Source: Escherichia phage vB_EcoS_UALMA_PCEc3. Taken from it: a stretch of 44,679 nucleotides of DNA. Numbering within the stretch: the first letter of the stretch is position 1; each line of letters opens with the position of its first letter. The position numbers and the translations under genes are program-made. Positions 1 through 44,679 of this stretch are shown here, piece after piece. The notes under the pieces were generated by a model. That model was not told where the DNA came from. It saw only the letters and a program-made list of their open reading frames with translations, and did no database searches. The stretch lies in sequence record PQ314493; one strand, given 5' to 3'.

Positions 1-261
1 ATGAGCAAGTACGACCGCGAGATTATTGGTATTGATGGCACAGTAACAACAGTAGATGTTTATCGCGTTCTTGATGCGTTCAGCGTATCTTACCCAGCCA
101 CTCAGCATGCGGTAAAGAAGATGCTTTGTATGGGGTTGCGTGGACACAAGGATTACATAACCGACCTTAACGACTCAATCGAGTCATTACAGAAAGCCAA
201 GGAGCTTTACGGGCAAAAGATGATTCATCAATCAGATAAATCAAATCTGCGTGGTAAATAG
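1..261 (+). CDS. hypothetical early protein (86 aa)
   Basis: ORF from track; TAG stop (259-261) lies inside box copy 1. Confidence 0.45.
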   Translation: MSKYDREIIGIDGTVTTVDVYRVLDAFSVSYPATQHAVKKMLCMGLRGHKDYITDLNDSIESLQKAKELYGQKMIHQSDKSNLRGK

Positions 262-276
262 CACGAATTGCTAAAC
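256..276 (+). promoter_or_regulatory. palindromic box copy (aaaTAGCACGAATTGCTAAAc); -10 TATAGT at 296-301
   Basis: TAGCA-N5-TGCTA inverted repeat; 22-nt spacer to -10. Confidence 0.6.
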
Positions 277-330
277 CATCTCCGCAGGGTTTTGTTATAG
301 TTAGTTCACACCAAACGAGAGGAAAAAAAG

Positions 331-561
331 ATGATTACAATTAACCTGTCAGAGAAAGATGCGTCAACACTCAAGCAGCTTCTTTCAGGAAATCCGGTGC
401 ACACTAATGTTTATAACTTTGGTGAAGTAGAAAGGGAGGTTATCGCACAAATAAACAACCAGCAATTCGACGTAAGTGACTTCGAAAGTTCTAGACAATA
501 CGAGGCGATGAGCGTCAATGCTGCATACCTGACCAACTGGGATAAGGCGACTAATAAATGA
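331..561 (+). CDS. hypothetical protein (76 aa)
   Basis: ORF preceded by box/-10/leader cassette and RBS gagagg; stop overlaps next start (ATGA). Confidence 0.5.
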   Translation: MITINLSEKDASTLKQLLSGNPVHTNVYNFGEVEREVIAQINNQQFDVSDFESSRQYEAMSVNAAYLTNWDKATNK

Positions 562-884
562 TTTACATCCACACATATGGCGTAGGCAAGTTCGGAAAAG
601 AGATTCATCGCACTGTTCACGATACGAAGGAATCAGCCGAAGCAGCACAAAAAGTTCTAGGCGGTGAGTTCAAGGCTTACCGCGAATCCGATGACTCAGT
701 TGATTGCTGGCGTGTAGAGCACATGCGAAACGTGCTTGAAAGTGAAGTATCCGAGCTTATAGACAACATGACATGTCACGGCCCAGGCGGTCCATGGGAG
801 GAGCCAGGATCACCGGAATGGGATTGCGAAAAAGTTGAAACTATGAACAAGATTAGCGATATAATTGATGGTGTTTATCAGTGA
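558..884 (+). CDS. hypothetical protein (108 aa)
   Basis: ORF translationally coupled to upstream gene (ATGA overlap at 558-561). Confidence 0.5.
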   Translation: MIYIHTYGVGKFGKEIHRTVHDTKESAEAAQKVLGGEFKAYRESDDSVDCWRVEHMRNVLESEVSELIDNMTCHGPGGPWEEPGSPEWDCEKVETMNKISDIIDGVYQ

Positions 885-975
885 TTTTTTGATAAAATGA
901 TGCATCCTTAACGCCTCTTGGCAGCAGAAGGTGCTCGGTGGCACAATCAAGGTTTGCGAGATAATTAAAGAATAC

Positions 976-996
976 AAATAGCACTAATTGCTAAAC
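976..996 (+). promoter_or_regulatory. palindromic box copy; -10 TATAGT ~1016-1021
   Basis: aaatagcactaattgctaaac. Confidence 0.55.
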
Positions 997-1051
997 CATC
1001 ATTGGGGTAATTTGTTATAGTTACCACACCCAAACTAACGAGGTTATAAGA

Positions 1052-1156
1052 ATGAGTGAATTAATTAAAACTATCGCGGACTATCCATTTGCTTCGCTTT
1101 TTCTTGCTCTTGCAATATATGAAATTGTAAAGATTATTGTAAAATGTATTAAATAG
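1052..1156 (+). CDS. small hydrophobic peptide (34 aa, MSELIKTIADYPFASLFLALAIYEIVKIIVKCIK)
   Basis: ATG after RBS gagg; downstream of box copy 2 cassette; TAG stop inside box copy 3; below track size cutoff. Confidence 0.3.
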   Translation: MSELIKTIADYPFASLFLALAIYEIVKIIVKCIK

Positions 1157-1171
1157 CACGAATTTCTAAAA
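1151..1171 (+). promoter_or_regulatory. palindromic box copy; -10 TATAGT ~1191-1196
   Basis: aaatagcacgaatttctaaaa. Confidence 0.55.
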
Positions 1172-1226
1172 CATTATCGGGGTATCTTGCTATAGTTACC
1201 CCATCAAAACGAAACAGGAAGCAGAA

Positions 1227-1406
1227 ATGAAATTTCAACAAGGCGAGCCAAAGCTACAAGCCAACCACTTCGACGGCTACGCAACATTCATCATTGCTCA
1301 GGCTTTCGGAATGCGTGAAGACCCACAGGTTCACACCATTCACATGACTGAAGAGCAGGCCCGAGAGTTGGCATACGAAATTCTAGAGCAATTGAATAAG
1401 ATTTAA
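1227..1406 (+). CDS. small protein (59 aa)
   Basis: ATG after RBS aggaag following box copy 3 cassette. Confidence 0.35.
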   Translation: MKFQQGEPKLQANHFDGYATFIIAQAFGMREDPQVHTIHMTEEQARELAYEILEQLNKI

Positions 1407-1457
1407 CGCGCACAAAACGCATTCTTACGAACAATAATTTAAGTAAGGTGATTAATC

Positions 1458-1583
1458 ATGGAAGTGCAAGAGAGCGCCGTAGAGTGGTGCAAGAGAATGC
1501 AGGACGAAGCTAAGACGGGTGAAGAGGCGATGGCTTACTACGAGATGGCGCAAATGTGGATGGAGCGGGAGAAGAAAGAATGA
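1458..1583 (+). CDS. small protein (41 aa)
   Basis: ATG after RBS aaggtg; stop overlaps next start. Confidence 0.3.
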   Translation: MEVQESAVEWCKRMQDEAKTGEEAMAYYEMAQMWMEREKKE

Positions 1584-1723
1584 GTTTCACTGAATACGTG
1601 ATCGCATGCGAGCGACTGGTCTTTGATATGAAAACCTTCCACTGGTTCATCATTAAGGATTTAATCAAGCCTTATAAGCAGGGCGTTACGCCGGGGCGGT
1701 TTGTTAAGTCATTTTATAAATAG
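1580..1723 (+). CDS. small protein (47 aa)
   Basis: ATGA overlap with upstream ORF; TAG stop inside box copy 4. Confidence 0.3.
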   Translation: MSFTEYVIACERLVFDMKTFHWFIIKDLIKPYKQGVTPGRFVKSFYK

Positions 1724-1738
1724 CACGAATTGCTCAAC
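1718..1738 (+). promoter_or_regulatory. palindromic box copy; -10 TATAAT ~1758-1763
   Basis: aaatagcacgaattgctcaac. Confidence 0.55.
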
Positions 1739-1793
1739 GCAGTCGACACGGATGGCATATAATCACCTTACCAACACAACGAGAGATTGAGAC

Positions 1794-1934
1794 ATGAAGA
1801 ACACATATAAATTTTATTATGAAGAAGAGTTTGTGGATGATTTAATTTACTTCAATGAGAAATATGGCGACGAGTTCGTCTGCAATGGGGATGAAATGGA
1901 AGTGACTGCAAGCTTCAGCAGGGGGTTGAATTAA
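1794..1934 (+). CDS. small protein (46 aa)
   Basis: ATG after box copy 4 cassette and RBS gagag; stop overlaps start of next ORF. Confidence 0.3.
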   Translation: MKNTYKFYYEEEFVDDLIYFNEKYGDEFVCNGDEMEVTASFSRGLN

Positions 1935-2173
1935 TGTTCGGATTATCAGAAGCGCACTTTAACGCAGTTAAACGTCAGGCTGCAAAGTTGAACGAAGAGT
2001 ACAGCAAGTTATCGCCAAAGCAGCGCAATGATGATAAGCAGGTTGCAGCATTGATTTCGAAGATGTGGGAGCCAGTTTTTACAATCATTAGTCGGGACCG
2101 TTTTGTTTGGACTAGCGGATATCTTAAGGGACGTGTTGGTCATGACGAGAATGGGAATAGCCTTTATGAGTAA
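1934..2173 (+). CDS. hypothetical protein (79 aa)
   Basis: ORF from track, coupled to upstream small ORF. Confidence 0.45.
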   Translation: MFGLSEAHFNAVKRQAAKLNEEYSKLSPKQRNDDKQVAALISKMWEPVFTIISRDRFVWTSGYLKGRVGHDENGNSLYE

Positions 2174-2273
2174 GTTCATCGATTGCGTTATTTACACGCT
2201 ATGCGTAGCGCTGGCTTCGGCTTCGGTTATGTTAATCATTGCGGCGATTATGATGATGTTGGGGTATGTATGA
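2166..2273 (+). CDS. small membrane peptide (35 aa, hydrophobic core CVALASASVMLIIAAIMMMLG)
   Basis: short ORF overlapping stop of 1934..2173; single hydrophobic segment. Confidence 0.3.
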   Translation: MSKFIDCVIYTLCVALASASVMLIIAAIMMMLGYV

Positions 2274-2334
2274 GTGAGTTAACAATCTGGTTTATCGCGG
2301 GGTTGATTACTTGGGCTTATTTTATGGTGGTTGC

Positions 2335-2643
2335 ATGAGAACATTGAGACAGATTTTGCACTGTTGCAAGAAGCATCATTATGTTTACTTTCGTGATATT
2401 AAATGGTTCGAGGAGGCTCATTGCAAGTATGGTTTTAAAACAAAGTTAAAATGTACAAAATGTATGCACGTTGCTAACAGCAAGATTGACATGATGATTT
2501 GCCGCAGCACACTTTACGAAATCGCATATTGGAAACTCGAGTCACTGAAATCAGAGAGGCGGGAACCAAAGGATCTGTTCGGATACCAGCCTAAAGAATA
2601 TCCGCACATTTGGGTGATTGGAAAACCACCAGTTAAACCGTAA
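2335..2643 (+). CDS. Cys/His-rich small protein (possible zinc-binding)
   Basis: track ORF 2311..2643; likely ATG at 2335 (MRTLRQILHCCKKHH...); multiple Cys/His. Confidence 0.4.
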   Translation: MRTLRQILHCCKKHHYVYFRDIKWFEEAHCKYGFKTKLKCTKCMHVANSKIDMMICRSTLYEIAYWKLESLKSERREPKDLFGYQPKEYPHIWVIGKPPVKP

Positions 2644-2657
2644 TTGTTAAAAAGAGC

Positions 2658-2686
2658 TTGCATCACTGACTGGAATTATCTAATAT
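2658..2686 (+). promoter_or_regulatory. sigma70-like promoter for tRNA locus (TTGCAT-17 nt-TAATAT)
   Basis: -35 TTGCAT 2658-2663, 17-nt spacer, -10 TAATAT 2681-2686. Confidence 0.5.
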
Positions 2687-2852
2687 TAACCAAGTAGACA
2701 AACGAGGCCACTAAGTGGCAACGGCGCACGGAGCGCAACTACTAAGTCCGTTGCTCATTAAGTAGCGTATGCGGCATTAAGACCTAGCGCAAATAGGCAG
2801 ATTAATCGGCTGTATCAGGCAGCCCCGGAGCCGTAACCGGGAATCATTAAAA

Positions 2853-2929
2853 GCTCTGCTAGCTCAACAGGACAGCAGCAACGACCTTCTAAGTCGTAGG
2901 TTACTGGTTCGAATCCAGTGCGGAGCGCC
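2853..2929 (+). tRNA. tRNA-Arg (anticodon TCT)
   Basis: 7-bp acceptor stem GCTCTGC/GCGGAGC, U8, D-loop with GG, anticodon stem acgac/gtcgt with loop cTTCTaa, T-arm actgg-TTCGAAT-ccagt, discriminator G and encoded CCA. Confidence 0.8.
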
Positions 2930-2936
2930 AAATTAA

Positions 2937-3038
2937 CGTCGCGTTGCTAATGTTGGCCAAAGGGTGGAGCTTATACCTCCATAAAGCAATCTCCAGATAA
3001 GAGATGTAACGCAGGTTCGATTCCTGCCGCGACGACCA
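2937..3038 (+). tRNA. atypical tRNA-like RNA (~99 nt + CCA; anticodon unresolved, candidates GAT or TAT)
   Basis: perfect 7-bp acceptor pairing cgtcgcg/cgcgacg, canonical T-arm gcagg-TTCGATT-cctgc, encoded CCA; ~25 extra nt relative to a standard tRNA. Confidence 0.35.
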
Positions 3039-3053
3039 ATAAAGGAGTTCATT

Positions 3054-3236
3054 ATGTGGGATGTGAAGTTGTCCATTCGCTTAATGGGCCGCTCGTGCAA
3101 GAATTGCACTCAAGATTATATCGCGTCAGTTGCCGCAATCAGCGCTGAGGATGCGGTAGCGAAAGTAAAGGATATGTCAGGCGCTGACCCTGACACCCAC
3201 AAATTCCTGGTAGCTTACGTTCGTGAGCAAAAGTAA
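3054..3236 (+). CDS. hypothetical protein (60 aa)
   Basis: ORF immediately after tRNA locus with RBS aaaggag. Confidence 0.45.
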   Translation: MWDVKLSIRLMGRSCKNCTQDYIASVAAISAEDAVAKVKDMSGADPDTHKFLVAYVREQK

Positions 3237-3280
3237 AAAGTGTTATACCCTCGTTAAGTTTCGTTTCTCTCGTTGTTTTT

Positions 3281-3305
3281 AGCCCTCGCTTGAGGGCTTT
3301 TTTTC
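3281..3305 (+). terminator. rho-independent terminator
   Basis: hairpin agccctcgcttgagggct followed by T-run. Confidence 0.6.
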
Positions 3306-3315
3306 GTCTGCAATA

Positions 3316-3324
3316 TGGTATAAT
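3316..3324 (+). promoter_or_regulatory. extended -10 promoter (TGgTATAAT) upstream of terminase genes
   Basis: TG at 3316-3317, TATAAT 3319-3324, RBS aaggagg then ATG 3348. Confidence 0.45.
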
Positions 3325-3347
3325 CTGACCTCAACAAAGGAGGATTT

Positions 3348-3854
3348 ATGAGCAAAGCAGCATTAAAGATGGGCGAGGGAAATTTCAAGGCGCTCTACAA
3401 CAAGAAGTATGGCGATATTGCTATGGTGGCAATCAACCGCAAGTACACACCTGAGGAAGTTTTCGATTTCGCAGTGAGATACTTCTCCTGGGCTGAGAGT
3501 GAGGCAATAAAAGCTATTGAGACGGCGGCATATCATGGCGTGGTTAGCGAGAACTTAGTGTACAAGCCGAGAGTGTTCACCCTAACGGGTTTGGCGCTCT
3601 TCATGGGTGTTAACATCAATAGATTCGCTCGCTGGCGTACTGAGGCTGGATACTCTGATGTGATGGAATTTATTGATAACGTAATCTACGAGCAAAAATA
3701 TCAACTTGGCGTTGCAGGTATCATCAACTCTACTATCGTTGGTAAAGAGCTTGGCATTGATAAGCCGCAGGAGATTAAGATTAGCAACAACTCTACAGCT
3801 AACGACGTTGATAGTATGAAGGAAGCGCTGGAGTCAGTGATTAGTAAGCTATAA
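3348..3854 (+). CDS. putative terminase small subunit
   Basis: 168-aa ORF immediately upstream of large terminase; position/size only. Confidence 0.45.
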   Translation: MSKAALKMGEGNFKALYNKKYGDIAMVAINRKYTPEEVFDFAVRYFSWAESEAIKAIETAAYHGVVSENLVYKPRVFTLTGLALFMGVNINRFARWRTEAGYSDVMEFIDNVIYEQKYQLGVAGIINSTIVGKELGIDKPQEIKISNNSTANDVDSMKEALESVISKL

Positions 3855-3963
3855 CAATAAGAGGGTATAACATGATTATTTGCACATTTCTTGGTTGGTG
3901 GATGATAACCAGGAATCTTAACGCAGGACTGCTATATATAGCTATTAATCTGGGGGTTTCTCA

Positions 3964-5529
3964 ATGTCTTTAGTATGGGAAGAAATGACCATTCAGGAAA
4001 AGATGGCTGTCAAGGCGATATCAGAACACAGCTTCGAGGGTTTCCTTCGCTGCTGGTTCCAGATCACGCAAGGCGAGCGATACATCCCCAACTGGCATCA
4101 CAAGTACTTGTGCAGAATTATCGACGAGATTATCGCAGGGGAGCGCAAAGACACCATCATTAACATAGCGCCAGGTAGCGGGAAGACGGAAATCACATCA
4201 ATCCACTTCCCCGTCTACTCGATGCTAAAGCTAAAGAAGGTTCGCAACCTTAATATCTCGTTTTCCGACTCAAACGTGAAACGCAATTCAAAGCGAGTCC
4301 GGGACCTGATATCGTCAAAGGAGTTCCAGGAGCTATGGCCTTGCAAGTTCGGAACAAATAAGGATGACGAAATTCAGATCGTCGACGACGGCGGAAAGGT
4401 TAGATTCGAGTCCATATCAGCATCAAAAGGAGGTAGAATTACCGGTACGCGTGGTGGATACATCACCGACACATACAGTGGGGCGGTAATGCTGGATGAC
4501 TTCGATAAGCCCGACGAGATGTTTTCATCTGTATACAGAGCTAAGAGTCACACGTTACTTGGGAACACAATTCGCTCACGTCGCGCAAGTTCGGTAAAAG
4601 GGAAGGCAACTCCAATTATCCAGATTCAACAGCGACTTCACGTCAATGACTCAACATGGTTCATGCTTAGCGGCGGTATGGGGATTGATTTTGATTTGGT
4701 GAAAATACCCGCACTGGTTACTGAGGATTACGTTGACACACTACCTGACTGGATTAAGCAGCAATTCATTGATGATGTGTTATCAAGCGAATACGTTGAG
4801 CGTGACGGAGTGAAGTATTACAGCTACTTTCCTGGGAAGGAGTCTGTACATGACTTAATCGCCATGTGGGATGCTGACCAATACACGTTCCTTAGTCAGT
4901 ACCAGCAGGAACCTGTAGCTCTGGGCGGTAATCTTATTAATGTGGATTGGTTCCAGCGCCTTAGTGATACATTTAGGCCCCCAGCTAAGTACGATTATAG
5001 ATTCATAACTTGCGATACTGCGATGACCACTAAAAGTTACAGCGACTTCTCAGTTCTGCAGCTATGGGGCTATAAGGATGCTAAGATTTACCTTATAGAC
5101 CAGCGCAGAGGTAAATGGGAGGCACCAGAGTTGGAAGCTGAACTACTGGACTTCGAGAGGAAATCAAGGGCAACCAGTCAGTCAGATGGCATCCTCCGTA
5201 AAATCATCATCGAGAAAAAGGCATCTGGTATCGGCCTAATTCAATCGGCAGGTAGAGTGATGCGAACACCGATAGAGCCATACGTTCCGGATAACGACAA
5301 GCTTACTCGCGTAATGAGCTCATTGCCTCAGATTAAGGCTGGCAATGTAGTTCTTCCAGAGTCATCGCCGTGGCTAAACGGATTGCTCACTGAGGTTGCG
5401 GCTTTTACGGCAGATGACTCGCATAAGCACGACGACCAAATTGACTGTCTAACAATGGCGGTAAACCTTGTACTTAACATCGCTGATGATCCTAAGGCGA
5501 GACTGATGCGCATAGCGGGAATGAAATAG
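3964..5529 (+). CDS. terminase large subunit
   Basis: 521 aa; P-loop-like NIAPGSGKTEIT near N-terminus; position before portal; TAG stop inside box copy 5. Confidence 0.8.
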   Translation: MSLVWEEMTIQEKMAVKAISEHSFEGFLRCWFQITQGERYIPNWHHKYLCRIIDEIIAGERKDTIINIAPGSGKTEITSIHFPVYSMLKLKKVRNLNISFSDSNVKRNSKRVRDLISSKEFQELWPCKFGTNKDDEIQIVDDGGKVRFESISASKGGRITGTRGGYITDTYSGAVMLDDFDKPDEMFSSVYRAKSHTLLGNTIRSRRASSVKGKATPIIQIQQRLHVNDSTWFMLSGGMGIDFDLVKIPALVTEDYVDTLPDWIKQQFIDDVLSSEYVERDGVKYYSYFPGKESVHDLIAMWDADQYTFLSQYQQEPVALGGNLINVDWFQRLSDTFRPPAKYDYRFITCDTAMTTKSYSDFSVLQLWGYKDAKIYLIDQRRGKWEAPELEAELLDFERKSRATSQSDGILRKIIIEKKASGIGLIQSAGRVMRTPIEPYVPDNDKLTRVMSSLPQIKAGNVVLPESSPWLNGLLTEVAAFTADDSHKHDDQIDCLTMAVNLVLNIADDPKARLMRIAGMK

Positions 5530-5544
5530 CACAAATTGCTAAAC
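5524..5544 (+). promoter_or_regulatory. palindromic box copy; -10 TATAGT 5564-5569
   Basis: aaatagcacaaattgctaaac; contains TAG stop of terminase large subunit. Confidence 0.6.
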
Positions 5545-5598
5545 ACTAAAGCCACGGATGGCGTATAGTTACCTCACACAAACGAGAGGAGAAGAAAG

Positions 5599-5931
5599 AT
5601 GAAGGCAGTATTTAAAGGTTATAAAAAAGCTGGTTATTTGGAATTTACTATTGGTAAGATTTATGAGTTATCAGAAACACGCGGAGTGGGTGGATATATG
5701 GGGGTGACTGATGATAGTGGCTTTCAGGCGCTATTGATCCCAGGCAACATCTATGATTTCGAGGTGTTGATCCCAGATAATTTTATCGGTAAAGAAAAGC
5801 AATTCAAATACTATATCAATGGCGAAGCTGTTTCTAAAGTCAAGTTCGATGATACGCTGTTATGCGTCAAGGAATTTAAATCTGATGGCATTGACACATC
5901 ATCAATCAAGTTCGAAGTAAAATTCGAGTAA
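5599..5931 (+). CDS. hypothetical protein (110 aa) in a moron-like unit
   Basis: own box/-10/leader cassette upstream and strong terminator downstream, inserted between terminase and portal. Confidence 0.5.
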   Translation: MKAVFKGYKKAGYLEFTIGKIYELSETRGVGGYMGVTDDSGFQALLIPGNIYDFEVLIPDNFIGKEKQFKYYINGEAVSKVKFDDTLLCVKEFKSDGIDTSSIKFEVKFE

Positions 5932-5952
5932 CCACAAAAGCTATGATAAACT

Positions 5953-5977
5953 AGCCCCCTACATGGGGCTTTTTTTA
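5953..5977 (+). terminator. rho-independent terminator
   Basis: hairpin agccccctacatggggct + T7 run. Confidence 0.65.
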
Positions 5978-5989
5978 TTGGAGAAAAAC

Positions 5990-7258
5990 ATGGTCAAGAC
6001 AGACAGCTACGCCAATATCTTTCTAGGCGGTGGTGATGGTAGTGAGATTTACGGAAGCTTACATAATCAGGCGCCTACAGTTCTGGCTTCTCTTTATGCG
6101 GATAACGCGCTGGTGCGTAGAATTATCGACACAATCCCGGAGACGGCATTGGCGGCAGGGTTCCACATTGATGGTATTGATGATGAGCCAGCATTTTGGT
6201 CGCGCTGGGACTACTTAGAGCTAACAAAACACATCAATGAAGCCTGGTCGTGGGCTAGATTGTTCGGAGGCTCTGCAATTGTTGCTATCGTTAAGGATAA
6301 TAGAGCATTAACAAGTCCGGTCAGAGAAGGTGCAGAACTTGAAACTGTTCGCGTATACGATCGTACACAAGTAAAAGTGGAGACTAGAGAAGAGAATCCA
6401 CGTAACGCACGTTTTGGTAAGCCACTGACCTATCGCATTACCACTAACGAAAGCGATATGTTCTACGACGTGCACTACAGCCGCATTCACATTATTGATG
6501 GCGAGCGAGTTCCTAACGCAATGCGTCGGCAGAATGATGGCTGGGGTCGCAGCGTTCTCTCCAGTGACATTCTTTACTCAATCAAGGATTACACCAACTG
6601 CGAAAGGCTGGCGACTCAACTGCTCAAGCGTAAACAGCAAGCGGTCTGGAAAGTCAAGGACCTGGCATTGCTTTGTGATGATAGTGAAGGAGTTGGCGCG
6701 GCTCGTTTACGTCTCGCTCAAGTTGATAACAACAGCGGAGTTGGTCAGGCAATTGGCATTGATGCGGAATCGGAAGAATACAGCATTCTGAACTCTGATA
6801 TTGGTGGGATTGATGCGTTCCTGGATAAGAAGTTCGACAGAATCGTTGCTCTGAGCGGCATCCATGAAATAATCCTGAAGAACAAGAACGTCGGCGGCTT
6901 ATCATCAAGCCAGAATACAGCGCTTGAGACATTCCATAAGCTAGTCGATCGCAAGCGTAACGCTGAGCTACTGCCGATTCTAGGGTTCCTGATTCCGTTC
7001 ATTTCAGACGAGCAAGAATGGTCAGTTGAGTTTAATCCCTTAGCTCATGAGTCAGGCAAGGATAAAGCTGAGATTCTGGAGAAGAACGTAAGCAGCATTG
7101 CGACGCTAATTGCATCTGGCGCCATGGATAAGAACGAAGCACGTGATACACTACGCACTATCGCACCAGAGATTAAGATTGGTGATAATGATATTCAGGC
7201 CGAGGAATCGGAGTTAATTACAGAGACAGAGGTTGTTAATGAAGAAATTGCGATATGA
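5990..7258 (+). CDS. portal protein (putative)
   Basis: ~420 aa ORF after terminase; track start 5963 is an ATG inside the terminator hairpin, likely true start ATG 5990 after RBS ggagaaa. Confidence 0.6.
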   Translation: MVKTDSYANIFLGGGDGSEIYGSLHNQAPTVLASLYADNALVRRIIDTIPETALAAGFHIDGIDDEPAFWSRWDYLELTKHINEAWSWARLFGGSAIVAIVKDNRALTSPVREGAELETVRVYDRTQVKVETREENPRNARFGKPLTYRITTNESDMFYDVHYSRIHIIDGERVPNAMRRQNDGWGRSVLSSDILYSIKDYTNCERLATQLLKRKQQAVWKVKDLALLCDDSEGVGAARLRLAQVDNNSGVGQAIGIDAESEEYSILNSDIGGIDAFLDKKFDRIVALSGIHEIILKNKNVGGLSSSQNTALETFHKLVDRKRNAELLPILGFLIPFISDEQEWSVEFNPLAHESGKDKAEILEKNVSSIATLIASGAMDKNEARDTLRTIAPEIKIGDNDIQAEESELITETEVVNEEIAI

Positions 7259-8327
7259 CAGTGCGAAGGTGAAAGCCAGATTTGATGAAAACGGCTTTCT
7301 GGTTGATACCCCTATCGTTGCGCGTATCGGGGTGCAAACCTATTACCTTCCAGACGGCACGGAACGGAGAGAATTTAGACCAGCCTCAGAGGTCTTTAAG
7401 CCTGATTCTCTGGCTAGTTATCAGGGTAAGCCAATTACATTAGGTCATGTGTTTGTTAACTCAGATAATGCTAAAGAGGTCGTTGTAGGCGCGGTATCTG
7501 GATCAGCGATGCGCGAAGATTCAAATGTGATTGTTCCACTAACTGTTTACGACAAGGAATCAATCGAGAAGGCCAAAAATGGAATTGCTGGTGAGCTGTC
7601 TGTTGGGTACTCAACTGTTGACGTTGAGTCTAAAGGATGGGGCAGTAACGAAACTGGTGAGTATAAGCTAGATGGCGAGTATCAATCACAGGATGAAATT
7701 CCTTCTGACTGGGTTAGATTCGATGCGTTGCAAACTGAAATTAAAGTAAACCATGTCGCGCTGGTATACAAAGGGAGAGCCCAAGTAGCAAAGTTAAATT
7801 TTGACGCTCAACAGGAAAACCCGTATACTACTGACGTTGATATCAATAAAGAGGATAAACAGGAAATGATTAAGATTAAACTCGACGGCGCGAAGGAATT
7901 TGAAGTCGCCCCGGAAGTCGCTTCTCACATCGAAGCGCTGAACGCAAAGGCTGACACCGCAATCGCAGAGCGCGATTCTCTGAAAGCTAAAGTAGATGCA
8001 ATGCCAGCTGAAATCGAAGCTGCCGTTGCTAAAGCGAAAGCTGATGCTGATGCCCTAGCCGCTCTGGTTGCTGTTGCTGCTGAGGCTGGTGTTAAGGCTG
8101 ACGGTCTGGATGCTAAAGGCATTAAAGTTTCTTACGTTAAAGAAGTCTCCGGTCTTGATGTTAGTGAGAAGTCTGACGCATACATCGACGCGGCATTCGA
8201 CATTGCCAAAGAATCTGATAAAATGGCTGAAGTGCGTAAAGCGACTACCGCTTCCGACAAATCTGACAGCGCCGATGAGCCTAAGAAATTAGACCCGCGT
8301 GCTCGTTTAGCTAAAATTAAGAAATAA
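7239..8327 (+). CDS. head maturation protease/scaffold-like protein (putative)
   Basis: follows portal; C-terminal Ala/Lys/Asp/Glu-rich coiled-coil-like region typical of scaffolds; ATG 7239 (track start is TTG 7233). Confidence 0.45.
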   Translation: MKKLRYDSAKVKARFDENGFLVDTPIVARIGVQTYYLPDGTERREFRPASEVFKPDSLASYQGKPITLGHVFVNSDNAKEVVVGAVSGSAMREDSNVIVPLTVYDKESIEKAKNGIAGELSVGYSTVDVESKGWGSNETGEYKLDGEYQSQDEIPSDWVRFDALQTEIKVNHVALVYKGRAQVAKLNFDAQQENPYTTDVDINKEDKQEMIKIKLDGAKEFEVAPEVASHIEALNAKADTAIAERDSLKAKVDAMPAEIEAAVAKAKADADALAALVAVAAEAGVKADGLDAKGIKVSYVKEVSGLDVSEKSDAYIDAAFDIAKESDKMAEVRKATTASDKSDSADEPKKLDPRARLAKIKK

Positions 8328-8339
8328 GGAGTTATAAAC

Positions 8340-8849
8340 ATGGCAATTCGTTCCGTAGCACTGGCTGGTATGGTTTCTGATACTTCTCTGTATAACATCG
8401 ACGGCGCTTGTGTAGTTGGTGGTGCAACAGCAATTCCGGCTGGCACTGTTGTTGGTGTAACGGCTGCTCAGCCTGTAGATGGACACAAAGTTGTTGGCCT
8501 CCCTGCTGTAACTGGTACACCAGTTAAACCTTATGGTGTTGTTGTTAAATCTCATTACGAGACTCCAGATGGCACAGCTCGCGTAAATGAAGCAGTTAAC
8601 GTAATGACTCATGGTCGCATCTGGGTACGCACCACTCTAGCAGCTGCTCCAGTTTTTGGTAGCAAGGTTTTCGTAAACGCAAGTGGCGTCGTTGTTGCTG
8701 AGGCGGCTACTACTACTTGGGAAACTGGTTTTACATTTGCTGGCGGTTACATCGCAAACACTGGCACAGACCCACAAAACCTGAGCGTTGATGGTGCCCT
8801 AGTTGAGGTTCAGCTTATCCAATCCGCGGACTCAACCGTTGCAGCATAA
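8340..8849 (+). CDS. head structural/decoration-like protein (putative)
   Basis: 169 aa, Gly/Val/Ala-rich, between scaffold-like gene and major capsid gene, followed by terminator. Confidence 0.4.
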   Translation: MAIRSVALAGMVSDTSLYNIDGACVVGGATAIPAGTVVGVTAAQPVDGHKVVGLPAVTGTPVKPYGVVVKSHYETPDGTARVNEAVNVMTHGRIWVRTTLAAAPVFGSKVFVNASGVVVAEAATTTWETGFTFAGGYIANTGTDPQNLSVDGALVEVQLIQSADSTVAA

Positions 8850-8865
8850 TAGTTAAGACTAAACT

Positions 8866-8888
8866 AACCCGCTTCGGCGGGTTTTTTA
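8866..8888 (+). terminator. rho-independent terminator
   Basis: hairpin cccgcttcggcggg (UUCG-type loop) + T-run. Confidence 0.65.
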
Positions 8889-8906
8889 TTGCCTATCATC
8901 TCATCA

Positions 8907-8934
8907 TTGCGTGGTCTAAAAACTCGTGTATAAT
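8907..8934 (+). promoter_or_regulatory. sigma70-like promoter (TTGCGT-16 nt-TATAAT) upstream of major capsid gene
   Basis: -35 TTGCGT 8907-8912, -10 TATAAT 8929-8934 preceded by TG. Confidence 0.5.
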
Positions 8935-8972
8935 GAACCCGTAGACACCTAACTGAAAAGGAACAATAAAGA

Positions 8973-9917
8973 ATGGCCATTAAATTTGATGCAGAACAAG
9001 CAAAAATCACCGCTCACCTCGAGCAAATGGGCGTAGAGAAAGCTGATGCCGCTGGCATCTGGACCGTTAAGCAGCTTACCGCAACTCTGAATCGTGCTTA
9101 CGAAAAAGAGTATGCAGACAATTCTGTTGTTAATATCTTCCCTGTAACCAATGAAATTCCTGGTCACGCGAAGTATTTCGAATACCCAGAGTTTGATGGT
9201 GTTGGTATCGCGCAGATTATCGCTGATTACTCTGATGACCTGCCGCTGGTTGATGCTTTCATGACTGAGAAGCAAGGTAAAGTGTTCCGTTTCGGTAACG
9301 CATTCCTAATTTCTACTGATGAAATTAAAGCGGGCGCCGCAACTGGTCAGTCTCTGTCAACTCGCAAACAGGCTCTGGCTTTCGAAGCGCACGACAACCT
9401 GCTGGATAAACTGGTTTGGTCTGGTTCCACTCCTCACGGTATCGTAAGCGTATTCGATCAGCCTAACATCAACAACGTTGTTGCAACGCCAGACTGGAGC
9501 GAGCCTCTTAACGCAATCAATGACGTAACCGCGATGATTGATGCAGTTGAGACTTCAACTCAGGGTATCCATCATGTGACTGATATTCTGCTTCCGGCAT
9601 CCGCTCGTCGAGTAATGCAGCGCCTGGTTCCGAACACAACCCTGAGCTATGGTGAGTTGTTCACTCGTAACAACCCTGGCCTGACTATTCGTTTCCTGCA
9701 GTTCCTGGATAACTACGATGGCGCAGGTGGTAAAGCCGCTCTGGCGTTTGAGAAAAACCCGCTGAACATGTCTATCGAGATTCCAGAAGCTACAAATGTA
9801 CTTCCTGGTCAACCGAAAGATTTGCACTTTAAGTACCCGGTAACTTCTAAAGCGACAGGTTTGATTGTTTATCGTCCTCTGACGATGGCTGTAATCAAAG
9901 GAATCACCTTCGCGTAA
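8973..9917 (+). CDS. major capsid protein (putative)
   Basis: 314 aa; own promoter and strong terminator; position in head module. Confidence 0.6.
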   Translation: MAIKFDAEQAKITAHLEQMGVEKADAAGIWTVKQLTATLNRAYEKEYADNSVVNIFPVTNEIPGHAKYFEYPEFDGVGIAQIIADYSDDLPLVDAFMTEKQGKVFRFGNAFLISTDEIKAGAATGQSLSTRKQALAFEAHDNLLDKLVWSGSTPHGIVSVFDQPNINNVVATPDWSEPLNAINDVTAMIDAVETSTQGIHHVTDILLPASARRVMQRLVPNTTLSYGELFTRNNPGLTIRFLQFLDNYDGAGGKAALAFEKNPLNMSIEIPEATNVLPGQPKDLHFKYPVTSKATGLIVYRPLTMAVIKGITFA

Positions 9918-9923
9918 TAAATC

Positions 9924-9946
9924 GCCCTCTTCGGAGGGCTTTTTTA
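9924..9946 (+). terminator. rho-independent terminator
   Basis: hairpin gccctcttcggagggc + T-run. Confidence 0.65.
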
Positions 9947-10009
9947 CGTCTGTACCAAATGGATTTGTTCGGTTATAATCACTCAATCAGATAAACAAAG
10001 GAGACAAAA

Positions 10010-10255
10010 ATGATTCGTTTAGAACACACTGGTGCTTGCCTTATCGTTTACAAAGGTGAGAAATATTTACCTGGTGACGCTTTCGAGGTTGATGTAATTT
10101 GCGACGGACTAAAGCGCTTAATCGCAGAGGGCAAACTCACGATTGAGGGTGACGCCACAGCAACCAAACAGATCGCGCAAGAAATTGTTAGCAAGAAAAA
10201 GCGCAAAGAACCTAAAACCATCTCCGAAGCTGAGATTGGCAACGAGTACAAATAG
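10010..10255 (+). CDS. hypothetical protein (81 aa)
   Basis: ORF with RBS aaaggag. Confidence 0.45.
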   Translation: MIRLEHTGACLIVYKGEKYLPGDAFEVDVICDGLKRLIAEGKLTIEGDATATKQIAQEIVSKKKRKEPKTISEAEIGNEYK

Positions 10256-10281
10256 CAAACAGGGCGCTTCGGCGTCCTTTA

Positions 10282-10698
10282 TTGTATGGAGCTAATATGA
10301 ATGATGCAATTTTGGCGTTTATGCGCTCGCTTGTTCCTGCTCTCAAATCGGTGGATGACGAATCAATTAATGTATGGATTGATTTGGCACGTCTATACGT
10401 ATGCGAAAGCAAGTTTGGCGCAGACAAAGATAAGGCAGTGGGACTTTACGCATTACACTTGATGCTTGCTGATGGCGCGTTTAAGGGTGAGAGTGAAGGC
10501 CTGGAAACATACAGCCGTAGAATGGCAAGTTATGCACTGAGCGGTGAATTCTCTATAACTTATGATAACCAATCAGCAATCAAGGGTGAATTATCATCCT
10601 CCTCATGGGGTCGCATGTACAAGGCGCTTCTCCGCAAGAAAGGTGGCGGCTTTGGATTGATTACTTCCGCTGGTGGCGGTGGGTGCGGCTGCCTATGA
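10282..10698 (+). CDS. head-tail connector/adaptor (putative)
   Basis: position between capsid and tail genes; coupled (ATGA) to next gene. Confidence 0.4.
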   Translation: MYGANMNDAILAFMRSLVPALKSVDDESINVWIDLARLYVCESKFGADKDKAVGLYALHLMLADGAFKGESEGLETYSRRMASYALSGEFSITYDNQSAIKGELSSSSWGRMYKALLRKKGGGFGLITSAGGGGCGCL

Positions 10699-11066
10699 AC
10701 TACAGCGAAATAGAATCAATCACTCGCGCTGGAATTAACTTCTTTAGTGATGCTAATGGCGTTTACGAGATGAGTACTGGCGCTGGATATGTTGAAATAG
10801 TCAACGGCGTTGAAGTTGAAGTGCCAGCGCAAATATTCCAGCTAAAAGGCTTGGTGCGAGAAATCAAGACGCGCGATATTGATGGTGAGTTCATCCAGTT
10901 TGGCGATAAGCGCGGAATCTTCACGGCACAGGTGGAAATCAAACAGGGTTATCAGATTAAAGTCGATGGCGAGACTTTTGTTGTTGTTGACCCGAGCCCA
11001 GTTAAACCAACCGGCACAGTCGTTGGTTATAGGCCGATTCTTCGTAGGGTGGCTACTTATGGCTAG
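10695..11066 (+). CDS. head-tail joining protein (putative)
   Basis: in-frame ATG 10695 overlapping upstream stop (track ORF 10605..11066). Confidence 0.4.
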   Translation: MNYSEIESITRAGINFFSDANGVYEMSTGAGYVEIVNGVEVEVPAQIFQLKGLVREIKTRDIDGEFIQFGDKRGIFTAQVEIKQGYQIKVDGETFVVVDPSPVKPTGTVVGYRPILRRVATYG

Positions 11067-11496
11067 AAATATTGGAAGCGTGGCTACTTTTGAGAAATCT
11101 ATTGCCGACTGGATTAACAGAGCAGATAAGGGATTTGAAATTGTAGTCTCCAACACGGTTACCAAGACAGCCAACGCAATTGTGGACTTATCCCCGGTCG
11201 ATACTGGTAGGTTCAAGGCTAACTGGCAAATCACCGCAAACTCACCAGCTCAGCAATCACTGAATGAGTACGATCAGACTGGTGGGCAGACAAAAACATA
11301 TCTCGCCAGACAGGCTAGAGCTGTCGCTAACTCAAAAGCTACGAGTGTTATTTATATAACCAACCGACTTGATTACGCAGCAGATCTTGAGTACGGAGCT
11401 TCAAATCAGGCTCCAGCTGGCGTTTTGGGAGTGGTGCAAGCAAGGTTGGGCAGGTATTTCCAGGAAGCGGTAGAGGAGGCTCGTCGTGCAATATGA
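11059..11496 (+). CDS. HK97 gp10-like tail completion/neck protein
   Basis: motif SPVDTGRFKANW resembles HK97 gp10-family signature; ATG 11059 overlaps upstream stop (track ORF 10879..11496). Confidence 0.5.
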   Translation: MARNIGSVATFEKSIADWINRADKGFEIVVSNTVTKTANAIVDLSPVDTGRFKANWQITANSPAQQSLNEYDQTGGQTKTYLARQARAVANSKATSVIYITNRLDYAADLEYGASNQAPAGVLGVVQARLGRYFQEAVEEARRAI

Positions 11497-11887
11497 ATTA
11501 TCATTAGCAGCAAGGAAATTCGTCGACGATTTGTTGGTAAATGAATTTCCGGTCAGGTATCCAGTTGCGTGGGAGAATTGTAAGTTTACCCCCCCTGCCG
11601 ATGGCTCAATATGGCTTAAGTACGACTACACGGAAGTTGACACCGTAACTTACGGATTAAGCAGGAAGTGCAAATACTACGTAGGCATGGTGCAGGTTTC
11701 TGTTTTCTTCAGTCCTGGAACTGGAATTGACAGGCCCAGACAGATCGCTAATCAATTGGCAGAATCTATCGTTGATGGTACAATGCTTGACAGCGGGACC
11801 ATTTATGAGTCTGGAATTGTTAACCCCGTTATCAAATCCAAGTCTGGGTGGTTTATCCCGGTTCGTTTTTATGTTCGTCTAGACTAA
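11486..11887 (+). CDS. tail terminator-like protein (putative)
   Basis: 133 aa between gp10-like and major tail protein. Confidence 0.4.
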   Translation: MQYELSLAARKFVDDLLVNEFPVRYPVAWENCKFTPPADGSIWLKYDYTEVDTVTYGLSRKCKYYVGMVQVSVFFSPGTGIDRPRQIANQLAESIVDGTMLDSGTIYESGIVNPVIKSKSGWFIPVRFYVRLD

Positions 11888-11902
11888 CAAAAGGAAAAAT
11901 AC

Positions 11903-12559
11903 ATGGCTCATTTATCAAACGGCACCCAGGTGTTTGTAGAAGGCTCTCGCGGAACTGCAATTGACGTAACTGCAATTTCCAACGCAGCTACCCCTGTTTT
12001 AACTGTATCTGACGCATCCGGCGTGGCTGAGGGTGATTACCTGCTTTTCACCTCCTCAGCCTCTACGCTTCTGGCTGACAAGCAAGTTCGCGTAACCGCA
12101 GTCTCTGGCACCTCGGTAACTGTTGAGGGTATTGATACCTCAAGCACTACCAAATTCCCTGCTGGTTTAACTGGTGAGGTTGTCAAGATTACTTCATGGT
12201 TCGAAGTTCCGTGCGTTCAGGACGTATCTACTGACGGCGGCGAGCAGCAGTTCGTTAACTTCCAGTGTCTTTCTGATGACCGTGAACAGCAGATTCCGAC
12301 TTATAAATCTGCCGTAACAAACACCTTTACCTTTGCTCACGAGTACACCAACCCGGTTTATCCGGTTCTGCGTAACTACGATGAGTCTGGCCAGGTTGTT
12401 GCGATTCGCCTGTTCGTACCTCGCGCTCAGGAAATGCGCTTGCAGTCAGGCACTATCGCTTTCAACGACACTCCTACCATTGGTGTTAACGAAATCGAAA
12501 CGGTATCCATCGCAGTATCCATTCGTGGTCGACTGTCCTCTGTGGCAGCTGAAGTTTAA
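11903..12559 (+). CDS. major tail protein (putative)
   Basis: 218 aa, RBS aaaggaaaaa, strong terminator downstream; position before chaperones and tape measure. Confidence 0.55.
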   Translation: MAHLSNGTQVFVEGSRGTAIDVTAISNAATPVLTVSDASGVAEGDYLLFTSSASTLLADKQVRVTAVSGTSVTVEGIDTSSTTKFPAGLTGEVVKITSWFEVPCVQDVSTDGGEQQFVNFQCLSDDREQQIPTYKSAVTNTFTFAHEYTNPVYPVLRNYDESGQVVAIRLFVPRAQEMRLQSGTIAFNDTPTIGVNEIETVSIAVSIRGRLSSVAAEV

Positions 12560-12565
12560 AATACA

Positions 12566-12588
12566 AACCCTCTTCGGAGGGTTTTTTA
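12566..12588 (+). terminator. rho-independent terminator
   Basis: hairpin ccctcttcggaggg + T-run. Confidence 0.65.
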
Positions 12589-12590
12589 TT

Positions 12591-12613
12591 GCATAGCATT
12601 TTTTGCTAAAGAT
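12591..12613 (+). promoter_or_regulatory. degenerate box copy; -10 TATAGT ~12631-12636
   Basis: gcatagcattttttgctaaag. Confidence 0.45.
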
Positions 12614-12669
12614 ATTATTAAACTTTGCTGTATAGTTATCTCATCGAAACGAAATGAGAGACTAAAGAA

Positions 12670-12918
12670 ATGAATAACGCTAAAAACATCATCAAGCTTG
12701 CTGCGGTTCTGGTTGCTTTTTATGCAGTAGTTCAGATTGTCAACCCAACTGGTGAGGCTGATGCCAATAGCAAGGCAAACAAATATACTGTTGAATTTGC
12801 TAAGGCTGAGCGAGAATGTCAGGAGCTTGTAGGTGGCAAAGTTGACCAAATCATGAAATACGGCAAAGAGGTTTGTAAGGACTCGGCTGCTAAGATTGCA
12901 AAAGAAAACACTAAGTAA
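12670..12918 (+). CDS. small secreted Cys-containing protein (moron-like)
   Basis: N-terminal signal-peptide-like segment (MNNAKNIIKLAAVLVAFYAVVQIV, then ADA); own degenerate box cassette; inserted in tail module. Confidence 0.45.
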   Translation: MNNAKNIIKLAAVLVAFYAVVQIVNPTGEADANSKANKYTVEFAKAERECQELVGGKVDQIMKYGKEVCKDSAAKIAKENTK

Positions 12919-12956
12919 TAGAATACATACTCACAAACAATAAGAGGATTAACAAA

Positions 12957-13271
12957 ATGGCAAAGTTCAAACTTTCACTGGCAGCACTCCCAGACTTTAA
13001 GCTACCAGTAAAATTTAAGCTGGCTAACGACCAGGATGTAGAGGTTATCTTTACAGTCAAGCATAAGAAAACATCTGAGTTGCAGGAGCTGCTTAGCAAG
13101 GAAGACTTGAGCACAAAAGAGCTTATTATGGCAATTGCTTCTGATTGGGATCTGGAAGAAGAATACAACGAAGATAACGTTAATGAGTTCTCAGACCTTT
13201 TCCCGGCCTCAACTGTTGCACTGACAACTGCTTACATGCAAGCGCTTGCTGGTCAGCGAGTAAAAAACTAA
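12957..13271 (+). CDS. tail assembly chaperone (gpG-like)
   Basis: 104 aa between major tail protein and tape measure; ends with slippery A_AAA_AAC. Confidence 0.6.
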   Translation: MAKFKLSLAALPDFKLPVKFKLANDQDVEVIFTVKHKKTSELQELLSKEDLSTKELIMAIASDWDLEEEYNEDNVNEFSDLFPASTVALTTAYMQALAGQRVKN

Positions 13272-13591
13272 AACGAGCGGTGTATCTACAGTACCAGTCA
13301 GAGCCAACTGATGCAGAACTGGAAGCTATTGGGATGCGCCGCTCTGATTACGAAGATGAAGAGCCTGAGGTTTTACACTTCGACGACAACATGATGAAAG
13401 CGTGGGACATTTATTGTTCAATGGCTACGCAGTGGAGAGTCGGAGCTAATGGAGCAACAGGACTTGATTACAACGTGCTAAATTTCCTCTTTAGAGTGTA
13501 TAATGTTTCTGAAGAAGAATTGGTGCTCAGCGATTTACGCATCCTTGAAGCTAAGGCTCTAGAGATGATGGATAACCTGAGAAAAAAATAA
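12957..13591 (+). CDS. tail assembly chaperone G-T fusion via -1 programmed frameshift (predicted)
   Basis: slippery heptamer AAAAAAC at 13262-13268; -1 frame is open from slip site through track ORF 13280..13591. Confidence 0.5.
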
Positions 13592-13626
13592 CCCGCTTCG
13601 GCGGGTTTTCTATTATGGAGGCTTAG

Positions 13627-16605
13627 ATGGCAACAAATGAATTAGCCGGAATCACACTAGCCGTAGACGTATCTCAGGTAGACAGGGGTACGCAATCCCT
13701 ACAGAAGTTCAGACAGGCCAACCAGCAAGCCGCTTCCGGTATTAGTGAGTTCGTCAATGCTGAGCAGGTTGCGAAAAACCAGGCTAGAGATACCGCTCAC
13801 GCACTTGCTGAGCAACAAGCATCTTTAGCTAAATTGCAAACTGCTATTGATCCAACTGCGGCAAAGTTCCGTAAGCTGCAAGAGGCGGCTGTAGGACTTG
13901 ATAAGGCATTTGCTGCTGGCGTAGTTCCTGATGAGGAGTTTTTCCGCTTAGGCGAGGCTCTTGAAACGCAGAATGCAAAGCTCGCCCGTTCACGTGCGGC
14001 GCTAACTGAAGAGGGTAGGGCGGCAGCTCAATCCGCAAAGGATAAGGCAAAGGCAAAGGCTGAATCTGATAGATTCATTGCTTCACTTGAGCGACAGGCT
14101 CAAGCGGCAACATTGACGCGTGAGGAGTACTTAAAGTTACAGGCTGCTCAGCTTGGTGTAAGCTCTCAGGCAGCACCTATTATTGACAGAATCGCAGAGG
14201 CTTCAGAGAGGGCTAATGTTCAATTAGCAAACCAAAGTAAGGCGTTTCTGAGATCAGGATTAAGTGCCGGTCAATACAGGAATGCTATCAGGATGCTTCC
14301 GGCACAGATAACTGATATTACCACGTCATTAGCTAGCGGCATGCCTGTTTGGCTTATTGCAATCCAGCAGGGTGGGCAGATTAAGGATAGCTTTGGCGGT
14401 ATTGGCAACACATTTAGATTCGCGCTTGCAGCCTTAAATCCATTCAATGTTGCTGTTGGTGTTTTGGGTGGGGCGCTTGTAGCTCTTGGTGTTGGTGCGG
14501 CTCAGGCTGAAAGTGAATTCAGGGCGTTAAACTCCGCAATTGCGTTCTCCAACAACTCTACAATAGCATCAATCTCGCAGGTTAGAGAGTTGGTTAGTTC
14601 TGTTTCTGATGCAACAGGAGCCACCAGGGGACTTGTGACTAGCATCGCAACGAGCCTTGTTGAGCAAGGAAACCTTACGCTGACGCAGATTGACAAGATT
14701 ACTAAATCGACCGCAAGATGGGCACAGCTGACAGGTAAGGATGCGAAGGAGATTACTGGTTACTATAACCAGATTGCAAGCGACCCAATACAGGGATTGG
14801 TTGATTTGGATAAGCGCTTTAACTTCCTCACGCAGGGGCAGTTGACGACAATCGAAAACCTGAGAAAGACAAAGGGAGAGGTTGAGGCCGTAACTGCTGC
14901 TATTGATATATTTAGCAAATCACAGGAAGCGAACCTTAACGATATTGCGGCCCAACTTACTCCTCTTGAATTGGCGTGGAATGACTTCAGGAAGTACATA
15001 TCTGATGTATGGGATGCAATTAGTCGCAGAACGGTTGGGGCGCTAAACCTGTTTGTTGATGTAATAGCTGGAACAATTGAACAGATTAAGGTCTTCATTA
15101 ATCAAGGTGACGTGCTGATCGGTGAGTTTGTAATTAGTGCGACACAAGCGCTGCAAAACATCCCTGGCCTTGGTGATACTGGGAATAATGTAATCTCTGA
15201 GCAGCAGAAGATTATCGATGCAGCCAAGAAGCAAAACCTTGAGTTAGAAAAGTCTATCAGAGAGCGAGATGCCAGAATCAGAGAAGGAGAGCTTGGTTAC
15301 GTTACTCGCAGGGAAAATCAGAATACGAATGAGCAATCGGGTACTGATGAGGAATTTGCGAAAAGGAGGAAGGCACTTAAGGACGAGCTTGACGCGATCA
15401 AGAAGAACAGGAAAGAGGAGAATGGGAGGGTTAAGGAGCAAAGGGATTTAACAATAGGTTATGAATCTGGCGTTTTAGCACTTCAGGCTCAACTCAAAGT
15501 TCTTCAGGAAAATAGGGATATTGGCGCAGTAATAAGCAACGAGCGAAAGCAGTACCTTCAGGAGGAAGCCAAATTCAGGATTCTTGAGCAGAGGCAACTT
15601 GATGGATCAATAACCAAAGAGCAGGCAAGGCTTCTAATTGAAAAGGATAAAGTTCTTGAGTTGGCAAGGCAGAAGGCTGAGCTAGGTGATCAGATTGTCT
15701 TGCAGGAGCGCGCCAATAAGTTAGCTGAAGATAACCGTAAGAAGATTCTTCAGATTAACAATGAGGCAAGCAATATTAATTTGGGTGCTGGCCTGTCTTC
15801 TCGGGAACAGCAGAGAGCCAAAGAGATTCAGGCTCTTCAGTCCAATCAGGTTAATGCTGGTGGTTCTGTTGATGATGTTGATTTCCAGCAATTACTGGAA
15901 GCAAGAAAGGAATATTACAAGCAGGAGGATAATCTTAGATCAGACTGGCAATCCGGTGTAACATCCACTCTCGCCGACTTGACAGAGAAGTACACTGACT
16001 ACAACCAGATTGCTAAGGACTTAACCGTTGCGGCATTCGATGGAATTACAGAACAGATTACAAACCTTGTAACCACTGGTGAGACTAATTTCAGAGATTT
16101 CACAGCAAGCATCCTCAAAATGATTGCGAAGATTGCAACTCAGTTACTTTTGGTTAAGGCTATAGAATCAACATTAACTAGTTTTGGCGGTGGGGGAGGT
16201 AATGCGTTTGGCTCTTTTGCATCTGCTATAGGCTTTGCTGGTGGCGGCTATACTGGTGATGGTGGGAAGTATCAGCCAGCAGGAACGGTGCACCGCGGTG
16301 AGTTTGTATTCACAAAAGAAGCGACAAGCAGAATTGGCGTGAAAAACCTTTACGCGCTGATGAAGGGTTATGCGAATGGCGGCGCTGTTGGTGGTCCTTC
16401 CGGTTATGCGAATGGTGGTTTGGTTTCTGGTGGAACTGATGTTAATGTTAGCGGCATCACTGTTAACGTAAACTCAGGTGTAGGTAGCGACCCAGAGCAA
16501 GCTAAGGCATTGCAGAACGGCGTTAAAGCTATCGTAGCGGAAGAGATTGCTCAATCATTCCAGCAAGGCGGAAAAGCTTACCAGTACCTGCGAGGATTCA
16601 ACTAA
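13627..16605 (+). CDS. tape measure protein
   Basis: 992 aa, coiled-coil-rich with Gly-rich C-terminal region; position after chaperones. Confidence 0.8.
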   Translation: MATNELAGITLAVDVSQVDRGTQSLQKFRQANQQAASGISEFVNAEQVAKNQARDTAHALAEQQASLAKLQTAIDPTAAKFRKLQEAAVGLDKAFAAGVVPDEEFFRLGEALETQNAKLARSRAALTEEGRAAAQSAKDKAKAKAESDRFIASLERQAQAATLTREEYLKLQAAQLGVSSQAAPIIDRIAEASERANVQLANQSKAFLRSGLSAGQYRNAIRMLPAQITDITTSLASGMPVWLIAIQQGGQIKDSFGGIGNTFRFALAALNPFNVAVGVLGGALVALGVGAAQAESEFRALNSAIAFSNNSTIASISQVRELVSSVSDATGATRGLVTSIATSLVEQGNLTLTQIDKITKSTARWAQLTGKDAKEITGYYNQIASDPIQGLVDLDKRFNFLTQGQLTTIENLRKTKGEVEAVTAAIDIFSKSQEANLNDIAAQLTPLELAWNDFRKYISDVWDAISRRTVGALNLFVDVIAGTIEQIKVFINQGDVLIGEFVISATQALQNIPGLGDTGNNVISEQQKIIDAAKKQNLELEKSIRERDARIREGELGYVTRRENQNTNEQSGTDEEFAKRRKALKDELDAIKKNRKEENGRVKEQRDLTIGYESGVLALQAQLKVLQENRDIGAVISNERKQYLQEEAKFRILEQRQLDGSITKEQARLLIEKDKVLELARQKAELGDQIVLQERANKLAEDNRKKILQINNEASNINLGAGLSSREQQRAKEIQALQSNQVNAGGSVDDVDFQQLLEARKEYYKQEDNLRSDWQSGVTSTLADLTEKYTDYNQIAKDLTVAAFDGITEQITNLVTTGETNFRDFTASILKMIAKIATQLLLVKAIESTLTSFGGGGGNAFGSFASAIGFAGGGYTGDGGKYQPAGTVHRGEFVFTKEATSRIGVKNLYALMKGYANGGAVGGPSGYANGGLVSGGTDVNVSGITVNVNSGVGSDPEQAKALQNGVKAIVAEEIAQSFQQGGKAYQYLRGFN

Positions 16606-16635
16606 TTAACAGGGCTTCGGCCCCTAAGGATTTTT

Positions 16636-16986
16636 ATGGCTATTGATACATTTAATTACTGCACTCAAGTCCAAAATGGAGGCGGCTCTTTCTCTAACAC
16701 GAACAACGTGCGAATTGTTAGCTTCGGAAATGGTTACACCCAAAGGGGTACTGGTGGGTACAGGAGCAACACCAGAAGCTACCAGATGACCTACACTAAC
16801 AAGGACTGGCGCGAGGTTATGGAGTTTTGTTTCAACCACATCATTACCCCCTTCTTCTGGACTACGCCGCAGGGTGACACATCAATGTTTGTGATTCAGC
16901 AAGATAGCATTAGCGTCACACCGCTCAGTAAGGAGATTCAGACTGTAAACATGCAATTCGTAGAAGTATTTAGCTCAATGCGTTAA
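16636..16986 (+). CDS. minor tail protein (lambda gpM-like)
   Basis: 116 aa directly after tape measure. Confidence 0.5.
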   Translation: MAIDTFNYCTQVQNGGGSFSNTNNVRIVSFGNGYTQRGTGGYRSNTRSYQMTYTNKDWREVMEFCFNHIITPFFWTTPQGDTSMFVIQQDSISVTPLSKEIQTVNMQFVEVFSSMR

Positions 16987-16990
16987 ACTA

Positions 16991-17014
16991 AGCCCCTATA
17001 TGGGGCTTTTTTTG
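16991..17014 (+). terminator. rho-independent terminator
   Basis: hairpin agcccctatatggggct + T-run. Confidence 0.6.
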
Positions 17015-17026
17015 TTGGAGAAATAT

Positions 17027-17782
17027 ATGTTAAGTCCAAAGTTTGAAAATCAGTTGCAAAGCCTTTTCCCTGGCGAGATTGTGACACTTATCCAGGTTGA
17101 CGGGACCTCCTTCGGAAGTCTCGTTTACAATTTCCATAATGAGAACATTTCATACACGCCAGAAGAGATTATGCTGGCCCAAATGAATGGCGAGCCACTA
17201 CCAGAGAAGACCATCACATTCCGTGGTGAAGAGTACGGCCCAAGACCTTTTGGTATCTCGGGCATCAATATGACCTCTGACGGAAAGGCCAATAAGGTTA
17301 CACTAACAGTATCAAACGTAGACCAGCGCATTAGCTCCTTGATTAGAACATACAACGGACTTGTTAAAGCTAAGGTTACCATCTGGATTACTACGAGAGA
17401 CAACATCAATGGGGACGGAAGCATTGCTGATGGTGACTATCGCAGATTCGTTTACTTCATTGAGCGACCAAAGCAAGTTGATTACAAGACGGCATCATTT
17501 GAGCTTAACTCACCGATGGATATGGATGGCATTTACATCCCAGCGAGACTTGTTCAGTCTGTTTGCTACTTCGCTTCTCGCGGATGGTATCGAAGTGGTA
17601 ATGGTTGTGCTTATGCTGGTAATAGATATTTCAACAAGGATGATGAGCCAGTGTCAGACCCTTCATTGGATTTCTGCGCCGGAACGGTAAATAGTTGCAA
17701 GATTAGGTTTGGTGAGAATAATCAGTTGGACTTTGGTGGTTGCGCGGCAGCAAGCCTTCAGGCTAAAGCGAATCAGAGTTAA
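17027..17782 (+). CDS. minor tail protein (lambda gpL-like)
   Basis: Cys cluster near C-terminus; track start 17000 is an ATG within terminator hairpin, likely start ATG 17027. Confidence 0.55.
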   Translation: MLSPKFENQLQSLFPGEIVTLIQVDGTSFGSLVYNFHNENISYTPEEIMLAQMNGEPLPEKTITFRGEEYGPRPFGISGINMTSDGKANKVTLTVSNVDQRISSLIRTYNGLVKAKVTIWITTRDNINGDGSIADGDYRRFVYFIERPKQVDYKTASFELNSPMDMDGIYIPARLVQSVCYFASRGWYRSGNGCAYAGNRYFNKDDEPVSDPSLDFCAGTVNSCKIRFGENNQLDFGGCAAASLQAKANQS

Positions 17783-17792
17783 GGAGAGATAA

Positions 17793-18551
17793 ATGTTAAC
17801 ACCAAAAGTTAAACTGGAAATCTTCCAGCACGCAAAGGAAGTTTACCCTCATGAGTGCTGTGGGGTTGTTACCCAGAAGGGGCGGGCGCAGAAGTATCAC
17901 AGAATCAAAAATGCAAGCAAAGATCCTGAGAAAGAGTTCATCCTTGATTCAAATGAGTATGCAGATGTTCTCTTTGAGTTGGCTCACAATGAGTCAATTG
18001 TTTATGTAGTTCACTCTCATACAGGTGATGGAGCCACAACCAGGCCCAGCCCTGCGGATATTTGCAGCTGCAACGAGTGCGAGATTCCGTATGTTATCGT
18101 AAGCATACCAGAGGGAGATATGAGAATCATTGAACCATCAACCATGCCGCTGATTGGTCGCCCGTGGGGCCTTGGTAGCTTTGACTGCTGGGAGATAGTT
18201 ATGTCATTCCACAAGAAATATGGCGTCAAGCTGAATGACTACCGCGTTAATTACCCGTGGTGGGAGAAACGGTACAATGAAAATATCTATGACGACAATT
18301 GGATTAGGGAAGGATTTGTGATGGTAAAAACTTCAGATATCCCAATTGGCTCAATGATTATGATGCAAGTGCAAAGCGAGGTGACAAACCACGCCGGAAT
18401 CTATATTGGCAATAACAGATTCATCCACCATCTATATGGTAAAATGAGTTCCGTTGATATCTACTCCGATTACTGGCGCGAGCGCACGGTGCGAATAGTT
18501 CGCCACAAAGATTTACCAGAGGATGTAATTTATGACCCAGAAACTGATTGA
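17793..18551 (+). CDS. tail assembly protein (lambda gpK-like, MPN/JAMM + NlpC/P60)
   Basis: HSHTGDG...SPAD JAMM-like segment and DCWE...H Cys/His peptidase-like segment. Confidence 0.7.
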   Translation: MLTPKVKLEIFQHAKEVYPHECCGVVTQKGRAQKYHRIKNASKDPEKEFILDSNEYADVLFELAHNESIVYVVHSHTGDGATTRPSPADICSCNECEIPYVIVSIPEGDMRIIEPSTMPLIGRPWGLGSFDCWEIVMSFHKKYGVKLNDYRVNYPWWEKRYNENIYDDNWIREGFVMVKTSDIPIGSMIMMQVQSEVTNHAGIYIGNNRFIHHLYGKMSSVDIYSDYWRERTVRIVRHKDLPEDVIYDPETD

Positions 18552-19104
18552 TATTAAGTTAGGATTATCGCTAGGCCGCAAGTTTGGCAAGATTCACCAA
18601 ATGGCAGTGAGTAGCGTGCCCGAGGCAATGCGAGCGCTTTGCTCTCAGATTCCTGCATTCAAGGAGTTCATGAATAGCCACGTTGGGCAAAATACAAAGT
18701 ACGCGGTCTTTGTGGATGGTAAAAATGTGAACGAGCATCGAATCTCTGATTTTAGTGCCGTTCAGGAGATACGAATCTTACCAATTCCCCAGGGGCGTAA
18801 GTCTGGCGGTTTGTTTCAGACAATTCTAGGTGCCGCGCTTATCACGGTTGGTATCTTCACCGGGCAGATTTATCTTGTTGGCGCTGGTGTGTCTTTAGCG
18901 GCGGGTGGTATTGCTCAGCTACTATCGCCGCAAGCAACAGGACTGAAGACTCAGAACAACCAAACAAGCAATCGCGCATCATATGCATTCGGTTCCGCTG
19001 TAAACACGGTAGCTGCTGGTTATCCAGTCTGCCTACCATATGGCTACAGAACGGTTGGTGGCTCGGTATTTAGTGCCGGCAGCTACGCCGAAGACAATGC
19101 TTAA
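18532..19104 (+). CDS. tail assembly protein (lambda gpI-like)
   Basis: 190 aa, overlaps gpK-like end, hydrophobic C-terminal half. Confidence 0.5.
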   Translation: MTQKLIDIKLGLSLGRKFGKIHQMAVSSVPEAMRALCSQIPAFKEFMNSHVGQNTKYAVFVDGKNVNEHRISDFSAVQEIRILPIPQGRKSGGLFQTILGAALITVGIFTGQIYLVGAGVSLAAGGIAQLLSPQATGLKTQNNQTSNRASYAFGSAVNTVAAGYPVCLPYGYRTVGGSVFSAGSYAEDNA

Positions 19105-19111
19105 ATATCAT

Positions 19112-19135
19112 ACCCGCCTAGTGCGGGTTTTTTAT
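19112..19135 (+). terminator. rho-independent terminator
   Basis: hairpin cccgcctagtgcggg + T-run. Confidence 0.6.
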
Positions 19136-19145
19136 TTAGTGTAGA

Positions 19146-22100
19146 ATGGCACAAATGATCAAAACAAACATGGGGCTTTTTGATATGGCTGAAGAGATTA
19201 AGATTTATGGTGCTAAGGGTGGTAGCCAGAAGCAGCACCAACCAGTGGAACAAGAAGACAACCTGATTTCATTAAACAAGGTTAAGGTATTACTTGCTGT
19301 CGCTGACGGAGAGGTGGATTCAAACTTCTCAATGAAGGATTTATACCTTGCTGACGTTCCCGTGCAAAATCAGGATGGTAGCTACAACTATGAAGGTGTT
19401 CGCGCTGAGTTTCGAGCTGGTACTCAGTATCAGGACTATATCGCTGGCCTTGATGGTGCAAATTCAGAGATTCAGGCATCCAGAGAGATCACGAACGATA
19501 CCCCGTATATCATCGCGGTTAACAATACCCAGCTATCAGCAATTCGAGTTAAGCTATTTTGGCCTCGACTTGTTAAGCAAGAAAGCAACGGCGACCTGAA
19601 CGGAACAACCTGCGAGTATGCGATTGACCTTTCTGTTAATGGCGGTGCTTACCAGGAATACACTCGCGGAGTTGCTAACGGGAAGACAACCACAGGTTAC
19701 GACCGCAGCATTCGTGTAAACCTCCCTGCTGAATTTGATAGCGCATTGGTTCGCATCCGCAAGATTACACCCGATTCAACAATCAGTACGCTGGTAAATG
19801 GTATGCAGATTACAACCTATCAGGAAGTAATCGACGCCAAATTCCGCTACCCGCTTACAGCGCTTGTTTATGTTGAGTTCGGCTCCGACTTGTTCCCCAA
19901 CGGAATCCCAACAATCTCAATCAAGAAGCGATGGAAGTTAATTCAGGTCCCAACGAACTATGATCCTGAGACTAGAACCTACAGCGGCACGTGGAATGGC
20001 CTGTTCAAGATTGCATGGTCAAACAACCCGGCGTGGGTTCTCTATGACTTAGTGACAAACCGCCGATATGGTCTTGATCAGCGAGAGCTTGGTGTAGAGA
20101 TTGATAAATGGGGACTGTATGAAGCTGCGCAATTCTGCGACCAGATGGTGCCGGATGGTAAGGGTGGAATGGAACCTCGATATCTATGCGACATGGTTGT
20201 ACAGAACAAGGTTGAGGCCTACACACTAATTCGTGACATTTGCTCAATCTTTCGTGGACTGACTTTCTATGATGGAGAAAAGATTGGTATCGTGGTTGAT
20301 AAACCTCGCAATCCATCTTACATCTTCACTAATGATAACGTTGTAAACGGATTATTCAGCCGCACTTTTGCCAGCGATAAAAGCCTTTACACTACGGCAA
20401 ACGTTCAGTTTGATGATGTGGAGAACAACTATCAGCAGGATGTTGAGCCAGTATTTGAGCTCGAGGCTACTCGCCGATTTGGTTTTAACCCGGTCGACCT
20501 AACGGCAATTGGATGTACGCGAAGAAGTGAAGCAAACAGACGCGGAAGATGGCTACTGAAAACCAACCTGAGAAGCGAAACTATCAGCTTCACTACCGGG
20601 TTGGAAGGCATGATTCCGATGATTGGTGAGGTTATTGCGGTTAATGACGCTGCATGGTCGAGCAACTACCAGTTAAACCTTTCCGGTCGTATTGAATCAG
20701 TTCAGGGATTGCAGGTTTTCACCCCGTTCAAAGTTGACGCGGCACCGGGTGACAGAATTCTTCTGAACAAGCCTGACGGAAGCCCGGAAGCAAGAACTAT
20801 CGCCAGCGTTTCGGAAGATGGTAGAACTATCAACCTGAATACTGCTTTTAGTTTTGTAGCTCAGCCTGACACTGTATTCGCAATCGATAAGGATAATCTG
20901 GCGCTTCAGCAGTATGTTGTGACAGGGATTCAAAAAGCAGATTCTGATGGTTCGGATTCATTCCAGTATACGATTACCGCGGTGGAGTATGACCCGAACA
21001 AGTATGACGAGATTGACTACGGCGTTAACATTGTTGACCGTCCAACTTCAATTGTGGAACCTGACAGATTATCGCCACCAGAAAACCTGACCGTGTCAAG
21101 TTATAGTAAGGTTGTTCAGGGCTTGTCGGTTGAGACGATGGTTATCGGATGGGATAAGGCTCCATACGCTAAAACCTACAATGTTCAATGGAGGAAAGAA
21201 AATGGTAACTGGATTAACGTACCCAGAACAGCAAGTACAGAGGTTGATATCGAAGGTATTTACGCAGGAATCTATGACGTTAGGGTTCGCAGCGTATCAG
21301 ATACTGAAAACGTGTCTGCCTGGTCTGACATTGTAACTGTATCACTAACTGGCAAGATTGGTCGTCCCTCTGCACCTACGGTTATCACGGCATCAAATGA
21401 TGAAGTATTTGGTATCCGTGTTAAGTGGGGTTTCCCTTATGGCTCTGGCGATACTGCTTATACTGAACTTCAGCAGGTTCCTGATAATGGTGACGGTACT
21501 TACAATCCTGACAATGCAAGTTTGCTTACATTACTTCCGTATCCAGCTTATGAATACTGGCACACGCCAATTCAGCCAGGTAAGGTTATCTGGTATCGGG
21601 CGAGACTGATTGACAGAATCGGAAATACGTCTGATTGGTCTAATTTCTCAAGAGGCATGAGTACTGACGACGCCAACATTATCAATGATTACATCAAGGT
21701 TGATATTGAGGGTTCTGAAGGATTCAAATACCTCGAGCAGAATGCGATTCAAAAGAATCAGGACATTCAGAATCAGGCAGAGTCAATTCTTGAGAACGCA
21801 TTAGCTAATGATACTGATGTTCGCCGCATGACTAAGGAGAATGGCAAACGTAAGGCTGAATATGTTCAGGCGGTGAATCTCATAGCTGATGAAACTCAGG
21901 CGCGTGTAGAAGCTCTAACGCAGCTTAAGGCGCAAATTGATGATGAGGTCGTTGCATCAATTACTGAAGTTCAGACAGCGTTAGCAACCGAGACGGAGGC
22001 AAGAACTACCTCCGACACTCAGCTATCAGCAAGAATTGGTGATAACGAGGCAGCGTTAAACCAGAAGCTGGACGCTTTTGCTAACGCCACATCGACTGGC

Positions 22101-22571
22101 GTACAGTACGGGATTAGCCTTGGCCTGAAATACAATGGGCAGACTTATTCATCCGGGATGAGCATGGAGCTTGTTGGCACCGGTGGGAATGTTCGCAGCC
22201 AGTTCATTTTTGACGCAAACAGATTCGCGATCAGTAACGGCATTGGCTCTGGTTCCGGTCAGTGGCAGCTCCCCTTCGTTGTCGAGAACGGAAACGTAAT
22301 CATCCAGAGCGCAGTTATCGGTGATGGTTCAATCAGCAACGCGAAGATTGGTAACTTTATTCAGTCGAATAACTATGTGGCAGGAACTACGGGTTGGAGG
22401 ATTGATAAATCAGGAAGTGCAGAGTTAAGCAACGCCACTGTAAGAGGTAATCTTTACGCTAACAATGGCAACTTCGCATTTAACGGAACCAATAACACGG
22501 TTCAGATTAACAATAACGGAATCACTGTAAACTTACCGAACGGAGGAAGAGTGGTAGTTGGAGTGTGGTAA
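19146..22571 (+). CDS. central tail fiber / host specificity protein (lambda gpJ-like)
   Basis: 1141 aa, position after K/I-like genes. Confidence 0.75.
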   Translation: MAQMIKTNMGLFDMAEEIKIYGAKGGSQKQHQPVEQEDNLISLNKVKVLLAVADGEVDSNFSMKDLYLADVPVQNQDGSYNYEGVRAEFRAGTQYQDYIAGLDGANSEIQASREITNDTPYIIAVNNTQLSAIRVKLFWPRLVKQESNGDLNGTTCEYAIDLSVNGGAYQEYTRGVANGKTTTGYDRSIRVNLPAEFDSALVRIRKITPDSTISTLVNGMQITTYQEVIDAKFRYPLTALVYVEFGSDLFPNGIPTISIKKRWKLIQVPTNYDPETRTYSGTWNGLFKIAWSNNPAWVLYDLVTNRRYGLDQRELGVEIDKWGLYEAAQFCDQMVPDGKGGMEPRYLCDMVVQNKVEAYTLIRDICSIFRGLTFYDGEKIGIVVDKPRNPSYIFTNDNVVNGLFSRTFASDKSLYTTANVQFDDVENNYQQDVEPVFELEATRRFGFNPVDLTAIGCTRRSEANRRGRWLLKTNLRSETISFTTGLEGMIPMIGEVIAVNDAAWSSNYQLNLSGRIESVQGLQVFTPFKVDAAPGDRILLNKPDGSPEARTIASVSEDGRTINLNTAFSFVAQPDTVFAIDKDNLALQQYVVTGIQKADSDGSDSFQYTITAVEYDPNKYDEIDYGVNIVDRPTSIVEPDRLSPPENLTVSSYSKVVQGLSVETMVIGWDKAPYAKTYNVQWRKENGNWINVPRTASTEVDIEGIYAGIYDVRVRSVSDTENVSAWSDIVTVSLTGKIGRPSAPTVITASNDEVFGIRVKWGFPYGSGDTAYTELQQVPDNGDGTYNPDNASLLTLLPYPAYEYWHTPIQPGKVIWYRARLIDRIGNTSDWSNFSRGMSTDDANIINDYIKVDIEGSEGFKYLEQNAIQKNQDIQNQAESILENALANDTDVRRMTKENGKRKAEYVQAVNLIADETQARVEALTQLKAQIDDEVVASITEVQTALATETEARTTSDTQLSARIGDNEAALNQKLDAFANATSTGVQYGISLGLKYNGQTYSSGMSMELVGTGGNVRSQFIFDANRFAISNGIGSGSGQWQLPFVVENGNVIIQSAVIGDGSISNAKIGNFIQSNNYVAGTTGWRIDKSGSAELSNATVRGNLYANNGNFAFNGTNNTVQINNNGITVNLPNGGRVVVGVW

Positions 22572-22577
22572 TAAATA

Positions 22578-22605
22578 AAGCCCCTTAATTGGGGCTTTTC
22601 TTTTA
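22578..22605. terminator. bidirectional terminator between gpJ-like (+) and minus-strand operon
   Basis: hairpin agccccttaattggggct flanked by A-run and T-run. Confidence 0.55.
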
Positions 22606-23565
22606 GTAGAAGTTTGGGATAAATGGAAGTGCCATTGATATGTTCGTGTCGAAAGGAAACTGAGCGCCAGTCTGAGTTGAGTAGTTACCTATTACAGAAC
22701 CAGGAACAGCCCTAACAGAGCCTCCAGACATGCAAACCCCCTTGTACCTTAAGTTGTTATAACCTCCAGTAACTCTAGTAGTGGCGCCGCATCTAAGAAG
22801 CGGGAAGAATCCACCATTTATTGACTGGTATCCATTATTGATCTGAATGAATCCACCAAGAACAAATGGGCGGCGAACACTTGAAAAAACAATCTGACCA
22901 GAGCTATTTGACATTGTGAGTCCAGGCCCGGCCGGTGGGGGTTCATTCCTGAATATCACCAGCTGAACATAAGTGCTTGCCGCAACATCATCTGTACCTC
23001 CGTAGGTTATATCCCTACACCATATTGTTGATCCATCTGATTCAAGTGATACGTTTGGATTATCCCACTTGCCGAATGGTATGCCGCTAACTGGTAGTGA
23101 TGCTGATCCGTTAACCTGAATACCACCAACCCATGCCGCAGACATTAGTCTTGAGTTGCTTGATATTGCCAGAAAGTCAGTTGAATTCTCAACAAGTATT
23201 CCAGGACTTGATGAAGATGAAGCTGGTAGTATCTCAAAGCAGTTCCCAGTAAAGTCAATTATTCGACCCTTGGCTCCGTTGAAGTTACTAAGTGTTATCC
23301 TGCCAGTTCCGTCATTAACCTTTTGGAATCCGTTCATATAATAAACTTCAGGTACAACATCGTAAGCATCAACGTGGACTGCCTTCGTTGGTAGGCAGAA
23401 AGCCGTAGAGCCAGGTGACATTATCAATCCAAAATCCCACGAACTTGCCGGAGTTGAAAGCCCATTGGTGTTTATTGAACCGGTCACTGCTGGTGCCCTT
23501 AATCCCGCAGTAATCTCCATTGCCGGCCTTCCATCATTCAAGTCTATCAGAATACCCTGAGGCAT
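22603..23565 (-). CDS. Gly/Ser/Thr-rich protein, possible receptor-binding/tail-associated protein
   Basis: ATG at 23565 after RBS aaggag, TAATG overlap with upstream lipoprotein gene; function is inference from context. Confidence 0.35.
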   Translation of the reverse strand: MPQGILIDLNDGRPAMEITAGLRAPAVTGSINTNGLSTPASSWDFGLIMSPGSTAFCLPTKAVHVDAYDVVPEVYYMNGFQKVNDGTGRITLSNFNGAKGRIIDFTGNCFEILPASSSSSPGILVENSTDFLAISSNSRLMSAAWVGGIQVNGSASLPVSGIPFGKWDNPNVSLESDGSTIWCRDITYGGTDDVAASTYVQLVIFRNEPPPAGPGLTMSNSSGQIVFSSVRRPFVLGGFIQINNGYQSINGGFFPLLRCGATTRVTGGYNNLRYKGVCMSGGSVRAVPGSVIGNYSTQTGAQFPFDTNISMALPFIPNFY

Positions 23566-23810
23566 TATTTCCACTCCTTACTTCCGTGATCTGCAACTGA
23601 GCCACCGTAACCTCCTCCAGCCTTGCTTTCAATTCCGGCGTAACGAATATCTACATCACCAGCAGGAACTACTGCGCCACCCTTCCATTTAGCAACGCAC
23701 ACGCCGTTTGCTTGCGTTGCGCACCAACCATCAGGGCGAGGACCAGAGGAACAACCTACCATCATGATTGCTGTCGCCGCGATGATTGAAAGTTTGATTA
23801 AGTTAGTCAT
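23565..23810 (-). CDS. Cor/Llp-like lipoprotein (putative superinfection exclusion)
   Basis: signal peptide with lipobox-like MVGC followed by SS; 81 aa; location next to tail fiber genes as for cor/llp. Confidence 0.5.
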
Positions 23811-23874
23811 TTTGAATTCCTCATTAAGTTGTTTCGTTTCGATGGAGTAATAGTACCGTATCCTTGCGATCAGT

Positions 23875-23895
23875 GTTTAGCAATTAGTGCTATTC
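23875..23895 (-). promoter_or_regulatory. palindromic box copy (minus orientation) upstream of Cor-like gene
   Basis: minus-sense gaatagcactaattgctaaac; -10-like TACTAT and leader ccatcgaaacgaaac follow. Confidence 0.55.
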
Positions 23896-24137
23896 AACCA
23901 TCTGTTATATTTATCCCTCTCATTGATTGCCTTTTCAAGTGACTTGAATCTTAAAAGTAGATGCATGCAGTCAACACCCATAGTTAAGGATTCGTCACAG
24001 CTACTAGCACCTGTCAGCCAAAGTGAGAAGTATTGTTGATCAAGGCCGTAGTTCCTGTCTTTATTAACTCTAACGCTAACAACTTTAAATTCTAAACCAG
24101 CCAGCTTAACCTTATCTATAAATTCTGACTTATTCAT
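23877..24137 (-). CDS. hypothetical protein (C-terminus NSTNC encoded by box)
   Basis: track ORF 23877..24182; likely start at ATG 24137 after RBS aaaagggga; TAA stop inside box copy. Confidence 0.4.
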   Translation of the reverse strand: MNKSEFIDKVKLAGLEFKVVSVRVNKDRNYGLDQQYFSLWLTGASSCDESLTMGVDCMHLLLRFKSLEKAINERDKYNRWLNSTNC

Positions 24138-24190
24138 CTTGTTTCCCCTTTTGAGTTTACCTGGAAATAGTACATCACCCATGAGCTTTT

Positions 24191-24213
24191 TCTTTAGCTA
24201 TTTGTGCTATTGC
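24191..24213 (-). promoter_or_regulatory. box variant (minus orientation)
   Basis: minus-sense aatagcacaaatagctaaag. Confidence 0.45.
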
Positions 24214-24299
24214 ATACACGTAACCGATGTAACTCTATGTATACAATCTCATCCGCGGAAAATGATATACGCGCTGTTACGCCAATTTACGCATTGGTT

Positions 24300-24530
24300 A
24301 CATTAAAATATCTATATATATCAACCTTTTACTCTTATTATTATTATTATATATATTATTATGTATATCGTGTAACTACTTCTATAGAGTGTTCCGGTTA
24401 TAATTTTAATATCATGTGGATTTATACAGTATATAGCAACCAACATAGCAACGCACCATCCGCAATAAATGATATACACGATATACACGATGGTTACATT
24501 GAGCTATAGCTGGGCTTGGATGCCAAGAAG
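24300..24530. repeat. AT-rich intergenic repeat region A (TTA-repeat tract, GTTACGC-type iterons, AGCTATAGCT palindrome)
   Basis: shares ~40-nt and ~30-nt blocks with region 42660-42885. Confidence 0.5.
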
Positions 24531-24671
24531 CGTAACAGGTGCTAATGTCCACACGTAATTACAATGATTCACGCGTAAGTTGAATCAACGATTGGTAAAA
24601 CCAATTGGACTTGTTACGGTGTCGAATATATAGTTAACCCATAGAAAGCAAGCAACCAGAGAGATATAGAA

Positions 24672-24866
24672 ATGACCTACTACATTATCAAAGAGAAAAA
24701 CAATGCACTGTTCGGCGACTGCTACTTTGGCGGGCCTGCTGGATACACCACAGATAAGAATGAGGCAGACCGATTCGATACCAAAGAAGAAGCCCGAGAT
24801 GTTCTGACCGGGTACTTCACTGAGGAAGATTTGAAGTCTGTTAAAGTGGTTAAGGTCAAGGGGTAA
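24672..24866 (+). CDS. hypothetical protein (64 aa)
   Basis: ORF from track, first gene of plus-strand recombination operon. Confidence 0.45.
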   Translation: MTYYIIKEKNNALFGDCYFGGPAGYTTDKNEADRFDTKEEARDVLTGYFTEEDLKSVKVVKVKG

Positions 24867-24869
24867 GTT

Positions 24870-25835
24870 ATGAGCTTTACTGTTTACACACGAGAAGAAC
24901 TATCAAACTCTGAGTACCACTCTGAGACTGATCACATCTCCGGTAGCTCGCTTGTCGAGATTATCCATGGTTCGCCAGCTAAGTGGAAATTCAAACAGCG
25001 CAATAATGATAGTAAGGCTCTTAAATTTGGCACGCTGTCACATACTTACATCCTAGAAGGTGACATGTTTGATAAAGAATTCCTTCGAGCCACAGACCTT
25101 GACGCGATTGAAGGCTTAATTACAAGCCAGACCGGATTATCGGCAGCGCTGAAAAAAGTTGGCGTTGCTGGCACGTCTGGGAAGGGCTATAGCGAACTTG
25201 TAGAGATGATGTATCGCTCCGGTGAGGATTGGCCTGTTAAGTGGCTAATTGAACAGCAGGAGAGTGCTCAGGCGCTTGTGGAGGGTAGGGAGCTAGTTAG
25301 CGCGGCAGACTATGACAAAGTGGTGGCGATGCGTGAGGTTCTTTGTAATATTCCAGCATATAATGCAATAGTGAACAGCGAGACAGCGCAGAAAGAGCTA
25401 TCAATCTTTGGTGAGATTCTCGGCGTCGGCGTGAAGATTCGAATTGACCACGTTGATGTTGTTGATGGTGTGGTGTGTATTACCGATCTGAAAACGACAG
25501 CCAGCGCATCACCTCAGGAGTTTGGGAGACTTGCATTCAAGCATGGGTATCTTGCAAAAATGGCTCTACAGCACGATGTTTTTGTTATGGCTTTTAATGA
25601 AAAAAGAAAAACAAAAGTAAGGCTACTTGCAATCGAGAAAGAGGAGCCTTACCTACCAATGCTTTACAGCATTACAGAAGAGCAACTGAAGGTTGGTCGC
25701 AGAATGTATTTAGAGGCGCTTGCCACTTACAAAAAGTGCAAAGAGAATGATGTGTGGCCCGGTTATGCAATGGGCGCAACAGAGATCGACCTAGATGTTC
25801 CTGAGTGGGATATGAGGAAGTATAAAGAAATTTAA
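24870..25835 (+). CDS. PD-(D/E)XK recombination exonuclease (RecE/YqaJ-like, putative)
   Basis: nuclease-like D...ITDLKT motif; adjacent to Erf-like and SSB genes. Confidence 0.55.
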   Translation: MSFTVYTREELSNSEYHSETDHISGSSLVEIIHGSPAKWKFKQRNNDSKALKFGTLSHTYILEGDMFDKEFLRATDLDAIEGLITSQTGLSAALKKVGVAGTSGKGYSELVEMMYRSGEDWPVKWLIEQQESAQALVEGRELVSAADYDKVVAMREVLCNIPAYNAIVNSETAQKELSIFGEILGVGVKIRIDHVDVVDGVVCITDLKTTASASPQEFGRLAFKHGYLAKMALQHDVFVMAFNEKRKTKVRLLAIEKEEPYLPMLYSITEEQLKVGRRMYLEALATYKKCKENDVWPGYAMGATEIDLDVPEWDMRKYKEI

Positions 25836-25854
25836 ATAGCACGAATCGCTAAAG
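25834..25854 (+). promoter_or_regulatory. palindromic box copy; -10 TATGAT ~25874-25879
   Basis: aaatagcacgaatcgctaaag. Confidence 0.55.
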
Positions 25855-25908
25855 ACAAAATTAAAAGGTGGGGTATGATTACCCCATCAACAACGAACGA
25901 GGTTAAAG

Positions 25909-26559
25909 ATGCAAATTTCAGAATCATGCAAATCAATTTTAAACGCGCTACACACTGCCAAGTCGCTATTTGCGAAGGCTGAAAAGTCGAAGCAGAACTC
26001 GCACCTTAAGAATAAATACGCCACCCTAGAGGATGTTTTGGCTGCCGTTGAGCCTGGACTGGATGAGTGCGGGCTGGTGATGTTCCAGAGTGTGCTTGAT
26101 GACGAACAAACAAACCGCATGAAGGTTGAGACAAAGCTGTTCCATGCGGAGTCGGGCGAATGGGTTAGCTTCTTAATGATTGTCCCAATCAGCAAGAATG
26201 ATGCTCAGGGTTACGGCTCAGCTTTAACATACGCTCGACGTTATGGAATCACGGCGGCATTAGGACTTAGCCAGGCAGATGATGATGGCAATCTGGCAGC
26301 TAAGGGTGTTAAAGACTTCAAGCGAGAACTTGAGAAGTGCAATACGCTCGATGAGCTTCGCAATGTCTGGAAAGAAGCTAAGCAGTCACTCGACGCGGCA
26401 GGGTGGAAGGTCTTTGAGCCTCACATTATCGAGCGCAAGGCGGAGATTGAAGCAAATGCGATGACTGGCTTCAACCCGGCAACACCAAAGAAAGTTGCAG
26501 AAAAAAGTAGTCCTGAAGAAAAGATTGAAGTAGAATCACAACAAATCGACACATTCTAA
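25909..26559 (+). CDS. Erf-like single-strand annealing protein (putative)
   Basis: N-terminal segment KNKYATLEDVLAAV resembles ERF family; context between exonuclease and SSB. Confidence 0.5.
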   Translation: MQISESCKSILNALHTAKSLFAKAEKSKQNSHLKNKYATLEDVLAAVEPGLDECGLVMFQSVLDDEQTNRMKVETKLFHAESGEWVSFLMIVPISKNDAQGYGSALTYARRYGITAALGLSQADDDGNLAAKGVKDFKRELEKCNTLDELRNVWKEAKQSLDAAGWKVFEPHIIERKAEIEANAMTGFNPATPKKVAEKSSPEEKIEVESQQIDTF

Positions 26560-26601
26560 TTTAAGAGGGGCATCGGCCCCAACAAAAAAGAGAGATAAAA
26601 T

Positions 26602-27030
26602 ATGCACGTAATTACTGGTCAGATTCGCCGCGCTCCGTTCACTAAAGAAGGCGCAAACGCCAATGGTACATGGAAAATGTTTGCGGTTGACTTAAGTGAA
26701 CGATACAAGGATAAAGATGGGCAAAATCAGTACACCAACTATCGTGCCGTTTTTTTCGCTAAAGAGTCAATGCTAGATTGGTACAATGAGGCATTTCAAG
26801 AAGGTAAAGTTGTTAGCGTTAGTGCTGAAAGCATTGCTGTAGATGTTCGAGATAAAGATGGCAAGACTTATGTGACTATCAACATGAATAACCCTAGGCT
26901 TGAATTTAGTCAGCGTGGTGATGCGGCACCACAACAGAAGCAAAGACAACAACAGCAAGCCCAGCAACAGCAGCGTCAACAACAGCAACCTCAGCAGCAA
27001 CAGAACTTCGAGGACGACATTCCCTTCTAA
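26602..27030 (+). CDS. ssb: single-stranded DNA-binding protein
   Basis: OB-fold-sized N-terminal domain, Gln-rich linker, acidic C-terminal tail ending DDIPF. Confidence 0.8.
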   Translation: MHVITGQIRRAPFTKEGANANGTWKMFAVDLSERYKDKDGQNQYTNYRAVFFAKESMLDWYNEAFQEGKVVSVSAESIAVDVRDKDGKTYVTINMNNPRLEFSQRGDAAPQQKQRQQQQAQQQQRQQQQPQQQQNFEDDIPF

Positions 27031-27060
27031 AGAAAAGGCCCCTTTCGGGGCCTTTTTTAT
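27031..27060. terminator. bidirectional rho-independent terminator
   Basis: hairpin aggcccctttcggggcct flanked by A-run and T-run; convergent genes on both sides. Confidence 0.7.
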
Positions 27061-29867
27061 GAAGCTGTATTTACCTGAAGATATGCACCATTAGTTGCAC
27101 CAAACCATGCGTAAGCAGATCCGTAAGTTGTTGGGTTATCATTTAAGATGAAGTCACCCGCTCTAATTACGCACTTTTCTCCATATTTATCAGTTGGCCT
27201 TGCACTAAAACCATAATCAACATATCTAAAACCAACCTTCGTTACGTTATCGTTAAGAGGAAAAATATCCGAGAAGCTAGAAGCCCTAAAGTCATTGTTC
27301 CTGAAAATTCCTCCTGTAAAGTTATCCATATCAAACATTGTGGTTAAACTTGAAGCAACAGTATTCATGAACTTGTTGCCTTCATATGTCGGAGCTACTA
27401 CTTCATAGCCAACTCTTAGCTGAACAAATCCCCCATCAATAATATTGTCCTTGACTATTGGATATTGCCCGCCGATTGCTAAGCCACCAAACCCAGGTGT
27501 AAATTTGCAACTATTATTACTAAATATAGTGCCAACCCACGCCTGATTTGTAAGGTATGGTGCCTTAGTATCTGTCATGGTGTTCCCGGTGATAATCAAT
27601 CCATTCTTGGCCTGAATTCCCTCCTGGTAGCCCTGAATCGCTACGCCGCCACCAATCATAATGTTGCTGGATATAATAATGTTGCTCAACCCCTCATTAA
27701 CACCCCAATCACTTTCTGCATCATTTGTTATCAGTAAGTAGTGAGAAGAAGCCCTGCCAGTAGCGTCTGTAGTTATGATGCTTGTATTCCCTTTGCATAT
27801 AACATTGTTTGCCGCAAAAACCTCAACAAATATACCAGAGCCTTCGTAGTAGTTATCAGTAACCGTTACGTTATTGCCAGCCGGGGTTATCCTTGACTGG
27901 ATAGATATTGGATAATAGAACTTGTTGGCGTGAGCGTAAGACCTTCGGCTTCTCTCGGATATTGCATAATCCTCCGCGAAAGTATGCCATGCCCTTCCTG
28001 ACTGTTTTGTTGTGTTTCCTATAAACTCTGAGTAGTCACAGTTTCTTGTGATTAAGCAGTAGTTAGCGTTGTATCTGAAGCTTGAATTTCTAAGAGATAC
28101 GAATGCATTAGGTAAGCCATTAAGAGCATCGGCATTAACAAAGGCCCTCGAGGCATTAACCTCCATACCCTCGATCACAACTGATGCGCATCCTTCAACC
28201 ATAAAACCAAACCAGTCTTCTCTTGGTTTATGCTCTGTATCCGTTGGTTGGATTGAGTAATCTGAAAAGTCAGTATTCCAGTTGAGTCCGCTAGCTTTAA
28301 ATGTGCAACCTTTAAGCCCGAAAACAACCCTCTCTGGTGATGTGCTTCCAGAGATATCAATATCAACATCATTATTGGCAAAAATGTCAACAGTAAGTCC
28401 ATTGAGGAAGAATGCCGTTTGCCTTAACACTCTGTACTTATCATTGTACTGAACACCATCGGAGAATGAGACTTTCAGTCTTCCAGCGCTAATTCTTACC
28501 TTCCTGTTTGTATTGTGACCAAGGTTTATACATGCCATAACCGAGGCGTTTGATTCATTAACTCCAGACACATCATGACCAGCCCATTCGGTATGGATAT
28601 CATCAACACCTCCCGTAAACCTAACCCAGCAACCATTTTCACCTGGTGATGTCTCACCCGCTCCGCTAAGGAAGTCTGAAAGAGTGGAATATGTACCATC
28701 AAATGGAACCGTTGGGCTAAAAACAGTAATCCCGTTATGTTCGCTCTTACTTACTAATGGACTCCAGTAGAACAGACCGCCACCAGAGTTTGATCCAGAA
28801 ATGTAAGACCTTACATTTGCTAAATTTTTATTCTCATTTGTTTGTTTGATTAGTTCGTAAATTGAATCAACTGAAGATAGTCCTAAATTACTCCTGGCAA
28901 GGCTTTTATCCGCAACATCAGAGAAATTCAATGATTTTTGAAAAGTCTCATTTTTTGAGTAAACATCAAGTAAACCTCTTACTCGCTGGGCGTTAGCGCC
29001 TCCAGCTTCATTTCCGCCAGGCAAGTAGATTGACTCTCTAACATAGTATTTCCTAACACCACCGGAAGTATTGTAACTGATGTGATAACGTCTAAAGCTG
29101 CCATCGATACCGGTGTAGGTTGACACTTGAATATTTCTTGATCCAGTCCCAGTTGCTCCGCCCTCTACAGATATAACAAGCGTAGCATTGCTTGGTACTT
29201 TTAATGCTTCTGGTGCATTTGTGCAAGCAGAGAAAGCAACCCTATAATGACCGCCAACAACAAAATTAAAAGTTTGGAAATCAAGTTCACTTAAAATATT
29301 GCTACCATTACCGATACCCCAACCAGAAAGTGTAACTAGTGTTCCAGCATCACCAGCACTATTAATTGCCTCAATAGTAGCATCTCTCGCTGATGTGGTT
29401 GTATCTCTTGCACTAACGGCAGTAGCTGCGCTCTCTGCGGCAGCAATCTGGCTAGCTAAAGCATCCGCTGCACCTTGCACTGACTGGCTTGCCAATTGCT
29501 CAAAGCGAGGCCAATCAAAAGAATCCTGACCAATGAAATCAATCAGGCTCTGAATGCTAGTTTCCCTACTCTGATAATAACGAAGTGTCTCCGCTACATT
29601 TTGAGCCAAACCCTGAACGCTAATCCCATCATGAGCAAGAATGGCATATCCAGTACCAGCAGGAACAGTTTCGCCATTTGGGTTATATACAGACAATGAA
29701 GTGTCGCTGGTGATTTCAGAGATAGTGTAAATCTGTACTGGCTCTGTTTTGAATACAATTGTAGCACCAACGCGAATAAGTGTTAGTGGCATGGTCCATT
29801 GAGTGCCAACTCCAGTAACCTGACCGTTCGCTGCTAAACTGGCAGTGCCAGTATCATAAATTGCCAT
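27057..29867 (-). CDS. tail fiber / tailspike-like protein with beta-helix-like repeats
   Basis: track ORF 27057..29897; probable ATG 29867 after RBS ggag; Asn/Gly-rich repeats suggest parallel beta-helix (inference). Confidence 0.6.
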   Translation of the reverse strand: MAIYDTGTASLAANGQVTGVGTQWTMPLTLIRVGATIVFKTEPVQIYTISEITSDTSLSVYNPNGETVPAGTGYAILAHDGISVQGLAQNVAETLRYYQSRETSIQSLIDFIGQDSFDWPRFEQLASQSVQGAADALASQIAAAESAATAVSARDTTTSARDATIEAINSAGDAGTLVTLSGWGIGNGSNILSELDFQTFNFVVGGHYRVAFSACTNAPEALKVPSNATLVISVEGGATGTGSRNIQVSTYTGIDGSFRRYHISYNTSGGVRKYYVRESIYLPGGNEAGGANAQRVRGLLDVYSKNETFQKSLNFSDVADKSLARSNLGLSSVDSIYELIKQTNENKNLANVRSYISGSNSGGGLFYWSPLVSKSEHNGITVFSPTVPFDGTYSTLSDFLSGAGETSPGENGCWVRFTGGVDDIHTEWAGHDVSGVNESNASVMACINLGHNTNRKVRISAGRLKVSFSDGVQYNDKYRVLRQTAFFLNGLTVDIFANNDVDIDISGSTSPERVVFGLKGCTFKASGLNWNTDFSDYSIQPTDTEHKPREDWFGFMVEGCASVVIEGMEVNASRAFVNADALNGLPNAFVSLRNSSFRYNANYCLITRNCDYSEFIGNTTKQSGRAWHTFAEDYAISERSRRSYAHANKFYYPISIQSRITPAGNNVTVTDNYYEGSGIFVEVFAANNVICKGNTSIITTDATGRASSHYLLITNDAESDWGVNEGLSNIIISSNIMIGGGVAIQGYQEGIQAKNGLIITGNTMTDTKAPYLTNQAWVGTIFSNNSCKFTPGFGGLAIGGQYPIVKDNIIDGGFVQLRVGYEVVAPTYEGNKFMNTVASSLTTMFDMDNFTGGIFRNNDFRASSFSDIFPLNDNVTKVGFRYVDYGFSARPTDKYGEKCVIRAGDFILNDNPTTYGSAYAWFGATNGAYLQVNTAS

Positions 29868-29888
29868 TGTGTAAAGTCTCCATTTGTA

Positions 29889-29909
29889 AAGTAGCACTAA
29901 TTGCTAAAG
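29889..29909. promoter_or_regulatory. palindromic box copy between primase terminator and tail fiber start
   Basis: aagtagcactaattgctaaag; only ~25 nt from tail fiber ATG in minus sense. Confidence 0.45.
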
Positions 29910-29932
29910 TGGATTGTATCATCTTTCATGTA

Positions 29933-29955
29933 TAAAAAAACCTCCCGAAGGAGGT
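29933..29955 (-). terminator. rho-independent terminator (minus strand) after primase gene
   Basis: minus-sense hairpin aacctccttcgggaggtt followed by T-run. Confidence 0.6.
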
Positions 29956-30878
29956 TAGTCTAGTAATTCGCTTGCTTTGTATATTCGCTTTCTTATGCCT
30001 GACTTGAAAAAATTATCATCATTTGGCATTACCACATCAAGATTGCGATCGTCAGCAACAGCGAGTAAATCAAAATCGTGGCGAGTACAAGCGACGCGTA
30101 ACTTGTAGTTTCTAAGCGCATAAGCAACCATTTCCATGTTGTAGCTGGAGTGGCAAACAAGCACGCAGCGGTTGCCAGTAGCAATGTGAACGCGATAGCC
30201 GTCAATGAGATTATCGACCAGATAAGCGTACTCATCATCTTTAAAGGCGCCAATAATAGAAACAGACTGGCGAGTATAATCTTTTGCAGCATAGCTAACA
30301 TCTCCATCTTCATTGATAAACATTACATTGCACATATCATCTGATATGCCGTCACTATAAGCCATAAAGCACGGTACTGCGTGTATTAGTTCGCCTGATT
30401 TAGTCCTGCCAACATCAAAACCAAATTCGCTATAGATACCCTCGTATATACTGAGCGGTGTTGATTCTACTCTTTCCGTCCTTTCCATTATCTCAAGGCA
30501 TCTTTCGTGGTCAATCTGCGCGCCCATTTTATAAAGCTTAGTTCTTGATGCTTGCTTGTTTGCCTTGTTGACAACCTCTACAGGAATGAGGTTTAACCAC
30601 TCACCTAGAGTGTCAATACATTCACTGAATGACTCCCCTCGCATCTTCTGCAGCCACAAAATTCCATCGCCTGAGCCGCACTGGTTGCAGATAATGCCAC
30701 CATCACCTTCTTCGCTAACCTTGTTGGTCCACCTGGCCCTGTCGTTACCGCCGCAATAAATGCATGGTTGATGCTTTTTGGTCTGGAAAAACCTAGGGTC
30801 TGCTCCGCAAATGTTTATAAGCGCCTTATCCCACATGCCGCGCATTCTTGGTAGAACCTCTTTCTTATCGTAGTGCAT
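29955..30878 (-). CDS. DNA primase (zinc-ribbon + TOPRIM-like, putative)
   Basis: CIYCGG...CNQCGSG zinc-binding motif; acidic DD cluster downstream. Confidence 0.55.
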   Translation of the reverse strand: MHYDKKEVLPRMRGMWDKALINICGADPRFFQTKKHQPCIYCGGNDRARWTNKVSEEGDGGIICNQCGSGDGILWLQKMRGESFSECIDTLGEWLNLIPVEVVNKANKQASRTKLYKMGAQIDHERCLEIMERTERVESTPLSIYEGIYSEFGFDVGRTKSGELIHAVPCFMAYSDGISDDMCNVMFINEDGDVSYAAKDYTRQSVSIIGAFKDDEYAYLVDNLIDGYRVHIATGNRCVLVCHSSYNMEMVAYALRNYKLRVACTRHDFDLLAVADDRNLDVVMPNDDNFFKSGIRKRIYKASELLD

Positions 30879-30936
30879 ATCAATCCATCTCTTAACAAAT
30901 AAAAAAGGATGTACCGATTATGGCACATCCAATTAT

Positions 30937-31410
30937 TTACTCTTTAGCTTTTCGTGCTGCTTCGTTAGCCGCCTTAATCTTGCGCCAGGAGCGACACTCT
31001 GGCTTGGTTGCTAGCTCCGCCTCAGTAACCACGCGCAGCATGTGACGCTTTTTGCAGCGCAGGGTTAGAGGCTTTCCGTTGCCATCGAATTGCAGATCTG
31101 GTCGGCAGAATGTAGCGCGAAAACCTTTTCCATTTCGCTTATAGTAGTTGTGCGACAACTGAGCGCCACGCGCAGAAATCATCCCACGCTTAAACCATTC
31201 TTCTACAGCCTGAGGTGTCACCTTTAACTGCTTTGCGATATTTGCCTTTGTGCCGAAGAAATCAAGAACAATCTCTAGCCGCGAGCGTAGCCCGGCTCTT
31301 ACTTCATCTTTTAAAACATAGTAGCCTGAAGGTCGTTTACGTTGCTTTTTGTCTTCGGTGCGGATGGTTCCGTTATTGCCGTTAATGGTTCGCTTGTCAA
31401 CTGCACTCAT
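30937..31410 (-). CDS. HTH DNA-binding protein (putative transcriptional regulator)
   Basis: HTH-like segment NIAKQLKVTPQAVEEWFKRG; basic; first gene of minus-strand operon. Confidence 0.5.
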   Translation of the reverse strand: MSAVDKRTINGNNGTIRTEDKKQRKRPSGYYVLKDEVRAGLRSRLEIVLDFFGTKANIAKQLKVTPQAVEEWFKRGMISARGAQLSHNYYKRNGKGFRATFCRPDLQFDGNGKPLTLRCKKRHMLRVVTEAELATKPECRSWRKIKAANEAARKAKE

Positions 31411-31421
31411 TTCATTACCTC

Positions 31422-31440
31422 AATAGCATTTTTTGTTAAA
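31422..31440 (+). promoter_or_regulatory. degenerate box variant in divergent HTH/helicase intergenic region
   Basis: aatagcattttttgttaaa. Confidence 0.35.
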
Positions 31441-31511
31441 AGTCATTATGATTTGATGGTAGTATTGTACTCAATTAAACGCTACAAGACAATTTTTATA
31501 GGAATTTAGAT

Positions 31512-33722
31512 ATGTTGCCTATCGAGAAGCTGGTTGCAAACTTCGATAAAGAAAGAATCAAGCAGATTCAGAAAGACTATCAGTTTGGTGAGATAACCCC
31601 TTACGAGTTTCAGTGCGTGACATTTGATGCAATCGGAAAGGCTATTGGGAAGTACGAAGCACCATTTATCGCAGACCTTTCCGTATCGGCTGGTAAGACA
31701 ATCATCCTGGCTATGATTGGAAAGCGTATGGAGCAGCTTGGTCTTCCTTATATGGTTCTATCTCGACAGTCAGAGATAATCAGCCAGAACTCAGAAGAGC
31801 TTCGTAATTTCGGCATCCGTAACAGCGTCTATTGCGCTGGCCTTAACGTTAAATCGGTTTACTATCCAACCATAGTTGCCAGCGAGGGTACGGCTGCTAA
31901 CGGATTGTTTAAGGGGCTTGGTGACTATGTTCCGGCTGTTATAGCTATCGATGAGTGTCATATGGTGGACCACATGGATATCGTGGAAGCCGAAGAGAAC
32001 GAAGAAACATTTGAGCAAATGAGCACAAAGAAAGGCGAGATGGTTTTCAAGGATGGTGTTAACACTGGATTAATTGGCACTGGTCGAGCTCAGTACACGC
32101 TAATTATCACTGAGATGAAACGTCGCTGCCGTGAGAAATACGGGAGGGAGCTTAGGATTTTTGGACTAACTGGTAGCCCGTATCGTAACAACGATCATAT
32201 CGTCGTTAGCAACCCAAACATCCGTGGATTCTGGCGCAAGACGGTTATTCAGGTTCCAACCAATTACCTGGTTGATTTAGGTTTCGTTGTTCCCACTGTT
32301 TACGGTGAGGTTGGCGATTTGGGTTATGACCTTGCTGAGTTCGCGCCGGATGGCAGCGATGGTGTGAAAGACTTCAGCAAAAAAGAAATGGATGCTATGC
32401 AGGAAAAAATTCATCAAAACCAGTCCATGACTCAAAAGATTATGCAGTTCGCAGCCAAGTTTATGGAAACTCGTAACGCAGCACTAGTAACTTGCTCAGG
32501 CAAGCGGCATTGCGAGGAAGCAGCCGCGGCGCTTCCTGAGGGTGTAACCTGGGCTATAGTAACTGACTCGACTGGTGAGAAAAAGCGTCGTGAGATTCTT
32601 TCTGACGCAGCTGAAGGTAAGTATACATTCATCTTTCAGATTGGTTGCCTCACAACCGGCGTGAACGTTCCGCCATGGGACACGTCAATAATTCTTCGAA
32701 AGGTTGGTAGCATCACGTTACTGATTCAGCTTTTGGGGCGAGGTATGCGAATCCTTAAGAAGAAACATAAAGAGATGGGGATGGTTAAAAATGACCACGT
32801 AGTTTTAGATTTCGCTGGCACTCTTGATGACATGGCAGAATTATACTTTGACCCAATCATAGAGAAGGTTCAGGATCAGAAATTCAAGTTATCAATGATG
32901 CTTAGTGATAAGCCAAGAGTGTGCCCAGAGTGTTCTTACGAAAATCCTCATTCTGCAGGTCGCTGTAATAATGTGATTTCCGGTAAGCGATGCGAGCACT
33001 TCTTTAAGTTTAAATTATGTGAAGATGTAGTTGACCCGAAGACAAAAGTTATCATTAAGAAGGGTTGCGGAGCGAAGAATGATGTTAAGGCAAAGAGTTG
33101 TCGATGCTGTGGAGAGATGCTTGCGGAGCCGAGAATTTGCCCAGCTTGTTCTTATGAGAACTTCCCATCCGCACGCCGTTGCAATAACTTAATTGAAGGT
33201 AAACGATGTGAGCACTTCTTTCAGTTCACAACTTGCGAAGACATTAAGGACCCGCAAACTAAATCGGTAATTAAAAAGGGATGTGGCGCTCGTAACGATA
33301 TAGCAGCAAAGGCTTGTCGGGAGTGTGGTGAGATGCTTAAAGACCCGAATGTTAACCTGACTGGCAAGATGTATCGTCGTGGTGATTACCTTCGTGTTTA
33401 TGATTTTCAAGTTGGGTTAAGTAAGAATCAGACAGGCGTTGTAGTTAAGTACAATATCATGGCTCATAACGGAGAGAGATTTAACGCTTGGGAGTTCTTT
33501 AATCCAGAATCAGACCATAGAGTTTGCAGTGTGCTGTGGAAAAACTTTTGCCTTGCTCACATTGAAAATCGCGCTGAAGCTGCACGGATTGGTAGGCTGA
33601 AAAATTCTAGGATGATTATGACTAACGTAGATAAGTTTCGCACCCCTGTTCAGGTAACGCACCGCAAGAATAGCAAAGGAAAGGACGTGATAGCTTTTAA
33701 GAACTTTGGAGAATTGTTATGA
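31512..33722 (+). CDS. SF2 DECH-box helicase with tandem C-terminal zinc-ribbon modules
   Basis: Walker A SAGKT, DECH box (AIDECHMV), two ~72-aa Cys-rich repeats. Confidence 0.75.
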   Translation: MLPIEKLVANFDKERIKQIQKDYQFGEITPYEFQCVTFDAIGKAIGKYEAPFIADLSVSAGKTIILAMIGKRMEQLGLPYMVLSRQSEIISQNSEELRNFGIRNSVYCAGLNVKSVYYPTIVASEGTAANGLFKGLGDYVPAVIAIDECHMVDHMDIVEAEENEETFEQMSTKKGEMVFKDGVNTGLIGTGRAQYTLIITEMKRRCREKYGRELRIFGLTGSPYRNNDHIVVSNPNIRGFWRKTVIQVPTNYLVDLGFVVPTVYGEVGDLGYDLAEFAPDGSDGVKDFSKKEMDAMQEKIHQNQSMTQKIMQFAAKFMETRNAALVTCSGKRHCEEAAAALPEGVTWAIVTDSTGEKKRREILSDAAEGKYTFIFQIGCLTTGVNVPPWDTSIILRKVGSITLLIQLLGRGMRILKKKHKEMGMVKNDHVVLDFAGTLDDMAELYFDPIIEKVQDQKFKLSMMLSDKPRVCPECSYENPHSAGRCNNVISGKRCEHFFKFKLCEDVVDPKTKVIIKKGCGAKNDVKAKSCRCCGEMLAEPRICPACSYENFPSARRCNNLIEGKRCEHFFQFTTCEDIKDPQTKSVIKKGCGARNDIAAKACRECGEMLKDPNVNLTGKMYRRGDYLRVYDFQVGLSKNQTGVVVKYNIMAHNGERFNAWEFFNPESDHRVCSVLWKNFCLAHIENRAEAARIGRLKNSRMIMTNVDKFRTPVQVTHRKNSKGKDVIAFKNFGELL

Positions 33723-34138
33723 ATATTAAAGATAAAGAAGATTACATTGAGTTCTACCCGGGTCCTGTTAAATCATGCCCAAAGGAGGATGACGAACAAA
33801 TCTTTTGCTCTGATTGGGTTAAGTATAACTACCCGGAGATGGTATTTTTCCACTGCGTAAATGAGGGGAAGAAAACCATTGGACAGGCAAGAAAGGACCA
33901 GGCTAAAGGGCTACTTAAAGGCGTGTCAGACTGCATGTTTCTTATTCCCGAGTCTCTGCGAGGCAAATACCCTTTCGGAGCTATAGAGCTGAAGAGGGCT
34001 GGCAAAACTCAGGCTAGCCCAGTCAGTGACGAGCAGAAGTCTTTCCTTAAAAGCGTGAGAGAATCAGGGGGTTTCGCTGGGGTTGCCTACGGTAGAGAGG
34101 GTTTTCTGGCAGCGTTTAGAGAAATGATTTCAAAATAG
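33719..34138 (+). CDS. VRR-NUC-like PD-(D/E)XK nuclease (putative)
   Basis: D...IELK...SDEQ motif arrangement; ATGA overlap with helicase stop. Confidence 0.5.
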   Translation: MNIKDKEDYIEFYPGPVKSCPKEDDEQIFCSDWVKYNYPEMVFFHCVNEGKKTIGQARKDQAKGLLKGVSDCMFLIPESLRGKYPFGAIELKRAGKTQASPVSDEQKSFLKSVRESGGFAGVAYGREGFLAAFREMISK

Positions 34139-34153
34139 CACTAATTGCTAAAC
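34133..34153 (+). promoter_or_regulatory. palindromic box copy; -10 TATAGT 34173-34178
   Basis: aaatagcactaattgctaaac; contains TAG stop of VRR-NUC gene. Confidence 0.6.
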
Positions 34154-34216
34154 ACTTATCGCAGGGATGCGATATAGTTACTCCATCGAAACGAAACGCA
34201 CAAAGAGAGAAAGAAA

Positions 34217-34417
34217 ATGGCTACTATCTTTACTGGTAAATTCTACGAATCACGCAAGACTGGTTACATTTACGAACTGCAAGTAACTGAAGATGGTTAT
34301 GTTCTGGTTGATATCGAAGACTGTACATACGCATTCGAAGTTAGCCCAACCTACAAAGACGACCTAGAAACTGTTAAAAACGCATTTGGCGAAAAATTTG
34401 ATGAGGTATCGGAATAA
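34217..34417 (+). CDS. hypothetical protein (66 aa)
   Basis: ORF after box copy cassette with RBS. Confidence 0.45.
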   Translation: MATIFTGKFYESRKTGYIYELQVTEDGYVLVDIEDCTYAFEVSPTYKDDLETVKNAFGEKFDEVSE

Positions 34418-34638
34418 TGGAAATTTTTAAGTTTGAAGAGCAGTGGGATTATTTCAAAGCTATGGCTGTACAGGAACTGCATAAGTCAGGATACAAGGGA
34501 GACAAATGGTTTTTAGCTGACTGCCTAGACATGAGTTTTGAGGAAGACTACTTAAACACCGATATCGAAACATGGCGCGACCGCATGGTTGCTGATATCG
34601 AAGAAATGAAGAAAGATTGCCCAGAGGATTTTGAATAA
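34417..34638 (+). CDS. hypothetical protein (73 aa)
   Basis: translationally coupled ORF. Confidence 0.45.
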   Translation: MEIFKFEEQWDYFKAMAVQELHKSGYKGDKWFLADCLDMSFEEDYLNTDIETWRDRMVADIEEMKKDCPEDFE

Positions 34639-34763
34639 TGAAAATCGTAGACAAAGAGATGTTCGAAATTGCACAGACTTACGCAAATGATGCTGTAAAA
34701 ACTGGCTCAGAATGGTCATGGATGTGTGCTAAAGAATACCTAAAAATGGCTTGCGGATTATGA
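34638..34763 (+). CDS. small protein (41 aa)
   Basis: ATGA-coupled short ORF, below track cutoff. Confidence 0.3.
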   Translation: MKIVDKEMFEIAQTYANDAVKTGSEWSWMCAKEYLKMACGL

Positions 34764-35008
34764 TAGTTGAAACAGGACGCGCCGCTGTTTGGGCGCATTG
34801 TGGAGAGGCTGGGCTGCAAGATGACATTAAGCAGATATCCCGATTCTTTGACATAAAAGATATCAGCGTTGTGTTCAATGGTAAACTCTCTTACATGGAT
34901 GAGCTCCCAAGAAAATACGTAAGAGTTAAGCCAGGTGTCAGGATTGATGTTAACGAGTTCCTTAAATCTGAGGGATTCAAGTTTAAGATAACGAAGCCTA
35001 AGGATTAA
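34760..35008 (+). CDS. hypothetical protein
   Basis: track ORF 34751..35008; ATG 34760 overlaps upstream stop. Confidence 0.4.
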   Translation: MIVETGRAAVWAHCGEAGLQDDIKQISRFFDIKDISVVFNGKLSYMDELPRKYVRVKPGVRIDVNEFLKSEGFKFKITKPKD

Positions 35009-35010
35009 GT

Positions 35011-35262
35011 ATGTTGGGTTTAGATTTTCAGCCAGGGCATTACGATTTAGTGCATGGGCAAAGTGGAACCAAGTTTAGAGCGATACCTATTGCTGATTGG
35101 TTCCCTCCTGATTATGTGGATGTTAATGCAAAAACTAAAGACGGGAAGTGGGTTCAGATTTACTACTCCCCAGCATGCGGAAACCTTTGCATGACTGACC
35201 TTGATCAGAAATTAGCAATTAGTGCGGAAGTTATCGACTACTGGTTGAAAGAAGTTGAATGA
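35011..35262 (+). CDS. hypothetical protein (83 aa)
   Basis: ORF from track. Confidence 0.4.
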   Translation: MLGLDFQPGHYDLVHGQSGTKFRAIPIADWFPPDYVDVNAKTKDGKWVQIYYSPACGNLCMTDLDQKLAISAEVIDYWLKEVE

Positions 35263-35345
35263 AGAGCCTGATACTAGTAGCATTAGTCCCACTGTTTAGC
35301 TTTACTATCTTATACTTTATCGTAATGAATTAAGGAACTTATATA

Positions 35346-36476
35346 ATGGCAACTGCAAAAATTACCAACGAAGAGCTGCGCGAAGAACTGGCAAATGGCA
35401 TGACCAACAAGGCAATCGCAGAGAAGTACGGAATGAACATTCGCAATGTTGAGTTGCGTCGCAGTAAATTGGCAAAATCAGGCGAGCTTCATGGAAACCC
35501 TGGTATCAAGAAGTTAGTCCCTGACGGTTATATGGTCAAAGGAACTTCAACGATGATTGACGCGGCGGGTAATGAAAAGCTTCGCTGGGTTAAAACCTCT
35601 GTAGATAATGAGCGCCTTGAGGTTTTAATGGAGCAAGCTAGAGAGGCATTTTGTTCTGAGCTGCCAAAAGCAGATGCGGTCAGCCACTCAGGCAACGAAG
35701 TTAACTCTGAATTAATGACTCTTTACCCTATTTTCGATATCCATATCGGCATGATGGCGCATCGCCATGAATCTGGTGAGAATTATGACACTAACACGGC
35801 AGAGAAATTAATGGAATCATATTTCGACCATGCAATTTCTGTATCACCTGCGTCAGAGAAAGCCGTTGTTTTAGTTGGCGGCGACTTCCTTCACTCTGAC
35901 GGACTGGAGGCAGTAACTCCAGCAAGTGGTCACTGCCTTGATCAAGATAGTAGATATGCTAAGTTAGTTTATGTTGCAATTCGCTCAATTCGTGGTGCCA
36001 TAGAGAAGATGCTTAAGAAGCATAAGAATGTCGAGATTCAGATTATAGAGGGAAATCATGACCAAAGCGGCATGATCTGGCTTCGCGCTGCAATGGCTGC
36101 ATTTTATGAAAACGAGAATCGCGTGTTTGTTGATACCAGTCCAGCAATCATGCACAAGACGCGATTTGGCTCAACGTTACTTGGTTACACACACGGTCAC
36201 ACGATGAAGAAAGCCGAGGGTCGACTTGCGGCAATGGCGACTGACTACCGTAAAGACTTTGGTGAATGTGAATTTGTTTACTGCCACTCAGGACATTTCC
36301 ATCATGCAACTGTTACAGAGTGCACACTTGGTATTGACGAGGTTCACCCAGCACTGGCCAGTAAGGACGCATATGCCGCACGTGGAGGTTGGCGCTCATA
36401 CCGTCAAGCGGCTGCGATAGTTTACCACAAGAATTTTGGCGAGGTTGGTCGCCATATTTACCGCCCAGGCATGTAA
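35346..36476 (+). CDS. HTH-containing metallophosphoesterase (calcineurin-like, putative)
   Basis: N-terminal HTH-like segment; phosphoesterase motifs GDFLHSDG and GNHDQSG with downstream His-rich segments. Confidence 0.5.
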   Translation: MATAKITNEELREELANGMTNKAIAEKYGMNIRNVELRRSKLAKSGELHGNPGIKKLVPDGYMVKGTSTMIDAAGNEKLRWVKTSVDNERLEVLMEQAREAFCSELPKADAVSHSGNEVNSELMTLYPIFDIHIGMMAHRHESGENYDTNTAEKLMESYFDHAISVSPASEKAVVLVGGDFLHSDGLEAVTPASGHCLDQDSRYAKLVYVAIRSIRGAIEKMLKKHKNVEIQIIEGNHDQSGMIWLRAAMAAFYENENRVFVDTSPAIMHKTRFGSTLLGYTHGHTMKKAEGRLAAMATDYRKDFGECEFVYCHSGHFHHATVTECTLGIDEVHPALASKDAYAARGGWRSYRQAAAIVYHKNFGEVGRHIYRPGM

Positions 36477-36496
36477 ATAGCACATTTTGTTAATAA
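36475..36496 (+). promoter_or_regulatory. degenerate box variant followed by hairpin
   Basis: aaatagcacattttgttaataa then gcctcaaaggattgaggc. Confidence 0.4.
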
Positions 36497-36550
36497 AGCC
36501 TCAAAGGATTGAGGCAAAATGAATAAACGATAACGAGATGAGGAGTTATA

Positions 36551-37024
36551 ATGATTTACGTATTTGATATTGACGGAACTATAGCTAATAATGAGCATAG
36601 AAATCACCTTTTACCATCCAGTGACCTTCACTTGACTTCAAGTTGGAAGTATTACAATAAAGCCTGTTCTGGAGACTCACCAATAATCCCAATGATAAAC
36701 ATGATGAACAAACTTGCGGAATTATGTCCTGTTTACATAATGACATCCAGAAGTGATGAAGTTGAATGGAGAACCCTTGAGTGGCTTCAGGATAATAAGG
36801 TTGAGTATGATTCGATATACATGAGAAGTCGACATGACAACCGAAAGGATTACAAAATAAAAGAGGGATGGCTTAATGAAATCAGTGGTGGCGATAAAGG
36901 AAGTGTGGTTATTTTTGAAGATAACCCACAAGTAATTAAGCACCTAAGAAGTTGCGGATACACCGTTATGGCTGTATGTGAATATGAAGAACTACCTAAA
37001 GATTGCGAATCTCACGGAGAATGA
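36551..37024 (+). CDS. HAD-superfamily phosphatase (putative)
   Basis: N-terminal DIDGT motif; box copy upstream. Confidence 0.5.
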   Translation: MIYVFDIDGTIANNEHRNHLLPSSDLHLTSSWKYYNKACSGDSPIIPMINMMNKLAELCPVYIMTSRSDEVEWRTLEWLQDNKVEYDSIYMRSRHDNRKDYKIKEGWLNEISGGDKGSVVIFEDNPQVIKHLRSCGYTVMAVCEYEELPKDCESHGE

Positions 37025-37581
37025 AAATGACTAAATTATTTATCCTTAATGGCCCCGCTGGAGTTGGCAAGGACACTATAGCGGATATCATGGTTGAGAC
37101 TGGTGTAGCCAAAGAAAAGGTATCATTCAAGTCACCAATTTTTAACGTTGCAAAAGGAATGCTATCAAGCGATGAATTTGATGGATTCATCAAGAATTAC
37201 GACAATAGAGACTATAAGGAATCACCTCATGGATTTCTTGGAGGTATGACAGTTCGTGAATTTATGATTTGGATTAGCGAGTCTGTAATGAAGCCAGTCT
37301 TTGGTGATGATATTTTCGGTAAAAGGCTAGCCCAGTCACTTGGTTATGGTTGCTACATTTGCGCTGATGGTGGATTTGCTAGCGAGATTAAGCCACTGAT
37401 CTACGCTGGTGTTGAGGTCACGTTAATCAGATTGCATAGGGCAGGGTACACATTTGATGGCGATAGTCGCTCATACATTCACGGGGTGTGCGCAAGAGAA
37501 ATTGATGTTCGTGTTGTTGATTGTGATATTGATGGAACATCAGCATTTGTAAGGCACGTAATAAATAGCACGAATTGCTAA
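37021..37581 (+). CDS. P-loop nucleotide/nucleoside kinase (putative)
   Basis: Walker A NGPAGVGKDT; ATG 37021 overlaps upstream stop (track start TTG 37003); C-terminus NSTNC encoded by box. Confidence 0.55.
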   Translation: MKMTKLFILNGPAGVGKDTIADIMVETGVAKEKVSFKSPIFNVAKGMLSSDEFDGFIKNYDNRDYKESPHGFLGGMTVREFMIWISESVMKPVFGDDIFGKRLAQSLGYGCYICADGGFASEIKPLIYAGVEVTLIRLHRAGYTFDGDSRSYIHGVCAREIDVRVVDCDIDGTSAFVRHVINSTNC

Positions 37582-37583
37582 AG
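37563..37583 (+). promoter_or_regulatory. palindromic box copy; -10 TATCAT 37603-37608
   Basis: aaatagcacgaattgctaaag; encodes C-terminal NSTNC + TAA of kinase gene. Confidence 0.6.
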
Positions 37584-37649
37584 ATAATAATAAAAACTGA
37601 GTTATCATTAACACATCGAAACGAGATGAAACAAAAGAGGAAGCACAAA

Positions 37650-37826
37650 ATGACTAAAATGATTTATTGCACCAAAAACAACTCCAAGACGCTGCCATTT
37701 ACAGTTAACCAGCCGTACAATGCAGAGTATCAAGGTGACGGATACTACAAGATTTATGGCGACGATATGACGTGGATTTTAGCGCCGATTGATGGTTCGC
37801 TGGTTGAATTTATTATCGCAGACTAG
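37650..37826 (+). CDS. hypothetical small protein
   Basis: track ORF 37575..37826; likely start ATG 37650 after cassette leader and RBS. Confidence 0.4.
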   Translation: MTKMIYCTKNNSKTLPFTVNQPYNAEYQGDGYYKIYGDDMTWILAPIDGSLVEFIIAD

Positions 37827-37851
37827 CGCATCTAAAACATAGCTTTACAAG

Positions 37852-37880
37852 TGGGGGGCCTTTTGGCTCCCCTTTTTTAT
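37852..37880 (+). terminator. rho-independent terminator
   Basis: hairpin ggggggccttttggctcccc + T-run. Confidence 0.6.
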
Positions 37881-37945
37881 GCTTCTTTTCCGAGCGGTGC
37901 TAATGTATCATTCTTTTACTAACTTAAACATTGACAAATACACAA

Positions 37946-38173
37946 ATGGAGGATCACATGAGGGAAGTAATCAACGCTGCTACGGCGTCAACTGGAGGGG
38001 CAGCGGTAACTGGAGCGGCAACTGGTCAGATGACTATAGCAATAATCAGCCTTATCGCTTTAATCATTTTTGGTGCGTGGGGTGCTTACTGGAAGTTTAA
38101 GGATAGCCAGGCGATTCGGCGCGCTCTTGAATCAGGAGACTTAAAAACAGCAATCAAGATAAGGAGTAAGTAA
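37946..38173 (+). CDS. pinholin-like holin (two TMDs, possible dual start)
   Basis: Gly/Ala-rich weakly hydrophobic TMD1 and strongly hydrophobic TMD2; two in-frame ATGs (37946, 37958) after RBS; immediately upstream of SAR endolysin. Confidence 0.55.
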   Translation: MEDHMREVINAATASTGGAAVTGAATGQMTIAIISLIALIIFGAWGAYWKFKDSQAIRRALESGDLKTAIKIRSK

Positions 38174-38659
38174 ATGAAGCAGAAGCTGCTAATTAGCGCG
38201 GCTACGGCTGCGGCAATATACATCGCAGCACCGCTTATTGAGCTCGTAGAGGGTGTGGAAAACAAGCCTTACATGGACATTGCTGGAATCCCTACTGTTT
38301 GCTCTGGCGTTACTGGCCCTGACGTAATTTGGGGTAAGACTTACAGCAACAGGGAGTGCCGTAACCTGCTGGAGAAGCACATCCAGATTCATGCTAAGTA
38401 TGTTCAGGATGCGGTCACCTACCCAATTGCACCGCAGACAAGGGCGGCGTTAATCAGCTTTAGCTATAACGTTGGTGGTAATGCTATGAGGAAATCTACT
38501 GCCGTTAAGTTAATTAACCAGGGTAAGATTGAGCGGGGTTGCAAGGCTCTCGGGATGTGGACAAAGGCTACCATTAATGGCAAAAAGGTTGTAGTTAAGG
38601 GTTTGGTTAATCGCAGGAATGAGGAGATTAAGTTATGTTTAAGCGGATTGCAGCGTTAG
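38174..38659 (+). CDS. SAR endolysin (T4/lambda-type lysozyme fold)
   Basis: N-terminal signal-anchor-release-like segment; catalytic E-x8-D-x5-T spacing (VEGVENKPYMDIAGIPT). Confidence 0.8.
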   Translation: MKQKLLISAATAAAIYIAAPLIELVEGVENKPYMDIAGIPTVCSGVTGPDVIWGKTYSNRECRNLLEKHIQIHAKYVQDAVTYPIAPQTRAALISFSYNVGGNAMRKSTAVKLINQGKIERGCKALGMWTKATINGKKVVVKGLVNRRNEEIKLCLSGLQR

Positions 38660-39024
38660 TAATGTGCGCAGCTTTATCTGGGTGCTCAGCAACCTCTGCT
38701 CTGACAGGATTAATTGGCAGTAAGCCAGAGATTAGCGCTCAAGCTGGTGCAGAAAACAATAAGGTTGGTGTTGGTTTAACGAACAGGGTTGACTCAAGTA
38801 ACTCCAGCGATGCCACAGTTAAGGATTCCAGCGTGGGCTCACTGGATAGTTCTAGCGGGAAAAAGACTGCTGATAATTCGATTAAGGCCTCTACAATCAC
38901 TGCCGAAAAGATTGAGATTACCAATAACGACTCATCAGCGCTTCCGTGGATTGGAACAGGAGCGATGGGTTTGCTGGTTATGATTCTCCTTGCCTTAATC
39001 TTAAGACGTAAAAAAGCCTCCTAA
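38635..39024 (+). CDS. unimolecular spanin (T1 gp11-like)
   Basis: lipobox LSGC near N-terminus plus C-terminal transmembrane helix followed by RRKKAS. Confidence 0.65.
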   Translation: MFKRIAALVMCAALSGCSATSALTGLIGSKPEISAQAGAENNKVGVGLTNRVDSSNSSDATVKDSSVGSLDSSSGKKTADNSIKASTITAEKIEITNNDSSALPWIGTGAMGLLVMILLALILRRKKAS

Positions 39025-39038
39025 TGGAGGCTATATTT

Positions 39039-39374
39039 TTAGCTAAATAACTCTTCGTCAGTCATTGTCCCTATGTTCATCATCTCTTTTATGTACTGGC
39101 TTTCATACCCGTTAAGCGCCTCAAAGTTGAAACCAAATGGCCTCTTCAAGCTACCCTTACTAACAAACTCACCGCACTTGCCATCAATGTATCCGGCACT
39201 CAACATCTTTGCGCAGAACTCCTTTGAAGCTGCGATGCAAAAATCTCGATGCGATAACCCCGCCGCCTTACTGAATCTCTGAGAGTCCTTATGCTTGTAG
39301 ATGAATCGCGCCAAATGCTGGCGCGTGAAGTATGAATACGACTCACAGAAGCGGTATAAATCCAAAATAAACAT
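39039..39374 (-). CDS. hypothetical protein (111 aa)
   Basis: ORF from track, last gene of minus-strand operon. Confidence 0.4.
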   Translation of the reverse strand: MFILDLYRFCESYSYFTRQHLARFIYKHKDSQRFSKAAGLSHRDFCIAASKEFCAKMLSAGYIDGKCGEFVSKGSLKRPFGFNFEALNGYESQYIKEMMNIGTMTDEELFS

Positions 39375-39462
39375 TTCAACCTCAAGGTAGCGTGATTGCT
39401 AAAATGTATGGCCCAAAAACCAAGCAGAGAGCAATAAAAACCCACAAATATTCATTCATAAA

Positions 39463-41046
39463 TCACCCCAGCAATCTCGGATTAATGTAAACTTTATCAC
39501 CAATCAGGCACGTATAGTTTTTCTCATCAAGCATTGGCAGTAGGTGATCTTTAATCTTCGTCATTACTCCAGCCTGAGCCTCGAATGGCTTAACCTTTCG
39601 CGCCGCTTCATACAATGAGCGAATGCCAACAACACCCTTACCGTTTTTACCCTGCTTGATCAGGATATCAATCAGCTTATTCATCTCGGCATTGTCGCCA
39701 GCGTGACCAGCCGCGTTGGCAGATGACAGATAAGTCTTGCTAAGTTCCTGGAACATGATTACAGCTTCCTGCATGGTGTCGAGTTCAATTTCTCTGGACT
39801 TCTGCGGGCTACCGCCGTTAGGGTTGAACCAGTTACGAACAGTATGGAGAACCGCCGCAATCCTGATTGCCTGTTTATCGAACTTACCAAGCGCGCCGCG
39901 CAACATTGTGTGTGAATACTTACCGCCGTCAGCAAGGTGCGGCTCCATTTCCTGACGCGCTCTGTTGAGGTATTTCATTGCCGAGTTACTCACTGTCAAT
40001 TTTACATCTTGCTCATTCATTATTTCGTGAACAAGACGGAAGTAGTCAGCCTTCAGGCAACCATCAATTGGCTCATACGTTGATTCGCCATTTTCATCAA
40101 CGAATACACGCTCACCCAAGAATGACTTTTCACGCACAAGCAGGAAGCGCTCCGATACACCGATACCACGTGCGCCAGCATTCATGATTGCATTGATTGT
40201 TTCATCCTGCGCAATTACCGATATGCAACCCATAGCAACGAAGCTCATGTTGTTCTCTGCGTTCGCACGCGCAATAGATACGTTACCAGCATCCCACGCT
40301 TTAAGCACAAGTTCGCTGTTCGTCTTCTTCGAGCCGTCACCGTAAGTCATTCCCAATAGTGAGTTAACACTCGTTGCCTCATCAGAGATGACCGCGAAGT
40401 TGCCCTGACGGTTGTTTATTCGTGCAAGACCTTCCGGTGTGGTATCTGATACCGGGAATACGATATCGCACAGTTTCTCGAGCTTCTCCTCTAACTCCTC
40501 TTTCTCCTCAAAAAGTGAGGCCATCTCTGATGGTGACTTTTCCTGTTTCATCTCTTTTGATAATGCAGACAGCTTTGCCATAATCTTTTTGCGCTCACGC
40601 TTCCGCACTTCATTAAGCCGCTCAGTCTCAGCGATCATTGGAGCAATTGAGAGCGAGTTAATTGCTGATTTACCTGTCGATGGCGGCTGGCTTGTTACGA
40701 CGTATAGCGAAGTCGGTTGCTGGGTTCCGTGATACTCTACTGTAAAACGTCCCAGCATGGCGGCAGAAATACACCCCATAAAGTGCATATAAGCTGAAGA
40801 CTCTGGAAATTGGACAGAACGGGCAATATTGGCTGACAGCTTACCAACAACATCAATGTCATTACCGAGTGAGATTACGGGATACTTGTCATTAGCCGCA
40901 TCAATCTCGACTGGTGCTTTCCAGAATGATTGAGACTGGCGATAGCCATTGGCATTAATGGCGACTCGCAGTGGCGGGAGGTTGTCTGCGGCAGCAATTG
41001 CCATAACCTGTTCAACAGATAGTTTATCTTCGTTGAAATCAAACAT
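39463..41046 (-). CDS. P-loop NTPase-like protein (deviant Walker A PSTGKS, Walker B VISDE); long paralogue
   Basis: 527 aa; N-terminal ~45 aa and C-terminal ~70 aa homologous to ORF 43459..43983. Confidence 0.55.
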   Translation of the reverse strand: MFDFNEDKLSVEQVMAIAAADNLPPLRVAINANGYRQSQSFWKAPVEIDAANDKYPVISLGNDIDVVGKLSANIARSVQFPESSAYMHFMGCISAAMLGRFTVEYHGTQQPTSLYVVTSQPPSTGKSAINSLSIAPMIAETERLNEVRKRERKKIMAKLSALSKEMKQEKSPSEMASLFEEKEELEEKLEKLCDIVFPVSDTTPEGLARINNRQGNFAVISDEATSVNSLLGMTYGDGSKKTNSELVLKAWDAGNVSIARANAENNMSFVAMGCISVIAQDETINAIMNAGARGIGVSERFLLVREKSFLGERVFVDENGESTYEPIDGCLKADYFRLVHEIMNEQDVKLTVSNSAMKYLNRARQEMEPHLADGGKYSHTMLRGALGKFDKQAIRIAAVLHTVRNWFNPNGGSPQKSREIELDTMQEAVIMFQELSKTYLSSANAAGHAGDNAEMNKLIDILIKQGKNGKGVVGIRSLYEAARKVKPFEAQAGVMTKIKDHLLPMLDEKNYTCLIGDKVYINPRLLG

Positions 41047-41101
41047 TACTTCTCTCCGTGTTGTTTCTGAGCGGCCATTATATCAACGACCGCTTATAAT
41101 T

Positions 41102-41122
41102 CATTATCAATTTGTGCTATTT
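41102..41122 (-). promoter_or_regulatory. box variant (minus orientation) upstream of NTPase-like gene
   Basis: minus-sense aaatagcacaaattgataa. Confidence 0.45.
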
Positions 41123-41471
41123 ACAGGTACTGGGCCTCAAAATGGTACGTCTGGCAAAGAGTGTAAAATCCAACATCCTCGCTACGGTAGAGCTGCCAGG
41201 CATTACCATCCTCATCGTAAATGTAACCAGCGGATTGACCTAGTCCAGCGTGAAGGTTAACCTGGTAACGTTTCTCTTCTTTAAAGTCTTTTTTAACTCC
41301 TGATTTATGGTTAACCTTAGTACAGTAAATAGTTTTGGTCTTAATGTATTTGCCGCGCTCTTCCAGGTTAATCCATTTGCCATCTTTCTTGATTTGTTCT
41401 ACACCATCTTTAACTCGAGCTTTGTATAATACGTTATCGTTGCTAATGAAGTTTTTAGTAATCGTTGTCAT
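41121..41471 (-). CDS. hypothetical Lys-rich protein (116 aa)
   Basis: ORF from track; stop overlaps box copy. Confidence 0.45.
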   Translation of the reverse strand: MTTITKNFISNDNVLYKARVKDGVEQIKKDGKWINLEERGKYIKTKTIYCTKVNHKSGVKKDFKEEKRYQVNLHAGLGQSAGYIYDEDGNAWQLYRSEDVGFYTLCQTYHFEAQYL

Positions 41472-41532
41472 TTTGTTTGCCTTTTTGTGTTTCGTTTCGA
41501 TGAGATGAATATACAGGAAAAGCCCCGAAGGG

Positions 41533-41553
41533 CTTTAGCAATTCGTGCTATTG
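41533..41553 (-). promoter_or_regulatory. palindromic box copy (minus orientation) followed by hairpin and conserved leader
   Basis: minus-sense aatagcacgaattgctaaag then gcccttcggggc then ctcatcgaaacgaaac. Confidence 0.5.
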
Positions 41554-41696
41554 CGGGCTTTTTCTATCGCCTTAAGCATAATTTCATGACTCTCCAGCAA
41601 GTCTTCGCGAAACCAATCACCGCAAGGCCAGCCCTTTCCGCTATAGGCACTTATGACCTCAAGATCGAAATAATTTATCTCAGATGGTAGAAGCAT
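41535..41696 (-). CDS. small protein (53 aa) ending NSTNC
   Basis: short ORF whose last codons are the box; not in track. Confidence 0.25.
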   Translation of the reverse strand: MLLPSEINYFDLEVISAYSGKGWPCGDWFREDLLESHEIMLKAIEKARNSTNC

Positions 41697-41698
41697 CA

Positions 41699-41935
41699 CT
41701 ACACCTCGTCAAAAGTTGCAATTCCAGGAATAAACATTCCAACCTTCCAGCCTGCAATGGAAATCCATCCAGAATTGTGCTTGTGCGGTCGCTCAGCGCC
41801 ATTAATCACCCACTCGTTCGGGATTGTCTTCCCGTTAATGATTAGTGGCTCAGCGTCGTATACATAGCCTTTTACGAATGGCGTTAAGACTTTCTTGTCG
41901 GTACTGGTGATGCAATTAGTGCAGCGAATTTTCAT
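41699..41935 (-). CDS. hypothetical protein (78 aa)
   Basis: ORF from track. Confidence 0.4.
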   Translation of the reverse strand: MKIRCTNCITSTDKKVLTPFVKGYVYDAEPLIINGKTIPNEWVINGAERPHKHNSGWISIAGWKVGMFIPGIATFDEV

Positions 41936-42120
41936 ATTTGAACCTCGACCTCATCCTCGAAAACTGTAGCTGGCTTACCAACTGAGTTAATAATGTCAAA
42001 TGATTTAAGTTCAGTATCCCTATCAACAACATCGTAGACCTTGCCAATGAAAAGGCCATAATCAATTTCATCTGACCCGTCCATGTCAATATCTTTAAAC
42101 TTAACTAACTTGATTTTCAT
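41932..42120 (-). CDS. hypothetical protein (62 aa)
   Basis: ORF from track, coupled to neighbours. Confidence 0.4.
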   Translation of the reverse strand: MKIKLVKFKDIDMDGSDEIDYGLFIGKVYDVVDRDTELKSFDIINSVGKPATVFEDEVEVQI

Positions 42121-42130
42121 ATCTCAATCC

Positions 42131-42310
42131 TCAAACAAATGGCAGGCATTCTGCGCAGCCAAGTCCATCGCAGCACAGGAATTCATCTTCTGACTGGAAT
42201 TGCCTGGCAATGTCAATATCAATCTTGTCGAGCAGAACAAGTGCGGTGTAAATCTCATTCAACCCAATCAGTGCGCATTCGTGGCGTAACTCGTCTTTAT
42301 CAATCTTCAT
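42131..42310 (-). CDS. small Cys-rich protein (59 aa, C-terminal CCDGLGCAEC)
   Basis: short ORF, first gene of minus-strand operon downstream of operator-like array; not in track. Confidence 0.3.
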   Translation of the reverse strand: MKIDKDELRHECALIGLNEIYTALVLLDKIDIDIARQFQSEDEFLCCDGLGCAECLPFV

Positions 42311-42399
42311 ATCTATCTCCTCGTTTTGATGAGTTAACTATATCCTCCATGACCCCCAATGTCTTTAGCAAAAAGTGCTACTCGTTAGATTTATGTATT

Positions 42400-42462
42400 G
42401 TTGCAGATATTGCAATGATTCACATGATTATTGCACATATGGCAATATTGCTTCAGATGCAA
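42400..42462. promoter_or_regulatory. array of operator-like palindromes (TTGCA/ATTGC half-sites)
   Basis: TTGCAgatatTGCAA (42400-42414), ATTGCacatatgGCAAT (42429-42445), ATTGCttcagatGCAAT (42446-42462). Confidence 0.45.
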
Positions 42463-42659
42463 TGATGTTTTTGATTGTTGCGAAAAGTGAAATGAAGTGG
42501 TGAGTGAGTGAATGAAAGATGGATGGACTACCATACAAGTTGATTTTGATTCCCGCTGAGCCATTTCTAAGCTGACACGTAACGCCTGTAGCGCGATGTA
42601 AGCCAATGCCTATCGTTACGCTAGTTACGCGAAGCTACGCCCAGACTTACACTATAAGT

Positions 42660-42885
42660 GCCTAATATATATATATATCTTCTTTCTATTATTATTATTA
42701 TTATTAATATTATTGTATGTAAGTCATGTAACAGGGGTCCTGGCGATATCTATATGTTTTTTCCTATCAGTTATAGCCGAGGCTATAATTTAGGGTATGG
42801 TGGGGGTGTTTTGGGGATGTTTGCCTCGTTACACGCACGACACGCTACTCACATTGAGCTATAGCTGGGCTGGCATGCCATTTCG
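42660..42885. repeat. AT-rich intergenic repeat region B (paralogous to 24300-24530)
   Basis: shared acattgagctatagctgggc block and (tta)n tract; multiple cgtaacg/gttacgc copies nearby. Confidence 0.5.
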
Positions 42886-42979
42886 CGTAACGACCCCCAA
42901 AAGTTACCAAGAATTACACTTGACTACACGTGTAAGTCGGGATATTATGGACTCAACTTAAACGAGAGGAGTGATAGAG

Positions 42980-43459
42980 ATGAGCGAGAAGGTAACATTA
43001 GGCCAAGTGATTCGTGAGATGGTAAAAGCAGCGCTTAAGTCTGAGGATAAGCAGATCAGCGTGACACTCAACAAGATTGAGAGCCTTATTGGTGCCGAAG
43101 ATGGTGGCCTACACAAGCTTAAGAGCTCATACATCTATAATACAACGGCTCGCATGCCTGAGTTGAGAGATGCAGGACTGAAGGCAACTCACCATTATGA
43201 TGAGGATGAGGGTGATAGTGAGTTTGGTGAAACCACTCTGGCTGGAGACAAGAAGCTGGTTATTAAGCTTATTCCCGGCACGGCAAACATTGGAATCAGA
43301 AAGAAGACCAACGACGCGGTCAAGGATGAGGCAATCACTGAGTTCAAGGCCAGGATCTGCAAGTTGATGCCAGACCTATCTGAGTATGAGGGTGAAGCGC
43401 TTGCAGCCGCTATGAAGGCCATTAAGGATTACCGTTTAATTATTGAGGAGATTAAGTAA
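42980..43459 (+). CDS. hypothetical protein
   Basis: track ORF 42971..43459; ATG 42980 after RBS gagagga. Confidence 0.45.
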   Translation: MSEKVTLGQVIREMVKAALKSEDKQISVTLNKIESLIGAEDGGLHKLKSSYIYNTTARMPELRDAGLKATHHYDEDEGDSEFGETTLAGDKKLVIKLIPGTANIGIRKKTNDAVKDEAITEFKARICKLMPDLSEYEGEALAAAMKAIKDYRLIIEEIK

Positions 43460-43983
43460 TGTTTGACTTTAACGAGGATAAACTGACAGAAGAGCAGGTA
43501 ATAGAGATAGCCAAGCAAGATGGAATGCCTCCGCTGCGAATTGCAATCAATGCTAACGGGTATCGACAGTCAACGGCGTTTTGGGGCTCGATTGATATCT
43601 CAGAGGTGTATAGTGGTGATGAGCTTGGTGTACTGATTAAAATCATCAGGAAGATAGGAGTTAACGGCAAAGTAGTTGTCGGCATCAGATCTCTATATGA
43701 AGGCGCTCGCAAGTTAAAGCCATTTGCTGGGCGCGATGGAATGATGCTAGTGATCAAGGACAAGCTAATTCCAGAGCTCGATAAGATGAATGTTACCTGT
43801 CTAATTGGAGATAAGGTTTACTTCAACCCCTCCTTGACGGATTTAAGCTGGCAACCAAACTTCAAAACTTGCGAAGGTGAGCATGTTAGTAGACTACCAT
43901 ACCACTTGCGGTACAGAGAGGAAGAGGTGGAGATGGCGATTGAGTTCCACCGGAAAGCTAAACCACTCCTGAACGGTGAATAG
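43459..43983 (+). CDS. short paralogue of the P-loop NTPase-like protein (lacks NTPase core)
   Basis: MFDFNEDKL...INANGYRQS N-terminus and VVGIRSLYE...TCLIGDKVY C-terminal block shared with 39463..41046. Confidence 0.55.
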   Translation: MFDFNEDKLTEEQVIEIAKQDGMPPLRIAINANGYRQSTAFWGSIDISEVYSGDELGVLIKIIRKIGVNGKVVVGIRSLYEGARKLKPFAGRDGMMLVIKDKLIPELDKMNVTCLIGDKVYFNPSLTDLSWQPNFKTCEGEHVSRLPYHLRYREEEVEMAIEFHRKAKPLLNGE

Positions 43984-43998
43984 CACGGATTGCTAAAC
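43978..43998 (+). promoter_or_regulatory. palindromic box copy; -10 TATAAT 44018-44023
   Basis: gaatagcacggattgctaaac; contains TAG stop of short paralogue. Confidence 0.6.
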
Positions 43999-44047
43999 AA
44001 TGGATCGGGTAGTCAGCTATAATTACCACATCGACAACAAAGAGGAA

Positions 44048-44254
44048 ATGAAGATGAAAACTATGATTATCGAAGATTTCTCAGGTGACATCACTGAGGT
44101 GTCTGCTTCAGTATATTACGACGGCATCGTGAGCATTGACATTGACACGGATAACTTAGGCGATGAAATTACTATGTCTCACTATACACCAGAGCAAGCG
44201 CGCAAACTGGCGGCGGCATTAATCATGGCGGCGGAAGAGTCAGAGAAGCAATGA
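44048..44254 (+). CDS. hypothetical protein
   Basis: track ORF 44000..44254; likely ATG 44048 after cassette leader and RBS agaggaa. Confidence 0.4.
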   Translation: MKMKTMIIEDFSGDITEVSASVYYDGIVSIDIDTDNLGDEITMSHYTPEQARKLAAALIMAAEESEKQ

Positions 44255-44267
44255 ATGAGAAATTATA

Positions 44268-44486
44268 ATGCAAGTATATACGAATAGTAATGGCGTCGAG
44301 TATTGTGTTGTTTACGGAGTGGTTCTTCGCACTGTTGGTGGCCTCGGGATCATCAACATTTCAGTGATCAAGCCTGAATTACTGGTGAAAGGAATCCAGG
44401 CCGGAATCTTCAGCTTTCACTCAACGCTGACGGCTAAGCAGTATGTTACCCTCGCCAACGCGGTTAAGTACGGTTTTATCAAATAG
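44268..44486 (+). CDS. hypothetical protein (72 aa)
   Basis: ORF from track; TAG stop inside box copy. Confidence 0.4.
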   Translation: MQVYTNSNGVEYCVVYGVVLRTVGGLGIINISVIKPELLVKGIQAGIFSFHSTLTAKQYVTLANAVKYGFIK

Positions 44487-44501
44487 CACTTTTTGTTAAA
44501 A
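44481..44501 (+). promoter_or_regulatory. degenerate box variant
   Basis: aaatagcactttttgttaaaa. Confidence 0.4.
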
Positions 44502-44679
44502 AGGGGATTCATCCTGACTGGTGTAATCCCCACATCAACCAAACAAATGGAAGTTAAGTGACCATATACGAACATAAATTCATCAGTAGGGGTATTGATA
44601 TGCTCCTGCACTATTTAGACGAAAAATACGCAAATCTAATACTTAAGACGCATGGCGGCACAATAACGAGGATTGAGAT

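What the first reader, a model, noticed from the sequence alone, without database searches (positions are those of the whole stretch)
39463..43983. Long/short paralogue pair on opposite strands: P-loop NTPase-like protein versus a copy lacking the NTPase core, forming inverted homologous arms around a 2.4-kb segment
ORF 39463..41046 (minus, 527 aa) and ORF 43459..43983 (plus, 174 aa) share an N-terminus (MFDFNEDKL(S/T)xEQV...PPLR(V/I)AINANGYRQS..FW) and a C-terminal block (GKxVVGIRSLYExARK(V/L)KPF...TCLIGDKVY(I/F)NP), with clear similarity at the DNA level too. The long form carries ~370 aa in between with a deviant Walker A (SQPPSTGKSA) and a Walker B-like FAVISDEA; the short form has a ~15-aa linker instead. 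The homologous gene ends are inverted relative to each other and bracket ~41047-43458, which holds the operator-like array, the AT-rich repeat region B and divergent promoters. This could be a domain insertion/deletion pair (for example an ATPase and its ATPase-less regulator or decoy), and the inverted arms could in principle mediate segment inversion. I could not assign a function.
Basis: partly seen in the sequence, partly recalled or inferred. Interest (0 to 1): 0.8.

Follow-up and report, generated by a model that had tools for sequence, protein, structure and literature searches.

The report
Helicase and its motor-less paralogue
A T1-like phage carries an MCM-type replicative helicase and, 2.4 kb away on the other strand, an old copy of that gene that has lost the whole ATPase motor but keeps both end domains and follows the helicase's own sequence changes, so it is probably a mimic that modulates helicase function and not a DNA inversion switch.

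Summary
ORF 39463-41046(-) (527 aa) and ORF 43459-43983(+) (174 aa) share an N block (E 6e-21) and a C block (E 3e-27).

The short protein is the same gene with codons ~50-447 removed almost seamlessly.

The short form occurs only in the Braunvirinae and Rogunavirinae, always as the second gene of the rightward early operon. It is under purifying selection (omega ~0.2, against ~0.015 for the helicase). In the one lineage with a diverged helicase it carries that helicase's lineage-specific residues (13 sites against 0), encoded by different codons.

Inversion is not supported. The DNA arms are 66-68% identical, the longest shared word is 10 nt, and 0 of 478 matching phage records contain the predicted inversion junction.

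The most likely function is a non-essential mimic or competitor of the helicase's terminal domains. That function is inferred, not shown.

The parts
39463..41046 (-). Long paralogue: a 527-aa DUF3987 / SF6 (MCM-like) helicase
40900..41046 (-). Helicase N-terminal block (aa 1-49): a three-helix domain (H11-21, H25-33, H36-41) shared with the short form
   Evidence: hhalign 99.1%, E 4.5e-19.
40666..40689 (-). Walker A, QPPSTGKS (aa 120-127)
   Evidence: Q120, P121, P122, S123, G125 and K126 are invariant in 27 homologues.
40378..40398 (-). Walker B, FAVISDE (aa 217-223)
   Evidence: F217, S221 and E223 are invariant.
40144..40155 (-). SERF motif (aa 298-301), a candidate MCM-type SRF arginine finger
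   Evidence: E299 and R300 are invariant. The assignment to the MCM SRFD motif is my inference from knowledge of MCM.
39469..39705 (-). Helicase C-terminal winged helix (aa 448-526), net charge +4, shared with the short form
   Evidence: Secondary structure is H451-468, E472-474, H475-482, H494-508, E512-515, E518-521. hhalign gives 99.5% and E 1e-22.
43459..43983 (+). Short paralogue: 174 aa, PHROG 7327, unknown function, no ATPase core
   Evidence: The AF2 model has pLDDT 73.9 and residues 10-125 are confident.
43459..43605 (+). Short-form N block (aa 1-49), with the same three helices as the helicase
43609..43836 (+). Short-form winged helix (aa 51-126), net charge +5
43837..43980 (+). Short-form-specific tail (aa 127-174): a disordered linker followed by an amphipathic helix at aa 154-171
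   Evidence: The tail is conserved across short forms down to 22-40% identity. It has no other copy in the genome.
42980..43459 (+). DUF7174 gene. Its TAA stop overlaps the ATG of the short form, which suggests translational coupling.
   Evidence: Pfam PF23796, E 1.7e-47. The same gene pair is present in every relative examined.
42920..42948 (+). Predicted rightward sigma-70 promoter (TTGACT-17-TATTAT) serving DUF7174 and the short form
   Evidence: The sequence is conserved in the alignment.
42337..42365 (-). Predicted leftward promoter (AAGACA-17-TATAGT) heading the operon that ends with the helicase
42366..42919 (.). Non-coding control region between the divergent promoters. It holds a TTGCAAT/ATTGCA repeat array (42397-42495), YTACRC hexamers, and the invariant AT tract at 42660-42712.

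Best explanation
What is shown, or close to shown:
- The long gene encodes the phage's MCM-like (SF6, DUF3987) helicase. It has a small acidic N-terminal three-helix domain, an AAA+ motor and a basic C-terminal winged helix.
- The short gene arose from it by duplication. The copy included at least 5 nt of leader (AAGTA before the ATG). An in-frame deletion then removed codons ~50-447, and a 48-aa tail was gained.
- The short protein has no nucleotide-binding residues, so it cannot be a motor.
- The short gene is the second gene of the rightward early operon and is probably translationally coupled to DUF7174.

What is inferred: the short protein acts as a mimic of the helicase's terminal domains. 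It would bind whatever those domains bind, which could be origin or other DNA through the basic winged helix, a partner protein, or the helicase's own ATPase body. In doing so it would modulate helicase loading or replication initiation, most simply by competition. It is accessory rather than essential.

The inverted arrangement is a consequence of the two genes lying in divergent operons. It is not a recombination device.

For: Common origin of the pair: E 6e-21 and 3e-27, identical secondary-structure elements in both models, and leader homology in repeat I1.

Functional retention of the short form:
- 260 clusters at 90% identity match it, the 120 listed being mostly ~174 aa.
- Omega is 0.17-0.33, against 0.012-0.03 for the helicase.
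- Identical peptide motifs in the two paralogues are encoded by mostly different codons.

The short form follows its own helicase. In contig L018 the helicase is 82.5% identical to the window's. At 13 of 36 helicase-variable module sites both short forms carry their own helicase's residue, and at 0 sites the pattern is crossed. Identity of the L018 short form to its own helicase is 52%, against 43-44% to foreign helicases.

Accessory status: only 108 of 768 matching phage records carry a full-length short form. Tempevirinae, which have DUF7174, lack it.

The winged helix carries net positive charge in all short forms (+2 to +8) and all helicases (+1 to +8).

Precedent for the domain's role: in SaPI Rep helicases the C-terminal winged helix binds origin iterons that flank an AT-rich region (PMC9371898).
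Against: - There is no direct evidence of any binding partner or of any effect on replication.
- The co-variation rests on one independent lineage contrast (L018 against the rest). Ancient gene-conversion tracts could produce it without any functional coupling.
- The short form evolves 15-25 times faster in dN than the near-invariant helicase module. That is unexpected if both contact exactly the same conserved ligand.
- Several lineages carry in-frame stop codons in the short gene, so it can be truncated or lost.
- I could not obtain model coordinates. Whether the N domain and the winged helix contact each other or the motor is unknown.
- The YTACRC hexamer repeats near the AT tract vary between lineages whose helicase winged helices are nearly identical. 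This argues against those hexamers being the helicase winged helix's site.
Confidence: 0.5

Rival explanations
1. Positive origin factor. The short protein, alone or with DUF7174, binds the repeat and AT-rich region between the divergent promoters and recruits or loads the helicase through homotypic contacts. It would work like an initiator or loader, not a competitor.
Against: Most Drexlerviridae have the same helicase and no short form, so it cannot be a required loader. The winged-helix matches are generic. IME253 keeps the hexamers although its DUF7174 is only 37% identical. The repeats overlap promoters and may be transcriptional operators.
Confidence: 0.2
2. Neofunctionalised accessory gene. 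In this reading the helicase-derived scaffold now serves host takeover, anti-defence (a decoy for a host sensor that recognises the helicase ends) or exclusion of competing phages. It would not serve the phage's own replication control.
For: The gene lies in the early accessory-gene region. It evolves fast (omega ~0.2, dN 15-25 times that of the helicase). It is clade-restricted. It has gained a conserved new tail. Nonsense variants recur, as is often seen for genes that are costly on some hosts. Following the helicase's residues is what a decoy would need to do.
Against: It matches no known defence or anti-defence family (PADLOC, NCBIfam and Pfam are all negative). No host partner is known. 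The evidence is purely circumstantial.
Confidence: 0.2
3. Decaying relic of a duplication, with no function.
For: In-frame stops occur in DTL, 2005III and OzMSK. The gene is absent from most of the family.
Against: Omega is 0.17-0.33 over saturated dS. The architecture and tail are conserved down to 22-40% identity. Identical motifs are kept with different codons. The tail downstream of the TAG stop still shows 5 synonymous and 0 non-synonymous changes between DTL and the P0068 lineage.
Confidence: 0.04
4. The inverted homologous arms mediate inversion of 41047-43458, swapping which operon each paralogue belongs to.
For: The geometry fits: there are inverted homologous gene ends, including a 58-nt stretch at 76% identity (I1).
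Against: The arms are 66-68% identical and the longest exact word is 10 nt. dS between the arms is saturated. The record annotates no invertase or integrase. All of the 30 best megablast records are collinear on one strand. Synteny is identical in the window and eight other genomes and contigs. The synthetic inversion junction is spanned in 0 of 478 records.
Confidence: 0.01

Closest known systems
DUF3987 / superfamily 6 (MCM-like) helicases of phages and mobile elements (Kazlauskas et al. 2016, PMC4889955; AgaPH, PMC11724360)
   Same: The long ORF is a member. It has the Pfam hit, Walker A and B motifs, an MCM-like AAA+ fold and a C-terminal winged helix.
   Different: It is not fused to or adjacent to a primase; the primase lies about 17 kb away. 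It has its own small N-terminal three-helix domain. No core-less paralogue is mentioned in the DUF3987 text I read in PMC4889955 and PMC11724360.
[not shown]
   Same: Both are AAA+ helicases whose C-terminal winged helix does something other than motor work. In SaPI that job is binding iterons around an AT-rich tract.
   Different: There is no demonstrated origin here. The candidate repeats lie 1.3-1.9 kb from the helicase gene rather than immediately downstream. SaPIs have no separate motor-less copy.
Truncated co-products of replication initiators: HSV-1 UL9/OBPC, f1 gene II/gene X, phiX174 A/A*, T7 gp4A/4B (from my own knowledge, not checked in the library)
   Same: In each case a shorter protein shares the initiator's or helicase's binding domain, lacks part of the enzyme, and in the first three cases is thought to modulate replication.
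   Different: Those are nested in-frame products of one gene and identical in sequence to the parent. Here the short form is a separate, anciently diverged gene on the other strand. It keeps both termini, lacks the middle, and has gained a new tail.
Winged-helix domains of MCM and Orc1/Cdc6
   Different: Sequence identity is 6-15%. Matches to kleisin, Stn1, cullin and transcription-factor winged helices are equally good, so no specific function can be transferred.

Membership tests
DUF3987 / SF6 MCM-like helicase (long ORF) | Match to PF13148 above the gathering score | tested here: met
   141.1 bits against a cut-off of 27, covering aa 81-430.
DUF3987 / SF6 MCM-like helicase (long ORF) | [quoted passage not shown] | tested here: met
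   PPSTGKS at aa 121-127 and FAVISDE at aa 217-223. Walker A, S221 and E223 are invariant in 27 homologues.
DUF3987 / SF6 MCM-like helicase (long ORF) | MCM-type AAA+ fold | tested here: met
   [not shown]
DUF3987 / SF6 MCM-like helicase (long ORF) | [quoted passage not shown] | tested here: met
   H-S-H-H-S-S topology at aa 451-521. Winged-helix matches appear.
DUF3987 / SF6 MCM-like helicase (long ORF) | Hexamer formation and ATP-dependent DNA unwinding | not testable with these tools
   This needs biochemistry.
DUF3987 / SF6 MCM-like helicase (short ORF) | Possession of the AAA+ core and nucleotide-binding motifs | tested here: not met
   There is no Pfam hit. The alignment covers only long-form residues 1-~49 and 448-526. 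The short form is a derivative of a family member, not a helicase.
Winged-helix DNA-binding proteins (short ORF aa 51-126) | Winged-helix fold | tested here: met
   [not shown]
Winged-helix DNA-binding proteins (short ORF aa 51-126) | Sequence-specific DNA binding | not testable with these tools
   The only indirect evidence is net charge: +5 here and +2 to +8 across the family.
Invertible DNA segment / recombination switch | Inverted repeats similar enough for recombination, or recombinase target sites together with an invertase gene | tested here: not met
   The arms are 66-68% identical and the longest exact word is 10 nt. No invertase or integrase is annotated.
Invertible DNA segment / recombination switch | Both orientations found among related genomes | tested here: not met
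   0 of 478 records span the synthetic inversion junction. All fetched relatives are collinear.
Truncated regulator isoforms of replication initiators (OBPC, gene X, A*) | Produced from an internal in-frame start of the same gene | tested here: not met
   It is a separate gene on the opposite strand, 2.4 kb away, and dS between the copies is saturated.
Truncated regulator isoforms of replication initiators (OBPC, gene X, A*) | Shares the parent's binding domain and modulates replication | tested here: inconclusive
   Domain sharing is shown. An effect on replication is not testable here.
Self-loading initiator helicase with adjacent iteron origin (SaPI Rep type) | Iterons flanking an AT-rich tract next to the helicase gene, bound by its winged helix | tested here: inconclusive
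   A repeat array, hexamers and an AT tract exist at 42366-42919. However, the hexamers vary between lineages with a constant helicase winged helix, and they overlap promoters. Binding was not tested.

The most novel reading that the evidence does not exclude
The short protein is a dedicated molecular decoy or poison built from the two ends of the phage's own MCM-like helicase, kept matched to that helicase by selection. It would either shield the helicase from a host factor or defence sensor that recognises those ends, or cap or poison helicase rings (its own, for timing, or those of co-infecting relatives). In some lineages it would be made in two sizes, 140 and 174 aa, by read-through of an in-frame TAG or TGA placed at the linker-tail boundary.
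Probability: 0.12. Interest if true: 0.8.

Novelty: new variant of a known kind. Interest (0 to 1): 0.5.

Why it matters
Replication initiation in T1-like phages is essentially uncharacterised. They have no polymerase of their own, and one re-annotation study found no origin-like iterons in TLS, a member of the group (PMC11447400). A naturally occurring motor-less copy of the helicase that keeps both appendage domains offers a handle on what those domains bind and on how an MCM-like phage helicase is loaded or restrained. The pair is also a clean example of a gene evolving by excision of its catalytic core, where the derivative stays under selection and stays matched to its parent. This can be tested directly in a tractable E. 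coli phage such as Bas01 (AugustePiccard).

Tried and rejected
- Inversion hypothesis: rejected.
- Recent gene conversion between the paralogues: rejected. The L018 pair is only 68% identical over 119 nt, and identical peptides use different codons.
- Phylogeny of the shared module. A small NJ tree showed monophyletic short forms sister to the Braunvirinae/Rogunavirinae helicases. With more divergent short forms and bootstrapping this collapsed: short-form monophyly 4/200, and short forms plus Braunvirinae/Rogunavirinae helicases 66/200. I therefore infer single origin from the shared deletion junction, shared tail and shared genomic position, not from the tree.
- Origin of the tail. tblastn against the whole genome found nothing. 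The best hhalign match is helicase helix 420-432 at E 0.15-0.3, which is not significant.
- DUF7174 as a fragment of the deleted core: no similarity. It also has no PDB relatives.
- Sequence searches of the PDB with both family profiles found nothing.
- NCBIfam and PADLOC gave no meaningful hits.
- The exhaustive profile search of 1.84 billion representatives found no distant motor-less analogues outside this clade. It returned 48 hits, all short forms, fragments or Drexlerviridae-type helicases.
- Fold search against AFDB50 was unavailable. BFVD returned only family members and helicase fragments.
- Literature searches for DUF7174 and for this pair found nothing.
I could not measure contacts between the N domain, the winged helix and the motor.


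Full report
**Identity of the window.** The region 39000-44679 is 100% identical to 'Pseudomonas phage PsgS01F' (PP134917.1, 44,679 bp). The window is a rotated reverse complement of that record. Every other relative is an Escherichia, Shigella or Klebsiella phage of the family Drexlerviridae (T1-like). The closest are Braunvirinae: AugustePiccard/Bas01, DTL, BEK and the vB_EcoS series.

**The observation.** Both ORFs exist as described.
- BLASTP aligns long 1-73 with short 1-69 (53% identity, E 6e-21), and long 448-525 with short 51-126 (62% identity, E 3e-27).
- Profile-profile comparison gives 99.1% and 99.5% probability for the two blocks.
- At DNA level the blocks are only 68% (113 nt) and 66% (167 nt) identical.
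- The homology runs a few bases into the leader (AAGTA before the ATG, I1), so the duplication included the translation start region.
- The two blocks meet at about residue 50 of the short form. There is no real linker, and roughly codons 50-447 of the helicase are missing.

**What the long protein is.**
- It matches Pfam DUF3987 (141 bits, cut-off 27) and PHROG 2373 'DNA helicase'.
- An AlphaFold2 model built on 27 homologues is confident (pLDDT 89.9, pTM 0.87).
- Walker A (PPSTGKS), Walker B (FAVISDE) and a SERF motif (E299 and R300 invariant) are conserved across the family. I read SERF as the MCM-type arginine finger; that is an inference.
- This agrees with published work. DUF3987 proteins are divergent superfamily 6 helicases, distantly related to MCM, with a C-terminal winged helix (PMC4889955). 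A PriCT-DUF3987 protein unwinds DNA in a Walker A/B-dependent way (PMC11724360).
- The shared blocks lie outside the motor. One is a three-helix N-terminal domain (H11-21, H25-33, H36-41). The other is a C-terminal winged helix (H451-468, E472-474, H475-482, H494-508, E512-515, E518-521).

**What the short protein is.**
- Its model (pLDDT 73.9; residues 10-125 above ~80) has exactly the same elements: three N-terminal helices, then a canonical winged helix (H55-68, E73-75, H76-83, H95-109, E113-116, E119-122). A low-confidence linker follows, then a helix at 154-171.
- The winged helix is basic in every short form (+2 to +8) and every helicase (+1 to +8) examined, and the N domain is mostly neutral to acidic.
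- The protein has no nucleotide-binding residues and no Pfam, NCBIfam or PADLOC match.

**Distribution and origin.**
- tblastn finds the short protein's two blocks in 768 phage records, but only 108 carry a full-length short form. The remainder match only through their helicase.
- The carriers sampled are Braunvirinae (Rtpvirus, Veterinaerplatzvirus, Loudonvirus) and Rogunavirinae (Jk06, e4/1c). These two subfamilies form one of the two major clades of the family (PMC8594841, S1 Fig legend).
- An exhaustive profile search of 1.84 billion representative proteins found only 48 hits. About ten are 164-185-aa short-form clusters, and the rest are fragments or helicases.
- All short forms, down to 22-40% identity, share the same junction and the same tail helix.
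- In every genome or contig I fetched that includes the upstream flank (two are too short to show it), the short gene sits directly after a DUF7174 gene, with its ATG overlapping that gene's stop. Where the contig reaches that far, the helicase lies on the other strand beyond a set of small genes.
- Tempevirinae have DUF7174 at the same place but no short form.
- I conclude that the short form arose once, in the Braunvirinae/Rogunavirinae ancestor, by duplication and core deletion. A tree of the 126 shared columns does not resolve this.

**Selection.**
- Between orthologues the helicase has omega 0.012-0.03. The short form has omega 0.17-0.33, with dN 15-25 times higher than the helicase.
- The short form is therefore a functional gene that evolves fast.
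- Between the paralogues dS is saturated. Identical peptide motifs (AINANGYRQS, VVGIRSLYE, TCLIGDKVY) are encoded by mostly different codons.

**Co-variation.**
- Most carriers have nearly identical helicase end domains, so they are uninformative on this point.
- Metagenomic contig L018 has the same gene order, a helicase 82.5% identical to the window's (dS 2.5), and a short form only 41% identical.
- At the 36 module sites where the two helicases differ, both short forms carry the residue of their own helicase at 13 sites: N5E, D21Q, P24S, Y35M, Q37Y, N69A, V73F, G75S, I76L, D108E, T113V, L115M and K119R. At no site is the pattern crossed.
- The L018 short form is 52% identical to its own helicase module and 43-44% to the others. 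The other short forms show the reverse preference.
- The DNA of the L018 pair is only 68% identical over 119 nt, and synonymous codons differ in 7 of 9 codons of AGKGFVSLR.
- This is therefore not recent gene conversion. It is either ancient conversion whose products have since been held by selection, or protein-level co-evolution. Either way the short form is constrained to resemble its resident helicase.
- This is one lineage contrast only, so it needs replication.

**Inversion.** I find no support for it.
- The arms are too diverged for homologous recombination; the longest exact shared word between the two genes is 10 nt.
- No invertase or integrase is annotated.
- The 30 best megablast records are collinear on one strand.
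- A synthetic query joining the helicase 5' region to the reverse complement of the DUF7174 gene, which is the junction an inversion would create, is not spanned in any of 478 matching records.

**Mechanism.**
- What is shown: the short protein is the helicase's two appendage domains without the motor, plus a new tail. It is accessory, selected, and matched to the helicase.
- What is inferred: it binds what those domains bind and so modulates helicase function. Competition is the simplest mode.
- A positive origin-factor role and a role in host interaction or as a decoy are live rivals.
- The 550-bp non-coding region between the divergent promoters contains a conserved TTGCAAT/ATTGCA array, locally enriched YTACRC hexamers and an invariant AT tract. 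It is a reasonable origin or operator candidate.
- However, the hexamers vary between lineages whose helicase winged helices are the same.

**Novelty.** The helicase belongs to a known family. In the literature library and protein-family databases available to me, the motor-less paralogue appears only as a PHROG of unknown function. Shorter proteins that share a domain with a replication initiator are known (OBPC, gene X, A*; from my own knowledge), but they are nested products of one gene. A separate, anciently diverged gene that keeps both ends, lacks the middle, has gained a tail and follows its parent is a new variant of that theme.

Noticed in passing
L011 5672-6196 (DTL); L012-L016 1501-2025; L006 6001-6525 (vB_EcoS-2005III); L007 1093-1635 (OzMSK): Several relatives have in-frame stop codons in the short gene, yet the downstream tail stays in frame and conserved. 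DTL and a metagenomic lineage seen on at least 24 contigs share a TAG at codon 141. 2005III has a TGA at the adjacent codon. OzMSK has two in-frame stops. Between DTL and the metagenomic lineage, the 26-codon tail core after the TAG shows 5 synonymous and 0 non-synonymous differences. This hints at read-through or suppression rather than decay.
   Followed up: partly
window, 19 sites including 41104-41119(-), 41535-41550(-), 42365-42380(-), 43981-43996(+), 44484-44499(+): The motif TAGCACNNNTTGNTAA occurs 19 times genome-wide against 0.24 expected. At the sites where I checked the flanking genes it is co-oriented with them. One copy lies 58 nt upstream of the helicase ATG and is followed by TGATATAAT. 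Another overlaps the TAG stop of the short gene. In these two copies TATAAT lies 22 nt after the TTGNTA element. This looks like a phage-specific promoter or regulator site.
   Followed up: partly
window 42366-42919: A large non-coding region lies between the divergent promoters. It holds a TTGCAAT/ATTGCA repeat array (42397-42495) conserved across genera. It has nine YTACRC hexamers in 400 bp, the genome maximum, against a background of 2.1 per kb. Its AT tract TATATATAT...TATTATTATTATTAT (42660-42712) is invariant in six phages. The hexamers are present in AugustePiccard, DTL and IME253 but not in 2005III, e4/1c or Jk06. This is a candidate origin or operator region.
   Followed up: partly
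window 42391-42606(-), 42658-42864(+), 42855-42962(+): Small ORFs listed or annotated inside the control region overlap conserved non-coding repeats and the AT tract. Relatives have about 700 bp of intergenic sequence here. These ORFs are probably not genes.
   Followed up: partly
whole window (record PP134917.1): The record names Pseudomonas syringae pv. garcae as host. The genome is 84-88% identical over this region to E. coli Braunvirinae, and all 135 other matching records are enterobacterial phages. The host label deserves checking.
   Followed up: no
window 2853-2930: ARAGORN finds only tRNA-Arg(tct). The adjacent 99-nt 'tRNA-Ile' annotated in the record was not detected.
   Followed up: partly
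window 40474-40671 (helicase aa 126-191): The helicase model has a long charged helical hairpin (H126-166, H172-191) inserted directly after Walker A. It gives a weak spurious hit to SMC/JetC coiled coils. Its role is unknown.
   Followed up: no
window 42980-43459 and homologues: DUF7174 evolves very fast. It is 88% identical in AugustePiccard, 35-37% in IME253 and 2005III, and gives no BLAST hit to the L018 copy. Even so, it always immediately precedes the short form with overlapping stop and start codons. It occurs in 164 phage records, more than carry the short form. It may be a partner of the short protein.
   Followed up: partly
L003 1428-3019 (Jk06): The Jk06 helicase is annotated as several overlapping fragments. 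Frameshifts are the likely cause. Similar split helicase fragments of other phages appear in BFVD.
   Followed up: no

What the first reader, a model, noticed from the sequence alone, without database searches (positions are those of the whole stretch)
42400..42462. Tandem operator-like palindromes upstream of a minus-strand operon of small unknown genes
Three overlapping palindromes built from TTGCA/ATTGC half-sites (TTGCA-N5-TGCAA; ATTGC-N7-GCAAT twice) sit 90-150 nt upstream of a minus-strand operon. The operon starts with an unannotated 59-aa Cys-rich ORF (42131..42310, C-terminal CCDGLGCAEC) and continues through 41932..42120, 41699..41935 and 41121..41471. Such arrays typically bind dimeric repressors cooperatively. 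The half-site resembles but differs from the genome-wide box (TGCTA), suggesting a second regulatory circuit.
Basis: seen in the sequence. Interest (0 to 1): 0.5.

Follow-up and report, generated by a model that had tools for sequence, protein, structure and literature searches.

The report
Conserved palindrome array beside phage pac
Four conserved 15-bp palindromes (TTGC-N7-GCAA) in this T1-like phage are real protein-binding-type sites, but they lie about 30 bp from where DNA packaging starts, so they may mark the packaging site as readily as act as repressor operators.

Summary
The three palindromes are one motif, TTGC-N7-GCAA, at 42401, 42431 and 42448. A degenerate fourth lies at 42478, and the spacing is 30/17/30 bp. 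No shuffle gave three in this region. Across 16 distinct T1-like sequences the half-sites are nearly invariant while the inner spacers vary, which is the signature of dimer-binding sites. There is no conserved reading frame, no RNA family match and no unusual folding.

The window is the whole genome of a T1-like phage (Drexlerviridae), and the array lies in the packaging-initiation (pac) region:
- PhageTerm-mapped pac of phage TR1 and the record start of Rao1 both map to window 42523, 30 bp right of site 4.
- Phage T1's record starts 1 nt before its own TTGC pair.

The sites do not overlap any core promoter. The nearest lies about 78 nt upstream of the predicted start of leftward transcription.

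I could not identify the binding protein. Covariation tests with the small terminase (TerS), the DUF7174 winged-helix protein and a Cro-like protein were negative or inconsistent.

- Leading reading: pac-associated recognition array (0.38).
- Close rival: upstream operator of the leftward early promoter (0.33).
- Origin iterons are less likely (0.10).

It is a new member of a known kind and moderately interesting.

The parts
42401..42415 (.). Site 1, TTGCAGATATTGCAA
   Evidence: Arms are conserved in 16 distinct relatives. One arm is degenerate in phiA2-1, JeanPiccard and Rtp.
42431..42445 (.). Site 2, TTGCACATATGGCAA
   Evidence: Perfect in every relative examined.
42448..42462 (.). Site 3, TTGCTTCAGATGCAA, 2 bp after site 2
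   Evidence: Perfect in every relative, with a highly variable inner spacer.
42478..42492 (.). Site 4, degenerate here (TTGCGAAAAGTGAAA). It is a perfect TTGC-N7-GCAA in AugustePiccard, CY1, TH21, TR1, phiA2-1, JeanPiccard, Msk and Sf12.
42366..42380 (-). Promoter box of the leftward unit (TAGCACTTTTTGCTA on the minus strand, the variant with a T-rich centre)
   Evidence: This is the family-wide 21-nt repeat described for phage TLS (PMC11447400).
42337..42342 (-). -10-like hexamer TATAGT, 23 nt downstream of the box. The predicted transcription start is near 42330 (inferred).
42386..42393 (+). AGATTTAT, identical to the core of the P22 pac sequence quoted in the TLS paper. It is conserved as (A/G)G(A/G)TTTAT in relatives.
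   Evidence: The resemblance is only an 8-mer, so it is weak.
42416..42551 (+). Five same-strand TGATT repeats (42416, 42425, 42472, 42541, 42547) interleaved with and following the palindromes, and none on the other strand
   Evidence: GATT(G)-rich stretches occupy this position in T1, TLS, Roth71, L151 and L158.
42500..42510 (+). GTGAGTGAGTG, a purine-rich element. It recurs exactly in TLS; T1 carries only a related GTGAGAGGGG at this position.
42522..42523 (+). Inferred main pac cleavage position, by homology only. TR1's PhageTerm position 3615 and the first base of the Rao1 record both align to 42523.
42131..42310 (-). First gene of the leftward unit (59 aa, phrog_9053, function unknown)
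   Evidence: BEK2 and JeanPiccard have other genes here yet keep most of the array (BEK2 three perfect sites; JeanPiccard has one arm of site 1 degenerate), so it is unlikely to be the binder.

Best explanation
The four palindromes form a cooperative protein-binding array that belongs to the packaging-initiation (pac) region of this T1-like, headful-packaging phage.

Proposed mechanism:
1. Late in infection a phage protein binds the two pair units, sites 1+2 and 3+4. Within each pair the sites are 30 bp apart, roughly three helical turns, so close to the same face of the helix.
2. The binder is either the P22-gp3-type small terminase itself or an accessory dimeric DNA-binding protein that recruits it.
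3. The resulting complex positions the large terminase to make the first cut a few tens of bp to the right, with the main position near 42523.
4. Packaging then runs rightwards.

Shown: the array exists, is under selection as a binding site, and adjoins mapped or deposited genome ends.

Inferred: that terminase or an accessory factor binds it, and that binding directs the cut.
For: 1. The window is the complete genome of PsgS01F, a T1-like phage. T1-like phages package by the headful mechanism from a pac site in this region (PMC7718038; PMC11447400).
2. TR1's PhageTerm pac position (record 3615; PMC10450929) lies 30 nt right of its fourth palindrome. It aligns base for base with the first base of the Rao1 record, which corresponds to window 42523.
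3. Other deposited ends lie close by. SU57's end maps to about 42548, EC3a's start to 42567 and ZL19's start to 42570.
4. The T1 record carries an annotated terminal repeat at 1-2800. It begins 1 nt before the first palindrome of T1's own TTGC-N7-GCAA pair, which has 30-bp spacing.
5. The small terminase (3348-3854) is in the P22 gp3 family (PF16677; 28% identity to P22 gp3). From my own knowledge, P22 terminase cuts at several positions spread around its recognition site.
6. The array is embedded in strand-specific TGATT repeats that recur next to the genome end across the family.
7. The block from the box through the array is the best conserved part of the 670-bp intergenic region.
8. The sites overlap no core promoter.
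Against: 1. TLS and the Klebsiella phage Roth71 have homologous small terminases (47-50% identity) and the same genome layout, but no TTGC array.
2. The putative helix-turn-helix of the small terminase differs between this phage (VNINRFARWR) and Sf12-like phages (VGPNAIAKWR), although both carry identical half-sites.
3. Two-fold symmetric sites suit dimers. From my own knowledge, small-terminase rings are expected to read direct repeats.
4. No matching motif lies to the right of the cut, unlike P1 and SPP1.
5. How most deposited ends were determined is unknown, and some may simply copy the T1 convention.
6. Other lineages hold different palindromes at the same distance from the leftward promoter, which suggests promoter regulation instead.
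Confidence: 0.38

Rival explanations
1. The array is a set of upstream operators for the leftward early promoter. An early dimeric phage regulator binds the sites cooperatively as two dimer-of-dimer units. From about -78 to -155 it either activates or anti-activates the box-dependent promoter at 42380-42337, giving temporal control of the small early genes and possibly the helicase.
For: - The geometry is typical of dimeric helix-turn-helix operators: 5-bp arms, 5-bp spacer, half-site centres 11 bp apart.
- It has the same architecture as the promoter box TAGCA-N5-TGCTA.
- Arms are conserved while spacers vary.
- Site 1 is centred near -78.
- Other lineages carry different palindromes at the same position relative to the same promoter. 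TLS has 2x AGACCGATTGGTCT at about -67 and -81. T1 and Roth71 have TATTCCA-N7-TGGAATA at about -75 (positions are my own arithmetic).
- The first rightward gene, DUF7174, is predicted to be a winged-helix protein. One source names a homologue 'predicted transcriptional regulator'. Its helix 3 is invariant in every lineage with four sites.
Against: - The sites do not overlap the -10 or the box.
- T1 keeps its TTGC pair at about -144 and -174 from its first box promoter, right at the start of its record, and has a different palindrome set at -75.
- DUF7174's helix 3 does not covary. T1 (FKSSFITPIVSR) and L122 (ITPGYVRTIMNR) still have TTGC pairs, while TLS, with a helix like L122's, has none.
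- The Cro-like 157-aa protein does not covary either.
- The first leftward gene varies among phages that share the array.
Confidence: 0.33
2. The array is the iteron set of the phage replication origin, analogous to the four palindromic O-binding iterons of lambda ori. An initiator binds the four sites and opens the nearby AT-rich tract so that the DUF3987 helicase can load. The initiator would be the DUF7174 winged-helix protein, or the terminal domains of the DUF3987 helicase that are also present in its 174-aa truncated paralogue.
For: - There are four palindromic repeats in the divergent early intergenic region.
- A 90% AT tract lies at 42662-42715 and has equivalents in T1, TLS and Roth71.
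- The helicase paralogue is encoded next door.
- No origin has been identified in T1-like phages.
Against: - The AT-rich tract is 170 bp away, on the other side of the inferred pac cut.
- A second repeat family, TTAC[GA]C (7 copies against 0.9 expected), directly flanks the AT tract and is a better iteron candidate.
- TLS and Roth71 lack the TTGC sites but keep the AT tract.
- The structural similarity is weak (model pLDDT 72, Z no higher than 6.6).
Confidence: 0.1
3. The palindromes are binding sites for a host DNA-binding protein that the phage exploits, for example a tetrameric regulator that reads 15-bp interrupted palindromes. No phage-encoded binder would then exist.
For: - No early protein of this phage is shared specifically with T1-like loci and L122, which also carry TTGC pairs.
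- The XXXX-N7-XXXX form matches the general T-N11-A pattern of LysR-type sites. This comes from my own knowledge and is only a lead.
Against: - No sequence similar to the array region exists in 5,426 E. coli genomes or in the plasmid collection.
- The three-site pattern is absent from the 185,579 bacterial and archaeal species genomes searched.
- I could not name a host factor with this consensus.
- TLS infects E. coli without the sites.
Confidence: 0.05

Closest known systems
pac region of Salmonella phage P22 (recognised by the small terminase gp3)
   Same: The small terminase belongs to the same Pfam family (PF16677). Both phages package by the headful mechanism. Deposited or mapped ends of relatives scatter over roughly 170 bp around the array. 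From my own knowledge, P22 ends scatter in a similar way around its pac site. An AGATTTAT 8-mer is shared with the P22 pac core.
   Different: P22 pac is a single asymmetric 22-bp sequence inside the small terminase gene. Here there are four symmetric 15-bp sites in an intergenic region 5.6 kb upstream of the small terminase gene.
pac sites of phages P1 and SPP1 (clusters of short repeats bound by the small terminase or PacA)
   Same: Several copies of a short motif lie within about 100 bp of the first cut.
   Different: From my own knowledge, in P1 and SPP1 the repeats flank the cut on both sides, and P1's carry Dam methylation sites. Here the repeats are on one side only, they are interrupted palindromes, and they contain no GATC.
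Tandem operators of lambdoid phages (OR1-3 and OL1-3 with CI and Cro)
   Same: Three or four palindromic sites of 15-17 bp with conserved arms, placed in a divergent early control region. Pairwise spacing is compatible with cooperative dimer binding.
   Different: Lambda operators overlap the -35 and -10 of the promoters they control and lie next to the repressor genes. Here no core promoter is overlapped, no cognate repressor was found, and the phage is virulent.
Lambda ori iterons (four palindromic O-protein sites beside an AT-rich region)
   Same: There are four palindromic repeats, an AT-rich tract in the same intergenic region, and a winged-helix candidate protein encoded nearby.
   Different: Lambda iterons abut the AT-rich region and lie inside the O gene. 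Here the tract is 170 bp away, and another repeat family lies between them.
The 21-nt direct repeat of T1-like phages, aaATAGCACnnnTTGnTAAAA (described for TLS, PMC11447400)
   Same: It has the same 5+5+5 palindromic architecture, and its half-site differs from the array's at one position (TAGCA against TTGCA).
   Different: The box is oriented with transcription. It always lies 22-23 nt upstream of a TATAGT-like -10 and is dispersed over the genome. The array sites are clustered, have no -10 at that distance and have a variable centre.

Membership tests
pac (packaging initiation) site of a headful-packaging phage | Lies at or next to the position of the first terminase cut | tested here: met
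   Met by homology only. TR1's PhageTerm position and the Rao1 record start both map to window 42523, 30 bp from site 4. The EC3a, ZL19, SU57 and T1 ends lie within 0-80 bp. There are no read data for this phage itself.
pac (packaging initiation) site of a headful-packaging phage | Bound specifically by the small terminase subunit | not testable with these tools
   This needs gel shift or footprinting experiments with purified small terminase (3348-3854).
pac (packaging initiation) site of a headful-packaging phage | The recognition motif changes together with the small terminase type across related phages | tested here: not met
   The putative recognition helix of the small terminase differs between this phage and Sf12-like phages that have identical half-sites. 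TLS and Roth71 lack the motif. Caveat: the DNA-reading residues of this terminase family are not established.
Tandem repressor operators (lambda OR/OL type) | Several palindromic sites with conserved arms and dimer-compatible geometry | tested here: met
Tandem repressor operators (lambda OR/OL type) | The sites overlap the core elements of the regulated promoter | tested here: not met
   The nearest site is centred about 78 nt upstream of the predicted start. The box is at 42366-42380 and the -10 at 42337-42342. The rightward promoter is at 42920.
Tandem repressor operators (lambda OR/OL type) | A cognate dimeric DNA-binding protein is encoded nearby and covaries with the sites | tested here: inconclusive
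   DUF7174 is winged-helix-like and adjacent, and its helix 3 is invariant wherever four sites occur. T1, L122 and TLS break the pattern. The Cro-like protein shows no pattern.
Iteron-type replication origin (lambda ori type) | Repeated initiator sites directly adjoining an AT-rich unwinding element | tested here: not met
   The AT-rich tract at 42662-42715 is 170 bp from site 4. TTAC[GA]C repeats lie between them and flank the tract.
Iteron-type replication origin (lambda ori type) | Supports initiation of replication | not testable with these tools
   This needs origin mapping or a plasmid replication assay.
Promoter box of T1-like phages (21-nt repeat) | Consensus TAGCACnAATTGCTA, oriented with the gene, 22 nt upstream of a TATAGT-like -10 | tested here: not met
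   The array sites have T rather than A at arm position 2, variable centres and no -10 at 22 nt. None appears among matches to the box at up to 3 mismatches.

The most novel reading that the evidence does not exclude
The array is a dual-purpose switch. A dimeric phage protein bound to the two pair units would set the activity of the leftward early promoter and also gate terminase access to the adjacent pac cut. Transcription state and the timing of packaging initiation would then be coupled through one nucleoprotein complex. This would be a protein-based counterpart of the methylation control of P1 pac. The different palindrome families at the same spot in TLS (AGACCGATTGGTCT) and in T1 and Roth71 (TATTCCA-N7-TGGAATA) would be interchangeable specificity modules of that switch.
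Probability: 0.1. Interest if true: 0.7.

Novelty: new member of a known kind. Interest (0 to 1): 0.42.

Why it matters
- From my own knowledge, T1 is a classical phage whose pac site was located genetically in the 1980s. None of the papers I could search gives its recognition sequence. The TLS paper assigns pac only through a 6-mer resemblance to P22.
- A conserved, sharply defined four-site array next to the mapped cut is a concrete candidate. It can be tested with a simple plasmid-transduction or gel-shift experiment.
- T1-like phages are generalised transducers, notorious laboratory and fermentation contaminants, and therapy candidates. Knowing what marks their DNA for packaging, or what times their early genes, has practical use.
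- If the array instead proves to be an operator, it would reveal a second regulatory circuit alongside the box promoters in a family whose transcription programme is almost unstudied.

Tried and rejected
1. **RNA or DNA structure.** There is no Rfam match above threshold (best E = 0.14). Folding is no better than shuffles (z = -0.06).
2. **Coding sequence.** The GenBank CDS at 42391-42564 overlaps the array. ORFs over the array differ in strand and length among relatives. Variable columns fall 12/16/8 on codon positions 1/2/3. It is not coding.
3. **T1's packaging start site in phage lambda.** From memory, Drexler (1984) placed a site where T1 starts packaging between lambda genes P and Q. No cluster of the motif exists there or anywhere else in lambda. 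The test is uninformative.
4. **Satellites or host copies.** There is no similarity in E. coli genomes or plasmids, and the three-site pattern is absent from the 185,579 bacterial and archaeal species genomes searched.
5. **Covariation with DUF7174, the small terminase and the Cro-like protein.** All were inconsistent.
6. **Phylogenetic profile.** No early protein of this phage is shared only with the other lineages that carry TTGC sites.
7. **DnaA box.** TGATTCACA (42416-42424) between sites 1 and 2 matches the DnaA box at 8 of 9 positions (consensus from memory). It is not conserved in relatives, so I rejected it.
8. **Sigma-54 promoter reading of the box.** The spacing is 2 bp too short and a -10 lies 22 nt downstream, so I rejected it (my own reasoning).
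9. **TTGC pair inside a head-morphogenesis gene.** It occurs in contigs L071 and L179 but is absent from a relative with a 93% identical protein. It is probably incidental.
10. **Wider locus retrieval.** Searches of the viral collection with protein queries returned too few loci to extend the comparison.
11. **Roberts et al. 2004 (the T1 genome paper).** The library does not hold it, so I do not know how T1 position 1 was defined.

Full report
**What the window is.** The 44,679-base window is the complete genome of the record 'Pseudomonas phage PsgS01F' (PP134917.1), reverse-complemented and rotated. It is a T1-like phage of the family Drexlerviridae. Over the 57% of the 41000-43500 query that aligns (window 41000-42566), it is 95.5% identical to Escherichia phage EC3a (Braunvirinae, Guelphvirus). 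The finding lies in a 670-bp region without conserved genes (42311-42980), between a leftward set of small genes and a rightward set.

**The observation.** The sequence is as described. All three palindromes are instances of TTGC-N7-GCAA, at 42401, 42431 and 42448.
- The motif occurs 5 times in the genome against 1.38 expected.
- No shuffle out of 5000, of either the intergenic region or the local 111 bp, gave three matches.
- No other 4-mer-arm/N7 palindrome clusters anywhere in the genome.
- A fourth copy at 42478-42492 has one degenerate arm here (GAAA) but is perfect in many relatives.
- Start-to-start spacing is 30, 17, 30, so the array is itself symmetric.

The sites do not overlap each other. 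The 59-aa ORF is annotated in GenBank and belongs to a PHROG of unknown function.

**Evidence of selection.** The array is present, with the same spacing, in Braunvirinae, in Rogunavirinae (Sf12, Rtp) and in the Nouzillyvirus TH21.
- In an alignment of nine intergenic regions, the stretch from the promoter box through the array is the best conserved part.
- In 16 distinct array sequences the arms are nearly invariant, while the inner seven bases, especially of sites 3 and 4, vary freely. That is the pattern expected for sites read by a dimeric protein.
- Sites 2 and 3 are perfect everywhere. Sites 1 and 4 occasionally lose one arm.
- The region is not an RNA family and does not fold better than shuffles.
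- It does not carry a conserved reading frame, and substitutions show no third-position excess.

**Promoter context.** The 'genome-wide box' is the oriented sequence TAGCACnAATTGCTA (13 perfect TAGC-N7-GCTA against 0.78 expected).
- At the box promoters that precede genes it sits exactly 22 nt upstream of a TATAGT-like -10 (23 nt at the copy next to the array). It therefore spans about -49 to -35 and is centred near -42. There is no canonical -35 (positions are my arithmetic).
- The same repeat was described for phage TLS as a 21-nt direct repeat of unknown function (PMC11447400).
- The leftward unit is driven by such a promoter: box 42380-42366 and -10 at 42342-42337.
- The palindromes are centred at about -78, -108, -125 and -155 from the predicted start, so they overlap nothing in the core promoter.
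- The rightward genes have a near-consensus sigma-70 promoter at 42920 (TTGACT-17-TATTAT), about 430 bp away.

**The packaging connection.** T1-like phages package by the headful mechanism from a pac site located in this untranslated region (PMC7718038; PMC11447400).
- The TR1 record labels a feature over the homologous array as the initial packaging site.
- Its paper gives the PhageTerm position as 3615 (PMC10450929). That position is 30 nt to the right of TR1's fourth palindrome.
- The Rao1 record begins at exactly the homologous base. Both correspond to window 42523.
- EC3a starts at the equivalent of 42567, ZL19 at 42570, and SU57 ends at about 42548.
- The T1 reference record is annotated with a terminal repeat at 1-2800. 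It begins one base before the first palindrome of its own TTGC-N7-GCAA pair, spaced 30 bp.
- The Rtp record ends inside site 2, and Sf12's ends 9 nt before site 2.
- The small terminase (3348-3854) belongs to the P22 gp3 family.
- Five TGATT repeats, all on one strand, are interleaved with and follow the palindromes. Comparable GATT(G)-rich stretches sit at this position in T1, TLS, Roth71 and metagenomic relatives.

I do not know how most deposited ends were determined. Only TR1's and SU57's come with a stated method.

**Variation across the family.**
- TLS (Tempevirinae) has no TTGC sites. It has two abutting AGACCGATTGGTCT palindromes just upstream of the same leftward box.
- T1 and the Klebsiella phage Roth71 have TATTCCA-N7-TGGAATA there.
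- T1 has in addition one TTGC pair further right, at the start of its record.
- Contig L122 has one pair with 31-bp spacing.

So the basic unit appears to be a pair of palindromes about three helical turns apart, and this phage carries two such units. Every lineage also has some palindrome centred about 67-81 nt upstream of the leftward start. That regularity favours a promoter-related role. T1's placement of the TTGC pair at its genome end favours a packaging role.

**Search for the binding protein.**
- *Small terminase.* Its putative helix-turn-helix differs between phages with identical arrays.
- *Cro-like 157-aa protein upstream of the primase gene.* It shows no association: Roth71 shares a glutamine in the putative recognition helix with this phage (TLS has lysine there) but lacks the array.
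- *First leftward gene.* It varies among phages that carry the array.
- *Shared early proteins.* None is shared specifically with the other TTGC-bearing lineages.
- *Host copies.* No related sequence exists in E. coli genomes, in plasmids, or as the three-site pattern in the bacterial and archaeal species genomes searched.

The binder remains unknown.

**Weighing the readings.** Proximity to mapped ends, the T1 arrangement, the embedding in family-wide strand-specific repeats and the lack of promoter overlap favour a packaging-initiation role. The two-fold symmetry of the sites, their kinship with the promoter box, the equivalent palindromes at the same promoter distance in other lineages and the failure of terminase covariation favour an upstream operator. 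I place them at 0.38 and 0.33.

An origin role (0.10) is weakened by the 170-bp gap to the AT-rich tract, and by the TTAC[GA]C repeats that flank that tract directly. A host-factor site (0.05) has no positive support.

**Comparison with known systems.** In kind this is either a pac-region recognition array (closest to P22, P1 and SPP1) or a tandem operator set (closest to lambda OR/OL). It fails one defining test for each family:
- no covariation with the terminase;
- no overlap with a core promoter;
- no adjacency to the AT-rich tract.

I therefore do not file it firmly under any of them.

**Verdict.** The array itself appears undescribed in the literature I could search. The T1 genome paper was not available. 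I judge it a real, conserved and previously unremarked cis-element of a known kind, in a classical phage family. It is moderately interesting mainly because it offers a directly testable candidate for the T1-type pac signal.

Noticed in passing
window, e.g. 259-273, 979-993, 5527-5541, 34136-34150, 37566-37580, 41536-41550(-), 43981-43995: The promoter box TAGCACnAATTGCTA lies at a fixed 22 nt (23 at one copy) upstream of a TATAGT-like -10, with no -35 at the normal distance. The box is therefore centred near -42, the position of a class II activator site. The TLS paper describes the repeat but not this fixed relation, and what reads the box is unknown. Its outer arms resemble the Lrp consensus YAGHAWATTWTDCTR; I recalled that from memory and did not test it.
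   Followed up: partly
[not shown]
   Followed up: partly
window 43459-43983 (+) compared with 39463-41046 (-): The 174-aa protein is a truncated paralogue of the DUF3987 helicase. It keeps about 50 N-terminal and about 75 C-terminal residues and lacks the ATPase core. It is present in all lineages with four sites and was not detected in T1 or TLS. It could modulate or target the helicase.
   Followed up: partly
window 42575-42960: A tract of about 90% AT (42662-42715) is flanked by TTAC[GA]C repeats: 7 copies against 0.9 expected, at 42616, 42625, 42647, 42829, 42885, 42914 and 42930. T1, TLS and Roth71 have an equivalent AT tract with different flanking repeats (ATTACGC and GATTAACAC in T1; GTGAACA in TLS). 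This is a candidate replication origin, and some repeats overlap the rightward promoter.
   Followed up: partly
window 42391-42564 (-), 42658-42864 (+), 42854-42961 (+): GenBank annotates three small genes inside the intergenic region. The first overlaps the array and shows no coding signature: variable columns fall 12/16/8 on codon positions 1/2/3, and ORFs are inconsistent among relatives. It is probably spurious. The other two were not tested.
   Followed up: partly
whole window (record PP134917.1): The record names Pseudomonas syringae pv. garcae as host and coffee leaves as source. Yet the genome is a typical T1-like coliphage, up to 95-99% identical in places to Escherichia phage EC3a, and nearly all relatives infect E. 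coli or Shigella. The host assignment deserves checking.
   Followed up: no
L069 (TLS) 49791-49818; L015/L016 (T1 end-to-start junction); L192 (Roth71) end: Other lineages hold different palindromes at the position of the array. TLS has 2x AGACCGATTGGTCT. T1 and Roth71 have nested TATTCCA...TGGAATA repeats. Contig L151 has five direct ATTATTCCA repeats plus one AGACCGATTGGTCT. The motif families look like exchangeable modules.
   Followed up: partly
window 3417-3433 (inside the small terminase gene) and 16124-16138: There are two isolated perfect copies of the motif. The one in the small terminase gene has the extended form ATTGC-N7-GCAAT. It is kept in close relatives with the same protein sequence but not in Sf12-like phages. 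Significance is unknown, and about 1.4 copies are expected by chance.
   Followed up: partly
L071 9678-9723 and L179 5883-5928: A pair of perfect ATTGCA-N5-TGCAAT palindromes, 31 bp apart, lies inside a head-morphogenesis gene of a distant T1-like metagenomic lineage. It is absent from a relative whose protein is 93% identical. It is probably incidental, but it has the same pair spacing as the array unit.
   Followed up: partly
window 41516-41550 (-): At the internal box promoter, a GC-rich hairpin followed by a T run (AAGCCCTTCGGGGCTTTTCC) fills the 22-nt gap between the box and the -10. One short stretch therefore looks like both a terminator for the upstream unit and part of the next promoter.
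   Followed up: no
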